NCBI GenBank assembly: GCA_963785725.1
Contig: CAWAWS010000019.1
Span: forward strand, 132,323 to 196,322
Length of the DNA stretch: 64,000 nt
Source: an uncultured delta proteobacterium
GTDB taxonomy: Bacteria > Myxococcota_A > Polyangia > Palsa-1104
Direction of reading: 5' to 3'
Positions within the stretch are counted from its first letter, which is position 1; each line of letters begins with the position of its first letter. The notes under the pieces were generated by a model. That model was not told the DNA's origin. It worked only from the letters and a program-made list of their open reading frames with translations, and made no database searches. Of the stretch, positions 1-64,000 are shown piece after piece. The translations under genes and the position numbers were made by a program.

Positions 1-678
1 AAAGTCGAGGCCGTGCGTCGCATCGGCAAATATTGGCTGATCGATCTGTCGAACCAGCACGTGCTGCTCGGCCATCTCGGCATGAGCGGTCGCCTCCTGT
101 TCGCGCCCGCCGCCGAGCCGCGCGCGCCGCACACGCACGTCGTCTTCACGCTGGGCCGGAAGGTCGAGCTGCGCTACGTCGACCCGCGCCGCTTCGGCGT
201 CCTGCGCTCGTACGCGCAAGCCGACGCCGCCAAGTCGCCGGAGCTGTCGGTGCTCGGCGTCGATCCGCTCGAGCCCGAGTTCACGATCGACTATTTGGCG
301 GCGGCGCTGAAGCCCTCGAAGCGCGACTTGAAGGCGTTCCTGATGGATCAGTCGACGGTCGCCGGGCTCGGCAACATCTACGTCTGCGAGGCGCTGCATC
401 GCGCCGAGTTGTCGCCGACGCGGCGCGCGCACACGGTCAACGCGGCGCGCGCGGCCAAGCTGCATGCGTCGATCGTCACCGTGCTCGCCGACAGCATCGC
501 CAATCGCGGCACCAGCTTCAGCGACTACGTCGACGCCGAGGGCGCGTCGGGCGGCAACCAGCACGCGCTCGCCGTCTACGGCCGCGAGGGCGGCAAGTGC
601 CCGCGTTGCGGCGCGCCCGTCAAACGCCTCGTGCAAGCGGGTCGTTCCACGTTTTTCTGCAAGCGCTGCCAAAAGTAG
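1..678 (+). CDS. mutM: Formamidopyrimidine-DNA glycosylase (Fpg/MutM), 5' end outside the window
   Basis: HLGMSG, YVDPRRFG, H2TH motif LMDQSTVAGLGNIY, C-terminal zinc finger CPRC...RSTFFCKRCQ. Confidence 0.95.
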   Translation, partial: KVEAVRRIGKYWLIDLSNQHVLLGHLGMSGRLLFAPAAEPRAPHTHVVFTLGRKVELRYVDPRRFGVLRSYAQADAAKSPELSVLGVDPLEPEFTIDYLAAALKPSKRDLKAFLMDQSTVAGLGNIYVCEALHRAELSPTRRAHTVNAARAAKLHASIVTVLADSIANRGTSFSDYVDAEGASGGNQHALAVYGREGGKCPRCGAPVKRLVQAGRSTFFCKRCQK

Positions 679-728
679 GCGCGAATCGCCCATAAACGGT
701 AGATCGAAGCGGTGTGCGGTGCGTTCGA

Positions 729-757
729 TTGAATCGTGCCCTCGCTTCAGCTACGAT
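729..757 (+). promoter_or_regulatory. Putative sigma70-type promoter of the ECF sigma gene
   Basis: TTGAAT-17 nt-TACGAT, followed by GAGGGGAG RBS and GTG at 790. Confidence 0.45.
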
Positions 758-789
758 CGTTGAACGTCTGGCGACGCCGAGGGGAGCTG

Positions 790-1389
790 GTGCGGGACGA
801 CGCGGACGAGTCGCTGATGCTGCGTTATCGCGACGGCGACGTCCGCGCCTTCGAGCTGTTGGTGACGCGCCATCGTAAGCCGCTCTACAACTTCATCCTG
901 CGCTTCGTGCGCGACTCGGCGCAGGCCGAAGATGTCACGCAAGAGACGTTCCTGCGTCTGGTGAAGGGCGCCGATGCCTACGAGCGGCAGGCCAAGTTCA
1001 CCACCTGGCTGTACACGATCGCGCGCAACTTGTGTGTCGACGCGTCGCGCCGCGCCAAGCACCGCAAGGCGGCGTCGCTCGATGCGCCCGTCGGTGACGA
1101 CGACGGCTCGGCGGCGCTCATCGACTTCGTGCCCGACTCGGGCGCCGGCGTCGATCGGCAGGCGCAGAGCCGCGAGCTGGCGATTCGCATGCGCACGGCG
1201 ATCGAAGCGTTGCCCGACGAGCAGCGCGAGATATTCTTGTTACGTGAAGTGGCCGACCTGCAGTTCAACGAGATCGCGGCGGTGGTCGGCTGCCCGGAAA
1301 ACACGGTGAAGAGCCGGATGCGCTATGCCCTCGAGAAGCTGCGTGAAGCGCTCGAGGAATATCGAGATCTGGCGAGAGCTGTACAGTGA
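790..1389 (+). CDS. ECF-family RNA polymerase sigma factor
   Basis: Region 2 AEDVTQETFLRL...KFTTWLYTIARN; region 4 LPDEQREIFLL...EIAAVVGCPENTVKSRMRYA. Confidence 0.93.
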   Translation: MRDDADESLMLRYRDGDVRAFELLVTRHRKPLYNFILRFVRDSAQAEDVTQETFLRLVKGADAYERQAKFTTWLYTIARNLCVDASRRAKHRKAASLDAPVGDDDGSAALIDFVPDSGAGVDRQAQSRELAIRMRTAIEALPDEQREIFLLREVADLQFNEIAAVVGCPENTVKSRMRYALEKLREALEEYRDLARAVQ

Positions 1390-2939
1390 GCGAAGCGACT
1401 TCACAGACGGCGGCGTGCGAGCAGCTGCTCGACTACGTCTACGACATGCTCGACGGGCCGCAAAAGGCCGCGTTCGAGCAGCATCTGGCGACGTGCGCGC
1501 GTTGTCAGGCGGAGGCGGCGTCGTTCGGCAAGGTGCGACAGGCGACGGCGAAGCTCATGCCCGACGTCGAGCCGACCGCGAATTTGACGGGCGCGCTGCA
1601 CGCGCAGCTGATGCATGCGGCCGCGCAGCGCAAGCCGAGCCGCGGCAAGCTGCTGGCGTTCCCGCGCAAGATCGTGCAGCACCCGGCGTGGGCGGCGGCG
1701 GCGATGTTCGTCATCGTCGGCGGCGCCATCACGATCAACGCGCTCCGCGGCAACTTCGCGATGCCGACCACGAGCAGCTCGACGGCCGTAGAGACGGTGT
1801 CGGCTCCAGTCCCCGCGAGCCCGCCGCTGGCGCAGCCGGTCGCCGCCAGTGATGACGCCGTCGCGTCCAAGACGGCGAAAGCGGAGGCGCCGTATGGCGG
1901 CGCGATCGCAGACAAGTTGGAAGCCAAGAAGAGCGCGCCCCCGTCGGCCAAGCATCGTAAAGCGGGGCCGAGCGACGAGGGTGAAGCGCTGGGCGGAGTC
2001 GGCGGGCTGGCGGTGAAGAACGCGACGTCGGGTGGCGGCGGCGCGGCGGTGGCCAAGCCGAGCCTGCGCGCGGGCAAGCAAGCTGCGCTGGACTCCGATG
2101 ACATGAAGTTGATCCAAGACGGCAGCCTCGTGGGCGGGCGGGCGAAGGACGCGCCGGCCAAGCCGGCGGCGACGAGCGTGGCGCGGCTGTCCAAGGAAGA
2201 GGAGCACGCGCTCGATCAGGCCGCGGCGCCGGCACCGTCGGCGACGAACGAGCCCGAGCGCGAACGCGCGGTGACGGCGGCGCCCGCCTCGGCCGCGCCA
2301 CCGCCGCCTTCGGCGCCGGCACCGTCGGAGAGCGTGGCGCAGTCGAGCACGCCGTCGGCTTACGGCTACAAAGGCTATCGCGCGCAGCCGCCGCAGCCGG
2401 CGAGCGTGATGCCGCAGACCGCGGCGCAGGCGCCGCCGATGGCGATGGTGCAATCGAGCGCGCCGCCGCCGCAAGCCAGCGCGCCGGCGCGGGCCCAGCA
2501 GCAACAGCGGAGCCGCGGTTACACCAGCGCGCTGTCGGCGCCGGCCGCGACCGCTCCGCAGCCGCAGGTCGAGGATTTACACCAGCGCGCCGACGATCTG
2601 GTGCGCGCCAATCGCTGCGACGACGCGGTCAAGGTGTACGCCGAGCTCGATCGCCGGTCGCAGCGGATGTCGCCGAAGGAGCGGGCGAACTACGTGCGCT
2701 GCTTGACGGCGACGGGACGGCAGCAGGCGGCCGAGCAGCAGCTCGACGAGCTCAAGGCGGATAAGAGCGTCACCAACGGGCTCGTGCAGCAGGCGGAAGG
2801 CGACGTGCAGACGGGGCGACGCAGCGAGAAGCCGAAGTCGGCTAAGAAGTCGGTGCCGAACGCCGATCGCGCGCTGTCGCCGCCTTCCGACGTGGCGCAG
2901 CCGACGCCGGTGCAGGCCGTGACGCCGGCGAAGAAGTAG
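1386..2939 (+). CDS. Anti-sigma factor (zf-HC2/ZAS) with a TM helix, a long Ala/Pro-rich linker and a C-terminal TPR-like domain
   Basis: HLATCARC motif, hydrophobic segment WAAAAMFVIVGGAITI, GTGA overlap with the ECF gene. Confidence 0.85.
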   Translation: MSEATSQTAACEQLLDYVYDMLDGPQKAAFEQHLATCARCQAEAASFGKVRQATAKLMPDVEPTANLTGALHAQLMHAAAQRKPSRGKLLAFPRKIVQHPAWAAAAMFVIVGGAITINALRGNFAMPTTSSSTAVETVSAPVPASPPLAQPVAASDDAVASKTAKAEAPYGGAIADKLEAKKSAPPSAKHRKAGPSDEGEALGGVGGLAVKNATSGGGGAAVAKPSLRAGKQAALDSDDMKLIQDGSLVGGRAKDAPAKPAATSVARLSKEEEHALDQAAAPAPSATNEPERERAVTAAPASAAPPPPSAPAPSESVAQSSTPSAYGYKGYRAQPPQPASVMPQTAAQAPPMAMVQSSAPPPQASAPARAQQQQRSRGYTSALSAPAATAPQPQVEDLHQRADDLVRANRCDDAVKVYAELDRRSQRMSPKERANYVRCLTATGRQQAAEQQLDELKADKSVTNGLVQQAEGDVQTGRRSEKPKSAKKSVPNADRALSPPSDVAQPTPVQAVTPAKK

Positions 2940-3666
2940 CCGGCAGATCGAAGAGACCGAGCTGGCGGCGATCGTCGGGCACGTCGTGCCACGGATCGAA
3001 CGCGTCACCCAGCAGATCGCGCGCGAAATCCCACGGCCACGAGCGGCGCGCCTCCGGCGGCAGCGCGCCGTGCCGCTCGATGTAGGCGCGCAGGAACGCC
3101 TTCGTCGGCGCGTTGCAGTAACCGCCGCCGCCACCGACGACCTCCTCGCCGAAGTCGGGCGCGTAGCGACGGCAGATCTTGGCCCACAGCTGATCGCGGC
3201 GGACTTTGGCGACGATCGAGGCGGCCGCGACCGACGCGTGCTCGAGCTCGCCGCCGTCGAGCGCCTCCAAGTGCGGCCAGCGCGCTTGCAGCGGACGAAA
3301 CAGCCGCTCGCCGTCGCACACGATGCGTCGCGCCGGCGGTGCCCGCTCGATCAGCTGCGCCGCGCGCTCCTGCTCGAGCCGGTTGAGCCCGTTGTCGCGG
3401 CAGCGGCGATCGATCTCGGCCACGTCGACGACGGCGACCGCGACGTAATCGGCCGCCTCCAAGATGCGCGCGATGAACGCCAGCCGCGCCTCGTGCGCGC
3501 GCTCGCCCGAGAACGCCTTCGAGTCGGTGACGCCGGCGCGCGTCAGACCGGCGGCTTTGCGCGGGCGCAACGCGACGCAGGCCATGACCATCGGGCCCAA
3601 AATCGGGCCGCGACCGGCCTCGTCGACACCGAGGACCAGCTCGTCGTGAATGAAGGGCGCGGTCAC
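2842..3666 (-). CDS. rnhB: Ribonuclease HII (archaeal/eukaryote-like sequence type)
   Basis: GVDEAGRGPILGPMV, DSK and VAAASIVAKVRRD motifs; GTG start overlaps the stop of the upstream gene. Confidence 0.9.
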   Translation of the reverse strand: MTAPFIHDELVLGVDEAGRGPILGPMVMACVALRPRKAAGLTRAGVTDSKAFSGERAHEARLAFIARILEAADYVAVAVVDVAEIDRRCRDNGLNRLEQERAAQLIERAPPARRIVCDGERLFRPLQARWPHLEALDGGELEHASVAAASIVAKVRRDQLWAKICRRYAPDFGEEVVGGGGGYCNAPTKAFLRAYIERHGALPPEARRSWPWDFARDLLGDAFDPWHDVPDDRRQLGLFDLPATSSPASRPAPASAAPRRKAATARDRRSAPTS

Positions 3667-6566
3667 GTCAGCGAATCTAGCGCGTTCGTCAGCTGTTCGA
3701 CAGGGGCCATGACGCGCTCCTCGATCTCCAGCCGATCGATCTCCACGGCCACGCGCAAACGGGTCAAACGCGCCAGCAAGCTGCCGTAAAAACGCTCGGC
3801 CCAGGCACGCAGCGGCGCGCGCAGCTCGGTCTCGGCCACGTCGTCGCTCCACGGCGCGTCGCGCTCGAGGGCGCGCCGAATGGCCGCTTCCGACAGGTCG
3901 AGCTTGGGCAGGATGCGCGTGAAGAAGTCGTCGACGCGGCCGCCGCGCAGCCAACCGCGCGCAAAGGCGCGAAAGCGACCGAAGACCTGCTCGCCGAGCA
4001 AGGACAGCTCGGCGTCGAAGCGCGCCTCGCCGCCGGCTTGCACGACCAGCGGCCGCACGAGCGCGATGGCGCGTTCGGCCTCGGCCTCGGCGCGCACGCG
4101 GGCATCGGCGAGCAGCGCGCCCAGCCGCTCGTCGAGCAGCTGAATCAGAAAGTCGCGATCGGCCGGCGCCGCCTCGTTCGAGCCGAACGGCCAGCGCCGC
4201 GGCCGCACGAAGTCGAGCACCTCGCGCGCACAGGCCGCGTACACCGCGTCGGCGGCGTCGTTCAGCCGGCGCCGCTCGTGCACGATGAACTCGCGCGTGA
4301 ACTTCAGCTGCTCGGCGCGAACGGCGCTCTCCGCCTCCGCGATCGGCTCGAGCGTGCGGCGGTCGAGCTCGGCCTGACCGCGGCCGCGCGCCTCGCCGAG
4401 CAGCTGCCGCAACCGCGCCGTCGCCGCCTCGCGCTTGATGGCGCGCGCTCGCGAGAAAAAGCGCGCCTCCAGCGCCTCGGCCAGCGCCGGATAATTCGAC
4501 GCCGCCAGCTGCTCGGCGTCGCCCGACTTGCGCGCCTGCAGCGCCTCGCGCCCGGCGAACGGCACGACCGTCTCCAAGTTGTCGCCCAGCGCCGCTTGCA
4601 CGTGCGCGATGATCTGGCGCAGCTCGTCGGGCGTGCAGCGATCGATCTTGTTCAGCACGCCCAAGATCTTCTTGCCCGCCGCTTTGATCCGCGTCAGCGC
4701 TTCGCCTTCGGTCGCCTTCGCCGCTTGATCGACCGTGAACAGCCACAAGACCGCGTCGGCTTCGGCGATGAACTTGCGCGCCGTCTCCTCGTGCTCGGGA
4801 TGAATCGAGTTCAAGCCCGGCGTATCGACGACGTTGACGCGCTGAAGCACCTCCAGCGGATACAGCACTTCGACGACGCGGATCTTCTTCGCCTCGACGG
4901 CATCGAGCTTCTTGAGCCACTTCGGCACGTCGGCCCAGGCCAGCTCGCGCGTCGAGTCGTCGAGCTGCACGATGCGCCCTTTGCGCTCGCTGCCGTACTT
5001 GAGCACGTTGATCGTCGCCGTCGTCGGGGTGATGCCCATGGGCGCGATCTCTTCGCCGATGAGCGCGTTCACGAACGTCGACTTGCCCGAGTTGAACTCG
5101 CCCATCACCGTCACCAACAGCGGGCGATCGAGCACCTCGACGAGCCGACCGGCTTCCGGCGACAGCTCGGCCAGCTCCCGCGTGCGCGCGAACAGCCGAT
5201 GCGCCTGCACCAACAGCGGATAGAGCTCGTTCGAGGTCGGCGACGGTGGCGTGGCCGACGACGGATCGCGGTAGACGTCGGCGAGCCGCGCGCGTGGCCG
5301 CGGATCGGCGGGCGCGATCTGCGCCGCGCGGCGCAGCGACGTCGCCGCCAGCGCCGGCTGACCGCGCAAGAGCGCCACCTCGGCCGCCGCCAAGCGCGCC
5401 TCGAGCCCGTCGGAGATCGCCAGCGCGCGATCGACGAGCGACTGCGCGCGATCGAGCTCGCCCGTCGCCGCCGTCGCCAACGCCGAAGCCGCCAGCGCGT
5501 CGGGATGGTCGGGATTGTCGGCCAACAGCGCGGCCGCGTAGCTGCTCGCGCGTGCCGTCGCGCCCGCGCGCAAGGCCGTCAGCAGCGCCTCCTCGATGAG
5601 CCCGCGCCGATCGAACAGGAGCAGCGGCGTGCGCGGCGTGACGCCGGCGGAGGCGCCGACGAGCGCGCGATCGTACGCCGCCAGCGCGTCGTCCCACTGC
5701 GCGGCGCCGGCGTAGACGCGCGCCAACATCGTCAAGACGTCGGGGCGCGCCGGATCGCGCTCCAGCGCGCGCATGGCTTGGTCGCGCGCGGCCTCGGGGT
5801 CGCCGCTCGCCAACGCCAAGCGCGCCAGGCCCAAGCGCGCCGAGATCTGCACTTCGTCGTCGCTCGTCGGCGACGACAAGGCGCGCTGATAGGCATCGCG
5901 CGCGTCGTTCAGTCGCTGCAGCCGCTCGAACAGATCGCCGAGCGACGCCAAGCCCAGCGGATCCGGCCGCGCCGCCTGTGCCGCGCGCTCCAAGCAGACG
6001 CGCGCCGTGTCGTAGTCGCCGCGCAAATAGAGCGCGCGGCCGAGCAAGCCTTGCGTCTCGGCGTCGTCGGGCGTGGCCGCGACCGCCTTGCGCAGCTCGC
6101 GTACGGCTTTGTCGTAGCGGCGCTGACGCAAATAGACGCTGCCCATACCGCGGTAGATTTCGGCGCGCATGGCGGACTCGCCCACGCCGGAGTCGAGCGC
6201 CGCGCGATAGGCGTCGATGGCCGCGTCGTCGTCGCCGCGGCGGCGCTGCACGTCGGCGAGCGCCAGCCACGCCTCGGGAAAGCCGGGCCGATCGCCGCCC
6301 ACGCGTCGCGCCGTCGCCGCATGCTCGAGCGCGGCCACCGCGTCGTCGTGATCGCCGCGCCGCGCATAGGCCACGCCGAGCAGATAGGACGCGCGCGGAT
6401 GATCGGGCCGCAGCTCGACGGCGCGTCCGAGCTCGCTCACGGCGGAATCCAAATCGCCCCGATCCAAGTACGCCGCGCCCAATTCGACATGGGCGCGAAC
6501 GTCGTCGGGGACGATTAGGTCGCCGAGCTGCTCGGCGATTCGGTCGATTCGGTCGAAGATGCCCAC
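3663..6566 (-). CDS. TPR-repeat protein fused to a dynamin-like GTPase
   Basis: N-terminal TPR array, then P-loop GEFNSGKST, PTT, DTPG and NKID motifs and a helical C-terminus. Confidence 0.88.
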   Translation of the reverse strand: MGIFDRIDRIAEQLGDLIVPDDVRAHVELGAAYLDRGDLDSAVSELGRAVELRPDHPRASYLLGVAYARRGDHDDAVAALEHAATARRVGGDRPGFPEAWLALADVQRRRGDDDAAIDAYRAALDSGVGESAMRAEIYRGMGSVYLRQRRYDKAVRELRKAVAATPDDAETQGLLGRALYLRGDYDTARVCLERAAQAARPDPLGLASLGDLFERLQRLNDARDAYQRALSSPTSDDEVQISARLGLARLALASGDPEAARDQAMRALERDPARPDVLTMLARVYAGAAQWDDALAAYDRALVGASAGVTPRTPLLLFDRRGLIEEALLTALRAGATARASSYAAALLADNPDHPDALAASALATAATGELDRAQSLVDRALAISDGLEARLAAAEVALLRGQPALAATSLRRAAQIAPADPRPRARLADVYRDPSSATPPSPTSNELYPLLVQAHRLFARTRELAELSPEAGRLVEVLDRPLLVTVMGEFNSGKSTFVNALIGEEIAPMGITPTTATINVLKYGSERKGRIVQLDDSTRELAWADVPKWLKKLDAVEAKKIRVVEVLYPLEVLQRVNVVDTPGLNSIHPEHEETARKFIAEADAVLWLFTVDQAAKATEGEALTRIKAAGKKILGVLNKIDRCTPDELRQIIAHVQAALGDNLETVVPFAGREALQARKSGDAEQLAASNYPALAEALEARFFSRARAIKREAATARLRQLLGEARGRGQAELDRRTLEPIAEAESAVRAEQLKFTREFIVHERRRLNDAADAVYAACAREVLDFVRPRRWPFGSNEAAPADRDFLIQLLDERLGALLADARVRAEAEAERAIALVRPLVVQAGGEARFDAELSLLGEQVFGRFRAFARGWLRGGRVDDFFTRILPKLDLSEAAIRRALERDAPWSDDVAETELRAPLRAWAERFYGSLLARLTRLRVAVEIDRLEIEERVMAPVEQLTNALDSLT

Positions 6567-8317
6567 AGTTGGTCGCGTAGCGCGGTCAAGCGCGCTTCGA
6601 TCAAGGTCAGCCGCGCGGTCTGCGCCGCCAATTCCGACTCACGCACGCTCACGTCGACGCCTTGCGCGCGCCGCTCCGACAGCGCGCGGTCGAGGACCTC
6701 GGAAATGCCGCGATGAAGCGCGTCGCCGGCGGCCGTCACGAAGTCGCTCAGCCGCGCCGCGAAGTCTTCCACGATCTGCTGGAACCGCGGCGCCACCGCC
6801 TCCGCCGCCTTGTTGATGACCTCGGGCGCGCTCTTCTTCGCCTGCGACTTCAGCTCACCGGCGATGCGCTCTTTGAACACGACGGCCAAGATCGGCGCCG
6901 CCAGCGTCAACAGGCCGCCGACGAGCGTATTGACGAACAGGAAGATGCCCGTCCCCAAGGCGCCGAGCGCAAACACGCCGACGTTGTACTTGAGCGAGTC
7001 GACCTCGAGATCGATCTTCGTGTCGGCGGGACCGAGCTCGCGCGACAGCGTCGCCATCGTCGTCGCCACGTCTTCGTTGGTGACCGCGATGATCTCTTCG
7101 GCCAGCCGCTCCAGCTGCGCCGCGACTTTGTCGCCCTCTTGCTCGGCCCACAGCTTCCACGTGTCCTGAATGAACGGACCCAAGAAGCGCTTGATCTCCT
7201 CGCCGTCCGCGCGATCGATCTCCTGCGGCAGCCGCACGAGGAACTCTTTGACGAACTCCTCGAGATCGAGCCGCACGCCCGCTTCGATGGCGTCCGCTTC
7301 GGCGCGAATCTTGGCGTGATGCACCTTCAAGCGCGACTGCGCCGAGTGCAGCTGCGTGTGGACGCGCCCGATGCGCTCCTCGAGCTCCGTCAGCGCCAGC
7401 TGCAGCGAGCGCCGCTTGATGCCGAAGTTCGACGCCAAGTAGCCGCCGAGCCGCATGCCGTCGTTGATGGCGTTGTCGAGGAGCACGCGGCTGCGCTCGT
7501 CGGCGAGATAGCGGCCGAGATGACGCAGCAGCGGATCGAAGCCCGACATCGCGCGATCGGCCTCGTTGTGCGACAGCTGCCGCTTGGCCGACACCGGGAA
7601 GATGATCGGCTCCTCGACGATGCGCGCCAGATTCTCGCGGCAATAATCGAGCGCTTCCTGCCGCTCGTCCATCGTCAAAAGATCGATCTTGCCGAGCACG
7701 AAGATGAGCTTGTCCTTGGAGCGCCTAAGGATTCGCTGCTCGAGGAACGCGCGCTCCGATTGCTTGAGCACTTGCGCGCCGTCGAGCAAAAAGAGCACGG
7801 CGTCGGCGCGCGGAATGTAACCGTAGGTGATCTCGGCGCGCTGCTCGTTGATGTCGTTGACGCCCGGCGTGTCGACGAGCGTGACCTTGTCTTCCAAGAT
7901 CTCGGCCGGCCAGCCGACCTCGACGAACTTGACGTGCGACGCCTCTTTGCCTTCGATCGTCACCCACTCGCCGAGCTGACGCGGGTTGACCTCGCGCGTG
8001 GTCCCGTCGGTCAGATGCGCCATCGCCCGCGGCTGCACGGCCCACGTCAGATGGTTGATCGTCGCCGTCGTGGGCGTGATTCCGGCCGGCAAGATCGCCG
8101 CGCCGCACAAGGCGTTCACGAACGTCGACTTGCCGTGGTTGAACTCGCCGAGCACGACGAGCGCGAACCGCTCTTCGTCGAGCTTCGGGATGCGCGTGTT
8201 GTTCAGATCGTTCGCCAGCGACGACATGCCTACTTCGTCGGCCAGCGCCGAGATCTCACGCAGCGCGCGCAACAATTCCTGCTTGATGGCGGCGTGCTCG
8301 CCGGCGATCGCGGTCAT
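6515..8317 (-). CDS. Bacterial dynamin-like GTPase with a membrane paddle
   Basis: GEFNHGKST, PTT, DTPG and GKID motifs; hydrophobic hairpin VGVFALGALGTGIFLFVNTLVGGLLTLAAPILAVVF. Confidence 0.9.
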   Translation of the reverse strand: MTAIAGEHAAIKQELLRALREISALADEVGMSSLANDLNNTRIPKLDEERFALVVLGEFNHGKSTFVNALCGAAILPAGITPTTATINHLTWAVQPRAMAHLTDGTTREVNPRQLGEWVTIEGKEASHVKFVEVGWPAEILEDKVTLVDTPGVNDINEQRAEITYGYIPRADAVLFLLDGAQVLKQSERAFLEQRILRRSKDKLIFVLGKIDLLTMDERQEALDYCRENLARIVEEPIIFPVSAKRQLSHNEADRAMSGFDPLLRHLGRYLADERSRVLLDNAINDGMRLGGYLASNFGIKRRSLQLALTELEERIGRVHTQLHSAQSRLKVHHAKIRAEADAIEAGVRLDLEEFVKEFLVRLPQEIDRADGEEIKRFLGPFIQDTWKLWAEQEGDKVAAQLERLAEEIIAVTNEDVATTMATLSRELGPADTKIDLEVDSLKYNVGVFALGALGTGIFLFVNTLVGGLLTLAAPILAVVFKERIAGELKSQAKKSAPEVINKAAEAVAPRFQQIVEDFAARLSDFVTAAGDALHRGISEVLDRALSERRAQGVDVSVRESELAAQTARLTLIEARLTALRDQLWASSTESTESPSSSAT

Positions 8318-9123
8318 GCCCCTACTCCGTCGAGATCGTCGGGTTCGTCGCCTTTGCCCTTGAGAATATCGGCCACGCGCGCGTCGCACGCTTCGGGCGT
8401 GTTGCCGCCGGGCTGACCGATGATGGCGCGGTAATATTCGCTCTCGGCGAACGCGTGCAGCGCCGCGATGCGCTCGGGCGACGCGTGGGTCTTGGTCAGC
8501 GCCGACGTCGAGACATCGAGGTCGCGCGTGCACAAAAGGCCGGCACGATCGATCGTCACCACCGCGCGCCGCTGCCACGCTTGCAGCGCAGCTGTCGCCG
8601 GCGACACGATCCAGCGAACGTAGCGGGCCGCGAAGTGCTCCAAATAGTAGAGCGCCGTCGCCGGCAAGACATGCTGGTTTTGAATGCGTCCGAGCTGCCG
8701 TCCGACCGCGTCGACGAGCTCGGCGTCATTCAGATCTTCGACGAGCGCGCCCGACAAGACGAGATAGGCGTCATCCTCGGCACCCAACGTCTCGGCCGTC
8801 AGCGTGCGATCGGCCGCCGCGACATACGTCGTCGGCGCCGGCACGCGCAGCCGCTCGGCACACTTGGCCACCGCCGCGAACACGCGCGGCTCCTGCTTTT
8901 GCGTGACCTTGACCGCGCCCGCGAGTAATTCCGCGCGCGCCGCCGAGCGCCACAGCCGCTCGGTCGCCTCCAGCGCCAGCTTCACCGGCGCCAGTCGATC
9001 GAGCGCGCGCAACAGCCGCAGGTCGCCCGCATATGCGTACGCCGCGCCTTCGCGCGCCTGCGCTTGCAGCGCGCCGCGACGGCGTTCCACGTAGCGTTGA
9101 AAGTCGAAGTCGATCGTCGCCAT
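8314..9123 (-). CDS. M48 (HtpX/Ste24)-like protein lacking the HExxH motif
   Basis: M48-like pattern (PRVFAAVAKCAERL, L..AEL..VG[RQ]LG[R]I...H, W.R.A..T.DRAGLL, THASPERI) with RQLGR in place of HELGH. Confidence 0.7.
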   Translation of the reverse strand: MATIDFDFQRYVERRRGALQAQAREGAAYAYAGDLRLLRALDRLAPVKLALEATERLWRSAARAELLAGAVKVTQKQEPRVFAAVAKCAERLRVPAPTTYVAAADRTLTAETLGAEDDAYLVLSGALVEDLNDAELVDAVGRQLGRIQNQHVLPATALYYLEHFAARYVRWIVSPATAALQAWQRRAVVTIDRAGLLCTRDLDVSTSALTKTHASPERIAALHAFAESEYYRAIIGQPGGNTPEACDARVADILKGKGDEPDDLDGVGA

Positions 9124-9227
9124 GCCGTCGCGCGAGGTTAGCATGAACCCCACGAGCGGACGAATAGTCGCAACCGCATCTACCTCTTACGCGGCGGCCG
9201 GCGACGATCTTCTACACGGCGGATTCG

Positions 9228-9521
9228 TTATGGATTCGGCGGCGAGACCGTCTCGGTGTTGGGCGGCGGGGTGATCGGGCTCGATTCGTCGGAGCCCTGC
9301 TGCGCGCTGTTGCTGCCGCCGATGCCGTCCGGCCCCGTCGACGAGCCCTGCTGGTTGCCCATACCGCCGCCAATGGATGAGCCGCCGCCGTTGTTGTCGC
9401 TCGTGCCACCTTGCTGACTCATGGGCGTCGTCGTTTCGCCCGGCGTCTGCGTCGCGCCGTTGTTATGCGCGCACGCCACCAAGAGCCCGCCCGCCAACGC
9501 CATACCGATCAGCTTTTTCAT
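9228..9521 (-). CDS. Small low-complexity lipoprotein
   Basis: MKKLIGMALAGGLLVA-C lipobox, GGAGG RBS. Confidence 0.75.
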   Translation of the reverse strand: MKKLIGMALAGGLLVACAHNNGATQTPGETTTPMSQQGGTSDNNGGGSSIGGGMGNQQGSSTGPDGIGGSNSAQQGSDESSPITPPPNTETVSPPNP

Positions 9522-9554
9522 CTCGAAGCCTCCGTTGTTTGTCCGTGGATCAAA

Positions 9555-9570
9555 TGCAACGGAGGTGCCG
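9555..9570 (-). promoter_or_regulatory. Putative sigma54 (-24/-12) promoter
   Basis: Minus strand reads CGGCAC-CTCCG-TTGCA. Confidence 0.65.
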
Positions 9571-9571
9571 G

Positions 9572-10078
9572 CTACGCGTTCGGTGACTTCTGCTTCTCGA
9601 TCCAGCGACGGGTGACGCGCGCCGCGATGTCGTAGGAATCGCGCAGCTGCTCCATCATGAACTTCTCGATGCGCCCGCCGATGAGCGGCATCGACACCTT
9701 GACCTCGCCCTTGAACTCGCGCCGGCAGCGCTTGCCACCGTCGAGCGGCGTGACGATGTAATCGCCGTGCATGTTGAAGCGATCTTTGAACATGCCGGTC
9801 TCGATCTTGATCGTCATCTTGTTGGTGCCCCAGTCCATGTCGTCGATCTCGGTGTAGCCGGCCGACTTCACGACCGACTGCAGGAACGACGGGATGGGCG
9901 TCGACGGCTCACACTGCTGCTCGCGATGAAAGTGCTTCCCGTCGTCCTCTTGCTTGAGGACTTTGTACTCTTTCATCTTCAGCTCGCCGAACAGATCCTT
10001 GTTGAAATCGGGCGCCAGGAACAGCTTCCAGTAGCTCTCGGAATCGATGTCGAACTCGTGTACGAAGCTGAAGTTCAT
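9572..10078 (-). CDS. DUF2505 / SRPBCC (START-like) protein
   Basis: C-terminal GEVKVSMPLIGGRIEKFM motif; GGAGG RBS before ATG 10078. Confidence 0.75.
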   Translation of the reverse strand: MNFSFVHEFDIDSESYWKLFLAPDFNKDLFGELKMKEYKVLKQEDDGKHFHREQQCEPSTPIPSFLQSVVKSAGYTEIDDMDWGTNKMTIKIETGMFKDRFNMHGDYIVTPLDGGKRCRREFKGEVKVSMPLIGGRIEKFMMEQLRDSYDIAARVTRRWIEKQKSPNA

Positions 10079-10142
10079 GTCGTCCTCCGCCGCGGACGGT
10101 AGCAAACTCCGCGTCCGTCGCAAACTCGCGTACGCAGCGACG

Positions 10143-10784
10143 CTAAACCGGCGGCCAGATGCCCATGGCGCGAAACCAGCGCGGCACGAGATACAGGCCG
10201 CGCGCCGGCTGCTTCGTCGTGCCGGCGGCGGTCTCGACGATCCAGCCGTCGCGCCACATGGCCGCCCACGTGTCGTAGTCGAAGGCGTGCGCGTGATGGC
10301 CGGCGACGAAGAAGTCGGCGCCGCGCGCCTCGACGAACATGAACAAGATGCGATCGCACTTGTCGAGCGGGTTCGAGCGCGGCGACAGCACGCCCAGCTT
10401 CACGCGCTCGACGACGCCGTCGCCGGCGACGGGCACGCTCTTGATCTCGGCCGCCGGATGGTCGGCCGTCATGCCCGGCACTTTGTTGCCGACGAGCAGC
10501 CGCTCGATGCCGTCGCCGACGCGCCCTTTGTGGCCGGCGGCGCCGCGCAACGGCACCTTCCTGCCGCGCAATTTGCCGGCGCGTTCGAGCAGCCACGCGA
10601 GCGTGTGCTCGGGCAGCACGTACTCCGACGGCGGCACGCGCCGGCCGAGCGAACGGGCGACGGCGCGTAAGGCCTCGGCGCGACCGGGCCACGGCTGCGT
10701 CCAGCGTTCGCGCCAAGCCAGCGTCAGCGCGGTGGCGTCATGTTGTAGTCGAGCGATGAAGGCGTCGGCTTCGTCGTCCGTCAT
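10143..10784 (-). CDS. MutH/Sau3AI-like PD-(D/E)xK endonuclease domain protein
   Basis: LLERAGKLRG...HKGRVGDGIERLL...ADHP.AEIKSVPV resembles MutH KGWIG.LLE...DF...VELKTIPV. Confidence 0.6.
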   Translation of the reverse strand: MTDDEADAFIARLQHDATALTLAWRERWTQPWPGRAEALRAVARSLGRRVPPSEYVLPEHTLAWLLERAGKLRGRKVPLRGAAGHKGRVGDGIERLLVGNKVPGMTADHPAAEIKSVPVAGDGVVERVKLGVLSPRSNPLDKCDRILFMFVEARGADFFVAGHHAHAFDYDTWAAMWRDGWIVETAAGTTKQPARGLYLVPRWFRAMGIWPPV

Positions 10785-11758
10785 TCGCCGGCGGCGCGGT
10801 TTTGCTGCAGCGCCGACAGGTCGACGTGCGCCCGTCGCTGCACGTACAGGAGCGCGAGCGCGCCGATGATCACGGCGAACCACAGCGTGCACATGCGCGT
10901 AATGAACGTCGCCGCCGCCGCCGTCGCTTTCGTCAGCCCACTCGCCTGCGCCATCAGCAGCTTGACCATGCCGATCTCTTGAACGCCTAGCCCGCCAGGC
11001 AAGAACGAGAGCGCGCCGGCGATCGTCATCGTCGCGTAGATGAACGTGCACAGTTTGATCGACGCGATGACGCCGGGAAAGCCGCGCAGCACGATCCAGA
11101 ACGACAGGCACTCCGACATCCAGGCCACGAGCGACAACAGCGTCGCCAGCACCAGCGGCACCGGCGCCACCAGCGTGCGCGTCGCGGCGTAGAACTCGCG
11201 CAGCTTGGGCGCCAGCTTGCCGACCACCGGCACGGCGCCGACGAGCGTAATCACCGCCAGCGCCAGCTTCTCCGACGCGACGACCGCCACCGCGACGCCG
11301 ACGAGCGCGAGCGCCACCCACGCCAGCCGTTCGCCGCCGGCCAGCGCGCCGACGCCGACGAGCGCGAGCAGCGCCAGCGCGACCAGATCGGTCAGCCGCT
11401 CGGCGACGACAATCGGCGCCGTGCGCGCCATCGGCACGCCGTGCGCCTCGCGCAGCAGATACGACTTCAGCACTTCGCCGACTTTGCCCGGCGTCACCGT
11501 GAGCGAGAAGCCGGAGAGGAAGATCGTCAGGCTATCGACGAAGGGAATGCGCACGCCGAGGCGCCGCAAATACAGCTCCCACTTGAGGTAGCGCAGGAAA
11601 TAGTTGAACGCGGCCAGGCCGAGCGCGCACGCCGCCGTCGACCAGGCGTACGTGCGCAACGACTGCACGACGTCGGGAAGGCCGCTGTAACAGGCGAACG
11701 CGACGTAAAACAGCGCGCCGGCGACGATCGCCAGCGCCAGCGCGCGACTGAGCTTCAC
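10781..11758 (-). CDS. Lysylphosphatidylglycerol synthase TM-domain (UPF0104, flippase-like) membrane protein
   Basis: Multiple TM helices; TPGKVGE, AERLTD and LPGGLGV.E motifs. Confidence 0.85.
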   Translation of the reverse strand: MKLSRALALAIVAGALFYVAFACYSGLPDVVQSLRTYAWSTAACALGLAAFNYFLRYLKWELYLRRLGVRIPFVDSLTIFLSGFSLTVTPGKVGEVLKSYLLREAHGVPMARTAPIVVAERLTDLVALALLALVGVGALAGGERLAWVALALVGVAVAVVASEKLALAVITLVGAVPVVGKLAPKLREFYAATRTLVAPVPLVLATLLSLVAWMSECLSFWIVLRGFPGVIASIKLCTFIYATMTIAGALSFLPGGLGVQEIGMVKLLMAQASGLTKATAAAATFITRMCTLWFAVIIGALALLYVQRRAHVDLSALQQNRAAGE

Positions 11759-11852
11759 GCGTGAATTCGTGCCGGAAGTGCGCGGCGCGCGTCGGTCGAG
11801 CGAGTCATGGCGCGCAATCTACCGCGATCGCGAGAGCGGCGCCAAGCGTCGG

Positions 11853-12038
11853 TTAGTCGTGATCGGCGAGATCGTGCGACGCCATGTCGGTCGACTTCGC
11901 CAGGCTCAAATCACCGGTGGTGCTGGCCGTCATGTCGTTGGCGTTCGTGTTGGTCGTATCATCGCTGCAGCCGACGATGGTGGCGCCGGCGACGAACGAA
12001 ACCGAAACCAGAAGAGCAATCCGCACAAATCGAAGCAC
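11853..12038 (-). CDS. Small secreted lipoprotein
   Basis: Signal peptide ending IVG-C, GGAGG RBS, upstream sigma54-like site. Confidence 0.65.
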   Translation of the reverse strand: MLRFVRIALLVSVSFVAGATIVGCSDDTTNTNANDMTASTTGDLSLAKSTDMASHDLADHD

Positions 12039-12068
12039 GAGGAACCTCCAAGTTATCCTCGATTACTA

Positions 12069-12084
12069 AGCAAGGCTGATGCCG
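12069..12084 (-). promoter_or_regulatory. Putative sigma54 promoter
   Basis: Minus strand reads CGGCAT-CAGCC-TTGCT. Confidence 0.6.
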
Positions 12085-12140
12085 AGCGGATCTACGCGGA
12101 AGTCCGCAGGCGCACATCGGTGCAGTCTGACATCTGTGTC

Positions 12141-12169
12141 TTGACGGGCCTCAGTCAGCCGGCTAGCGT
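12141..12169 (+). promoter_or_regulatory. Putative sigma70-type promoter, probably giving a leaderless mRNA
   Basis: TTGACG-17 nt-TAGCGT, 7 nt before ATG 12177; no SD sequence. Confidence 0.55.
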
Positions 12170-12176
12170 CGTTGCA

Positions 12177-12569
12177 ATGTCCAGCAAGAAGGCTGTGATC
12201 CTCATCGCCGACGACGATCCCGAGATCTTGACCATGCTCGGGATTCGCTTGTCGAAAAAAGGCTATGAGGTGCTCGAGGCGGTCGATGGCAACCAAACGC
12301 TCAATCTAGCCCGCAAACATCATCCCGACCTGGTGCTGCTCGACGTCATGATGCCCGGCCGCAACGGCTGGGAAGTGGCGAAAGAGCTGCGTTCCGACGA
12401 CGAGTTCGCCAACCTCGGCATCGTCATGCTGACAGCGATCGGCGAGAAAGTGAACGAGATGACGTCGCCGCTGTACGGCGCCGATGCCTATGTCGACAAG
12501 CCGTTCGACTTCTCGGAGCTGGAAACGAAGATCAAAGAAGTGCTCGCCGCGCGCGCGAAGCTCTCGTAA
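12177..12569 (+). CDS. Single-domain response regulator (receiver)
   Basis: ILIADDD, LLDVMMP (phospho-Asp), MLTA and KPF motifs. Confidence 0.92.
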   Translation: MSSKKAVILIADDDPEILTMLGIRLSKKGYEVLEAVDGNQTLNLARKHHPDLVLLDVMMPGRNGWEVAKELRSDDEFANLGIVMLTAIGEKVNEMTSPLYGADAYVDKPFDFSELETKIKEVLAARAKLS

Positions 12570-12641
12570 TCCCGCCTCGCTCCGCCCTTTCGTTCGACCG
12601 ATTCCCGACCACGTTCGCGACGAAGGCGTCGCCGGCCGTCG

Positions 12642-13301
12642 CTATTTCTCGCGATAGGTCGTGCCGAAGAGCGCGTCGCAGATCGGGAACGTGATGTTGA
12701 AGTTGTGCTTTTGCATGTGCGCGTGATCGTGATGGGTCCGGTGATGACCGCGCAACGTCCGCACCAACCACAAGCGGCCGATGAAGCTGTCGGGCGGCTG
12801 GTGATAGGCGAAATGCAGCCATTCGTAGGTCAAGAAGTAGCCAATCGCGGTCGCCACGAACAAGCGCGCGATATTCGCCGTCGTCAGCCACGCCAATAAC
12901 GCGCCCACCGGCAGCGCGAACAGGCCGAAGAAGAAGACGATCAAGACCGGCGGAAACAGCACCATGTAATAGTCGCGCGGCGATTCGGCGGCCATCGCGT
13001 CGTGGCGATAGTAGTTGTGATGCGACGGCGTGTGGCGCTCGAAGACCATGGAAAAGCCGCGAATTCGATGGTGCATGACGCCTTTGTGCCCGCGATATTC
13101 GACGTAATTCGCGAACAGAAACGTCAGCGGAATGGTCAGCAATTCGAGCGCGTGAAGATCGCGAATGCGCGTGATCGAATAGGCGATGACCGATAGCGAA
13201 ACGATCGACGTGAACGCGAAATGGGCGCGTCCCGAGTAGCGCGGCGAGATGTACTTCGCGGCGAATCGCGCGCGAAATTCGGCGACGTCAGGCGGCAGCA
13301 T
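12642..13301 (-). CDS. Fatty acid hydroxylase/sterol desaturase family protein
   Basis: His boxes HKGVMH, HTPSHH, HFAYH and HHRTHH; TM helices. Confidence 0.85.
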   Translation of the reverse strand: MLPPDVAEFRARFAAKYISPRYSGRAHFAFTSIVSLSVIAYSITRIRDLHALELLTIPLTFLFANYVEYRGHKGVMHHRIRGFSMVFERHTPSHHNYYRHDAMAAESPRDYYMVLFPPVLIVFFFGLFALPVGALLAWLTTANIARLFVATAIGYFLTYEWLHFAYHQPPDSFIGRLWLVRTLRGHHRTHHDHAHMQKHNFNITFPICDALFGTTYREK

Positions 13302-14523
13302 TCGCCGGCGCCTTCGGCAATAAGCGGAAGAGCATGGCCAAGGCGGCGATGCCGATGATGTTGAGCGCGGCGTCGACGCCGAGCAGGCCGCGCGCGCCGC
13401 GCCAGTGGTGGAAGCGCGTGTCGACGAGGCCGACGTAGGCGATGGCGGTGTTGCCGGCGGAGACGAAGAGCTGATACTGCGTCGACGCGGCGGCGCCGCC
13501 GGTGCCGATGGACTCGAGCACGACCGACGAGAACGACGCGTAGCAGAAGCCGGCGACGAACAAGTAGGCGCTGACACCGATGCCGTAGGTCGGCGGCGTC
13601 AGTGGCGCGAGCATCATGGCGACGCCGCAGACCGCGGTCAAAAAGCCGGACAAGAGGTACATGGCGCGGCGGTTGACGCGATCGCAGACGTAGCCGCCGA
13701 TGAGCGAGCCGGCGCCGGTGACGAGGCCGTTGACGGGGCCGTTGATGAAGCCGGCCATCGCGTCCGACGCGTGATAGTCGACGGCCAGCGCCGAGAAATA
13801 ATTGAGCAGCGCCGCGGTGCCGACGGGCGAGATGCAGAACAGCATGCCCGACCAGCCCGGCCGCGAACGGGCGACGCGCGCCACGTCGCGCCACAGCGAC
13901 AAGAACACCGCGGCGACGCGGCGCCGTGGATGCGCCGGCTCGACGATCGTCAGCACCGCCAGCGACGGCAAGATCATCATCGCCGCCAGCGCCAGACCGA
14001 CGGTGAGCGGCTGACAGCGCTCGGCCAACGACAGCGTCAGCCAGGCGCCGAGCGCGCCGCCGGTCAAGTTGCCGAGGTTGAGCCAGCCCGCCGTGGCGCC
14101 GCGTTTTTCGTCGGGAATCGAGGTGGCGATGAGACCGCCGTTACAGCTGGAGATGAGGCCGGACATGACGCTGGCGGCGAAGATGAGGCCGACATAGCTG
14201 TTGATGCGCGACGGCAGCGGCATCGTCAGCGCCAGGCACAAGCAGATCGCGCTCAGCGTCGCGAAGAGCACGAGCCAATGTTTGCGCTTCGGTCCGATGT
14301 CGACGAGCGGCGTGTACAAGAACGCCAGCGCCGACGGAATGTAGAGCGCGGCGCCGTACCAGCCGATGTTCTCGACGGAGATGCCCGCTTTGCGCGTGAA
14401 AAACGGCATCGTCGAGGCCACGAAGCCGGCGGAGATTCCGTAGGGCATGGCGGTGATGCCGAAGATCCACGATGGCGGCACGGCTGCATCCGCGCTGGGC
14501 AAGCGTAGGTTGTCGTCGCGCAT
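13288..14523 (-). CDS. MFS transporter (AmpG-like); start uncertain
   Basis: About 12 TM helices; FLYTPLVD...RKHW motif. Confidence 0.8.
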   Translation of the reverse strand: MRDDNLRLPSADAAVPPSWIFGITAMPYGISAGFVASTMPFFTRKAGISVENIGWYGAALYIPSALAFLYTPLVDIGPKRKHWLVLFATLSAICLCLALTMPLPSRINSYVGLIFAASVMSGLISSCNGGLIATSIPDEKRGATAGWLNLGNLTGGALGAWLTLSLAERCQPLTVGLALAAMMILPSLAVLTIVEPAHPRRRVAAVFLSLWRDVARVARSRPGWSGMLFCISPVGTAALLNYFSALAVDYHASDAMAGFINGPVNGLVTGAGSLIGGYVCDRVNRRAMYLLSGFLTAVCGVAMMLAPLTPPTYGIGVSAYLFVAGFCYASFSSVVLESIGTGGAAASTQYQLFVSAGNTAIAYVGLVDTRFHHWRGARGLLGVDAALNIIGIAALAMLFRLLPKAPANAAA

Positions 14524-14555
14524 CGTCGGTGTCATCATGAAGGCCCACGGCCGCA

Positions 14556-15143
14556 ATGAGCAACGACGAAAAGAAGGGCGTATCCCGGCGAGATCTGTTG
14601 ACGTTCTGGCGTAAACCGCTGGAAACGGTGGCCAAGACGGTGCGTCCGCCGGAGCCGCTGCCGGTGCCGATTCGCCGGCCGCCGCCGCTGCGCCCGCCGG
14701 GAATGCTGCAGGAGCTGCTGCTGGTCAAGCACTGCGCGCACTGCAACTTGTGCGTCCAAGCCTGCCCTGCCGACGCCATCTTTTCGCTCGGCGCCGATTG
14801 GGGCGCGGCCGCGGGCACGCCGGCGATCGACGCGCGCAAGCAGCCGTGCGTGCTCTGCGACGGCTTGAAGTGCACGCACGTCTGTCCGTCGAGCGCGCTG
14901 TTGCCGACCTACGTCAACCACGACGTTACGATGGGCACCGCGCGCGTCGATACGAAGACGTGCCTGACGTACCAAGGCCAGCCGTGCACGGCCTGCAAAG
15001 ACCACTGTCCGCAAGTGGGCGCACTGACGTTCGACGAGGTCGGTCACTTGCAAGTCGACCCGCTCAAGTGCGTCGGCTGCGGCTTGTGCGAGCACTACTG
15101 CCCCACCGAGCCGCAATCGATCCGCGCCATTCCGCGAGATTGA
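14556..15143 (+). CDS. NapF/NapG/MauM-like multi-[4Fe-4S] ferredoxin
   Basis: LRPPG, four Cys clusters (CAHCNLCVQAC...CVGCGLCEHYC), N-terminal SRRDLL. Confidence 0.85.
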   Translation: MSNDEKKGVSRRDLLTFWRKPLETVAKTVRPPEPLPVPIRRPPPLRPPGMLQELLLVKHCAHCNLCVQACPADAIFSLGADWGAAAGTPAIDARKQPCVLCDGLKCTHVCPSSALLPTYVNHDVTMGTARVDTKTCLTYQGQPCTACKDHCPQVGALTFDEVGHLQVDPLKCVGCGLCEHYCPTEPQSIRAIPRD

Positions 15144-15145
15144 AC

Positions 15146-15967
15146 GTGCAGACGGTCGTCGACGCGCTCACGCATCCGCATCCGTGTCGCTGCGATTGCT
15201 TCGCGACGTTGACGCTCGAGGAGCGCGTGCGCGGCATCGAGGCGCTCTATCGCATCGACGACATCCTGCGCGGCTGGAATTACCAGCCGATCTACGATCT
15301 CGCCGCCGACGGGCTCTATCGCCGCGCGCAGCGCGAGAACGATCCCAAGTATCGCGGCATCCCCATGCGCGACGACGCCTGCGTCTACCGTCGCCTCGTC
15401 GGTTTCGCCGTGCACGAGCTCATCCACGCGCTCGAAGGCGATCCGACGCAAGCCAACTACGGCATCGCGTGGGGCGCGCCCTATTGCGTGCCGGTCGAGT
15501 TACCCGAAGGCCAAGAAGCCGAGTTCTTGCACCGCTTCAACGTCGGCGAGGCGCGCGCCTTCACCGGCCTCGCTCCCGTCGCCAAGGCGCTCTTCGGCAT
15601 CGACTACGCCGTCTACAGCGCGCGCGACGTCGGCACCTACGGCTTCGTCGGCGGCAACGCCATCGTCGAGCCGCCGCGCGGCTGCCGTCCGGTGCCGCAT
15701 TGGGACTCGAATCATCATCCGCGCGAATATCGCCAGCTGGCGCGCGCGCTCGAAGCCGCCGAACGCGACGTGTTCGACGACGCGCGGCTCGCCGACTACG
15801 CCGCGCGCATCGCGCCCGCCGAGGCCCGCGGCCGCGCCGCCCGCAAGACGAAGTACCCGCCCGCGACCGATCTCGCGCGGATCACGCCCAAATTACCCGG
15901 CCGCAACGATCCCTGCTTGTGCGGCTCCGGCGCCAAATTCAAGAAGTGCCACGGCGCGAACGCCTGA
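15146..15967 (+). CDS. Hypothetical HExxH protein with a C-terminal SEC-C metal-binding motif
   Basis: VHELIHA; C-terminal GRNDPCLCGSGAKFKKCH. Confidence 0.75.
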   Translation: MQTVVDALTHPHPCRCDCFATLTLEERVRGIEALYRIDDILRGWNYQPIYDLAADGLYRRAQRENDPKYRGIPMRDDACVYRRLVGFAVHELIHALEGDPTQANYGIAWGAPYCVPVELPEGQEAEFLHRFNVGEARAFTGLAPVAKALFGIDYAVYSARDVGTYGFVGGNAIVEPPRGCRPVPHWDSNHHPREYRQLARALEAAERDVFDDARLADYAARIAPAEARGRAARKTKYPPATDLARITPKLPGRNDPCLCGSGAKFKKCHGANA

Positions 15968-16008
15968 CGCCGGCAGCGACAACGCGGCGATTGGGCCGCT
16001 CGCGAAGC

Positions 16009-16722
16009 TCAGGCGCTGGGACGAACGGTCTGCAGGAACGTCTCGGTTCCCTTGCGCAGATAGGCGTCGGCGATTTTGGAGGCCGCTTCGCCCTCTTTGC
16101 TGCTGATCGCCTTCAGCAGATCCTTGTGATGCTTGCGCACGGCCTGGCCCGGCGGATTGAACTGCGCGAAAAACGGCGCGTACGACAACACCGCCGACCG
16201 AATCGTGTTGATGAGCAGCTGCATGACGCGATTTCGCCCCGCGTGCGCCATCGCCACGTAAAACTCGAAGTCGACCTTGAGCAGCTCGTTCAAGTCGAGC
16301 TGCGGATCGGTCGCCTGCTCCGCGATCGACTCCAGCTTCTTCAGATCGTCGGCATCGGCGCGCTCCGCCGCTTGCCGCGCCACTTCGCGACCGAACCAGC
16401 GGCGAAAGTCGAGCATGTCGGTCAAGACGTCGAGGTTGGGCAGCCCATCGCCCGAGATCAGGTGCGACACTAGCTCGACGCCCGCCGTCTGCATGAAGTC
16501 GAGCACGCGCGTGCCGTCGCCTTGGCGGGTCTTCACCAAACCCATGTGCTCCAAGGACTTGATGGCCTCGCGCAGCGACGCGCGATTGACGCCGAGCTCT
16601 TCGGCGAGCTTGCGCTCGGGCGGCAGCTTGTCGCCGACCTTGTACTCGCCGCGTAGGATGAGTCCGCGCAGCTGCTGGACAATTTCCTCAGCAACCCTCG
16701 GTTTTCCCACCGGTCTGAACAT
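16009..16722 (-). CDS. FadR/GntR-family transcriptional regulator
   Basis: GDKLPPERKLAEELGVNRASLREAIKSL wHTH followed by an FCD domain. Confidence 0.92.
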   Translation of the reverse strand: MFRPVGKPRVAEEIVQQLRGLILRGEYKVGDKLPPERKLAEELGVNRASLREAIKSLEHMGLVKTRQGDGTRVLDFMQTAGVELVSHLISGDGLPNLDVLTDMLDFRRWFGREVARQAAERADADDLKKLESIAEQATDPQLDLNELLKVDFEFYVAMAHAGRNRVMQLLINTIRSAVLSYAPFFAQFNPPGQAVRKHHKDLLKAISSKEGEAASKIADAYLRKGTETFLQTVRPSA

Positions 16723-16761
16723 CGGACCGAGATGCTAGCCGAAGTCCCTACCCTTGGGAAC

Positions 16762-16791
16762 TTGAAACCAGCGACGCGCGACCATTATAAT
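16762..16791 (+). promoter_or_regulatory. Putative sigma70 promoter
   Basis: TTGAAA-18 nt-TATAAT in the divergent intergenic region. Confidence 0.55.
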
Positions 16792-16801
16792 GGGTGCTTC
16801 G

Positions 16802-17701
16802 ATGTGGCGTTTGGCCTTCATTGCCTTCGCATTTCTGTCGTTCAGCGCTGTCGGCTGCACCGGCCGCGACGGCGTGCATGACGCCGGCGACAGCGCGCGC
16901 GGCATGGTCAAGGTCGGCCTCTCGTACACGCACACGGTCGGCACGCCCGCGTCCGACGTGCAGTTCGACGCGCAGGCGCGCTTCGTCCGTTATCGCGCGT
17001 TCGATCCGGCGAGCGTCCCGACCATCCTCGGTTTCGCCGACTTCGACGCGGTTCCGCTCGATAGTTGCAAGGTTTCCGACGGCACCGCCGAGCTCGACGA
17101 TGCGCTCGCCGCCGACGGCGTCGGCCCGGCCGCCGAAGTCGCGCTGCTCGACGCCGGTCGCCTCGACGTGCGCGGCCCGGTCAATCGCGGCACGCTGAGC
17201 CAGAGTCATTATCCCGAGCTCGTCCCGTTCGTCTCCGGCGTCGTCTACGGCGTCGAATCGGCGACGCCGGTGTCGCTCGGCCTCGGTCAGCCGTATCAAG
17301 TCAGCGGCGAAGGCGGCGCCGAAGTGGGCGCGTTCGCCGCGCAAGTGACCGCGCCGCGTGCGTTTCCGTCGCTGGTCGAGCGCACGCTGATCTTGCGTCA
17401 TGGCGACGATCTCGATCTACGCTGGGCCACCGAAGCGCAACCGTCGACGGAGCCGCTGCTCATCGAGGTCAAGTGGACGTCGCGCACGAGCACGCGCGCC
17501 ATTCGCTGCCGCGCCCGCGACGACGGCTTCTTCAGCGTTCCGCACGACGACTTCGACGGGCTGCCGCCGGCGAGCGCGCTGTCGAGCTTCACGGTCACCG
17601 CGTCGCGCCTGGCGCGCGGGCCGTTGGCGGCGCCCGGCGCCGGTCGCGGCGAGCTCACCGTCGCGCTCAAAGACACGGCCGCGCTTCAGGTCTCGCCGTG
17701 A
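16802..17701 (+). CDS. Hypothetical lipoprotein
   Basis: Signal peptide ending AVG-C; coding-like GC3 bias. Confidence 0.75.
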   Translation: MWRLAFIAFAFLSFSAVGCTGRDGVHDAGDSARGMVKVGLSYTHTVGTPASDVQFDAQARFVRYRAFDPASVPTILGFADFDAVPLDSCKVSDGTAELDDALAADGVGPAAEVALLDAGRLDVRGPVNRGTLSQSHYPELVPFVSGVVYGVESATPVSLGLGQPYQVSGEGGAEVGAFAAQVTAPRAFPSLVERTLILRHGDDLDLRWATEAQPSTEPLLIEVKWTSRTSTRAIRCRARDDGFFSVPHDDFDGLPPASALSSFTVTASRLARGPLAAPGAGRGELTVALKDTAALQVSP

Positions 17702-17723
17702 GTCGCGGCCTGAGCGATCGTCG

Positions 17724-18083
17724 ATGAGCCCGGGCGCGAGCCGCAGCAACCTTCGCCAGCACAAGCGCTCTCCGCTCGAGCTCCCCATCATCGTCAGCGA
17801 CGCGGCCAACAAGGTCGAGGCGCACATCGAGTTCAACACCCAAGATTTGTCGGTCGGCGGCGCCTTCATTCGCTCCGATCTCCTGTTCGAAGTCGGCGAA
17901 GAGCTGCAGCTCGACTTCGCGCTTCCCGACGGTCGGACCGTGCAGGCGCGCGGCAAAGTGGTGCGCGTGGCCCGCGACTCCGGCGACGACGTGATTCCCG
18001 GCATGGGTATCCAGTTCGTCGCGCTCTCCGACGCCGATCGCGAGTCGATCCGCGCCCTCTGCACGCGAGGCTCAAATGGCTGA
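17724..18083 (+). CDS. PilZ-domain (c-di-GMP-binding) protein
   Basis: RQHKR (RxxxR) and DLSVGG (DxSxxG) motifs. Confidence 0.88.
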   Translation: MSPGASRSNLRQHKRSPLELPIIVSDAANKVEAHIEFNTQDLSVGGAFIRSDLLFEVGEELQLDFALPDGRTVQARGKVVRVARDSGDDVIPGMGIQFVALSDADRESIRALCTRGSNG

Positions 18084-18417
18084 GACGATTGAGGAAGTCA
18101 GCTACAACTACGAGGACGAAGGCAAGCTCGTCCGCAAGGAAATGAAGAAGGAAATCCTGACCAAGGGCGCCTGGGCCACGGTCATGTTCTTGTACCAGGA
18201 GCTCGATCGCAAGAGCGAGAAGTGGGGTCAGCCCAAGGTCTCGATCGTGCGCTTCAAGAAGTCGGGCGGCGTCTATCGCAAGCAGTCCAGCTTCAACATC
18301 TCGTCGGAGAAGCAGGCGCGCCAGATCGTCGGCGTCATCGAGAAGTGGTACACCGAGGTCGGCCCCGACACCGAAGGCGCCGACGCCGACGCGCCGGAGT
18401 CCGGCGAAGAAGGCTGA
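18076..18417 (+). CDS. Hypothetical protein with an acidic tail
   Basis: Strong codon bias; overlaps the PilZ gene stop region. Confidence 0.75.
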   Translation: MAETIEEVSYNYEDEGKLVRKEMKKEILTKGAWATVMFLYQELDRKSEKWGQPKVSIVRFKKSGGVYRKQSSFNISSEKQARQIVGVIEKWYTEVGPDTEGADADAPESGEEG

Positions 18418-18542
18418 GCCTTCCCGGCGCTCGCCCGGCGGCGCAACGAAGGGCGATCCGTCACCGTCCAGATTTTGGACAGATCGATCTGACTAGTTCT
18501 CGATAGTTACGCTGCGCATGGGATTTGCTGAGCCCGGCGCCC

Positions 18543-19078
18543 ATGCGAACCTACAACGTCACCATTCTCCTGCTCGCGGCCGTCGCCGGCGGCTAAAGCG
18601 TCGCGTCCGCCAACAGCGCACAAGACGAGTCGGCGCAGCTCTCCGCCGATGCGACGAAGCCGGCGCCGGTTTACGGCGACGTCGAAGACGCGCTCGCCAA
18701 CGGCGACGAGTCGCAGCCTGGCGCAGCATCTACACGACGCTGCAGAGCAACTTCGACGACATCTGCGGCGACACTTACTGCGGCAGCGACTACTCGAACT
18801 TGGAGCCGATTCGCTTGCGCTGCAGCTTCGATGCGGCCAGCGGGCTCATGAAGAATTGCGCCTACGTCTTCGCCGGCAGCTACGAAGTCATCACGCCCGC
18901 GACGGGCACGATCAAGGTGACGGCCAAGACGTTCTCCTGCCATTTGCCCGTCTCCGGCATTCCGCTCGCGACGTTCATGTCGACGCTGACCGCCGCCGGC
19001 ACCACTCCCCCGCTGCGCCGTCCGCTGCCCGGCACGTCGACCTCGATCTACGACGCGCTTGGCGGCTGCCTGCCGTAA
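18543..19078 (+). CDS. Secreted Cys-containing hypothetical protein, 5' part frameshifted
   Basis: Signal-like MRTYNVTILLLAAVAGG is broken near 18594; intact 3' frame FDDICGDTYCGSDYSNL...GGCLP. Confidence 0.6.
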
Positions 19079-19257
19079 TCGCTCTGGTCGCGCAGCCCAT
19101 CGGGACGCGGCGCGAGCATCGCCACGCGCAGCTGCAGTCGCAGCGGGTGGCTCGCGAGCGGCGCGTGCGCACGCGCGGCGAGATCGATCGCGACCATCAT
19201 GCGCGCGCCCGCCATGCGCCCTTCGTAGACGTCGAAATCGCGCGGCCAGCTCGCCAA
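19048..19257 (-). pseudogene. Truncated DUF695-like N-terminal fragment
   Basis: W..DFDVY.......MVAIDL......P....P.RL.LRV.M..PRPDGL resembles DUF695 N-termini; ends after ~60 aa where it meets the convergent gene. Confidence 0.4.
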
Positions 19258-19272
19258 GTACGCGCCGCGCGC

Positions 19273-21024
19273 CTACTTCGAAGGTTTGCGGAAGCGATCG
19301 AAGAAGCCGCCGCCGCCCTTTTCCTTCTCGCGCCGCATGTTGATGAGGCGCATCTCGCGCTCGGCGTCGAGCAGCCGCGGATCGAGATCCTTGGCTTTGC
19401 GGAACATGTTGTAGGCGCGGTCGATGTCCTTCTCTTCTTTGAGGCAGACGCCGAGGTAGTAATACGCGCGCCCGCACATCGGGGACAGCTTGAGCGCCTG
19501 GCTGAACAGCGGCTTGGCGTCGGCGTGCGTCGTCTGGCCGGCGCAGACGCGCGCCCACGTCAGGAACGCCAGGTGCTCGCCTTCCGTCGGATTCAGCGCC
19601 ACCGACTGCTCGAGCTCGCGAATGGCGCCGAGAAAATCGTTCTTCTTCAGCAGCATCTCGCCGCGACGGAAGGCCATCTCCGCCTCGAGCATCTTCATGG
19701 CCTTGGCGTGCGCTTCGGCGTCGTCACCGCTCGGCTTCGCCAGCGAGGCCTTGTAATCCTCGCGCCGCGCGTCGTCGTAGAGCGTGCCGTAGGCCTCGGA
19801 GATGCGGCGGAAGATCTTCTCGACCTCGCCGCGCAGCGCTTCCAGACCCAGCGACGGCAACCGATCGGGATGGTAGCGCTTGGCGGCGACGAAATAGGCC
19901 TGCTTGACCTCGTCCTTCGTCGCGGCTTGCGGAATCTCCAGCACTTCGAACAGGTTTTGCGTCTCGACGACGTTGGCCTTGGCGATCAGCTGGCGGCGCA
20001 CGCTCTCGGAATCGGGCGGCCCTTGGTCGAGGCCGGTGACGCTGGCCGGCGTCGGCACGCGCAGTCGCGGCTGCGACGCGCCCGACGACGCGTGTGCCAG
20101 CTGCTGCAGCGGCGACTGTCCGGCCGTCGGCAGCCGCAAAATACCCGACGGATCGTTGGCCGTCGGCAGCGGGCCCACTTGCGAGTGCGACTTCACCGGC
20201 AGCGGCGTAACCTGCGAAGGCATGCGGAACGCGCCCGATGCGTCGGTCGGCGCGGCGTTGGCGTTGGGCGGCAGCGGCGTCTCCGAACGCCGACGCAGTC
20301 GCGGCACTTCCGAGGCCGCTTTGACGTCGAGCGCGTCGGTGATGTAGAGCGCGTAGACCAGCGCGTGCACCGGCTGCTGCGGCAAGCCCGAGGCTTCGAC
20401 GAGATCGGGCAGCGTCCAATAGCCCTTGCGCAGCAGCTCGGCGACGCGGCCGTCGTCGGGGCCGACGCCATAGCGCGCGATGTCCTCGGGCGACGCCGTG
20501 CAGCGAATGGCGCGCGACTCGAGCAGGAACAGCGCCGCTTTCAGGCGCTCGGCGTTCCAGGCGCTGCGCACGCCGTGATAGACCGCGCGCGCCGGATGAA
20601 TGCGCAGCGACTCCGACTTCTGCAGCCCTTGATCGTGGTCGCCGGCGACATACTCGAAGGTCCCGTCGTTCAAGAAGAATAGGCGATGCAGCTTGCGCCG
20701 CACTTGCGCCTTCAACGCCAGCCGCACCTGGTCTTCGTTGACGATGCCCTTTTGCAGCAGCATGTCGCCGTAGCGCTGACCGGCTGCGGGCGGCTCGGCG
20801 AGCGTCCGCTTGTAGGTCGCCTCGTCGATGATGCCCATCTCGAACAGGACTTTACCGAGTAATTCCGCGGAACCCGGCAACGTCACCGCGACCGGATAGC
20901 CGCCGCGCAAGAAGACGTCATGACGGCCGGCGCGATTTTGAATGTGCAACACGCCCGTCGCCTGCTGCCCGAACAGCTGCTGCAACAGATGCGGGAGCGG
21001 CTCGTCGGCGAGGTTGCCGTTCAC
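19273..21024 (-). CDS. DUF4388 - DnaJ - TPR domain protein
   Basis: N-terminal GNLADEPLPHLL...TGVL, J-domain AKRYHPDR, C-terminal TPRs. Confidence 0.85.
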   Translation of the reverse strand: MNGNLADEPLPHLLQQLFGQQATGVLHIQNRAGRHDVFLRGGYPVAVTLPGSAELLGKVLFEMGIIDEATYKRTLAEPPAAGQRYGDMLLQKGIVNEDQVRLALKAQVRRKLHRLFFLNDGTFEYVAGDHDQGLQKSESLRIHPARAVYHGVRSAWNAERLKAALFLLESRAIRCTASPEDIARYGVGPDDGRVAELLRKGYWTLPDLVEASGLPQQPVHALVYALYITDALDVKAASEVPRLRRRSETPLPPNANAAPTDASGAFRMPSQVTPLPVKSHSQVGPLPTANDPSGILRLPTAGQSPLQQLAHASSGASQPRLRVPTPASVTGLDQGPPDSESVRRQLIAKANVVETQNLFEVLEIPQAATKDEVKQAYFVAAKRYHPDRLPSLGLEALRGEVEKIFRRISEAYGTLYDDARREDYKASLAKPSGDDAEAHAKAMKMLEAEMAFRRGEMLLKKNDFLGAIRELEQSVALNPTEGEHLAFLTWARVCAGQTTHADAKPLFSQALKLSPMCGRAYYYLGVCLKEEKDIDRAYNMFRKAKDLDPRLLDAEREMRLINMRREKEKGGGGFFDRFRKPSK

Positions 21025-21116
21025 GGCCGCTTCCTCGACGATGCGACGTACCACAGCGCGGCGGTCATCACCGCAACGACGAGGAGCCCTGCCGCGATCG
21101 GATCGGCTTCCACCAT
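21021..21116 (-). CDS. 31-aa single-TM small protein
   Basis: MVEADPIAAGLLVVAVMTAALWYVASSRKRP; stop overlaps the next GTG; upstream TTGACC-17-CAGAAT. Confidence 0.5.
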   Translation of the reverse strand: MVEADPIAAGLLVVAVMTAALWYVASSRKRP

Positions 21117-21178
21117 GGCCAGTCCACGATTCTGAAGCGAGCGCGCGACACGGTCAATGCGGAACGGCAGCGTCAGTA

Positions 21179-22309
21179 TTATTGAGCATTTCCGACGCGA
21201 TCGGCGGCCAACGTAGACGGCACGGCGATGGTCTGGCCGGCGACGGTGAAGTGCCACGTCCATTTGCCGTTGGCGATCGTGTCCGACTGGTAGTCGATCT
21301 GCGGCCGCGCGACCGAGACGTCGAGCAAGCTGGCCGCGCCGTCGTCGACGCTGACGTTGGTCAAGACGAGCTTGTCGACCTCGGTCGTGACGGCAGCGGC
21401 GACGATGTCGAGCGCCGCCGTGCAGGCCGCTTCGATCGTCGATGCCGGCAACAGATCATCGATGCCGTCGGAGATCGCCTGCGCCGCCGCGTGGCACGGC
21501 ACGAGCGTCGTCAGCGCGCTCTGCAAATCGGTGGCGCCGAGCGGCGCGAACAAGAGCGGGCTCGCCGCCTGCAACATGAGCTGACCGAGCGGCAAGGTCA
21601 TGTTGCCGCCGGCCAGCGTCAGATCGGCGTCGGCGACCGGCGCATTGGCGTGCGGCGTCACCGTGCCCGTCAGCGTCGCCTGCGCCAGCTGCTGCGCGTT
21701 GGCGTCGAGCAGCACGACCGACGACTGGTTCAGCAGCGTGAAACCGATGCTCGATAGTTGCTGATCGATCTTCACGTTGCCGTTCGCGTCCGGCGTATGC
21801 AGCGTCAGCGTCTGCCGAATCGCCATCGTATCCGCCAGCTGGCTGATGCCGGCGATGATCGACGCGATCTGATCGGCCACCGGCACGTTGGCGTACAGCT
21901 CGTCGGTGATCAGCTTGTCGAGCAGGCTCGCCAACAGATCTTTGACGAAGCTCGGCAGCCCATTGATGGCGCTCGACAGCGTTGGAATGTCGGCCGCGCA
22001 GACGAGCGCGATGATCGCCTGGCCCGGATGGTCGTGCAGCTCGGTCAGCGCGGCCAACGACGGTCCGATCGCGCCCGGCAGCACGCCGTTTTGCGTCAGG
22101 TCGATCGGCGTCACCGTCGCGTAGATGCCGGCGTAGTCGGCCGTCGGCTGCGTCACCGGCGGAATCGTGATGCCGCCGTCGCTCGCCGGTGGCCCCAGAT
22201 CCGGCGACGACGCCGGTGGCTCGCTGGGCGCGCCCGCGCCGGCGCTGCAGCCGAACATCGCCCACGTCAGAAACAGCATCAGCGCATATTTCAGAAGCTC
22301 TCGGTTCAT
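21179..22309 (-). CDS. Hypothetical lipoprotein
   Basis: Signal peptide ending MFG-C; GGAGGGG RBS. Confidence 0.8.
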   Translation of the reverse strand: MNRELLKYALMLFLTWAMFGCSAGAGAPSEPPASSPDLGPPASDGGITIPPVTQPTADYAGIYATVTPIDLTQNGVLPGAIGPSLAALTELHDHPGQAIIALVCAADIPTLSSAINGLPSFVKDLLASLLDKLITDELYANVPVADQIASIIAGISQLADTMAIRQTLTLHTPDANGNVKIDQQLSSIGFTLLNQSSVVLLDANAQQLAQATLTGTVTPHANAPVADADLTLAGGNMTLPLGQLMLQAASPLLFAPLGATDLQSALTTLVPCHAAAQAISDGIDDLLPASTIEAACTAALDIVAAAVTTEVDKLVLTNVSVDDGAASLLDVSVARPQIDYQSDTIANGKWTWHFTVAGQTIAVPSTLAADRVGNAQ

Positions 22310-22336
22310 GTTGTCCCCTCCCGGCCGCGAGCCGAT

Positions 22337-22352
22337 TGCAGCGCCAATGCCA
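22337..22352 (-). promoter_or_regulatory. Putative sigma54 promoter
   Basis: Minus strand reads TGGCAT-TGGCG-CTGCA (GG-N10-GC spacing). Confidence 0.45.
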
Positions 22353-22498
22353 CGACGCGTCCAAACGATTACGTATGCTTACGGCCATGAGGTGCGACAT
22401 CTGGAGACATCCGTACCCAAGGTAGGCAACAATGCGCGAGGTCAATTGTCTACAGGCCTAATGAGGCGCGGACGCAAGGTCCCATCTACAATCCGCGC

Positions 22499-23443
22499 GT
22501 GCCCGGCATCGGCCTCATCACCAACCCGCGCTCGCGCGTGAACTTGCGCGACCCGGGGCGCGCGCGCCGGCTCGGCTATCTCATCGGCAGCCACGGCGTC
22601 GCCGAGGCCACGAAGTCGCTCGACGACCTCTATCGCGTCTGCGAGGAGTTCTACAAAGAGCGCATCGACGTCCTCGGCATCTCGGGCGGCGACGGGACGC
22701 TGCATCACACGCTGACGGCGATGATCAAAGCCTACGGCGACACGCCTTTACCGCCGGTGGCCATCTTGCGCGGCGGGACGATGAACACGATCGCGCGCTC
22801 GTTCGGCATCTTCGGCGACTCGAAGACGCTGACCTACGAGCTGACCGAGAGCCAGCGACTCGGCAAATTGCACGAGATTCCCAGCTTCGAGCGCGAGATC
22901 CTGCAGATCGGCGACAAGTACGGCTTCATCTTCGGCAACGGCATCATCTACAACTTCCTGCACGAGTATTACGCGACGGGAAAACCGTCGCCGACGACCG
23001 CCGCGCAATTGATCGCGCGCGCCGCCGGCTCGACGATGTTTCGCACGGCGCTGGCCAAGCGCATCTACAAGCGCTTTCGCGCCCGCGTCGTGTCCGACGG
23101 CGATCGTTGGGCGTGCGAGGACTTCATCACCGTCGCCGCCGCCGTCGTCGAGCAGATCGGCCTCGGGTTCAAGCCGTTCCGCCGCTGTAACGAGCGCAGC
23201 GACGCCTTCGCGCTGCTCGGCATCCACACCGACGCCGCCGGCTTCGTCGCCGAATTGCCGCGCATCTTGGCCGGACAGCCGATGCGCCGCGACAAAGTCA
23301 TCGATCGCGTGGCGCAGGTCGTCACCTTCGAGTCGGACGAGAAGCTCGAGTACATCATCGACGGCGACACCTATGTGCAAGATGGCGTGCTGACGCTGCG
23401 ATCGGGTCCGAAGCTGCGCTTTTTGCGATTGAACGTGGTATGA
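22499..23443 (+). CDS. Diacylglycerol/sphingosine kinase family protein
   Basis: NPRS, SGGDGT, GGTMN and IDGD motifs. Confidence 0.88.
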   Translation: MPGIGLITNPRSRVNLRDPGRARRLGYLIGSHGVAEATKSLDDLYRVCEEFYKERIDVLGISGGDGTLHHTLTAMIKAYGDTPLPPVAILRGGTMNTIARSFGIFGDSKTLTYELTESQRLGKLHEIPSFEREILQIGDKYGFIFGNGIIYNFLHEYYATGKPSPTTAAQLIARAAGSTMFRTALAKRIYKRFRARVVSDGDRWACEDFITVAAAVVEQIGLGFKPFRRCNERSDAFALLGIHTDAAGFVAELPRILAGQPMRRDKVIDRVAQVVTFESDEKLEYIIDGDTYVQDGVLTLRSGPKLRFLRLNVV

Positions 23444-23486
23444 TCGCTTTCGGGCCAACGTGAGCTCGTCATTTCCGCTGCGATCC

Positions 23487-24251
<765 letters not shown>

Positions 24252-24278
24252 GACTTATTGTCACTTCGACAATAAGTC
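24252..24278. terminator. Perfect hairpin between convergent genes (possible bidirectional terminator)
   Basis: GACTTATTGTC-ACTTC-GACAATAAGTC, 11-bp stem. Confidence 0.65.
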
Positions 24279-24290
24279 GGCGACTTCGCG

Positions 24291-25211
24291 TCAGTCCGAC
24301 GTAACTGGGAAGACGCCTTTGGGCGTGACGATGGCGTCGCTGATCTCGCCGCGCACGACGCTGTCGGGCCAGACGACGACGCGGTCGAGCCGCGCGTCGG
24401 CGTGCACGCGGCTGCGCGCGCCGACGACGACGCGCGCGCTCAGCTGCGCGCCGGCTTCGACGTGCGCCGTCGTCGCGATGCGCGCGATCGGGCCCGGTGG
24501 ATGCGTCAACGTGGCGGCACCGGACAAGAGGTTCCAGTTGCCTTGCAGGTAGCGCTGCGGCGTCGAGTGCTCGTGCCAATAGCTTTGGTAGCGTAGGCCT
24601 TCGATGCGTTCGCCGGCGAGCAGCGCCGGGATATACGCCTGCCGGATCGAGTCGGATTCGCCCGCGCGCGGCAAGCGATCGACCAGCCGCGGCGACAAGA
24701 CGTGCACGCCGGTGAACATGCAGGCGTGCGTGCCGACTGCGCCTTGGCCGACGATGCGCGTGACGCGGCCGTTGTCGTCGACGTGAATCGCGCCCCATTT
24801 TTCGGCGTCGGGCACTTCGCGCAGGACCATCGTGGCCGTGGCGTTGGTTGCGTCATGATGACGTAAAGTCGCGCCGATATCGATGTCGCTCACGATCTTG
24901 CCGTTGACGACGACGAACGACGCTTGGCCGCCGCGCGTGAGCCAATCTTGCAGCTGCACGATGCCGCCGCCGGTGCCCAAGATCGTCGCCTCTTCGGAGT
25001 AGTGGAAGCCGTCGCCGAGCTCGGCGCGGATGAGCTCGCCGCGATGGTGCAAGTTGACGGCGATCTCGTCGATGCCGTGGCCGCGCAGGAGCGCGACGGC
25101 GTAGCGAATGAGCGGAATGTCGCAGACGGGCAAGAGCGGCTTCGGGCGCTCGTCGCTGAGCGCGCCTAGTCGTGTGCCGAAGCCGGCGGCGAGGATGAGC
25201 GCGCGCGTCAT
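24291..25211 (-). CDS. NDP-sugar pyrophosphorylase / nucleotidyltransferase (Man-1-P guanylyltransferase/MurU-like)
   Basis: ILAAGFGTRL...RPKPLLP, LGTGGG and NGK motifs; short LbH-like tail. Confidence 0.88.
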   Translation of the reverse strand: MTRALILAAGFGTRLGALSDERPKPLLPVCDIPLIRYAVALLRGHGIDEIAVNLHHRGELIRAELGDGFHYSEEATILGTGGGIVQLQDWLTRGGQASFVVVNGKIVSDIDIGATLRHHDATNATATMVLREVPDAEKWGAIHVDDNGRVTRIVGQGAVGTHACMFTGVHVLSPRLVDRLPRAGESDSIRQAYIPALLAGERIEGLRYQSYWHEHSTPQRYLQGNWNLLSGAATLTHPPGPIARIATTAHVEAGAQLSARVVVGARSRVHADARLDRVVVWPDSVVRGEISDAIVTPKGVFPVTSD

Positions 25212-26065
25212 GTGGCGGGCCGCTCGAGCTGGATGAAGCGGCGATCTTCGACGGCGCCGACGGTCTTGCGATAGAACTCTTTGGGGCCGATCCAGGCGAT
25301 GACGCCGGCTTCGGGCAGGCCGCGCACGTCGTGAAGGCAGCGCAGGAGTAAGGCCTCGCCGAGGCGCTTGCCGCGATGCGCGCCGTCGGTGCCGGCGGGG
25401 CCGAACCAGCCGAGGCCTTGGTTGTTGCCGTCGGCGGCGGCGAAGGCGACGGGCGCCGCGTAGTCGCCGTCGAGGAACGCGACGTGCAGCGCGCGGCGCG
25501 GGCCGTCGAGCGCGCGGCCGGCCTCGAGCGCCCACACCGGCGCGAAGCGGCGGCCGATCCAGTCGAGCGCGAGCGCGCGCGTGGTTGCGTCGACTCGACA
25601 TAAAGTATAGCCGGCGACGTCGGTGATCGGCGGCAGCGTGTCCATGGGCGCGCGAATGTTCTCGACCATCCCCACTTCGCGGAAGCCGCGCGCGTCGAAG
25701 AAGGCGCGCGCGTCGGCGTAGCGGCCGTCGACGCCGGGCGACAGGTAATTGCCGGGGTGGTCGCCGACGCGCAGGGTCGCCGTCGGCTGCTCACGCTGAA
25801 TGTGGTCGAGCAGCGCCGAGCCGATGCCGCGCCGGCGCTGCGCTTCGTCGACGGCGATGAGCTTCAGCCAGCGGCCGGCGGTGGCGGCGACGCCGACGAG
25901 CACGCCATCCTCAGCGAAGGCGCCGAGCGCCGCGCCTTGCCGCGCGCCGTTGCCGCCGAACAGCTTCTCCTCGGCGACGACGGCGATGTTGTCACGCGGT
26001 AACGAGCGAGCCAGAAGAGTAATCGCCGCGGGCAGTTGCTCACGGTCGAGGGACGCGATGCGCAC
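25208..26065 (-). CDS. Tandem GNAT acetyltransferase
   Basis: Two acetyl-CoA motifs, QRRRGIGSALL and HRGKRLGEALL. Confidence 0.82.
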   Translation of the reverse strand: MRIASLDREQLPAAITLLARSLPRDNIAVVAEEKLFGGNGARQGAALGAFAEDGVLVGVAATAGRWLKLIAVDEAQRRRGIGSALLDHIQREQPTATLRVGDHPGNYLSPGVDGRYADARAFFDARGFREVGMVENIRAPMDTLPPITDVAGYTLCRVDATTRALALDWIGRRFAPVWALEAGRALDGPRRALHVAFLDGDYAAPVAFAAADGNNQGLGWFGPAGTDGAHRGKRLGEALLLRCLHDVRGLPEAGVIAWIGPKEFYRKTVGAVEDRRFIQLERPAT

Positions 26066-26100
26066 CAATAGATCCTACCACTCTGCTACGCTCTGCCGCC

Positions 26101-27402
26101 ATGCGCTTAGCGGTTCTAGGGACTGGCTACGTCGGCCTCGTGGCCGGCGCCGGCTTCGCGGACTTCGGCAACGACGTCATCTGCGTCGACATCGACGCCG
26201 AGAAAGTGGCGCGGCTCGAGCGCGGCCTCCTGCCGATCTACGAGCCCGGCTTGGAGCCGCTCGTCGTGCGCAACGTCGCCGAGAAGCGGCTCTCGTTCAC
26301 CACCGAGATCGGCAACGCCGTGCCGGGCGCGGACGTCGTCATCATCGCCGTCGGCACGCCGTCGGCGCACGACGGCTCGGCCGATCTGACGCAGGTGCTC
26401 GCCGCCGCGGCCGCCATCGGGCGCGCCATCACCGGCTTCACCGTCATCGTCACCAAGAGCACCGTCCCCGTCGGCACCGCGGCCAAGATCAAAGCTGCCG
26501 TCGCCGCCGTCACGACGCAGCCGTTCGCCGTCGCCTCCAATCCCGAGTTCTTGAAGGAGGGCGACGCCGTCAACGACTTCATGAAGCCCGATCGCGTCAT
26601 CATCGGCAGCGACGATCCGCGCGCGCTCGACGTCATGCGCCACTTGTACGGCCCGTTCGTGCGCACCAACGATCGCATCTTGGCGATGGATCCGGTCTCG
26701 GCCGAGCTCACGAAGTACGCGTCCAACTCCTACTTGGCGACGCGCATCTCGTTCATGAACGACGTCGCCAACTGGTGCGAGCGCGTCGGCGCCGACGTCG
26801 AGAACGTGCGTCGCGGCATGGGCATGGACCCGCGCATCGGCAACAAGTTCCTCTTTCCCGGCGTCGGCTACGGCGGCAGCTGTTTTCCGAAGGACGTCAA
26901 AGCGGCGATGCACACGGCGCGCGAGCACGGCTGGCCGCTCGAGATCTTGGAGTCGGTCCATCGCGTCAACGAGCGGCAAAAAGGTCTGCTCGCCGACAAG
27001 ATCTTCAAGCACTTCGGCGGTTCGCTCGACGGCAAGATCATCGCCGTCTGGGGGCTCGCGTTCAAGCCCGGCACCGACGACGTGCGCGAGGCGCCGGCGC
27101 TGACGGTGATCGAGCGGCTCCTGGCCGCGGGCGCCGTCGTGCACGCGCACGATCCCGTCGCCAACGAGAGCTTCCACAAGCTGATGGGCGATCGTTTACG
27201 TTACTTCGACAATAACTACGACGCGGCCAAAGACGCGCACGCGCTCGCGCTCTTGACCGAGTGGCATCAGTTTCGTCGCCCCAACTTCAAGCGGCTCAAA
27301 GAGGCGATGGCCGCGCCGCATCTGTTCGACGGCCGCAACGTCTGGGAGCCGGCGGAAGTGCGCGCGCTCGGCTTTACGTACGAAGGCATCGGCCGGCCAT
27401 AA
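26101..27402 (+). CDS. ugd: UDP-glucose 6-dehydrogenase
   Basis: GTGYVG, KSTVPVG, SNPEFLKEG and catalytic GYGGSCFPKD. Confidence 0.95.
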   Translation: MRLAVLGTGYVGLVAGAGFADFGNDVICVDIDAEKVARLERGLLPIYEPGLEPLVVRNVAEKRLSFTTEIGNAVPGADVVIIAVGTPSAHDGSADLTQVLAAAAAIGRAITGFTVIVTKSTVPVGTAAKIKAAVAAVTTQPFAVASNPEFLKEGDAVNDFMKPDRVIIGSDDPRALDVMRHLYGPFVRTNDRILAMDPVSAELTKYASNSYLATRISFMNDVANWCERVGADVENVRRGMGMDPRIGNKFLFPGVGYGGSCFPKDVKAAMHTAREHGWPLEILESVHRVNERQKGLLADKIFKHFGGSLDGKIIAVWGLAFKPGTDDVREAPALTVIERLLAAGAVVHAHDPVANESFHKLMGDRLRYFDNNYDAAKDAHALALLTEWHQFRRPNFKRLKEAMAAPHLFDGRNVWEPAEVRALGFTYEGIGRP

Positions 27403-27424
27403 TCGCGGCTACAATAGGCAGCCG

Positions 27425-28252
27425 ATGGAACGCACGCTGCCGCTGAGCCAGGATCTCGATTGGTTGCCGCCGCGCTATCGCGCCATTCGTTGGGGTGTGG
27501 CCGGCTCGATTTGGACGGCGTTGGCCGGCGGCGTCGGCGCGCTCATCTTCTTGCCGCACATGCACGTCGCCGTCTTCGGCAAGGGGTTCGCCGCCATCGC
27601 GGCCGGTGGTTATTACGCGGGAGACGCGGCGGCGCGGCGCGTGTTGCGCGGGCGCTTGCGCAAGCTGGCCAGCGGCGCGGTCGAGACGTCGCGACTGCCG
27701 CAACAAGCCGACGGCGATCTGATGCACGTCGTCGGGCGCGTGCGCTTGATGTCGGCGCACAACGGGCGAAATCACTTGGAAGGGCTCATCGACGCCTCGC
27801 CGGCGGTGTGGCGGCGCGTCGTCTTCGGCTTCAGCGGCCGGACCGAGCGCGTCGTCTACGAAGCGGGCGTCGACTTCCAGCTCGTCGGTGATGGCGGCGA
27901 GCCGATCGTCATCGAGACGGGCGAGTCGCGCTTGCTAGCGCCCGATCGCAAGGGCAAGTCGTTGCCGGACGTGCATCCGGCGGTGGCGCGCCTCGAGTCG
28001 CTGCCGCTGCCGAAATTCATGGAGCAGACGCTGGCGCAGCGGCAAAAACGGCGCGGCAAAGGCAAGAAAGTGCCGGCGCTCGTCGTGCAAGAGCGGCTCC
28101 TGCGCGAAGGCGATCTGGTCGAGGTGCTCGGCTACAAGTCGCGCGTCATCGATCCGACGATGGCCGATCGCATGGAGCGCGACACGCCGTTTCGCGCGAC
28201 CTTACGCGGGGGTCCCGGGCTGCCGCTCTTGATCGCGCCGCGGGAAACGTAG
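27425..28252 (+). CDS. Membrane-anchored hypothetical protein (GIDE-like C-terminal domain possible)
   Basis: Two N-terminal hydrophobic segments; E..L..GD.V.VLG pattern. Confidence 0.65.
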   Translation: MERTLPLSQDLDWLPPRYRAIRWGVAGSIWTALAGGVGALIFLPHMHVAVFGKGFAAIAAGGYYAGDAAARRVLRGRLRKLASGAVETSRLPQQADGDLMHVVGRVRLMSAHNGRNHLEGLIDASPAVWRRVVFGFSGRTERVVYEAGVDFQLVGDGGEPIVIETGESRLLAPDRKGKSLPDVHPAVARLESLPLPKFMEQTLAQRQKRRGKGKKVPALVVQERLLREGDLVEVLGYKSRVIDPTMADRMERDTPFRATLRGGPGLPLLIAPRET

Positions 28253-29746
28253 CGCCCAGCGGCCGGTACTTAATGTCAATGTGACAAAAAGTGCCAACAA
28301 GATCGCCGCCGACTTCGGGCTCTTGCCGTCGACGGCGAACTCGAGCGGCCACCAGTCGATGCGAGCGCGCGCCCAGCCGTCGGACAGGTTCACCGGATAG
28401 GGCACGACCGACTTCCAGGGCGCGTCTTCGTCGAGGTCGGGATCGTTGCGGAGGACGTGCGACAACAGCCACGCCTGACCGCGCAGCGGCGAAAACGTCG
28501 GCACGTAGTGGCCGTGCGACAGATGCTCGGTGTACCAGCCGGCGGCGCCCGTCTGATCTTTGACGGCGATGAGGATGCGGATGTAGTGGTCCCAATAGAT
28601 CGACGCGCCGAGCAGCTGCATCGAGACGCCGAGCGCCAACAGCACGCCCAGCGCCCACTTGCGCAGACGCACGTTGCCGCGCTGTAAGGCTTCGGGCAGC
28701 CACGGCCACGCCAGCAGCATCGCCAGCGGCGTCACGGCCGTGAGGTGGCGCGGACCCCAGCAGTAATCGGCGTGCCAGTGGCGGAACTTGGCGTTGAAGA
28801 CGAGGCTGACGCCGATGATGGCGGCGATGAAGAGCGTCTCGGCGCGGCGCCGGCGATAGGCGACGGGCGCGCCGAGCACGGCCAGGACGAGCGGCGGCGA
28901 GTAGAGAAAGGCGCTCTTTCCCGTCGACAACAACAAGCCGTAGAGGCCGGCGAATAGATCGCCGGAGAAGACGCCGTTCTTGATCTGGTAGCCCGAGTCC
29001 CACAACGAGCCGGTCTTGATGGTGTTGTGCCAGAGGGCGACGGCGGTGAATTCGGCGAAGACGAGCAGCGCCAGCGGCAACGCGCGCCACACGCGGTCGA
29101 GATCGCCGCGACGATAGGCGCGATCGATGACGAACCAGGCGACGAAGGGCAAGAAGAGGACGTTGACGAGCTTGGAGTTCTCGAGCACGCCGGCGGCGAC
29201 GGCGAGCCAGCCGATGCCGGCCGTCGTCGGCGCCTCGCCCATCGCCAGCGTGCGCTCGACGAGCCACATGAGCACGAGCGTCTGCAGCGCCTCCGAATAC
29301 GGCGAGCGCGCGTAAACGAAGCACAAGGTGGCGAAGGCGCAGGTGAGCGCGCCGGCGCATGACCAGCCGTCGGAGGCGCCGCGGCGGCGGGCGATGAGGA
29401 AGAAGAGGACGCAGGCGGCGGCCATCATCAGCGACGGCGCCACGTGCGCGGCCAGCGCGTAGAGTGGGCGATCGGGCAGGCCGGGGATGTGCGAGCACAG
29501 CTTGTAGGTCAAGTAGCTCGGCACCATGGCGATGACGTTGCCGAGCGGAAAGACGCCGTATTTCTTGCCGAAGCGCTTGGCGTAGAACCACGGCGGGCCG
29601 CTCTCCAAGTGCACGTCGAGCGCGCCGTGCTCGACCAGCGATTGGGTCGTGTCGTAGACGACGTGCGCGTCGGCCCACGGCGGCTCGCGTGAAGTGACGA
29701 GCATGAAAGCGCAAAAGAGGAACGCGAAGAGGCGGCCGGCGCTCAT
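28202..29746 (-). CDS. Multi-TM GT-C-fold (lipid-carrier-dependent) glycosyltransferase-like protein
   Basis: Many TM helices; YARSPYSEAL, GKSAFLYSP and WGPRHL motifs. Confidence 0.7.
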   Translation of the reverse strand: MSAGRLFAFLFCAFMLVTSREPPWADAHVVYDTTQSLVEHGALDVHLESGPPWFYAKRFGKKYGVFPLGNVIAMVPSYLTYKLCSHIPGLPDRPLYALAAHVAPSLMMAAACVLFFLIARRRGASDGWSCAGALTCAFATLCFVYARSPYSEALQTLVLMWLVERTLAMGEAPTTAGIGWLAVAAGVLENSKLVNVLFLPFVAWFVIDRAYRRGDLDRVWRALPLALLVFAEFTAVALWHNTIKTGSLWDSGYQIKNGVFSGDLFAGLYGLLLSTGKSAFLYSPPLVLAVLGAPVAYRRRRAETLFIAAIIGVSLVFNAKFRHWHADYCWGPRHLTAVTPLAMLLAWPWLPEALQRGNVRLRKWALGVLLALGVSMQLLGASIYWDHYIRILIAVKDQTGAAGWYTEHLSHGHYVPTFSPLRGQAWLLSHVLRNDPDLDEDAPWKSVVPYPVNLSDGWARARIDWWPLEFAVDGKSPKSAAILLALFVTLTLSTGRWALRFPRRDQERQPGTPA

Positions 29747-29861
29747 GACGAGGCGTCGGTTTCGCGAACGGGAGACAGTCGGCCGCTTGCGCGAATTCCG
29801 ACGGCTGTTTCGTGCCGCTGCACGCTCGCGACGATAGCAGATCGTGTTAGCGTGGCGAACG

Positions 29862-31223
29862 ATGAAGCTCGCGGCCACCTTGCGCGGTACCACCTTTCGG
29901 TTCGCGGATCTGAAAGAGGTGCTGGCCAAGGCCAACGAGGAGAAGTCGGGCGACAAGCTGGCCGGCGTCGCGGCCGCTTCGGCGACGGAGCGCGTGGCGG
30001 CCAAGCTGGTGCTGTCGGAAGTGACGCTGCAGGAGCTGCGCGACAATCCGGCCGTGCCGTATGACGACGACGCCGTGACGCGGCTGATTCAGGACGATCT
30101 GAATCTGCCGATCTTCGAGTCGGTGCGCCATTGGACGGTGGCCAAGCTGCGCGAGCACGTCATCGACGACCAAGTGACCGGTCCCGAGCTGTTGCGGCTG
30201 TCGCGCGGGCTGACGTCGGAGATGATCGCGGCCTGCGCCAAGCTGATGTCGAACCTCGATCTCATCGTCGCTGCGCGCAAGATTCGCGTGGTCGTGCACT
30301 GCAACAACACGCTCGGGCTGCAAGGTCGGCTCGGCTCGCGCTTGCAGCCGAACCATCCGTCGGACGACATCGACGGCATCCTCGCGTCGCTCAAAGAGGG
30401 CGTCAGCTTCGGCGTCGGCGACGCGGTCTTCGGCATCAACCCGGTGACCGACAATCCCGAGCAGACGCGCAAGATCCTCGATGCCACGCATCAGTTCATT
30501 CGCGAATGGCGCATTCCCACGCAGAACTGCTGCTTGGCGCACGTGACCACGCAGATGAAGGCGCTCGAAGCCGGCGCCAAGCTCGATTTAATGTTTCAGT
30601 CGATCGCGGGAACAGAGAAAGCAATGACCTCGTTTGGCGTCACGTTGCCGCTTTTACAAGAAGCGTGGGACATGACGAAGACGCTCGGCCAGGCGACGGG
30701 GCCGAACGTCATGTACTTCGAGACCGGGCAAGGCTCTGCTCTCTCGGCGGACGCGCATCACGGTGTCGATCAGCAGACGCTCGAGGCGCGCAATTACGGC
30801 TTGGCCCGCCACTTCTCGCCCTTCCTCGTCAACACGGTCGTCGGCTTCATCGGACCCGAATACCTATATGACGCGAGACAGATCACGCGAGCCGGACTGG
30901 AAGATCATTTCTGCGGCAAGCTACATGGCATTCCCATGGGCTGCGACGCCTGCTACACCAATCACGCGGACGCCGATCAGAACGACCTCGAGAATCTCGA
31001 AGTCTTGTTGGCGTCGGCGGGATGCAACTTCTTCATGGGACTGCCCATGGGCGACGACGTGATGCTCAACTACCAAAGCACTTCCTTTCATGACGACGCG
31101 ACACTGCGCCAGCTACTTGGCCTTCGACCTGCACCAGAGTACGAGGCGTGGCTCGAAGAGATGGGCATCATGAGGGACGGGAAGCTGACGGCGAAAGCCG
31201 GCGACCCGAGCATATTCGGGTGA
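29862..31223 (+). CDS. eutB: Ethanolamine ammonia-lyase, large subunit
   Basis: RLQPNHP.DD, YFETGQGSALS, NTVVGFIGPEYL, GLEDHFCGKL and DVMLNYQSTSFHD motifs. Confidence 0.97.
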   Translation: MKLAATLRGTTFRFADLKEVLAKANEEKSGDKLAGVAAASATERVAAKLVLSEVTLQELRDNPAVPYDDDAVTRLIQDDLNLPIFESVRHWTVAKLREHVIDDQVTGPELLRLSRGLTSEMIAACAKLMSNLDLIVAARKIRVVVHCNNTLGLQGRLGSRLQPNHPSDDIDGILASLKEGVSFGVGDAVFGINPVTDNPEQTRKILDATHQFIREWRIPTQNCCLAHVTTQMKALEAGAKLDLMFQSIAGTEKAMTSFGVTLPLLQEAWDMTKTLGQATGPNVMYFETGQGSALSADAHHGVDQQTLEARNYGLARHFSPFLVNTVVGFIGPEYLYDARQITRAGLEDHFCGKLHGIPMGCDACYTNHADADQNDLENLEVLLASAGCNFFMGLPMGDDVMLNYQSTSFHDDATLRQLLGLRPAPEYEAWLEEMGIMRDGKLTAKAGDPSIFG

Positions 31224-32074
31224 AGCGCTCCTTCGCGACCATCGCGATCATCGTCGGCGTCGGCTGCGCGGCGGGCGTGCCCGAGATCAAGACGGCGGCG
31301 TCGTCGTCGTCGCGGCCGGTGGTGGCGCGCGAGCGTTCGCCCGAGGTCGAGCTGTTCTACAAAGGCGACGAGCCGTGGGCGCGGCGCGGCTCCGAAGAGT
31401 GGTCGCTCGGCGACGTGCGCAAGGCCGAGATGGTCTTCTCGCCCGACGGCAAGCGCTTCGCTTACGTGCGCGTCAAGGCGCAGGCTTCGGCGGGCAAAGG
31501 CGCGGCGGCGTCGGCGCACGTGTTGGTGCGCAACTTGGCGGGCGATCCCGTCAACGACTTCAACGTCTTTCGCCCGGGAACGCCCGATCAGCTGAGCTGG
31601 ATCGACAACCGGCGCCTCGGCTACTTGGCGCCGGCCGAGCCGGGCAAGAAGTCGAGCACCTACGTCGTGCACGACGCCGACACCGGCGAGGTCTTGGCCG
31701 CGCGCGCCGGCTCCGAGTTCATTTGGGATCGCGAGCATCGTCACGTCGCCTTCTTGACCGGCGCGCCCGGCAAGCAGGCGCTCGTCGTCGACGGCAAGAA
31801 CGTCTGGCCGCGCACCGGGTTGAGCCGCTTGCACGGCGAGCCGTCGTGGAGCTCGGACGGCCACGGCGTCGCCATCGTCGACGAGGCCAACGGCGCGCCC
31901 AAGCTCGTCGTGTGCGTCGAATACGACGATCCGCAGGGCGATCTGAGCTGGCCCGTGCCGCGCGACGCGTTGGCGCCCGGCCTCAAGGTCTTCTGGGCCA
32001 GCGACAGCAAAGTCATCATCGGCGAGAGCTCGCTGAAGCCCAAGTTCGCCGCCGGCTGGGAGCGCTTGCAGTAG
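31220..32074 (+). CDS. Lipoprotein with TolB/WD40-like beta-propeller motifs
   Basis: VGVG-C lipobox; FSPDGKRFAY and PSWSSDG motifs. Confidence 0.7.
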   Translation: MKRSFATIAIIVGVGCAAGVPEIKTAASSSSRPVVARERSPEVELFYKGDEPWARRGSEEWSLGDVRKAEMVFSPDGKRFAYVRVKAQASAGKGAAASAHVLVRNLAGDPVNDFNVFRPGTPDQLSWIDNRRLGYLAPAEPGKKSSTYVVHDADTGEVLAARAGSEFIWDREHRHVAFLTGAPGKQALVVDGKNVWPRTGLSRLHGEPSWSSDGHGVAIVDEANGAPKLVVCVEYDDPQGDLSWPVPRDALAPGLKVFWASDSKVIIGESSLKPKFAAGWERLQ

Positions 32075-32120
32075 CGCTCCCGTCGCGCGGTGAGCGCGTC
32101 GCGCATGGTATGATCGCGCG

Positions 32121-32906
32121 ATGGCTCGCCTCGTGGTTTGCCTCGCGGCGCTGTTCGCTGCCGCGCATCCCGCTCTCGCGCAAGACGACACGCCGACCGA
32201 GCGCGCCCGCGTGCACTTCGAAGGCGGGCATCGCCTATTACGACGAGGCGCGCTACGAAGACGCCGCGCGCGAGATGGAGACGGCGTACGGCATCAAGCC
32301 GCTGCCGGACCTGCAATACAACTTGGCGCAGTGCTACGAGCGGCTCGGTCGCTACGAGGCCGCGGCGCATGCCTACGAACGCTACCTCGGCGGCAATCCG
32401 GCGGCGCCCGATCGCCGGCTGGTGACGACGCGCATCGCCAACCTGCGCGAACGCGCGCAGGCGCAAGCCGCGGGCGCGCAGGCGCCGCCGCCGGTATCGA
32501 CCGAGAAGGTCGTGTTCAAGACGATCGTCATCTACAAAGAGGCGCCGCCACCGCCGGGACGCGGCGTGCGTTATGCGGCCTATGGCGCGGGCGTGTTGGC
32601 GTTGGCCGGGCTCGCCAGCGGCATCGCCTTCGCGGTGCTGGCGAAGCAAGAGGCCGACACGGTGACCAAAGGCGGCAGCACGTCGGCGCCGCCGGTGTTC
32701 GACGGCTCGGCGCGCGTCGCGCAATCGACCGGGCAGACCGACGTCATCGTCTCCGCCGTCAGCTTCGGCGTGGCCGCGCTCTGTGCCGGCGGCGCCGTCG
32801 GGCTCTACGTCCTCGGGCACAAGATCGACAAAGAGGCCCCCAAGCTGTCGCTGGCGCCGACATTCGCGCCCAAGCGGCCGCTTTGTCGCTGACGGGGCGC
32901 TTCTAA
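32121..32906 (+). CDS. Secreted TPR protein with C-terminal hydrophobic segments (frameshifted near 32225 and 32870)
   Basis: Signal peptide in one frame, TPR LQYNLAQCYERLGRYEAA in the next; typical myxobacterial architecture. Confidence 0.7.
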   Translation: MARLVVCLAALFAAAHPALAQDDTPTERARVHFEGGHRLLRRGALRRRRARDGDGVRHQAAAGPAIQLGAVLRAARSLRGRGACLRTLPRRQSGGARSPAGDDAHRQPARTRAGASRGRAGAAAGIDREGRVQDDRHLQRGAATAGTRRALCGLWRGRVGVGRARQRHRLRGAGEARGRHGDQRRQHVGAAGVRRLGARRAIDRADRRHRLRRQLRRGRALCRRRRRALRPRAQDRQRGPQAVAGADIRAQAAALSLTGRF

Positions 32907-34376
32907 GTGCGTCTGCAGCTAGCGTTTACAATCTTGCTCGTGGGCTGCTATCAGCCGTCGCCGCCGGCCGGCTCCTATCGCTGCGCGTCCGATGACGCCT
33001 GTCCGTCGAGCCAGCATTGCACGTGCGGCTTGTGCGTCGACCACGACGACCAGGCGGCCTGCTCGTTCACCGTCGCGGCCACGGTGGGCGACGGCGGCGT
33101 CGGCGAGCACGAGCCGTTCGCGCTGCACGTGCAAGCGCTCGCCGCCGACGGCAAGACCGCGGCCACCGGGTTCGCCGGCACGGTGACGCTGTCGTCGAGC
33201 TGGGGCGACGTGCGCGTCGCCGGCGCCGGCGCGACCTCGACGGTGACGCTGCAGGCCGGGCAAGCCGACGCGATGGTGACGTTGAACCGCGAGACCCTGC
33301 CGCCGCAAACGGCGACGGTGAGCGCGCGCTTCGGCGACAACAAAGGCGCGAGCAACAAAGTGGCCGTCACCGCCGCGCAATTCGCGCGCGCGGCCGACGC
33401 CGTCGTTCCCGTGCCGTCGGCGGCGCAGCCGTACGGGTTCGCCGACACGCTCGTCGCACAGCCCGACGTGCAGGAGACCAGCAGCGGCTGGCGCATGTAC
33501 TTCGGCGGCCTCGGCGGCGGCAGCTACATGTTCGGCGCCGCGCAGTCGAGCGACGGCATCACCTACACGCCCGTGGCCGCGACCTCGCTCTTCTCCGCCG
33601 GCGGCGCCGCGTTCGACGCCAAGCTGATCGAGTCACCGTCGGTGTTCTACACGTCGACCAGCGTCAACTTGGCCTTCTCCGGCAGCGACATGCTCTTGAA
33701 CGGCGTCAGCAGCATCGGCTTGGCCACTTCCAGCGACGGCTTGAGCCCCTTTTCGCTCGGCAGCTCGGGCCTGCCCATCCTCGCGCCCACCGATTGCGGC
33801 TACTGCGACAAAGGCGTCAGCTTTCCGGCCGTCATCGCCGATCCGGCCGCCACGCCCGCCGACGGCGGCGGCTTTCCGACCGCGTGGCTCATGTTCTTCA
33901 GCGCCAGCTCGGCCGGCACGAGCGGCGTCACCATCGGTCGCGCCAGCTCGTCCGACGGTCTGCACTTCACGCCCGAGCCGGCGCCGCTGTTGACGAGCGA
34001 GCTCGGCGGCGAAGCGGTCCTCTTGTCGCCGCGCGTCCTCGTCGACGGCACAGTGTTCAAGATGTGGTACAGCTACGCCAGCATCGTCGAGTACAAGGCC
34101 AACGATGTGTGCGGCTCGACCATCCACATCGGCTACGCCACCTCCGACGACGGCTTCTACTGGATCCGCTCGCCCTCGAACCCGCAGATGCCCATCGGCG
34201 GCGGCGGCTGGGACGGCGACATCACGGCGTTTCTCGTCGGCTCGGTCGTTCCCACCGATGGCAGCGACCCGCAAAACGGCATCACGCTCTATTATTCGAC
34301 CTTGCGCAACACGGCGACGGTGGGCGGTCTCACCTCTTGCCTCCCGAACGGCATCGGCCGCGCGACTCGGCGCTGA
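32907..34376 (+). CDS. Lipoprotein with a Cys-rich N-terminus and a glycoside-hydrolase-like beta-propeller
   Basis: LVG-C lipobox; repeated W.MY/F...IG.ATS.DG blades (GH32/43/130-like). Confidence 0.75.
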   Translation: MRLQLAFTILLVGCYQPSPPAGSYRCASDDACPSSQHCTCGLCVDHDDQAACSFTVAATVGDGGVGEHEPFALHVQALAADGKTAATGFAGTVTLSSSWGDVRVAGAGATSTVTLQAGQADAMVTLNRETLPPQTATVSARFGDNKGASNKVAVTAAQFARAADAVVPVPSAAQPYGFADTLVAQPDVQETSSGWRMYFGGLGGGSYMFGAAQSSDGITYTPVAATSLFSAGGAAFDAKLIESPSVFYTSTSVNLAFSGSDMLLNGVSSIGLATSSDGLSPFSLGSSGLPILAPTDCGYCDKGVSFPAVIADPAATPADGGGFPTAWLMFFSASSAGTSGVTIGRASSSDGLHFTPEPAPLLTSELGGEAVLLSPRVLVDGTVFKMWYSYASIVEYKANDVCGSTIHIGYATSDDGFYWIRSPSNPQMPIGGGGWDGDITAFLVGSVVPTDGSDPQNGITLYYSTLRNTATVGGLTSCLPNGIGRATRR

Positions 34377-34408
34377 CTAAGGTGCAACTTCGTGATAGAT
34401 CAGCCCCA

Positions 34409-35243
34409 ATGGAGCCGCTCTTGGATCGGAGTCGCGTCGAGCGGCTGGTGCGCGCGACCTTGGCGCAGCTCGGCTCGGCTGCGCCCGTCGACGACGGCGA
34501 GCGCGGTCTCATGTTGGCCGTCGATCGCGGCGCCAATTTGGAGCCCTTCGACGCCGAAGCGATGACGGCGATGTTGGCGTCGACGCCGGCGCGCATCGGC
34601 GTCGGTCGCGCCGGCACGCGCTATCGCACCAACACGCTCTTGCGTTTTCGCGCCGATCACGCCGCCGCCAAAGACGCGGTCATGTCGGAGGTCGACGACC
34701 AGCTGATCGCGCGGCTCGGGCTCGTCGAGCTGACGACGAAAGCGCCCGACAAGCGGATCTTCCTCGAGCGGCCCGACGCCGGCCGCGCGCTCTCCGACGA
34801 CGGCAAGCAGAAGCTGGCCGAAAAGTGCGTCAAGCAGCCGCAAGTGCAGGTCTGCTACGGCGACGGCCTGTCGGCGGCGGCGATCAACGCGCATCTGGAG
34901 GCGTTCCACGGCGCGCTCACGGCGGCGCTGCAGGCGCGCGGGCTGCGTCTCGGCACGCCCGTGTTCGTGCGCCGCTCGCGCGTCAAGGTCATGGACGAGA
35001 TCGCGCGCCTCGTCGACGCCGAAGCCTGCGTCTTCACCTGCGGCGAGCGGCCCGGCCTCGGCTTTGCCGATTCGCTTGTCGAGCTACTACATCTATCGCC
35101 CCGCGACCGGCGCCACTGATGCCGATCGCGAGGTGATCTCCAACATCAATCCGCGCGGGCTCGAGCCAACTCGAGCCGCGCAAGCCGTCGCCGAGGCGTG
35201 CACGCGCATCCTCGCTGCCAGGAAATCGGGGGTCGTATTGTGA
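34409..35243 (+). CDS. eutC: Ethanolamine ammonia-lyase, small subunit (frameshift near 35079)
   Basis: TPARIGVGRAG.RY.T, FRADHAAAKDAV, DGLSAAA, GERPGL, then ISNI in a shifted frame. Confidence 0.92.
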
Positions 35244-35270
35244 GCGAGACGAATCGTGGGGACGGCGCTC

Positions 35271-35549
35271 ATGAGCGCGACGAACAAGTGGACTTGCCCG
35301 GTGTGCGGCTACGCGGGGCTCGTCGAGCCGCCGCTCGATGTCACCGGCTCACCGACGTACAGCATCTGCCCGTGCTGCGGCACGCAGTTCGGCGCCGACG
35401 ATCTCGAGAAGCCGCACGCCGAGCTGCGCAAGGAGTGGGTGCAAGCGGGCGCGCAGTGGTGGTCGCAAAACGAGCCCGCGCCGGCCGGCTGGGACGCCAA
35501 CAGCCAGCTGCAGGCGGCCGGCTTCGGCGACGGCGGTCCGCGCAACTAA
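35271..35549 (+). CDS. Small Cys-rich CPxC/CPCC zinc-ribbon protein
   Basis: CPVCG...ICPCCGTQFG.DD...LR.EW motifs. Confidence 0.75.
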   Translation: MSATNKWTCPVCGYAGLVEPPLDVTGSPTYSICPCCGTQFGADDLEKPHAELRKEWVQAGAQWWSQNEPAPAGWDANSQLQAAGFGDGGPRN

Positions 35550-35555
35550 TCGATC

Positions 35556-36960
35556 GTGAGCGCGCGCGGCAAGGACGGCCGTTCCGCTACTTTGCGTCAA
35601 AGTGACGTAAAGTCGGCGCCGCCGCGCGGGCTCGGCCTGATCGATCTGCCGCCGCTGGTGCCCAAGGTGCTGGCGCTGCGGACGATCGCGCGCGTCGACG
35701 AGCAGCTCGCCGCCGAGTGGAAGCTGCCCGACGGCCTACGCTCGGTCGGCATGCTGACCTGCACGTCCGACGACGCCTTGTACGTCGCGCTCGACGAGGG
35801 CACGAAGGCCGCGCCCGTCGAGGTCGTGTACGCGCGATCGTTTTACGCGGGCTCGAGCTATCCGTCCGGTCCGCTGTCGGGCGAAGCGATGGGCGTGTAT
35901 GCGGCGCGCGATCCCGACGAAATCGTGGCGGCGCTCGGCGCCTGCGCGCAGACCTCGGAGCGCGAGGCGTGGTTCTACGCGGCCGATCGAGCAGCAGAAG
36001 CTGGCGTTCTTTCCGCACGTCGTGCGCGCGACCGGGCATTATCTGTCGAAGCTGGCGGGCATCGCGCCCGGCGCGCCGCTGGCGTATCTGATCGCGCCGC
36101 CGCTCGAGTCGATGATCGGCGCTCGACGCGGCGCGTCAAAGTCGGCCGACGTGCGCGTCGCCAAGTGGTTCGGCCCGCCGTCGGAGACGAACTTCGGCGG
36201 CGGCTATCTCGTCGGCGAGCTGCCGGCCTGCGAGGCGGCGGCGCGCGCGTTTGCCGCGGCCGTCGTCGATGTCGCGCGGGCGCCGCATCGACGCCGAGCG
36301 CGACGCGCGCGCCGCCGGCGAAGAGCTGGGCGCGCGCCCGCGCGGTCCGCTCGGCGCCGGCCGATATCGCGTGCTGGCGACGGGCGAGCGCCTGTACGAC
36401 AAGCCCGAGCATCTGACGCACCTCTGCCGACGACGAATCGCTCGTCGACAAGTCGCATCCGCGGCTGCCGCTGCGCGGCAAGCTCGACACGCTGCAAGGG
36501 CTCATCCTCGGCGCGCAGTGCGCCGCCGACGCCGACGGCGCGCGCGGTCTCGTCGGCGAATTGGGCGAAGCGCTGGAGCTGTGCCGCGCCATGGTCGGCG
36601 CCGAAGTGACCGGCAAGCCGCTACCCGCGTGGAAACTGGTCGGGATTGGAAGCGCCGGCGGTCCGCTATGCACTCGCACCACACGCACCGAATTATATGG
36701 CGTGCCATTCATGTTTCCCTCGGTGCGCCAGGGTCCGGTCGTGGCGCGGCTGTACACGGCGCGCGCCTATGCGCGTGAGGCCGAGCTCGCCGCCTACACG
36801 GCCTTTCCGGCGGCCGACGAACGCGCCGATCTCGAAGTTGGCGCTCAATCGACTGTCGTCGGCGCTATATTTGATGACTGTCAAATACGTCGGCGGTAAA
36901 TATCCGGGCGAGCATCGCCGCCCTGGTCCGGTCAAAGGGTGGAAGCCGCCCAAAAAATGA
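35556..36960 (+). CDS. eutL-eutT: Apparent EutL (BMC-T shell protein)-EutT (corrinoid adenosyltransferase) fusion, several indels
   Basis: EutL motifs DD..YVALDE.TK, SFYAG..GE, LAYLIAPP.E and PPSETNFGG; EutT motifs KPEHLTHL, HPR..LRGKLD.L, RE.EL and LNRLSSALY; no stop codon in any + frame across the junction. Confidence 0.75.
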
Positions 36961-37954
36961 AGCGGTCGCACAAAGAAGACAAGCTCGCCAAGGTCTACGA
37001 CGCCGAGATCTTGCCGATCTGGTCGCGTCGCTTCGGCCGGCTGCTGCTGCGCGATCTGGCGCTGCCGCCGAAGGCGATGGTGCTCGACGTCGGCTGTGGC
37101 ACCGGCTATCCGGCGCTCGAGATCTTGCGCCGCATGGACGCCGAAGGCCGCATCATCGCCATCGACGCCTCGTCGCCGATGCTCGACGAAGCGCGCGTCA
37201 AGGCCGGCCGCTTGTCGGGCAAGCGCATCTTCTTCCGCTCCGAAGCGGCGACGCCCAAGCTGACGTTCGCCGACGACGTCTACGATCTGGTCGTGTGCAA
37301 CGCCGGGCTCGACGAGATGGAGGATCCCGAAGGCGCCGTGCGCGACTTCGTGCGCGTCGCCAAGCCCGGCGGTCGCGTCGCCGTGACGATGCCGCTGGCC
37401 GGCACCTTCAACGAGTTCTACGACCTGTTTCGCGAGGTGCTGCACAAGCTCGACCGCGGCGACGCGCTCGATCGCCTCGAAGAATATCTGGCGCAACAGC
37501 CGCCGCTCGAGCAGCTGGAAGCGTGGCTGGAAGACGCCGGGCTCGTCGATCTGAAGACGGAATACGACAGCTTCACGCTGCTCTTCAAGTCGAGCCGCGA
37601 GTTCTTCTTCGCGCCGCTCATCGAATACGGCCCGCTGTCGGAGTGGAAGGCGATCGCCGGCAAAGGTCAGCAGATGCAGGACGTCTTCTGGCACTTGAAG
37701 GCGGCCATCGACACCTATTTCGCCGGCCGTCCGTTCGCGGTCACCGTCGAGGCCGGCTGCGTGCGCGGGCGTAAGGCGCTGGCGGCCGAGGCGCGCCTCC
37801 TGCTCGATCGCGACGCGCTCGACGAGGACGATCGGCAGACGGGCGAGGTCGAGCTGGTGACGGGCGACTTCGACGTCATCGCCGAGCTGGAAAAGCAGGA
37901 GCGCGCGACCGACGAAGAGGGCGTCGACGACGACGAGCCGGAGGAGCCGATCCT

Positions 37955-37958
<4 letters not shown>
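36957..37958 (+). CDS. Class I SAM-dependent methyltransferase with an acidic tail
   Basis: VLDVGCGTG and RVAKPGG motifs. Confidence 0.85.
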
Positions 37959-39990
<2,032 letters not shown>

Positions 39991-40031
39991 CCGATCCTTG
40001 ATCCCGAAAGTGGCCGGCTTATGACGACCAC

Positions 40032-40349
40032 GTGGACGATACGCTAGCTCCATTCGAAGAGCGTATGCGGGGGTTGCGGGCGGGGTTCGTCGCCGGCTTG
40101 CCGGCACGTCTGGATGCGATGCGGCTGGCACAGCGCACCGAAGACCGCTCGACGCTGCAGCGCGAAGCGCACCGGCTGTCCGGTACAGGGCTGTCCTACG
40201 GTTTCCCCCAGCTGACGGTCTGGGGCCGCGAGGTCGAGCATCGTTGCAAGGGAGGCGAGCCGCTGGCCGCGATCGGCCTCGACCTCGAGCGACTGGCGGA
40301 CATGATCGCCTCGCTCATCGCCGAGCCGATGCCGGCTCCAAGCCAGTAG
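40032..40349 (+). CDS. Stand-alone Hpt (histidine phosphotransfer) protein
   Basis: AHRLSGTGLSYGF motif. Confidence 0.82.
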   Translation: MDDTLAPFEERMRGLRAGFVAGLPARLDAMRLAQRTEDRSTLQREAHRLSGTGLSYGFPQLTVWGREVEHRCKGGEPLAAIGLDLERLADMIASLIAEPMPAPSQ

Positions 40350-41240
40350 CTACTTCAGTCGCAGGATGAAGTCGGCCACGTCGTTCCACGCCGGACGCAC
40401 GCGTTCGTCGAGCACCAGCTCCATATGGCCGGGATCGAACGCCAGGCCGCTCTGCCGGCCGACGACGTGGAACTCGGCGCGCGCGACCGGCGCCACGAAG
40501 CCGCGCGCGTCGGCCGGCGGCGACAGCAGGCGATCGCCGGCGCCGACCATCGCCAGGAGCGGCTGGCGCAGCCGCGGCAGCTGCGCGAAGTAGTCGAAGC
40601 CGTCGCGCGCATGCCAGCCGAGCCGCCGCGCGTTGCGCACGAAGTCGCGCACGTAGCCGGCCGCTTCGTCGTCGCTGCCGAGGCCCAGTCGCCGCACCGG
40701 CAGGCGGCCGGCGGCGCGCGTCGTCAGCCCCATCAGCTCGATGAGCGCGCGCTTGGCGGCGTGATCGATTGGCCGCCGCGCCCAGTCAGGATTGGGCACG
40801 CTGCACGCGAGCAGCACCAAGCCGTCGACGGGCGCGCTCGGGTGGCGCAGCACGTGGCCGAGCGCGACGTGCGAGAACAGGCTGTGGCCGACGCAGACCA
40901 GCGGCAGCCCGGCGAAGCGTTGGCGCGCGAACGTGATGAGCGCGGGCGCGTCGTGCTCGATGAGATCGTCGTAGCTCCAGCGGCCGCCTTCGCCGGCGCG
41001 CGGGCCGGAGCCACCGTGGCCGCGCAGATCGGCGACGACGCAGGCGATGCCGCGCACCGCCAAATGCGCGACGAAGCCGGCGCCGCGCGGCTTGTCGAGC
41101 GTGCGCCGGTCGACCATCATCGCGTGGCTGACGACGGCGACGGCCCGCGGCTTGGCGGCGACGACGACCTCGCCGCGTAAGGTCCAACCATCGGCGCAGA
41201 CGACCTCGAACGGCTCCCGAACATCGCGCAGCGTGGCCAC
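40350..41240 (-). CDS. Alpha/beta hydrolase
   Basis: DLRGHGGS, GHSL nucleophile elbow, GAGD and GH.. motifs. Confidence 0.85.
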   Translation of the reverse strand: MATLRDVREPFEVVCADGWTLRGEVVVAAKPRAVAVVSHAMMVDRRTLDKPRGAGFVAHLAVRGIACVVADLRGHGGSGPRAGEGGRWSYDDLIEHDAPALITFARQRFAGLPLVCVGHSLFSHVALGHVLRHPSAPVDGLVLLACSVPNPDWARRPIDHAAKRALIELMGLTTRAAGRLPVRRLGLGSDDEAAGYVRDFVRNARRLGWHARDGFDYFAQLPRLRQPLLAMVGAGDRLLSPPADARGFVAPVARAEFHVVGRQSGLAFDPGHMELVLDERVRPAWNDVADFILRLK

Positions 41241-41296
41241 GCCGCATCGATAGCACGACCGGCGTCGCTGGTGAATGACGATGCCGCGGCGCGTGA

Positions 41297-41347
41297 TTGA
41301 CAAAGAGTCGGGACCTGTTATGAAGTTTCAAAAGTTATTGAAACTTC
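41297..41347 (+). promoter_or_regulatory. Promoter with an overlapping inverted-repeat operator for the menaquinone operon
   Basis: TTGACA at 41297, TG-n-TATGAA at ~41319, perfect IR GAAGTTTCAA-N6-TTGAAACTTC at 41322-41347. Confidence 0.65.
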
Positions 41348-41361
41348 CGAGAGGCGCGTCT

Positions 41362-42462
41362 ATGCGAGCACAGGCCGAGCTGGCGGCAACCACCGAGCGA
41401 CTGGCCGAAGCGGCAGGCCGCGGGCCCGAGCCCGAGGTCACGCAGGCGCGATTGGGCGCCTTGAAGCTGCTCGTGGGCGACATCATCGCCGACGTCGAAG
41501 CAGCGTTGCCGTCGCTGGCGGGCGACGGTCCCGGCTTGGCCGGCCACGCGGCGCGCCATCTCGTCGGCGCCGGCGGCAAGCGCGTGCGGCCGCTCTTGGT
41601 CATCTTGGCGGCGCGCGCGGCGGCGGCGCAGGCGGGCGTTCACGTCGTCACCGACCATGAGGTCAACACGCATGAGACCGGCGAGACGCGCACGGCCTTG
41701 ACGCGGCTGGCGCAAGCGGCCGAGCTCGTGCACGCGGCGACGCTCTTGCACGACGACGTGCTCGACGACGGCCGCACGCGCCGCGGTCTGCCGGCGGCGC
41801 GCGTCTTGTGGGGCAACGCGGCGTCGGTGTTGGGCGGCGATTTCCTGCTGATTCGCGCGCTCGAATTGACGGCGGCCTCGAACATCGAAGGCACGCTCGG
41901 CGAGCTGCTCGGCGCCATCGGCAGCATGATCGACGGCGAAGCCTTGCAGCTGCAGCATCGCGGCAAGAGCGACCTCGATCCGGCCGGCTATTTGTCGGTC
42001 GTCGACGGCAAGACGGCGTCGCTGTTCGCGTGGTGCGGGCGCGCCGGCGCGCGCTTGGCCGGCGCCGGTCAGCTCGTCGAAGCCTTGGGCGCGTATGGCT
42101 TGCATCTCGGTCGCGCCTTCCAAATCGTCGACGACGTGCTCGATGTCGAGGGCGATCCCTGTGCGCTCGGCAAGTCGGTGCTGTCGGATCTGCGCGAGGG
42201 CAAGCTGACGCTGCCGGTGTTGTACGCGCTCGAGCACGAGCCGGAGCTGCGCGCGCGCTTGGCCCATTGTCTGGCCGCCGATCTCGATGAAGCGGCCGAG
42301 GTCGCCGAGTCCATCGCGCGCACCGGCGCCGCGCAGCGTGCGCGCGCGGCCGCGCAGCGCGAAACAGCAGCGGCGATCGAGTCGTTGGCGTCGCTGCCGC
42401 GATCGATCTGGTCCGACGCGCTCCGCCACATCGCGCACGAGCTGTGCGCGCGGGTGTCGTGA
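41362..42462 (+). CDS. Polyprenyl diphosphate synthase (IspB/HepT-like)
   Basis: GGKRVRP, LHDDVLD...RRG, KT and FQIVDDVLD motifs. Confidence 0.93.
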   Translation: MRAQAELAATTERLAEAAGRGPEPEVTQARLGALKLLVGDIIADVEAALPSLAGDGPGLAGHAARHLVGAGGKRVRPLLVILAARAAAAQAGVHVVTDHEVNTHETGETRTALTRLAQAAELVHAATLLHDDVLDDGRTRRGLPAARVLWGNAASVLGGDFLLIRALELTAASNIEGTLGELLGAIGSMIDGEALQLQHRGKSDLDPAGYLSVVDGKTASLFAWCGRAGARLAGAGQLVEALGAYGLHLGRAFQIVDDVLDVEGDPCALGKSVLSDLREGKLTLPVLYALEHEPELRARLAHCLAADLDEAAEVAESIARTGAAQRARAAAQRETAAAIESLASLPRSIWSDALRHIAHELCARVS

Positions 42463-43970
42463 TGTTCGCCAAGGCGGCGGCCCTGTTCGGCGGCGGCTAT
42501 TCGTCGCTGCGCGCGTTCGTCGAGAAATTGGAGGCGGAAGGCGAGCTCGTGCGCATCAAGCGCTTGTGCGACCCGAATTTGGAGGTCGCCGAGATCGCGG
42601 CGCGCACGATGAAGCTGCCCGGCGGCGGACCGGCGTTGCTGTTCGAGAACATTCGCGGCTCGAGCTTTCCGCTGCTCATCAACGCTTACGGCTCGAAGCA
42701 TCGCATGGCGCTGGCGCTCGGCGTCAACGCGCTCGAGGAGCATTCCCAGGCGCTGGCCGAGCTGCTCGGGGCGCACGAGATGGGCGCGAGCGTGTGGGAC
42801 AAGCTGAAGATGCTGCCCAAGCTGGCGCGCGTCGCGGGCGCGTTGCCGACGAGCCACGACGGTCCGGCGCCGTGTCAGGAAGTGGTCGAGCATGACGTCG
42901 ATCTGACGAAGCTGCCGATCTTGACGTCGTGGCCCGATGACGGTGGGCCGTTCATCACGCTGCCGATCGTGCTGACGCACGATCCGGAGACGGGGACGCG
43001 CAACTGCGGCATGTATCGCATGCAGCTCCTCGACAAGCGCACGACCGGCATGCACTGGCAGGCGCACAAGACCGGCATGCGCCACTATCAGAAGTACAAA
43101 GCGCGCGGCGAGCGCGTGCCGGTCGCGGTCGTGCTCGGCGGCGATCCGGCGATGACGTATGCGGCGACGGCGCCCTTGCCCGACGGCATCGACGAATTCT
43201 TGCTCGCCGGCTTCTTGCGCCGCCGGCCGGTCGAGACGGTGAAGTGCAAGACGCAGCCGATCGAAGTGCCGGCCGATGCCGACTTCATCCTCGAAGGCTA
43301 CGTCGATCCGGCCGAGGCGACGATCACCGAAGGGCCGTTCGGCGATCACACGGGGTTTTACACGCCGCGCGATCAATACCCGGCGTTTCACGTCACCTGC
43401 GTCACGCGGCGTAAGGATCCGATCTACCCGGCGACGGTCGTGGGCAAGCCGCCGATGGAAGACGCGTGGCTCGGCAAGGCGACGGAGCGGCTGTTCTTGC
43501 CGCTCTTGAAGATGATGTTGCCCGAGCTCGTCGACTACAACCTGCCGGTCGAAGGCGTGTTTCACAACATGGCCATCGTCGCCATCGACAAGCAGTACCC
43601 GTATCACGGGCGCAAGATCATGCACGCCTTGTGGGGCATGGGTCAGCTCATGTTCACCAAGTGCGTCATCGTCGTCGATAAAGACGTCGATATTCACGAT
43701 CTGGCGAACGTCGGCTGGCGCGTCCTCAACAACATCGATCCCAAGCGCGACGTCATGATCTCGGACGGGCCCTACGACGTCCTCGATCACGCGTCGTGCA
43801 CCGTCGGTTTCGGCGGGAAGATGGGCATCGACGCGACGGCGAAGTGGAAAGAGGAAGGCTACGACCGCGGGCCGTGGCCGGAGGTGGCGACGATGAGCCC
43901 CGACGTGGAACAGCGCGTCGACCGCTTCTGGAGCGAGCTCGGCATCACGGAAGCGAAGTGGCAGCGATGA
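42462..43970 (+). CDS. mqnL: UbiD-family menaquinone biosynthesis decarboxylase (MqnL)
   Basis: RNCGMYRMQ, EGPFGDHTGFY and VGKPPMED motifs; mqn context. Confidence 0.9.
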   Translation: MFAKAAALFGGGYSSLRAFVEKLEAEGELVRIKRLCDPNLEVAEIAARTMKLPGGGPALLFENIRGSSFPLLINAYGSKHRMALALGVNALEEHSQALAELLGAHEMGASVWDKLKMLPKLARVAGALPTSHDGPAPCQEVVEHDVDLTKLPILTSWPDDGGPFITLPIVLTHDPETGTRNCGMYRMQLLDKRTTGMHWQAHKTGMRHYQKYKARGERVPVAVVLGGDPAMTYAATAPLPDGIDEFLLAGFLRRRPVETVKCKTQPIEVPADADFILEGYVDPAEATITEGPFGDHTGFYTPRDQYPAFHVTCVTRRKDPIYPATVVGKPPMEDAWLGKATERLFLPLLKMMLPELVDYNLPVEGVFHNMAIVAIDKQYPYHGRKIMHALWGMGQLMFTKCVIVVDKDVDIHDLANVGWRVLNNIDPKRDVMISDGPYDVLDHASCTVGFGGKMGIDATAKWKEEGYDRGPWPEVATMSPDVEQRVDRFWSELGITEAKWQR

Positions 43971-44629
43971 GCGCGAACGTCATGAAGATGTTCGACGGCA
44001 TCGCGCCGACGTACGACACGCTGAACCGCGTGCTGTCGCTGGGGATCGATCGCTCGTGGCGGCGGCGCGCCATCGCCGCGCTCGGCGACGTGCGCGGCCG
44101 GCCGGTGCTCGACGTCTGCGCGGGCACGCTCGATCTGGCGTCGCTCGCGGTCGAAGCCGGCGCGCGCGTCATCGCCACCGATTTCTCGCACCAGATGCTC
44201 GTGAACGGCCGCGACAAAGTGCACGTGCCGGTCGTCCGCGCCGACGCGCTGGCGCTGCCCTTCGGCGACGGCGGTTTCGCCGGCGTCATCTGCGGCTTCG
44301 GCCTGCGCAACCTCGACGACACGCGCGCCGGCTTGCGCGAAATGCGCCGTCTGCTCGTGCCCGGCGGCAAGCTCGTCGTGCTCGACTTCTTCCGCCCGCG
44401 CCGCACCGTCACGCGCGCGGTGCAGGCGCTCTACAACCAGCAGATCTTGCCGCTCGTCGGCGGCGCCATCTCCGGCGATCGCGCGGCCTACCGCTACCTC
44501 GCCGATTCGATCGAGCGCTTTGCCGGCCGCGGCGAGGTCGAGCAGATGTGCCGTGAGGTCGGCTTTGCCAGCGCCTCGAGCGAAGACTTGACCTTGGGCA
44601 TCGCCAGCATGGTGGTCGCGTCATGCTGA
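43967..44629 (+). CDS. menG: Demethylmenaquinone methyltransferase (UbiE/MenG)
   Basis: FDGIAPTYD.LN..LSLG.D..WR, LDVCAGT and FGLRN motifs. Confidence 0.9.
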   Translation: MSANVMKMFDGIAPTYDTLNRVLSLGIDRSWRRRAIAALGDVRGRPVLDVCAGTLDLASLAVEAGARVIATDFSHQMLVNGRDKVHVPVVRADALALPFGDGGFAGVICGFGLRNLDDTRAGLREMRRLLVPGGKLVVLDFFRPRRTVTRAVQALYNQQILPLVGGAISGDRAAYRYLADSIERFAGRGEVEQMCREVGFASASSEDLTLGIASMVVASC

Positions 44630-45192
44630 AGCTCGTCGTCGCCGTCGGTGGTGCGTCGGGCGCGCCCTATGCGCGGCGGCTGCTCGACACGCTGGCGACG
44701 CAGCCGGCCGACAAAGTGCAGACGCACGTCGTGTTCTCGAAGTCGGCGCAGATGGTGTGGGCGCAAGAAGTGGGCACGCCGACCAGCGAGCTGCCGTTCA
44801 AGAAGTGGGACTCGCGCGACTTCAACGCGCCCTTCGCCAGCGGCTCGGCCGGGTTCGGCGCGATGGTCGTCATTCCCTGCTCGATGGCCGGGCTCGGCCG
44901 CATCGCGCATGGCGTGTCCGAGGATCTCATCGGTCGCGCGGCCGACGTCATGCTGAAGGAGCGGCGCAAGCTGATCCTGGTCGCGCGCGACACGCCGTTG
45001 TCGCTGATTCACCTCGAGAACATGGCCGCGGTGACGCGCGCCGGCGCGCTGGTGCTGCCGGCGATGCCTTCGTTTTACGGTCGCCCGCAGACGGTCGAGG
45101 ACGTGCTCGATACCGTCGTCGGGCGCGTGCTGGACCAGCTCGGCCTGCCGATTCGGCTCGGTCCGCGTTGGGGAGAGGAGCAAACGCCATGA
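44623..45192 (+). CDS. ubiX: UbiX-family flavin prenyltransferase (MqnM)
   Basis: GASGA.Y, ASGS, PCSM, RAADV.LKERRKL and PAMPSFY motifs. Confidence 0.93.
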   Translation: MLKLVVAVGGASGAPYARRLLDTLATQPADKVQTHVVFSKSAQMVWAQEVGTPTSELPFKKWDSRDFNAPFASGSAGFGAMVVIPCSMAGLGRIAHGVSEDLIGRAADVMLKERRKLILVARDTPLSLIHLENMAAVTRAGALVLPAMPSFYGRPQTVEDVLDTVVGRVLDQLGLPIRLGPRWGEEQTP

Positions 45193-45851
45193 GCGAATTC
45201 GCGACCGATTCCGCTTCGTCATCGCTGTCGGAGATTGCGCGCGCCGTGTTGACGCCGCTGTCGGCGCCGGCGAGCTTCATCCATTCGCAGCTGCTCAAGC
45301 CCGACGTGTCGGACGCGCCCGAAGACGACGACGTCGACGAGTGGATCGTCCTCGACGCGGCCGTGGCGCGGCAGATCGTGGCCGGCGGTGGCAAGGCGCT
45401 CTTGCGCTGGCCGGCGCATGACCTCGCCAACGCGCCGCGCGAGACCGGCCTGCTCCTCGAAGTCGCCGTCGACGGCACGAACGCCGCGAAGCTCGACGAA
45501 GCCGTGCGTGCGCTCGTCGCCGCCGTGGCCGCGAACGTGCCGATTCGCGCGGCCCTCGCGTTCGGCGAGACCGGCATCGATTGTTATCGCGCCGCCGCCG
45601 CCATTCGTCGCGGAATCGGCACGGCCCTCGCGGTTCGCGCGCGCTGGGATGGTCCGCTCGATGTCAAAGGCGCGGCGCTCGCGCTCACCTTCGGCGCCGA
45701 CGAGATGGCCGGACCGCTCGCGCCGCCCAAAGCGCGCTACAAGCTGGCGCAGCTGGGCGGCCCGGCCGAAGACGGCGGCAATCCCAGCCCGGCGTTCGTC
45801 GAATCGCTCATCCAAGCCGCGGGACGCTTTCCCGCGCGGAGACGTCCATGA
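45189..45851 (+). CDS. Degenerate MqnE/CofH-like protein (C-terminal barrel only, no radical-SAM motif)
   Basis: GID.YRAAAA.R...VKGAALALTFGADEMAG...LIQAAGRFPARR aligns by eye with the adjacent MqnE C-terminus. Confidence 0.65.
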   Translation: MSEFATDSASSSLSEIARAVLTPLSAPASFIHSQLLKPDVSDAPEDDDVDEWIVLDAAVARQIVAGGGKALLRWPAHDLANAPRETGLLLEVAVDGTNAAKLDEAVRALVAAVAANVPIRAALAFGETGIDCYRAAAAIRRGIGTALAVRARWDGPLDVKGAALALTFGADEMAGPLAPPKARYKLAQLGGPAEDGGNPSPAFVESLIQAAGRFPARRRP

Positions 45852-46981
45852 CTTTTCTCGACGAGATCGGCGCCAAAGTCGACGCCGGCACGCGGCTGAC
45901 CTTCGACGAAGGCGTGCGCTTGATGAAGGAGCACGACGTCGGCGCGCTCGGCCAGCTGGCCAATCGCGTGCGCCAAAAGCGCCACGGCGATCGCACCTAC
46001 TTCAACGTCAACATGCACTTGAACGCGACCAACGTCTGCGTCGCCGACTGCCACTTCTGCTCGTTCGCGCGACTGCAGGAAGGCATGCCCGGCGCGTACA
46101 CGATGTCCGTCGAGGAAGCGGTCGGCAAAGTGCGCTCGCGACCGGCCGACATGACGGAGATTCACATCGTCAACGGGCTGCACCCAGGTTTGCCGTTCTC
46201 GTATTACGAGGAGCTGCTGCGCGCGATCAAGAAAGAGCGCCCGCAGCTGCACATCAAGGGCTTCACCGCCGTCGAGATCCATTATTACGCGCAGCACTAC
46301 GGCATGACGATTCGCGACGTGCTCGAGAAGCTGAGAGCGGCGGGGCTCGACTCGCTGCCCGGCGGCGGCGCGGAAGTGTTCGCCGATCGCGTGCGTCGCA
46401 AGATCTGCAGCGACAAGGTCGATGCCGACGGCTGGCTGGCCATCCACCGCGAGTGGCATCGGATGGGCGGCCGCTCGAACTGCACGCTGCTCTACGGCCA
46501 CATCGAGACCGTCGAGGAGCGCGTCGATCATATGGTTCGGCTGCGCGCGTTGCAGGACGAGACGGGCGGGTTTCAGACGTTCATCCCGCTCGCGTTCCAC
46601 AACGAGAACAACGCGCTCGAGAAGCTGCCCGGACCGACGGGCGTCGACGATCTGCGGCTGTTCGCGGTGGCGCGGCTCATGCTCGACAACATCAGCCACA
46701 TCAAGGCCTATTGGGCGATGCTCGGCGTCAAGGCGGCGCAGATCGCGCTCTGGTATGGCGCCGACGACGTCGATGGCACCGTCGAGGAAGAGAAGATCTA
46801 CAAGATGGCGGGCTCGAAGACGCCGGACGCGCTGACGCGGTCGGAGCTGGTGCGCCTCATTCGCTCGGCCGGTCGCATTCCCGTCGAGCGCGACACGCTT
46901 TACAACGTCGTCGCCGAAGGCGCGGCGCTCGATGCCGTGTTGTCGGTCAAGCAGCGCCGCTCGTTGGAGGTGGTCGCGTGA
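45848..46981 (+). CDS. mqnE: Aminofutalosine synthase (radical SAM)
   Basis: TNVCVADCHFC, EIHIVNGLHP, KGFTAVEI, PGGGAE, IPLAFH and HIKAYW motifs. Confidence 0.93.
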   Translation: MTFLDEIGAKVDAGTRLTFDEGVRLMKEHDVGALGQLANRVRQKRHGDRTYFNVNMHLNATNVCVADCHFCSFARLQEGMPGAYTMSVEEAVGKVRSRPADMTEIHIVNGLHPGLPFSYYEELLRAIKKERPQLHIKGFTAVEIHYYAQHYGMTIRDVLEKLRAAGLDSLPGGGAEVFADRVRRKICSDKVDADGWLAIHREWHRMGGRSNCTLLYGHIETVEERVDHMVRLRALQDETGGFQTFIPLAFHNENNALEKLPGPTGVDDLRLFAVARLMLDNISHIKAYWAMLGVKAAQIALWYGADDVDGTVEEEKIYKMAGSKTPDALTRSELVRLIRSAGRIPVERDTLYNVVAEGAALDAVLSVKQRRSLEVVA

Positions 46982-48891
46982 AGAAAGCGTCGAACAAGCT
47001 GCGTATCGCCACGGCGCCGTTCTTGAATTCGCGGCCGCACAATTGGCTGCTGACGAACGAGACGCCCGAGCACGTCGAGGTGCAGATCTGCTCGCCGGCG
47101 GAGGGCGCGCGTCGCTTGGCCGAGCGCGAGTGCGACCTGGCGCTGTTGCCGCTCGCGGCTTACGCGCGGCAGGGCGATCTCGTGGCCGTGCCCGGCATCT
47201 GCATCGGCTCGCGCAACAAGGTCGGCTCGGTGCTGCTCGTGTCCGACGTTCCCGCGCACGAGCTGACGACGATCGCGCTCGATCAGTCGTCGCGCACGTC
47301 GGTGCTCTTGGCGCGACTGCTGGTTCGCGAGGAGCGTCGCAAGGCGTCGTCGCTGCTCGCCCTGGATCCGAAATTCGAAGCGCGTCCGCCGGCGGAATTG
47401 CCCGAGTGCGTCGCCGGCACGCGCGGCGCCGTCATCATCGGCGATCCGGCGCTGCAAGCCGTCGCCGCGCGGCAATTCGCGTTCGTTTACGACTTGGCCG
47501 AGCTGTGGCGCGCGCTCACCGGCAAGCCGTTCGTGTTCGCCGTGTGGGCCGGTCGCGCCGAAGTCGTCGACGGCGACGTCGTCGCGCTCCTGCAGCGATC
47601 GATCGCGCACGGCATGCAAAACCTCGACGCGATCGTCGCCGACGCCGGCCGCCACGGCGTCACGCCCGAACGCGCGCGCCATTATCTGACCCACGAGCTC
47701 ACCTTCACGCTCGACGACGAGATGGTCGCCGGCGCCAACGAATTCTTGGCGCGCGCCCACGCCGCCAACTTGACGCCGCGCGCCAGCTTGCGCCGCTTCG
47801 GCGACGCGCCGCAGACGATCGACGTGCACTCTATCGTCAGCCGCGGCGGCGACGGCATCCGCCTCTCGGCCGCCGAGCTCACCGCGCTGCACGAGCGCGC
47901 CGACCTCATCGACTTGGGCGCCGCCGCCGACAAGCGCCGCCACGCGCTCAACCCCGACAAGGTCGTCAGCTACATCGTCGAGCGCAACATCAACTACACG
48001 AACATTTGCGTCACCGCCTGCCGCTTCTGCGCCTTCTTCCGCAATCCCGGCGACGACGTCGAAGGCTACGTCCTGTCGCGCGAGGAGATGGGCCAGAAGA
48101 TCGACGAGACGGTCGCGGCCGGCGGCGTGCAGATCTTGTTGCAAGGCGGGCTCAATCCGGCGCTGCGCATCGAGTGGTACGAAGATCTGTTCCGCCACTT
48201 GAAGGCCAATTACCCGATCAAGCTGCATGCGCTGTCGCCCGAGGAGATCCTCTACATCTGCCGCATGGAGAACCTGACGCTGGAGACGGTGTTGCGCCGG
48301 CTCGTGGCCGCGGGGCTCGACAGCTTGCCCGGCGGCGGCGCGGAGATCCTCGTCGATCGCGTGCGCGACAAGATCGCCAAGCTCAAGTGCTCGTCGGCGG
48401 AGTGGCTCGAGGTCATGCGCGTCGGTCATCGCCTCGGCTTGCGCTCGTCGTCGACGATGATGTTCGCGTGCGGCGAGACCTTGCCCGAGCGCGCCGAGCA
48501 CATCCTGAAGATTCGCGACTTGCAGGACGAGACCGGCGGCTTCACGGCGTTCATCTGCTGGCCGTTTCAGCCGGGAAATACGCGTCTGCCCGGCGGTGAC
48601 GGCTCGGCGCATGCTTATCTGCGCACGCTGGCGATTTCGCGGCTCGGGCTCGACAACGTGCAGCACCTGCAGGCGTCGTGGCCGACGATGGGCGCGGCGG
48701 TCGGTCAAGCGGCGCTGCACTTCGGCGCCGACGACTTCGGGCAGGTCATGTTCGAGGAGAACGTCGTGTCCGCGGCCGGCACCGTCTACAAGATGGACTC
48801 GGCGGCGATCGAGCGGCATGTGCGGCAAGCGGGGTTCACGCCCGTGCGCCGCGACATGCGCTACGGCCGCCTGACAGGCACGGCCACGTGA
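46978..48891 (+). CDS. mqnA-mqnC: Chorismate dehydratase (MqnA)-cyclic dehypoxanthinyl futalosine synthase (MqnC) fusion
   Basis: MqnA motifs FLNSRP, V.SV, SRTSV.L, IGDPAL and PFVFAVW; MqnC motifs RNINYTNICVTAC.FC, QILLQGG, AFICW.FQ and EENVV; one open frame. Confidence 0.9.
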   Translation: MKKASNKLRIATAPFLNSRPHNWLLTNETPEHVEVQICSPAEGARRLAERECDLALLPLAAYARQGDLVAVPGICIGSRNKVGSVLLVSDVPAHELTTIALDQSSRTSVLLARLLVREERRKASSLLALDPKFEARPPAELPECVAGTRGAVIIGDPALQAVAARQFAFVYDLAELWRALTGKPFVFAVWAGRAEVVDGDVVALLQRSIAHGMQNLDAIVADAGRHGVTPERARHYLTHELTFTLDDEMVAGANEFLARAHAANLTPRASLRRFGDAPQTIDVHSIVSRGGDGIRLSAAELTALHERADLIDLGAAADKRRHALNPDKVVSYIVERNINYTNICVTACRFCAFFRNPGDDVEGYVLSREEMGQKIDETVAAGGVQILLQGGLNPALRIEWYEDLFRHLKANYPIKLHALSPEEILYICRMENLTLETVLRRLVAAGLDSLPGGGAEILVDRVRDKIAKLKCSSAEWLEVMRVGHRLGLRSSSTMMFACGETLPERAEHILKIRDLQDETGGFTAFICWPFQPGNTRLPGGDGSAHAYLRTLAISRLGLDNVQHLQASWPTMGAAVGQAALHFGADDFGQVMFEENVVSAAGTVYKMDSAAIERHVRQAGFTPVRRDMRYGRLTGTAT

Positions 48892-49098
48892 TCGACGAGC
48901 CGAACGCAGTGAGGCGAGCCGCGGCTCCGAGGCCGTGCCGAGGAGACTGCTCGCCATGATCGACGAGCCGAACGCAGTGAGGCGAGCCGCGGCTGCGAGG
49001 CTGTGCCGAGGAGACTGCTCGCCATGATCGACGAGCCGAAAATAGTGAGGCGAGCCGAGGCTGCGAGGCTGTGCCGAGGAGACTGCTCGCGATGATCG
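48888..49098 (+). repeat. Three tandem 68-bp units (plus 6 bp), each a coupled 23-codon mini-ORF
   Basis: Unit TGATCGACGAGCCGAACGCAGTGAGGCGAGCCGCGGCTGCGAGGCTGTGCCGAGGAGACTGCTCGCCA starts at 48889, 48957 and 49025; partial copy at 49093. Confidence 0.95.
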
Positions 49099-50213
49099 TC
49101 CATGCGGCGCCGTGGGTGGTCCCGATTGCGGGGCCGCCGCTGCCCGACGCGGCGGTGGCGATGGACGGCGATCGTGTCGCCGCCGTCGGCCCGCTGGCGT
49201 CGCTGGCGGCGCTCGGCGCTGTGGTCGAGCACGGCGGCGTGCTCATGCCTGGCCTCGTGAACGCGCATCTGCATCTCGAGCTGTCGCATCTGAAGATCGC
49301 GGGCGGCGACGGTCTCGTGCCCTGGATTCGCCGGCTCATGGCCACGCGCGCGCAGTCGACGGCAGAAGGCGCGACCGGCGACGAAGCCGCGACCTTGGCG
49401 GCGCAGGCGATGGCGGCGCGCGGCACCGTCGCCGCCGTCGACATCTCGAACGACGGCCGCTCGGCGCCGCAACTGGCCGCCGCCGGCGTCGCGCCGCGCA
49501 TGTTGCGCGAGCGCATCGGCCCGCGCGGCGCCGATCCGACGTGGAACCTCGCGGAAGACACGGCGCACGCCACCTACTCGTGCAACGCCGAAGCCCTACG
49601 CGCGCTGAGCGGAACGCGTGGCGTGGCGTCGATTCACGTCGAAGAAGATCCGGCCGAAGCCGCGTTTCTCGTCGACGGTGAAGGCCCGTTCGCGGAGTTC
49701 CTGCGCGAGCGCGGCGCGCCCAAGTCGGCGCCGCCGGGGCTGCGGCCGATCCCGTGGCTCGATTCACTGGGCGCGCTCGGTGAAGGCACGCTGCTCGTGC
49801 ACTTGACCGTCGCCGATGCCGCTTCGCTGCAGCTGGCCGCCAAGCGCAACTGCATTGCCGTCTTGTGCCCGCGCTCGAACCAGCACATCGGCGCGCGTCT
49901 GCCCGACGTCGCCGCCATTCGCGCGTCCGGTCTGCGCGTCGCGCTCGGCACCGACTCGCTCGCATCCTGCGCCACGCTCGACGTCCTCGGCGACGTGCAA
50001 GCGTTGGCGCGCGCCGGCGTCGAGCCGGCGTGGCTCTTGCGCGCGGCGACCCAAGGCGGCGCGGCGGCGTTCGGCGACGCAGCCTTGGGCACGCTCGCCG
50101 TCGGTCAACGCCCGGGCCTCGTCGCCGTCGGTGACGACGCGCGCGGCCTACGCGACCCCGAAGCATGGATCGCCCACGAAGGCGCCGACGCCCCGGCGCG
50201 GAGAGTCGCATGA
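49092..50213 (+). CDS. Amidohydrolase, probable aminofutalosine deaminase
   Basis: PGLVNAHLHLE, H.TYS, IHVEE, LVH, CPRSN and LGTDS motifs; mqn context. Confidence 0.8.
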   Translation: MIVHAAPWVVPIAGPPLPDAAVAMDGDRVAAVGPLASLAALGAVVEHGGVLMPGLVNAHLHLELSHLKIAGGDGLVPWIRRLMATRAQSTAEGATGDEAATLAAQAMAARGTVAAVDISNDGRSAPQLAAAGVAPRMLRERIGPRGADPTWNLAEDTAHATYSCNAEALRALSGTRGVASIHVEEDPAEAAFLVDGEGPFAEFLRERGAPKSAPPGLRPIPWLDSLGALGEGTLLVHLTVADAASLQLAAKRNCIAVLCPRSNQHIGARLPDVAAIRASGLRVALGTDSLASCATLDVLGDVQALARAGVEPAWLLRAATQGGAAAFGDAALGTLAVGQRPGLVAVGDDARGLRDPEAWIAHEGADAPARRVA

Positions 50214-51109
50214 ACACGACCACGCCCGCGTCCGGCGGCGCAATGAAGATGGACCGTCCGCTGGCTTCGTACGCGCGCCTGGTCGCGCTGCCGCACACGA
50301 TCTTCGCGCTGCCGTTCGCCATCGGCGCCGCGGCGACGGCGTGGCGGCACGGCGCGGCGCCGTTCTCGCTGACGCGACTCATCGGCATCATCGTCGCCGT
50401 CGCCGGCGCGCGCACGGCCGCGATGGCGTTCAACCGCATCGCCGATCGCCGCTTCGACGCCGCCAACCCGCGCACCGCCAAGCGCGAGTTACCGAGCGGC
50501 AAGGTCTCGTTCGCCGGCGCGGTCGCGCTCGCCATCGGCGCCAGCATCGTCTTCGTCACCGCCGCCGCGCTGCTCGGACGCTGGCCGCTCATCTTGTCGC
50601 CGATCGCGCTCTTCATCCTGCTCGGCTATTCGCTGGCCAAACGCTTCACCTGGGCGACCCACCTGTGGCTCGGCGTCGCGCTCGGCGGCGCGCCCGCCGG
50701 CGCCTGGATCGCGGTCACCAACGGCTTCGGCCCGGCGCCGCTCGCGCTCAGCCTCGCCGTCGCCTGCTGGGTCGCCGGCTTCGACATCATCTACTCGACG
50801 CAAGACGCCGACTTCGACCGCACGAACAAGCTCAACTCGATCCCCGCGCGCTTCGGAATCGCCCGCGCCCTGTGGATTTCGCGCGTCTTGCACCTCGGCG
50901 CCGTCAGCGGCCTGGTCGCGTTCGGCGCGCTCATGCATCTGGGCGCCGTCTACTGGATCGGCGTCATCGCCATCGCCGGCACGCTCGTCTACGAGCAGAG
51001 CCTGGTGAAGCCGAACGATCTGTCGCGCATCGACAAGGCCTTCTTCGACTTGAACGGCTACGTCAGTCTCGTCTTTGCCGTGTGTACGATCGTGGAGTCG
51101 TTGCGATGA
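50210..51109 (+). CDS. mqnP: UbiA-family prenyltransferase (MqnP)
   Basis: HTIFALPF, ARTAAMAFNRIADR.FD..NPRT..R and GFDIIY..QD motifs. Confidence 0.92.
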   Translation: MNTTTPASGGAMKMDRPLASYARLVALPHTIFALPFAIGAAATAWRHGAAPFSLTRLIGIIVAVAGARTAAMAFNRIADRRFDAANPRTAKRELPSGKVSFAGAVALAIGASIVFVTAAALLGRWPLILSPIALFILLGYSLAKRFTWATHLWLGVALGGAPAGAWIAVTNGFGPAPLALSLAVACWVAGFDIIYSTQDADFDRTNKLNSIPARFGIARALWISRVLHLGAVSGLVAFGALMHLGAVYWIGVIAIAGTLVYEQSLVKPNDLSRIDKAFFDLNGYVSLVFAVCTIVESLR

Positions 51110-52206
51110 TCATCCTCATGCGCGAAGGTGCGTCGCCGGCCGAGTCGCGCGCCGTCGAAGCGGCGTTGGCGCGCGCCGGCGCCGGCTGCCGTCGCGTGCG
51201 CGGGCCCAATCGGCTCGCCATCGAAGTCACAGGGCCACACGCGCCGTTCGACGCCGCCGTCATCGCGCGGCTGGCGGCGCTCGATGCCGTCGAAAGCGTA
51301 CTCTCGCCCGATGATCCGTCGCCGCGCGTCACCGCCGCGCATGGTCCGGTCACCGTCGCCACGCCGCTCGGCCCCGTCGCCGTCGGCGGCGAAGAGTGGA
51401 CGCTCATGCTCGGCCCCTGCGCCGTCGAGAGCGAAGAGGATTTGACCACCGCCGCCGTCGCCGCGCGTGAAGCCGGCGCGCGTTTTCTGCGCGGCGGCGC
51501 CTACAAGCCACGCACGTCGCCCTACGCGTTCCAAGGGCTCGGCGAGGACGGCCTCGATTTGTTACGCCGCGTCGCCGACGAAGCGGGCCTCGGCGTCGTC
51601 AGCGAAGCCACGTCGGAGGCGTCGGTCGCGCACGTCGCGGAGCGCTGCGAGCTGATCCAAATCGGCGCCCGCACCATGGCGTCGACGGCGCTCTTGCGCG
51701 CGGCGGCCCGCGCCGGACGGCCCATTCTCCTCAAGCGCGGCTTCGGCGCCACCGTCGACGAATGGCTCGCCGCCGCCGAATACTTGCTCGACGGCGGCGC
51801 GCCCGGCGTCATCTTGTGCGAGCGCGGCATCCGCACCTTCGAGCAAGGCACGCGCGCCACGCTCGACTTGGGCGGCCTCGCGCTCGCACGTCTGCGCACG
51901 GGGCTGCCCGTGATCGCCGATCCGTCGCACGCGGCCGGCACGCGCGCGCTCGTGCAGCCGCTGGCGCTGGCCGCGCTCGCCGCCGGCGCCGACGGGCTCA
52001 TCGTCGAGTGCCACGCCGAGCCCGGCCGCGCGCGCTCCGACGGGCCGCAAGCGCTGACCCCGGCCGACACCGCCGAGCTCGCACGCGCCGTGCAGAAGCT
52101 CGCGCCGGCGCTCGGGCGTCGCGCCCCGCGACCGGTCATCCTTTCCAACGCATGCCAACCGACGACGACAACATCCGAGACACGGAGCTCCGCGTCGCCG
52201 AGGTGA
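51106..52206 (+). CDS. aroF: DAHP synthase, class I-beta
   Basis: GPCAVES, RGGAYKPRTSPY.FQG, QIGAR, LKRG, CERGIR and DPSH motifs. Confidence 0.9.
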   Translation: MIILMREGASPAESRAVEAALARAGAGCRRVRGPNRLAIEVTGPHAPFDAAVIARLAALDAVESVLSPDDPSPRVTAAHGPVTVATPLGPVAVGGEEWTLMLGPCAVESEEDLTTAAVAAREAGARFLRGGAYKPRTSPYAFQGLGEDGLDLLRRVADEAGLGVVSEATSEASVAHVAERCELIQIGARTMASTALLRAAARAGRPILLKRGFGATVDEWLAAAEYLLDGGAPGVILCERGIRTFEQGTRATLDLGGLALARLRTGLPVIADPSHAAGTRALVQPLALAALAAGADGLIVECHAEPGRARSDGPQALTPADTAELARAVQKLAPALGRRAPRPVILSNACQPTTTTSETRSSASPR

Positions 52207-52706
52207 TCGGCGGCCTGATGCAGTTCTGGGGTTTCAAGGCGACCATGGGCCGCCTGTGGACGATCTTGTACCTCTCGCCCGAGCCGCTGTCCGCGGCCGA
52301 GCTCGGCGAGCGGCTGCAAGCGTCGACGGGAGCGGTGTCGATGGCGCTCGCCGACTTGCAGCAGTGGGGCGTCGTGAAGAAGTCGTGGCGGCCGGGCGAG
52401 CGGCGCGACTATTACGAGCCCGAGACGAGCATCTGGAAGATGGTGACCCGCGTCTTCCGCGAGCGCGAATTGGCGCACGTGCGCGCCGCCATCGAAGCCT
52501 TCGAAGCCGCGCGCAAAGTGCTCGCCAAAGCGCGCGCCGGCAGTGACGCCGAGGGCAAACGCCGCATCAAATTCGCCGACGGCCGCTTGGCCTCGCTCGT
52601 GACGCTGTCGCGCATCGGCGAGGGCCTCATCCTCATGCTCACCGCCGGCCAGATGGTCAATCCGCAACCGATCAAGAGCCTGTTTCACCCGGAGGACGAC
52701 TCGTGA
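52152..52706 (+). CDS. GbsR/MarR-family transcriptional regulator
   Basis: G.LM.FWGF...MGR.W..LYL..EPL...EL...L..S...VS..L..L..WG.V...GERRDYY pattern. Confidence 0.85.
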   Translation: MPTDDDNIRDTELRVAEVIGGLMQFWGFKATMGRLWTILYLSPEPLSAAELGERLQASTGAVSMALADLQQWGVVKKSWRPGERRDYYEPETSIWKMVTRVFRERELAHVRAAIEAFEAARKVLAKARAGSDAEGKRRIKFADGRLASLVTLSRIGEGLILMLTAGQMVNPQPIKSLFHPEDDS

Positions 52707-53509
52707 ACCTGTCGCTGGCCTATTCGACCGACCTCGATGACGCTTTCATGTTTTGGCCGCTGGCGAGCGGTCGTATGGCCGCGCGCGACTACGGTTTCGG
52801 CAGCCTCAGCCACGTCCGCGCCGACACCGCGACGCTCAATCGCTGGGCCGCCGAAGGCACGCACGACGTCGTCGCCGTCAGCATCGCCGCCGTGCCCGCG
52901 CTCGCCGCCAACTGGCTGCTCTTGCCGCATGGCGGTTCCGTTGGACGCAACTATGGCCCGGTGATCGTTGCGCCGCGTGCAATGTCCGTCGAAGAATTGG
53001 CCGGCAAGCGCATCGGCACGCCGGGCGCGACGACGACGTGCGCGCGCTTGGTCGCGCTGGCCGCGCCCAAGGCCGTGCAGGTCGAGGTCTTGTCGGCGCC
53101 GCTCGAGCGCGCGTTCGCCGCGCTGTCCGACGGTGTCGTCGACGCCTGCGCGCTCATCCACGAAGGTCGCCTCACCTACGCCGAGCGCGGCTTTCACCTC
53201 GTGTGCGATCTCGGCAAGTTCTGGCAGCAGACGCAGAATCTTCCGCTGCCGCTCGGTGGCAATGTCATTCGTCGCGGCCTCGGTGACGACGCCGTCGCGC
53301 GCGCCTCGGCCATGCTGCGCGCGTCGATCGCCTATGCGCTCGAGCATCGCGAAGAGGCGCTCGACGAGCTGGCCGGCGATCGTGGCCTGACCCGCGCGCA
53401 ATGCGACGAATACCTCGCGCTCTACGCCAACAGCGACACGCTCGACTACGGCGTCGACGGCCGCCGCGCCATCGCCGCGCTCATCGGCGACGTCCAGTTC
53501 GCCCCGTAA
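52703..53509 (+). CDS. mqnD: 1,4-dihydroxy-6-naphthoate synthase
   Basis: S.D.DDAFMF, SVG.NYGP, PG..TT, IHEG and LPLPLGG motifs. Confidence 0.88.
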   Translation: MNLSLAYSTDLDDAFMFWPLASGRMAARDYGFGSLSHVRADTATLNRWAAEGTHDVVAVSIAAVPALAANWLLLPHGGSVGRNYGPVIVAPRAMSVEELAGKRIGTPGATTTCARLVALAAPKAVQVEVLSAPLERAFAALSDGVVDACALIHEGRLTYAERGFHLVCDLGKFWQQTQNLPLPLGGNVIRRGLGDDAVARASAMLRASIAYALEHREEALDELAGDRGLTRAQCDEYLALYANSDTLDYGVDGRRAIAALIGDVQFAP

Positions 53510-53533
53510 TTTCCCGCGTCCAACGCTGTCGGG

Positions 53534-54148
53534 CTAGAAGCTCAGCTGCAGCACGCGCGCCAGCGCCTGCATGGCGGCCGCTTCGGCTTGCACGCGATGG
53601 GCGCGCCACTCGGCCGATCCCTTGCTGCCGACGGTGTTGGCGATGGCGAGCACCGCCGTCGCCGGAATCAGCGCGCGCGCCGCCGCCGCCAGCACGGCGA
53701 AGCACTCGAGGTGCTCGACCTCGGCGCCCGTCGCGGCGATGCGCTCGGATTCGCCGTCGTCCGCCGTCACACCGACGGGACAGGCGACCGTGACCGTCAT
53801 CGCGCCCAGCGCGCCGCCGAAGCGCGTGGCCAGCTCCTCGTCGCCGTAAGCTTCCGTCGGCATGATCGGCGGCACGTACTCGACCGCGCGCACGACCAAG
53901 CGCGCCCGCCGCGCCACGACGACGGCGCCGATCGGCAACGTCACGCCCGGCAGCACGCCACACGTCCCCACGAGCACGATGCGGTCGGGCTTCAGCTCCG
54001 CGATCGCCTGCGTCGCGCCCGCCGACGCCTCGATGAGGCCGACTCCGAGCGCGCGGGCGACGACGCGACCACTCGTCAGCTCCGCACCCAGAAGCTGCGA
54101 CAGACCAGCGAGCTCGGGCGGATAAGCCGCAGCCACCAGCGTGGGCAC
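53534..54148 (-). CDS. PNP/MTAN-fold nucleosidase, probable futalosine hydrolase (MqnB-like)
   Basis: GVG...A, VG..G and VEHLE.FAV...A.....AV...AN.VG pattern; adjacent to the mqn operon. Confidence 0.65.
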   Translation of the reverse strand: MPTLVAAAYPPELAGLSQLLGAELTSGRVVARALGVGLIEASAGATQAIAELKPDRIVLVGTCGVLPGVTLPIGAVVVARRARLVVRAVEYVPPIMPTEAYGDEELATRFGGALGAMTVTVACPVGVTADDGESERIAATGAEVEHLECFAVLAAAARALIPATAVLAIANTVGSKGSAEWRAHRVQAEAAAMQALARVLQLSF

Positions 54149-54200
54149 GGGCCCTTCTAGCATGAGGTGCTTACGCATGATAGCGTCACACCGCAGGTCG

Positions 54201-55478
54201 ATGCCCAAGCTCATCTATCACGACTCGGACGGCATGGATAAGGTCTTGCAGCTCAGCTCCGAGGCCGTGCTGATTGGTCGGGCCACCGAGTGTCAGGTGC
54301 AGACGCAAGACGCCATGGTCTCGCGCCGTCACGCCCGCATCTTCTGGGACGGCAACTATTGGATCGAGGACTTGGGCTCGTCCAACGGCGTCTATGTCGG
54401 CAACGACAAAGTCCAAAAGGCGCCCTTTCGTCCCGGCGACACCGTCACTTGCGGCAGCTTGATCTTGCGCCTCATGCCCGACACGTCGCGACCTTCGGCG
54501 ACGGGCTCGATGGCGCCGCAATCGACGGGCATGCATCCGCCGGTGCGCTCGGGCGTCACGCCGCCGGTTGGGTTGCCGCACTTGCCGCCGCCACCGGCTG
54601 CGCCGCCACCGCCGGCCGCATTCGGCGCGCCGCCGCCGGCTGTCGTGTCCGCGCCGCCGGCGCCGACCGGTCCGGCGATGGCCGCGTACGCCGTGCCGGC
54701 GCCGGCCGCGCTGCCGGTGACGTTGCCGCCGCCGCCGCTGCGCGGCGACGTTGCCGCTGCCGTCCTGCGCGGTCCGGCCGCGTCACCGAGCGCGACGACA
54801 GGCGCGCAAGCCAGCTTCGCCGAGGAGCTGCGCAGCGAACGTCAGCGACGGGAAACGGCGGAGTCGGCGGTGCTGCAAGCGGCCGAGCGCATTCGCGCCG
54901 CCGACGCGCGCGTGGCCGAGCTCGAAGCGCTGACGAAGGAAGCCGCGCTGCTCAAGCGCAAGCTCGATCAGGCGCAGTCCGATCTGCGTCGTCTGCGCGG
55001 CGGTCAGCCGCTCGAAGAGACGCGCGACGACGAGTCGCCGCTTCTGCGGGCGCGCGTGGCCGAGCTCGAGGCCGAGCTGTCGTCGCTGCGCGCGCAGTCG
55101 CCGGCGGCCGCGCCCGCCATCGTCGCCACGGCCAGCACGGGCAACGACGCCGAAGCCGCGCGCCTGAAGCGTCAAGTCGAGCAGCTGCAGTCGGAGCTGC
55201 GTCGGGTCCGCGCCGGTCAGCCCGAGCCGGTGCAGCTGCATTCGTCGCCGCCGCCGCCCAAGAGCGATCCGGCGCTCGCCGATGCCGCCATCGCGCTCGG
55301 CGATTCGTTGGCCGAGCTGCGCGCGTCGTTGCGCGCGGCCAATGACGAGTCGGGCCTGCTGACGGCGCCGTCGGAATCGGTGCAAGTCGTCGGCGATGCG
55401 CTGCGGAGCGCGGCCGAGCAGCTCGAAAGTGCGCGCGCTCACCTCCGCGCCCTCGGTAAACTGCTAGGTGTTTCTTAG
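54201..55478 (+). CDS. FHA-domain protein with a Pro-rich linker and coiled coil
   Basis: IGR, VSRRHA and DLGSSNG motifs. Confidence 0.9.
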   Translation: MPKLIYHDSDGMDKVLQLSSEAVLIGRATECQVQTQDAMVSRRHARIFWDGNYWIEDLGSSNGVYVGNDKVQKAPFRPGDTVTCGSLILRLMPDTSRPSATGSMAPQSTGMHPPVRSGVTPPVGLPHLPPPPAAPPPPAAFGAPPPAVVSAPPAPTGPAMAAYAVPAPAALPVTLPPPPLRGDVAAAVLRGPAASPSATTGAQASFAEELRSERQRRETAESAVLQAAERIRAADARVAELEALTKEAALLKRKLDQAQSDLRRLRGGQPLEETRDDESPLLRARVAELEAELSSLRAQSPAAAPAIVATASTGNDAEAARLKRQVEQLQSELRRVRAGQPEPVQLHSSPPPPKSDPALADAAIALGDSLAELRASLRAANDESGLLTAPSESVQVVGDALRSAAEQLESARAHLRALGKLLGVS

Positions 55479-55560
55479 ACTTACGAATATTCGCTGCCCC
55501 ACCCATTGACGCATGAAGTTGCGATGACTACATCGCCCCACCTTTTGCGGGGAGGGGATC

Positions 55561-56202
55561 ATGAAGTCATTGTTGGGGCTCGTGTGCGTTGCGTCATGTT
55601 CGTGGCTCGGCTGCGCGCAGGTTCGACCGGGCGACCCAGCGGCGCCTTGGCCGGCGGGGTCGTTGGCCGCGCCCGTCTCGATCGTCGCCGGCGCGCCGAC
55701 CGACAGCCGCGTCGACTTCACGATCGCCGGCGGTTTCGCGGGTGCGCGGCCGGTGACGTTGACGATCGCGCAGCCGACGCTGCGGCTGCACACGACGGCG
55801 AGCGGCGCCGAGCTGGACGCGTTGACGCTGCCGCTCGGCGACATCGACGTGCCGGCGTCGGCGCTGCCGCCGAGCGGGCTGCGGCTGCGCGCGCTCACGT
55901 TGACGGCCGACGCCGCGCGCGCCGAGGTCGTGCAAGCAGACGATGACGCGCTCGGCTTGCGTGCGACGGCGCCGTTGACGCTGCACTGGTCGCTGCAGCT
56001 CGACGACGGCACGCTCTATCCGCTGGGCGCGGTGGCGACGGCGCCGCTGGCCATCGACGTGCAGATCGCGCGTTCACCGACGGGCGCGACGGCGACCGTC
56101 GACGCCAGCTGCGCCGGCACCTGCTGGGCCGTCGACGGCGTGGCCACGCTGAGCGACGGCGCCGTCTACCTCGCCGCGGCCGCCGACGTGACCGCCGAAT
56201 AG
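55561..56202 (+). CDS. Hypothetical secreted protein/lipoprotein
   Basis: Signal peptide ending WLG-C; GGAGG RBS. Confidence 0.7.
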   Translation: MKSLLGLVCVASCSWLGCAQVRPGDPAAPWPAGSLAAPVSIVAGAPTDSRVDFTIAGGFAGARPVTLTIAQPTLRLHTTASGAELDALTLPLGDIDVPASALPPSGLRLRALTLTADAARAEVVQADDDALGLRATAPLTLHWSLQLDDGTLYPLGAVATAPLAIDVQIARSPTGATATVDASCAGTCWAVDGVATLSDGAVYLAAAADVTAE

Positions 56203-56262
56203 CGCGAACGCTCGGCGCGCGGAGGACTTACGCGCGGCACGGCCGTCTGCTACCGTCGCCGC

Positions 56263-57099
56263 ATGCGCGTCCTCCTGATCGTGTGCCTGGCGTCGCTGGT
56301 CGGCTGCGGTGACGACACGACCGCGATGACCCACGCCGGCGGCGACGACATGAGCGCGCAGCTCGGCGGCGAGGATTTGTCGTCGCTGCCGGCCGATCTT
56401 CCGAGCTGCGCGGCCGGTCCGCGAACGTTCCTCGGCTATCCGGGCGCGAACGCGACGTTGCTGACGTTCGACTGCAGCTGCGGCTGCCTCATCGACGGCT
56501 TCGCCAACACGCTCGTCAACGGGAACTGGGGCAGCAGCACGTCGGGCGGCGCCAGCTTCGTGCCCACGTCGAGCGGGCTCGGCATGGCGCTGGCGACGAC
56601 GACGACGAGCACGTCCCCGTCGCTGGCGAGCTTGGCGTCGGAGGGGCCGATCGCGCGCTTCTTCCTCGACGGCGACTTCGACATGCAGGTCGACTACGAC
56701 TTGAACGCGAGCGCGCCGCCGGGTGAGTCGCATCTCGTGCTCGGCGTGCGCAAGCCGAACACGGTGCAAGGCATTCCCGTCTACGAAGTCGAGCGCGCGC
56801 GGCAAGCGGACGGCAGCGAAGTCTACGTCACGCAGCTCGGCGGCGTGCCCGCGGTGCAAGTGGCGACGGCGGCCACGCAGGGCACGCTGCGGCTGGCGCG
56901 CCCGGCTTCACGCTCACCTCGTACGGCGACGCGCAGCAGGTCTCGACGCTGATCGCGCAAGACACCGACCGCCTCGAAGTCACGCTCGCCGGCGCGCTCG
57001 TCGGCTGCAGCCGCGTCCGACGCGGGCACGAGCTGCGCCTATCAGCCGAGCTGGCGCAACCTGCGGCTGAGCTCCGGCACGATCGTCAATCAGCCGTAA
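56263..57099 (+). CDS. Hypothetical lipoprotein (indels near 56900 and 57010)
   Basis: LVG-C lipobox; coding bias continues across the frameshifts to TAA 57099. Confidence 0.6.
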
Positions 57100-57120
57100 G
57101 CCATCGACAGCTGTCGGGTT

Positions 57121-57904
57121 TTACAGATCGTGCGCGTTCAGGAAGCGGACGAGAGCGTCATCGAAACGGTCGGGCGCTTCCAGGTTCGACAGATGGCCGG
57201 CGCCGGCGATCTCGACATATTCGGCGTCGGGGATGATCTGCGCCAGCGCGCGCATTTCGGCGGGCGGCGAGATCGTGTCCTCGCCACCGCACACGACCAG
57301 CGTCGGACAATCGATGTTTTGCAGCAGCGCCAGACGGTCGGGGCGATCGCGCAGCATCCGCGTCGCCGACACGATCGTCTCGGCGCGCTCGCTGCACAGG
57401 TCGCGCACGCGAATGCGCAAGCTGTCGTCGGCGTGCGGCGACAACAGGCGGGACGGCACACCGTCGAGGAACGTCGCCAAGCCGACCGGGCCTTTGACGT
57501 TGGCGATGGTGGCGTCGCGAGCGGCGCGCGCGACGTCGGAGTCGGCGGCGGCGCGCGTATCGGCCAAGATCAGCGACGCCAGCCGCGCCTTGTGTCGCTC
57601 GGCCAACGCCAACGCCACGTAGCCGCCCATCGACAGGCCGACGACCGACGCCATGGGAATGCCGAGACCGTCGAGCAGCCGCGCGATGTCGTCGGCAAAG
57701 TCGTCGACGGTCGGCCGGCCCCACAGCGGCGAATCGCCGAAGCCGCGCAAGATCGACCGTGATGACACGGCGCACGTCCGAGAAGCGCGCCAGCTCCTCG
57801 GACCACATGCGCCGATCGAGCGGAAACGCGTGCAACAGTAGCAGCGCCGGACCGCTGCCGCGCGCGTCGTAGCTCAGCTCTCCGTCGCCGATTGCCAGCT
57901 TCAT
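57121..57904 (-). CDS. Alpha/beta hydrolase (enol-lactone hydrolase-like), frameshift near 57765
   Basis: LLHAFP, GLSMGG, GGED and AGHLS motifs. Confidence 0.88.
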
Positions 57905-59833
57905 GACGCTGCCCTCCGTCGCGGGCGCGAGCCCGGCTGATGCACCGGCGGCCGCCGACGCGGCTCCGGCGGCACCAAGCATTCGGGCCGCGTGCCGATC
58001 AAGTCGGTGCGCTTCGCCAACGTCAACGCCTCGCGCACCAGCTCGTGCTGCTCGGGATCCCAATAGAGCAGCAGCGCCTTTTGCATGCGCTTCTCGCGTA
58101 AGCCTTTGGCCGTGTAGCAAGGCTTCATCGTCAGCGGATCGATGCCGGTGTGATACATCGTCGCCGCCAACGACATCGGCGTCGGGATGAAGTCCTGCAC
58201 CTGCCGCGGGCGATAGCCTTTGCGCTTCAGATACAGCGCCTGCTCGATCATGTCGTCGAGCGTCGAGCCCGGATGGCCGCTGATGAAATACGGGATCGAG
58301 ATATTGATCCTTGCCGGCGGCTTCGGACGCGCACTTGAACGCGTCGGTGAAGCGATCGTAGCTCTCGATGCCCGGCTTCTTCATGAGCCGCAAGCGTCTC
58401 GTCGCTGACATGCTCGGGCGCGACCGACAATTGGCCGCCGACGTGATGCTTCGTCAGCTCCTCGAGATATTCCTGGCCGCGCACGCCGTCGACGACGAGA
58501 TCGGTGCGCACGCCCGACGCGATCGTCACGTGCTTGACGCCCGGCTCGGCGCGCACCTTTTTCATGAGGTCGATGAGCGGGCCGTGATCGGTCTTCAAGT
58601 GCTCGCAAATCCCGGGGTGAACGCACGACAAGCGGCGGCACTTGGACTCGAACTTCTCGTCCTCGCACTTCATCTGGTACATGTTCGCCGTCGGGCCGCC
58701 GAGATCGCTGAGCACGCCGTTCCAGCCGCCTTGGCGACGCATCGTGCGCAGCTCGCGCAAGATGCGAATCGGCCGAGCGGTTCTGGATGACGCGGCCTTC
58801 GTGCTCGGTGATCGAGCAGAACGTGCAGCCGCCGAAGCAGCCGCGCATGATGACGAGCGAATTCTTGACCGTCTCGAACGCCGGCACGGGCGCGTCGGCG
58901 TACATCGGATGCGGCGCGCGATTGAACGGCAAGTCGTAGAGCTCGTCCATCGTCGCCGTGTCGAGCGGCTGCGCCGGCGGGTTGAAGTAGACGCCGCCGA
59001 GATCGAAGCGATCGCGCTGCAGCAGCGGCCGCGCGTTGTGCGGGTTGGTCTCGTAGTGCAGCGTGCGCGAGGCCAGCGCGTACTTCTTCTTGTCGCTGCG
59101 CACGTCTTCGAACGACGGCAGGATCAGCAGGCGACCATCGCCGACATGCTCCGACGGCGACTGCGAGATCGCTTCGGCGTCGACCTTCGAGATCGGATGG
59201 GCCGTGCCGCGCACGTCGCGCAGCGCCGAAATCGGCTCGCCGGCGTCGAGGCGGCGCGCGATCTCCCAGATCGGCCGCTCGCCCATGCCGAACACGAGCA
59301 GATCGGCTTTGCTGTCGAGCAGGATCGAGCGGCGGACGTTGTCGGACCAATAGTCGTAGTGGGCGATGCGACGTAAGCGACGCCTCGATGCCGCCGAGGA
59401 CGATGGGCACGTCGGGATAGGCTTCGCGCGCGCGATTGGCGTAGACGATGGTGGCGCGGTCGGGACGCAAGCCGCGCGCGCCGCCTGGAGAATATTGATC
59501 TTCCTGGCGATTCTTCTTCTGCGCCGTCAAGCGGTTGAGCATCGAGTCCATGTTGCCGGCGCTCACGCCGAAGAACAGGCGCGGCTTGCCGAGGACGCGA
59601 AACGGATCCGCCGATTGCCAATCGGGCTGCGCGATCATGCCGACTTTGAAGCCGCGGCCTTCGAGAAAGCGCGCGATGAGCGGTGGGCCGAACGCCGGAT
59701 GGTCGACGTAGGCGTCACCGCTGATCATGATGATGTCGAGCTGCTTCCAGCCGCGCGCGTGCACCTCCGCGATCGTGGTGGGCAAGAAAGGGTGCTCATG
59801 GCGCCCACGACGAATTTGCAGCGGTTTCGACAT
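57901..59833 (-). CDS. ygiQ: YgiQ/UPF0313 radical SAM protein (several indels)
   Basis: [41 protein letters not shown] and [10 protein letters not shown] motifs over several frames. Confidence 0.9.
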
Positions 59834-59856
59834 CGGTTACGGCTGTAAATGTAGCA

Positions 59857-60195
59857 CTACGCGGGTGAGCTGCCCGATTCACTGCGCTTTTTGCTGCATT
59901 CTTCGCAGGGGCAGCCTTCGCGGAGCGCGCGAAAGTTGTAGATGCCGGTGGAGTGACCGTCGCTCCAGTCGATGTTGACGGCGTAGTTGCCGATGACGCG
60001 CATGGCGCGGGCGCGCACGCTGTCGGGCACGCGCTTCGGGTCGAGCAGGGGCTTGCCGGTCATCTCTTCGATGCACTCCGCGCAGCGACAGGCGAGGCGC
60101 AGCTCGCGGGCCGGGTAGGCGCTTTTATGCTCGTCGTCCCAGACGAAGGTGATGGTGGATCGAAGGAGACCGACGATCTCGAGCGGCATCGGCAT
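59857..60195 (-). CDS. DUF971 (GBBH-like N-terminal) protein
   Basis: LRLACRCAEC and GNYAV.I.WSDGH.TGIY motifs. Confidence 0.88.
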   Translation of the reverse strand: MPMPLEIVGLLRSTITFVWDDEHKSAYPARELRLACRCAECIEEMTGKPLLDPKRVPDSVRARAMRVIGNYAVNIDWSDGHSTGIYNFRALREGCPCEECSKKRSESGSSPA

Positions 60196-60220
60196 CGCGT
60201 GAACATGGCATGATGCGCGC

Positions 60221-61615
60221 GTGACGACAACGGCGACGGTGCAGATTCGGCTGGTGAAGCCGTTGGAGCGGAGTATTCGCGCGGGCCATCCGTGGATCTA
60301 CCGGGACGCGCTGGCGATCGGCGGCGCGGACGCGAAAGGCGCGGCGGGCGCGCGGTTTGCGGCGGCTGCGGGCGGTCGTGCGGTCGGCGGTCGCGCGGCG
60401 GGTGGTCGTGCGGCCGGCGGCGCCGATGCGGGACGGGGTGCGGCGGCGACTGGCGCGAAAGGCGCGGCGCGTGGGGACTTGCGGGCGGGCGCGCGCGGAC
60501 TTAACCCATCGGACAACGGGGGGTTCTCCGTCGGCGGCCCGAGCACAGGCTCCGCCGTCGACATTATCGGCGCCGACGGCAAATTTGTTGCGCGTGGCCT
60601 CTACGACGCCAAATCCGCCATCGCCGTCCGCGTCGTCACGCTCGATCGCGGCCAGCCGCTCGATGCGGCACTCATCCGCAGTCGCATCGCCCTCGGCCTG
60701 CGCGCCCGCCGCGGCACGATCGACGCGGCGACGACCACCGCCTTCCGCTGGCTCAACGGCGAAGGCGACTTTTTGCCCGGCGTGGTCATCGACGTCTACG
60801 GCACCGTCGCCATCCTCCGCCTCGACGGTGACGCCGTGCGCGTCTGGCGCGACTGGATCGTCGCCGCCATCGTCGACGTCGGCCGCGCGCTCGGCATCAC
60901 CCACGTCTACGAGCGCTCGCGCGGCGGTCGCGGCGAGGCGTTGCACGGCGGCGAGCCACCGTCGCCCATCGAGATCCGCGAGCACGACGTCCGCTTCACG
61001 GTCGACGTCATGAAGGGGCAAAAGACCGGCTTCTTCCTCGATCAGCGCGAAAATCGCCGCGCCATTCGCGCGCTTCGCCGGCGGAGTCGACGTCGTCAAC
61101 TGCTTCGGCTACACCGGCGGCTTCAGCGTCAACGCCGCGCTCGCGCGGCGCCCATCGCGTCACGACCGTCGACGTCGCCGCGCCGGCGCTCGTCGACGCG
61201 CGCGGCCAACTTCGCGCTCAACGGCATCGACCCGGCGCTGCACGGCTTCGACGCCGAAGACGCCTTCGACTGGCTCGAGCGCGCCCGCACGCAGCGGCGG
61301 ACCTTCGGGCTCGTCATCACCAATCCGCCGAGCTTCGCGCCGTCGGAAAAGGCGCTGCAGAAGGCGCTCACCGCCTATCGCGACCTGCACGCGCGCGCGC
61401 TCGCCATCGTCGACGAAGGCGGCATCTTCGTCGCGGCCAGCTGCTCCAGCCACGTCACGATGGACGCGTTCATCGGCACCTTGCGCGACGCCGCCGACAA
61501 GACGCGCCGGCCGCTCCGGCTGCTCGAAGTGCGCGGCCAGCCCGCCGACCACCCGACGACGCCCGCCTTCGTCGAGGGCCGCTATTTGAAGTGCGTCATC
61601 TGCCGCGTCGACTGA
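60221..61615 (+). CDS. rlmI: RlmI-like class I SAM-dependent rRNA methyltransferase (Gly/Ala insertion in the PUA domain; indels at ~61075-61200)
   Basis: GHPWIY, GEGD.LPG..ID.Y, GQKTGFFLDQRENR, [D/N]PPSF, SCS and YLK motifs. Confidence 0.85.
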   Translation: MTTTATVQIRLVKPLERSIRAGHPWIYRDALAIGGADAKGAAGARFAAAAGGRAVGGRAAGGRAAGGADAGRGAAATGAKGAARGDLRAGARGLNPSDNGGFSVGGPSTGSAVDIIGADGKFVARGLYDAKSAIAVRVVTLDRGQPLDAALIRSRIALGLRARRGTIDAATTTAFRWLNGEGDFLPGVVIDVYGTVAILRLDGDAVRVWRDWIVAAIVDVGRALGITHVYERSRGGRGEALHGGEPPSPIEIREHDVRFTVDVMKGQKTGFFLDQRENRRAIRALRRRSRRRQLLRLHRRLQRQRRARAAPIASRPSTSPRRRSSTRAANFALNGIDPALHGFDAEDAFDWLERARTQRRTFGLVITNPPSFAPSEKALQKALTAYRDLHARALAIVDEGGIFVAASCSSHVTMDAFIGTLRDAADKTRRPLRLLEVRGQPADHPTTPAFVEGRYLKCVICRVD

Positions 61616-61622
61616 CGCGCGA

Positions 61623-62048
61623 TCAGCCGAGGCAGCGGTCGGCGAAGGCGCGAATGCGGCGCAACGTCTGACGCTCGCCGCGCGCGGTCGGAAATTCGCG
61701 CGCGCGGTCGAGGCAGCCGAGGTCGCTGCAGACGTAAACGCCGACGCTGTGGCCGCGGTCGATGCTGACGCTCATCAGCTTGATGGCGCCTTGCCCGCGC
61801 ACCGAGTGACACCAGCGGCACATGGCCATGATGCTGGCGCTGCCGCCGGAACAGCGGGCGAAGACGAGACCGCGCGGCTGCTTAGCAGCGCCGTCGGCGA
61901 ACAGCAGGAACGCGCGCGGCCCGACGGTCCACGCGAGGACGTCGTAGACGCGCAGCGGCAGCCTCAGATCGGGCGCCAGCTCGACGTCGCGCCGATCGAT
62001 CCGCCGGAAGCAGTCGAGCAGCTCGGCCTCGCTCGTCACCGTCACCAT
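61623..62048 (-). CDS. FBP-domain (FusB-like C-terminal treble-clef zinc finger) protein
   Basis: MCRWCH...GVYVCSDLGC; CATAAT-6-ATG start. Confidence 0.7.
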   Translation of the reverse strand: MVTVTSEAELLDCFRRIDRRDVELAPDLRLPLRVYDVLAWTVGPRAFLLFADGAAKQPRGLVFARCSGGSASIMAMCRWCHSVRGQGAIKLMSVSIDRGHSVGVYVCSDLGCLDRAREFPTARGERQTLRRIRAFADRCLG

Positions 62049-62327
62049 GCGCCGATTATGCGCACGCTCGGCCACGCGCCAAGCGGCCACGATCACCGAC
62101 CATCGCGCACGACCGCGTGTGCTTGCGCGTGAATCGGCGCTCGTGTCCAACGTTGCGCTTGGGGGCGAACGCGGCGCTTCGAGACCGAGCCCGCGATAAG
62201 CCTCGCGATGCCCGTGCGCGCTCGACCGATGGCCGATTCCGACGGAGCTGCGCCGCGCGCGGGCACAGCCCGCCCGCTGCGTCGCAGCCAATCCGCCCAA
62301 CCCACACCACCGCGCGCCCGCCACGAC

Positions 62328-62432
62328 CGACGCCCGAAATCCCCCGCGACCGCTACGACCCCCGAAATCCCCCGCGACCGCAACGACGCCCGAAATCCCC
62401 GCGACCGCTACGACCCCCGAAATCCCCCGCGA
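62328..62432. repeat. About four tandem 27-28 bp units
   Basis: CCCGAAATCCCCCGCGACCGCWACGACS; GAAAT at 62336, 62364, 62392 and 62419. Confidence 0.9.
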
Positions 62433-62450
62433 TCCCGACCGGCCGTCGCG

Positions 62451-63512
62451 CTAGTCGACCGCCTTATACGGATCGAACTTCGGCACCCCCGGCCGCCCGT
62501 TCACCTTGCGCAGCTCCTCGTCGCTGAACGCGTCCGTCGTCCCCGCCGGCAGCCGCTCCCGCACGAACGCCTCGATCGTCGTCCGCGCCTTCTTCGCCGC
62601 CGGCCCGAGGTCGACGTCGTTGCCGCTCGCCTCGCGCCACATCTGGTACAAAATGCGCCGCCGATCCTTCGCCGACAGCGTCGTATCACCCCAGACGCTC
62701 TCGAGATGCGCCGGCAGCGACGCCAACGACGCCTCCAGCCGATCGCGCTGCGCCCGCGCCGACAGCTCGCCGCGCAGCTTGCCCGTCAGCTCCATGAAGC
62801 GCTCTTTCTCGTAGCGATAGGGATCCTGCTTCTTGGCGCGCATGGCGATGTCGGTGATGTCGAAGCCGCCCGACAAGCCCTTGAAGTCGCGGATGGTGTG
62901 CTCGTCGAAGTTGACCCGGCCGTCCATCGCGATGTGCGCCGAGAACGACGGACCGTTGTAATGGTAGCCGTCACCCTCGAGCGTGAGTGGAAAGCGGTCC
63001 TCTTTGACGTCGGCGAGCTTGCCGAGCAGCGGATCGCCGGCGTCGCCGCGCGGCTTCCACGGCTTGCGCGGCGCTTGCCCGCCGAACGTGCCCGAGCCGT
63101 CGCCTTTGCCGCCCGCGGCGCCGGGCAGCGTAATGCCGCCCAGGCCATGCACCGACAGATCGATCGGCCCTTGCCGCATCGACAGCGATGACGACTGCTG
63201 CTGCGGCGGTTGCGGCTGCGGCTCGGCCTGCTGCTGCGGCGGTTGCGGCTGCGTCGTCGTCAGCGGTTCCGGCTTGGGCGCGATCGCGGGCGCTACTTTG
63301 AGCTTCTCCGGCTTCGGCGCCGGCCGCTCGGTCGGCTTGGTCTCGCGCGTCGTCAGCTGCTCCACTTTCGGCGCTGGCGGCAGCTTGGTCTGAATCTCGA
63401 CGGAGATGGTGCGATCGACGCGCGACAGCTCACGCGCCGGTAGCCGCAAGGCTATCAGCAGCAGCGCCCCGTGGGCGACGATGGAGAAGACGACGGGAAC
63501 CGGAAGCCGCAC
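62451..63512 (-). CDS. Membrane-anchored protein with a TonB-like N-terminus (TM S..H motif, Pro/Gln-rich spacer) and an unassigned C-terminal domain
   Basis: FSIVAHGALLL TM segment; PKPEP/QPQP linker. Confidence 0.7.
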   Translation of the reverse strand: MRLPVPVVFSIVAHGALLLIALRLPARELSRVDRTISVEIQTKLPPAPKVEQLTTRETKPTERPAPKPEKLKVAPAIAPKPEPLTTTQPQPPQQQAEPQPQPPQQQSSSLSMRQGPIDLSVHGLGGITLPGAAGGKGDGSGTFGGQAPRKPWKPRGDAGDPLLGKLADVKEDRFPLTLEGDGYHYNGPSFSAHIAMDGRVNFDEHTIRDFKGLSGGFDITDIAMRAKKQDPYRYEKERFMELTGKLRGELSARAQRDRLEASLASLPAHLESVWGDTTLSAKDRRRILYQMWREASGNDVDLGPAAKKARTTIEAFVRERLPAGTTDAFSDEELRKVNGRPGVPKFDPYKAVD

Positions 63513-63557
63513 CAAACAATCCTAATCATTGGACGCTCGAAGCGGCCAATCGGTTGG

Positions 63558-64000
63558 TTATTTAGCACGAATTACCGCGAGGCCAGTCGCCATCGACGCA
63601 TAAATGGCGCGCGGCGTCACCGTCGAGTCGATGGAAATGCGTGTGACGCCGCTGACACCTGCGAACGTCGTGACGAGGCCGGTCGCCGGATCGAAGCGCA
63701 AGAGCGTCCCGCCCGATTGCTGCACGATCCACAAGGTGCCATCGACATCGGCCTGCACGTCGATGAGATCGACCGGCACCTGCGGATAATACTGGATGGT
63801 CGTGTAGTTGGTCGTCTTCGGATCCCAGCTGACGAGGCCGCCCAAGCTGCCGCTCTGATTCAGGCGCGCCAGCCACAAGCGGCCGTCGGGCGTGACGGCG
63901 GCGCCGCGATTGTTCTCCTGATAGCCGGCCGGCTCGTACGTCGGTCCATTTTGGTAGCCGAGCCCGTGATCGAGCGTGTCGGTCGTGAACGCGAACATGA
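63558..64000 (-). CDS. C-terminus of a beta-propeller protein, 5' end outside the window
   Basis: TPDGRLW, DVDGTLW and RFDP repeats. Confidence 0.7.
   Translation of the reverse strand, partial: MFAFTTDTLDHGLGYQNGPTYEPAGYQENNRGAAVTPDGRLWLARLNQSGSLGGLVSWDPKTTNYTTIQYYPQVPVDLIDVQADVDGTLWIVQQSGGTLLRFDPATGLVTTFAGVSGVTRISIDSTVTPRAIYASMATGLAVIRAK

Follow-up and report, generated by a model that had tools for sequence, protein, structure and literature searches.

A gene on the minus strand of the bacterial DNA analysed here (a stretch of 64,000 nucleotides, referred to as the window) raises the question of how an RNase HII of archaeal appearance came to end in a motif suited to the bacterial sliding clamp. 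The original prediction answered that a laterally acquired enzyme had been adapted to that clamp, with QLGLF standing where archaea have a PIP box. Working from sequence comparisons, we consider it fairly likely that the product of this gene (P0001) is the only RNase HII of its host, that it belongs to an archaeal-like clade that displaced canonical rnhB long ago, and that its QLGLF motif would dock in the pocket of DnaN; such an arrangement would probably amount to clamp-tethered ribonucleotide repair in bacteria. The archaeal-like bacterial RNase HII clade that contains P0001 is given the working name B1.

The gene and its enzyme

The features of the locus, in window coordinates, are as follows.

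1..678: gene labelled fpg, presumably correctly, from its sequence; conserved neighbour of the P0001 gene
736..1389, plus strand: convergent ECF sigma gene; conserved neighbour
1386..2939, plus strand: convergent anti-sigma gene; conserved neighbour
2842..3666, minus strand: RNase HII gene encoding P0001 (274 aa, GTG start, member of clade B1)
2842..2949, minus strand: Ala/Pro/Ser/Arg-rich, non-conserved extension; the convergent gene ends antisense to most of it
2950..2964, minus strand: QLGLF, predicted beta-clamp (DnaN) binding motif (aa 235-239)
3037..3129, minus strand: C-terminal subdomain G180-W210, with junction-sensing Y183 in GGGYxN, and T188, F191, P203 and W210
3247..3315, minus strand: third carboxylate D118 to fourth carboxylate E140
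3517..3525, minus strand: D48-S49-K50 (DSK) motif (37/37 clade rows)
3607..3624, minus strand: catalytic carboxylates D15-E16 and ribonucleotide-sensing motif G18-R19-G20 (invariant, 37/37 clade rows)
3663..6566, minus strand: upstream TPR and dynamin-like GTPase gene; conserved neighbour

The reading frame at 3666-2842 on the minus strand contains GVDEAGRGPILGPMVM and GGGYCNAPTKAFLRAYIERHGALPPEARRSW, as had been claimed, and QLGLF is found at nt 2964-2950 (aa 235-239), where it had been placed. Its GTG start overlaps the TGA stop of the upstream TPR-dynamin gene, with which it is likely to be co-transcribed, and its last 98 nt (2842-2939) overlap the convergent anti-sigma gene. A 1142-aa reading frame (6270-2842, from an upstream GTG) was rejected as the gene, since homologues span 223-314 aa and it shares sequence with the dynamin-like gene in a different frame. 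The core of the gene has GC1/2/3 values of 0.77/0.50/0.90, similar to those of neighbouring genes, whereas the extension after QLGLF (0.71/0.91/0.56) is unlike them.

PF01351 (RNase_HII) covers aa 12-210 of P0001 at 80.9 bits (cut-off 25.8). Among solved structures, chains that bear the name Ribonuclease HII match best (1uax, E 7e-17, then 1eke and 1io2), and we take these to be archaeal; an RNase H2 subunit A follows at 2.7e-13, and lower matches include 7uwe (3e-10) and 3o3g (6e-8), presumably bacterial structures. The best-scoring NCBIfam model is TIGR00729 (archaeal/eukaryotic RNase HII), at 90.3 bits nonetheless below its equivalog cut-off of 123.3; the scores for NF000595 (canonical RnhB; 88.6 bits, cut-off 167) and TIGR00716 (RNase HIII; 30 bits, cut-off 161.2) are likewise below threshold.

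In Thermotoga maritima RNase H2, the D/E carboxylates, GRG, DSK and Tyr serve catalysis and the sensing of the RNA-DNA junction (PMC3025331, in excerpt). In B1, D118 and Y183 are, like the motifs listed above, kept in 37/37 clade rows. The fourth carboxylate, which is Asp in most RNases HII, is E140 in P0001, so that the pattern departs from DEDD, and across the clade it is Glu in 52 and Asp in 43 of 96 sequences. Because mutating the equivalent residue merely lowers activity (PMC3025331, in excerpt), Glu is a conservative variant here.

The assertion of an archaeal rather than bacterial signature was borne out. P0001 has the pattern G.GY...T..F...P...R.[ST]W, in which G180, T188, F191, P203 and W210 are common to archaea and eukaryotes and absent from canonical RnhB; L94-N95-E98 are further archaeal-like residues, and the bacterial HKGY..H..HRxSF is absent. 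Other characters resemble canonical RnhB, that is, the Gly next to D118, the short loop there and the length of the GY loop, which is one residue shorter than the archaeal/eukaryotic form.

Origin of the clade

Trees were built from 112 rows and 199 columns, leaving out the tail. The rows comprised P0001 and its relatives, archaea, a second group of other archaeal-type bacterial RNases HII (B2), eukaryotes, viral rows, canonical RnhB (almost all from one phylum) and one RNase HIII, which was present only in the non-mixture tree and was later dropped as a long branch. Supports are SH-aLRT values from quick searches; the AU test used LG+F+G4 fast trees of 56 of the rows.

P0001 fell inside B1 with SH-aLRT values of 98 (non-mixture tree), 88 (subsequent tree) and 76 (56-row tree). 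Canonical RnhB and seven viral rows were set apart by a branch of 100% SH-aLRT and length 1.1-1.5, and the placement of B1 within canonical RnhB, which would have made P0001 an ordinary bacterial enzyme, was rejected (AU p=0.0062). In mixture-model trees B1 was the sister of archaea, eukaryotes and B2 together, weakly (SH-aLRT 82-83), and its nesting within any sampled archaeal group was not recovered. The AU test did not reject a position of B1 outside archaea (0.36), nor its sisterhood to DPANN (0.13), TACK (0.14), Asgard archaea (0.16), eukaryotes (0.29) or B2 (0.52). As canonical nesting is rejected and no donor hypothesis is, 'archaeal-like' holds and 'from an archaeon' is no more than one candidate reading: P0001 is archaeal-like by sequence and its clade lies on the archaeal/eukaryotic side of the tree, the trees singling out no archaeal donor. 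Of the proposed lateral acquisition, the part that stands is that the enzyme is not an ordinary RnhB; a transfer from archaea finds less backing, with B1 beside, and not inside, archaea and eukaryotes.

This leaves room for an explanation to which we would give somewhat less than an even chance, that is, that B1 represents an ancient RNase HII lineage of its own, neither archaeal nor canonical, which large phages may have spread and which gained clamp motifs in some hosts. It is compatible with clamp binding and differs from our preferred reading on origin only. It accords with the mosaic of characters (canonical-like DG, short loop and GY-loop spacing beside an archaeal-like helical subdomain), with the three-way split in the trees, with scores below both NCBIfam cut-offs and with the B1 members borne by five viral contigs of 103-619 kb. 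On the other hand, the stems are short (0.13-0.3) and weakly supported, and the long canonical branch could attract a derived archaeal gene to the position of B1, as two crenarchaeal rows were pulled likewise in the non-mixture tree; moreover, a search of 50,697 GenBank phages gave no match. A giant-virus origin was set aside, with seven of the eight sampled viral rows grouping with canonical RnhB and the eighth (L118, one of the five contigs) lying within B1. B1 also occurs in SAR324, and the ESM Atlas returned RNase HII clusters only, most commonly from Myxococcota and Acidobacteriota.

It is conceivable, if rather doubtful, that the gene came from an archaeon and that its PIP box was converted in place to a beta-clamp motif. 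The archaeal-like residues (L94-N95-E98, G180, T188, F191, P203, W210), the position of B1 on the archaeal side of the tree and the precedent of NucS (see below) favour such a transfer, and B2 does branch among archaea and carries QxxLF in PIP register. Yet B1 falls in no sampled archaeal group and is placed as sister to archaea, eukaryotes and B2 (SH-aLRT 82-83), none of the sister placements with DPANN, TACK, Asgard archaea, eukaryotes or B2 is rejected, the motif lies 12-17 residues further out than PIP boxes do, and many deep members lack it.

The tail motif and the host clamp

Clamp-binding motifs are defined as Q-phi-x-[LM]-[FL] or Q-phi-x-[LM]-x-[FL] (PMC11139829, in excerpt), and QLGLF fits the first form. 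It lies beyond the Pfam domain (which ends at aa 210) and, as predicted, in the C-terminal tail; two details of the original prediction need correcting, in that it begins 28 residues after the conserved Arg (the R of RRSW), compared with ~11-16 for most archaeal PIP boxes, and is followed by 35 residues, most of them encoded antisense to the anti-sigma gene, so that it is not terminal.

In a crude proteome of the source genome (5907 ORFs, P0001 not among them) QLxLF occurs in 21 ORFs, in two of them within the last 45 residues. Nine other QLxLF proteins of this genome were scanned, of which eight match unrelated families and one matches none; QLxLF thus also occurs by chance, and the scan was uninformative as a marker of clamp clients.

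A canonical clamp motif is present in the tail of 112 of 121 close homologues (shuffle mean 0.5, maximum 4), and the conservation of QLGLF is therefore not chance; the counts are to be read as descriptive, as these kin (65-96% identical, with the linker ahead of the motif also conserved) are not independent. By column, Q is kept in 117/118, L or M follows in 114/118, the third position is free and L comes next in 116/118, with F or L at +4 in 83 pentamers and at +5 in 29 hexamers (for example, QLTLAL). Pentamer and hexamer are the two known forms of the clamp motif, the latter as in Pol IV RQLVLGL, and here they interchange. The residues after the motif are variable (0-74), and the motif stands at the very C-terminus in 18 homologues. 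PIP boxes were found in 0/121 close homologues and 0/52 clade loci.

The picture is patchier further out. Across the 52 genome loci of the wider clade (including L028, which is B1-like by motif yet outside B1 in trees), the strict motif is found in 12 (shuffle 0.6) and a loose one in 23 (shuffle 1.7); in 82 cluster representatives the numbers are 8 and 12. Acidobacteriota B1 tails carry LPLF, SLF or KLF without the Gln (strict motif 0/24 loci, LF in the tail of 23/24). B2 tails show a loose QxxL[FL] in 10/18 and neither the strict motif nor a PIP box, and archaeal tails show a PIP box in 14/40 and no strict clamp motif. The loose motif is also present in 4 of 34 canonical RnhB tails and the strict one in 1, so that a clamp-like tail is not peculiar to the archaeal-like type. 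These distributions suggest that bacterial RNases HII gained a DnaN-type tail repeatedly, rather than by one conversion. Of the adaptation to the clamp that had been proposed, conservation of the motif is upheld, whereas a one-step swap of the PIP box fits poorly with a motif that is patchy in deep members and found on a few canonical RnhBs.

The source genome encodes one DnaN, in which the peptide-pocket segments TDGHRL, FPPY and MPMR are intact (around T172-L177, P243 and M366), and a search of the same genome for PCNA gave no match. Its DinB-like, ImuB-like and DnaE2-like proteins carry QLGLD, QLSFF and QIELPL, respectively.

We think it unlikely that QLGLF is instead a structural element or a site for another partner (packing against the enzyme itself, SSB or RNA polymerase), which would leave the enzyme untethered or coupled to transcription. 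A W/F-rich segment conserved just upstream of the motif suggests a folded extension, many clade members lack the motif, and the RNase HII of Escherichia coli has RNA polymerase rather than the clamp as its binding partner (PMC11253446, in excerpt). Against this, the interchange of pentamer and hexamer, the free third position, the near-invariant Gln and the 18 terminal motifs follow the grammar of clamp binding, and similar motifs recur in Kofleriaceae, B2 and some canonical RnhBs, where the linkers are unrelated.

Probable displacement of rnhB and predicted clamp-tethered repair

P0001 is the sole PF01351 match in the source genome (88% complete), which also has one RNase HI. Canonical rnhB, the presence of which was the remaining point to be settled, was not found there, and its usual slot is empty, with rplS directly followed by yraN instead of the usual order rplS-rnhB-yraN. 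In the phylum, rplS and/or yraN lies no more than 1.5 kb from 24 of 38 canonical rnhB loci, and in six of the 38 the order rplS-rnhB-yraN is seen on one strand; in the class, none of 30 rplS loci has canonical rnhB beside it. A single full-length RNase HII match in the B1 score range was obtained for 43 of 71 class genomes (29 confirmed by sequence, 14 by score only), the rest comprising three with canonical RnhB, 16 with a weak divergent type only and nine with no match. No second intact RNase HII turned up in any of ten carriers that were examined one by one, although one of them (G244) has a frameshifted copy of canonical rnhB. In a phylum-wide sample B1 was found in 11 of 301 genomes, all within the class. 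An Acidobacteriota order centred on a carrier had B1 in 24 of 25 usable genomes (G410 left out) and a canonical copy in none. It is likely that the B1 enzyme displaced canonical rnhB long ago.

Named close relatives of P0001 belong to Polyangia, Myxococcales, Kofleriaceae and Haliangiales, so that the class of the host is probably Polyangia. The dynamin-like, sigma and fpg neighbours of the B1 gene recur across several families. The host dnaN (positions 112037-113146 of the contig) shares a contig with the gene, at a distance of 22 kb, and the spacing is 14-62 kb in the source genome and five relatives. In its class the B1 gene has a long history of vertical inheritance, and is not a recent arrival. 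Contamination, mis-binning or a recent non-functional acquisition, to which a metagenome-type assembly with frameshifts elsewhere (dnaE) might have pointed, can be dismissed, being refuted by synteny (neighbours conserved across several families, dnaN on the same contig) and distribution (43/71 class genomes), besides the host-like codon GC.

In the mechanism that we favour, the QLGLF tail would insert into the peptide pocket of the host's DnaN, the segment of ~25 residues after W210 would serve as a tether, and the enzyme would nick 5' of embedded rNMPs in newly made DNA, as its conserved residues and T. maritima RNase H2 suggest. Binding to DnaN is predicted, stimulation by the clamp is proposed on the model of A. 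fulgidus RNase HII with PCNA and of actinobacterial NucS with DnaN, and the motif would have been gained or sharpened inside bacteria, probably more than once, and not by one-step conversion of a PIP box. Several observations temper this proposal: the motif is patchy in the wider clade and its Gln is missing from Acidobacteriota members, the 121 homologues are close kin whose linker is conserved too, the fourth carboxylate is Glu, the source genome is 88% complete, and yeast RER can do without the PIP box in vitro (PMC13492167, in excerpt).

Among the closest known systems is archaeal RNase HII with a PIP box (A. fulgidus RNase HII-PCNA, PDB 3P83; PMC3089482, in excerpt), which works tethered to PCNA and, like P0001, is a monomeric type 2 RNase H whose C-terminal tail bears a clamp motif. 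Helical-subdomain residues are common to both, and the best solved-structure matches of P0001 are of archaeal type. P0001 differs in residing in a bacterial host without PCNA, in having QLxLF instead of QxxLxxF on a longer linker and GGGYxN instead of GSGYPSD, in its Glu as fourth carboxylate and in scoring below the TIGR00729 cut-off. Canonical RnhB (E. coli, T. maritima; NF000595) shares the DE..D core, GRG, DSK, the junction Tyr and DG after the third carboxylate, and presumably does the same job in ribonucleotide excision repair; P0001 lacks HKGY..H..HRxSF, falls outside that clade (AU p=0.006) and is encoded at a different locus. RNase HIII (rnhC) has a DEDE carboxylate pattern like that of P0001 (PMC9719913, in excerpt), whereas P0001 keeps the junction Tyr and GRG, is without the extra N-terminal domain and, at 30 bits, stays below the TIGR00716 cut-off.

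The closest conceptual parallel is actinobacterial NucS/EndoMS, an archaeal-type DNA repair nuclease that replaced a bacterial system, as P0001 probably did (PMC6159515, PMC8228993; both in excerpt). NucS has a C-terminal PIP motif in archaea and a five-residue DnaN-binding motif, [EK][LY][TR]LF, in bacteria, and DnaN activates the Corynebacterium glutamicum enzyme by way of the five residues at its C-terminus (PMC6159515 for the latter). It differs in family and substrate, its binding and activation are proven where those of P0001 are predicted, and its archaeal origin is better supported.

A literature search, mainly of open-access main texts, turned up no account of the B1 clade or of a bacterial RNase HII that interacts with DnaN, though surveys such as Dalrymple 2001 could list rnhB. 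In the portions available, a 2026 RNase HII review (PMC13492167) does not mention DnaN and brings in the beta clamp only for Pol I, a beta-clamp review (PMC11139829) does not mention RNase, and Kochiwa 2007 and PMC9719913 do not describe archaeal-like bacterial RNases HII. The concept of a clamp-matched repair enzyme is already known from NucS (PMC8228993, in excerpt).

Reviews present E. coli RNase HII as driven by RNA polymerase, without clamp binding, and the archaeal and human enzymes as tethered to PCNA. B1 is an unnamed RNase HII subfamily that falls outside the NCBIfam models, and P0001, a small monomeric enzyme for which a three-residue mutant would suffice, makes the coupling of bacterial ribonucleotide repair to replication testable. 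A broader view, which we hold to be nearly an even call, is that replication-coupled, clamp-tethered RER arose repeatedly in bacteria, an undescribed subfamily, neither canonical nor nested in archaea and found on large phages as well, having taken the place of rnhB in a large share of Polyangia and in one Acidobacteriota order, and B1, the independent archaeal-type transfers of B2 and some canonical RnhBs having each converged on a DnaN-binding tail. If QLGLF binds DnaN, abundant soil lineages would have a bacterial RNase HII that the replication clamp recruits, and there would be, after NucS, a second case of a displaced repair enzyme matched to the clamp of its host.

Further archaeal-type enzymes

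The archaeal-type signature GSGYPSDP marks a second bacterial group, hosted by Planctomycetota, Verrucomicrobiota and other Myxococcota, which lies among archaea in the tree; many of its proteins end in QxxLF in the PIP register, and in 4 of 4 genomes sampled from one class its enzyme is the sole RNase HII. Some archaeal-type enzymes carry a long kinase-like C-terminal extension (with a PF16575 match on the protein P0371) or PF14890, which we take to be an intein.

L037, L044, L057, L079, L080, L097, L098, L102, L103, L215, L217, L224 (RNase HII sequences): second group
L062, L076, P0371, P0287, P0295, P0302: archaeal-type, kinase-like extension or PF14890

Divergent and frameshifted RNase HII genes

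A divergent third RNase H2-like type of about 305–365 aa (L260–L265; genomes G387, G371, G047, G382, G357, G041) has a large insertion and the motif GxDENGLGP, in which leucine replaces the arginine of GRG, and scores far under the NCBIfam cut-offs. In 16 of the 71 genomes surveyed of the host class, taken as Polyangia, the sole PF01351 matches are weak and of this kind (six sequences inspected).

The genome G244 carries, on one contig with its gene of B1 (the archaeal-like clade that includes the window's RNase HII), a canonical rnhB whose frameshifts reflect either a pseudogene or assembly indels; its last frame ends in the clamp-like tail QGTLFG.

G244:C3:1197725-1198265, minus strand: L194, canonical rnhB with frameshifts

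Large viral contigs also carry B1 genes (L114–L118), whose protein tails are without Gln; in L115 and L116 a nearby ORF, presumably DUF488-like, has C-terminal VLDLF/ALDLF.

Neighbouring genes and other clamp-like tails

Two dynamin-like GTPase genes, one of them a fusion with TPR repeats, adjoin the RNase HII gene, and several families conserve this positional association.

Window 3663-8416, minus strand: dynamin-like GTPase pair, directly upstream of the RNase HII gene

Elsewhere in G000, the genome of the window, the main dnaE (G000:C2:95094-95900) is broken across several frames, probably by assembly indels, and two further proteins end in QLSLL and QLTLL.

G000:C2:234829-235470 and C15:431266-432624: proteins with C-terminal QLSLL and QLTLL

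These proteins, which we assume to be SRAP/YedK-like and radical SAM, are, judging by their tails, candidates for further clamp clients besides P0001, the window's RNase HII with the predicted clamp-binding tail QLGLF.
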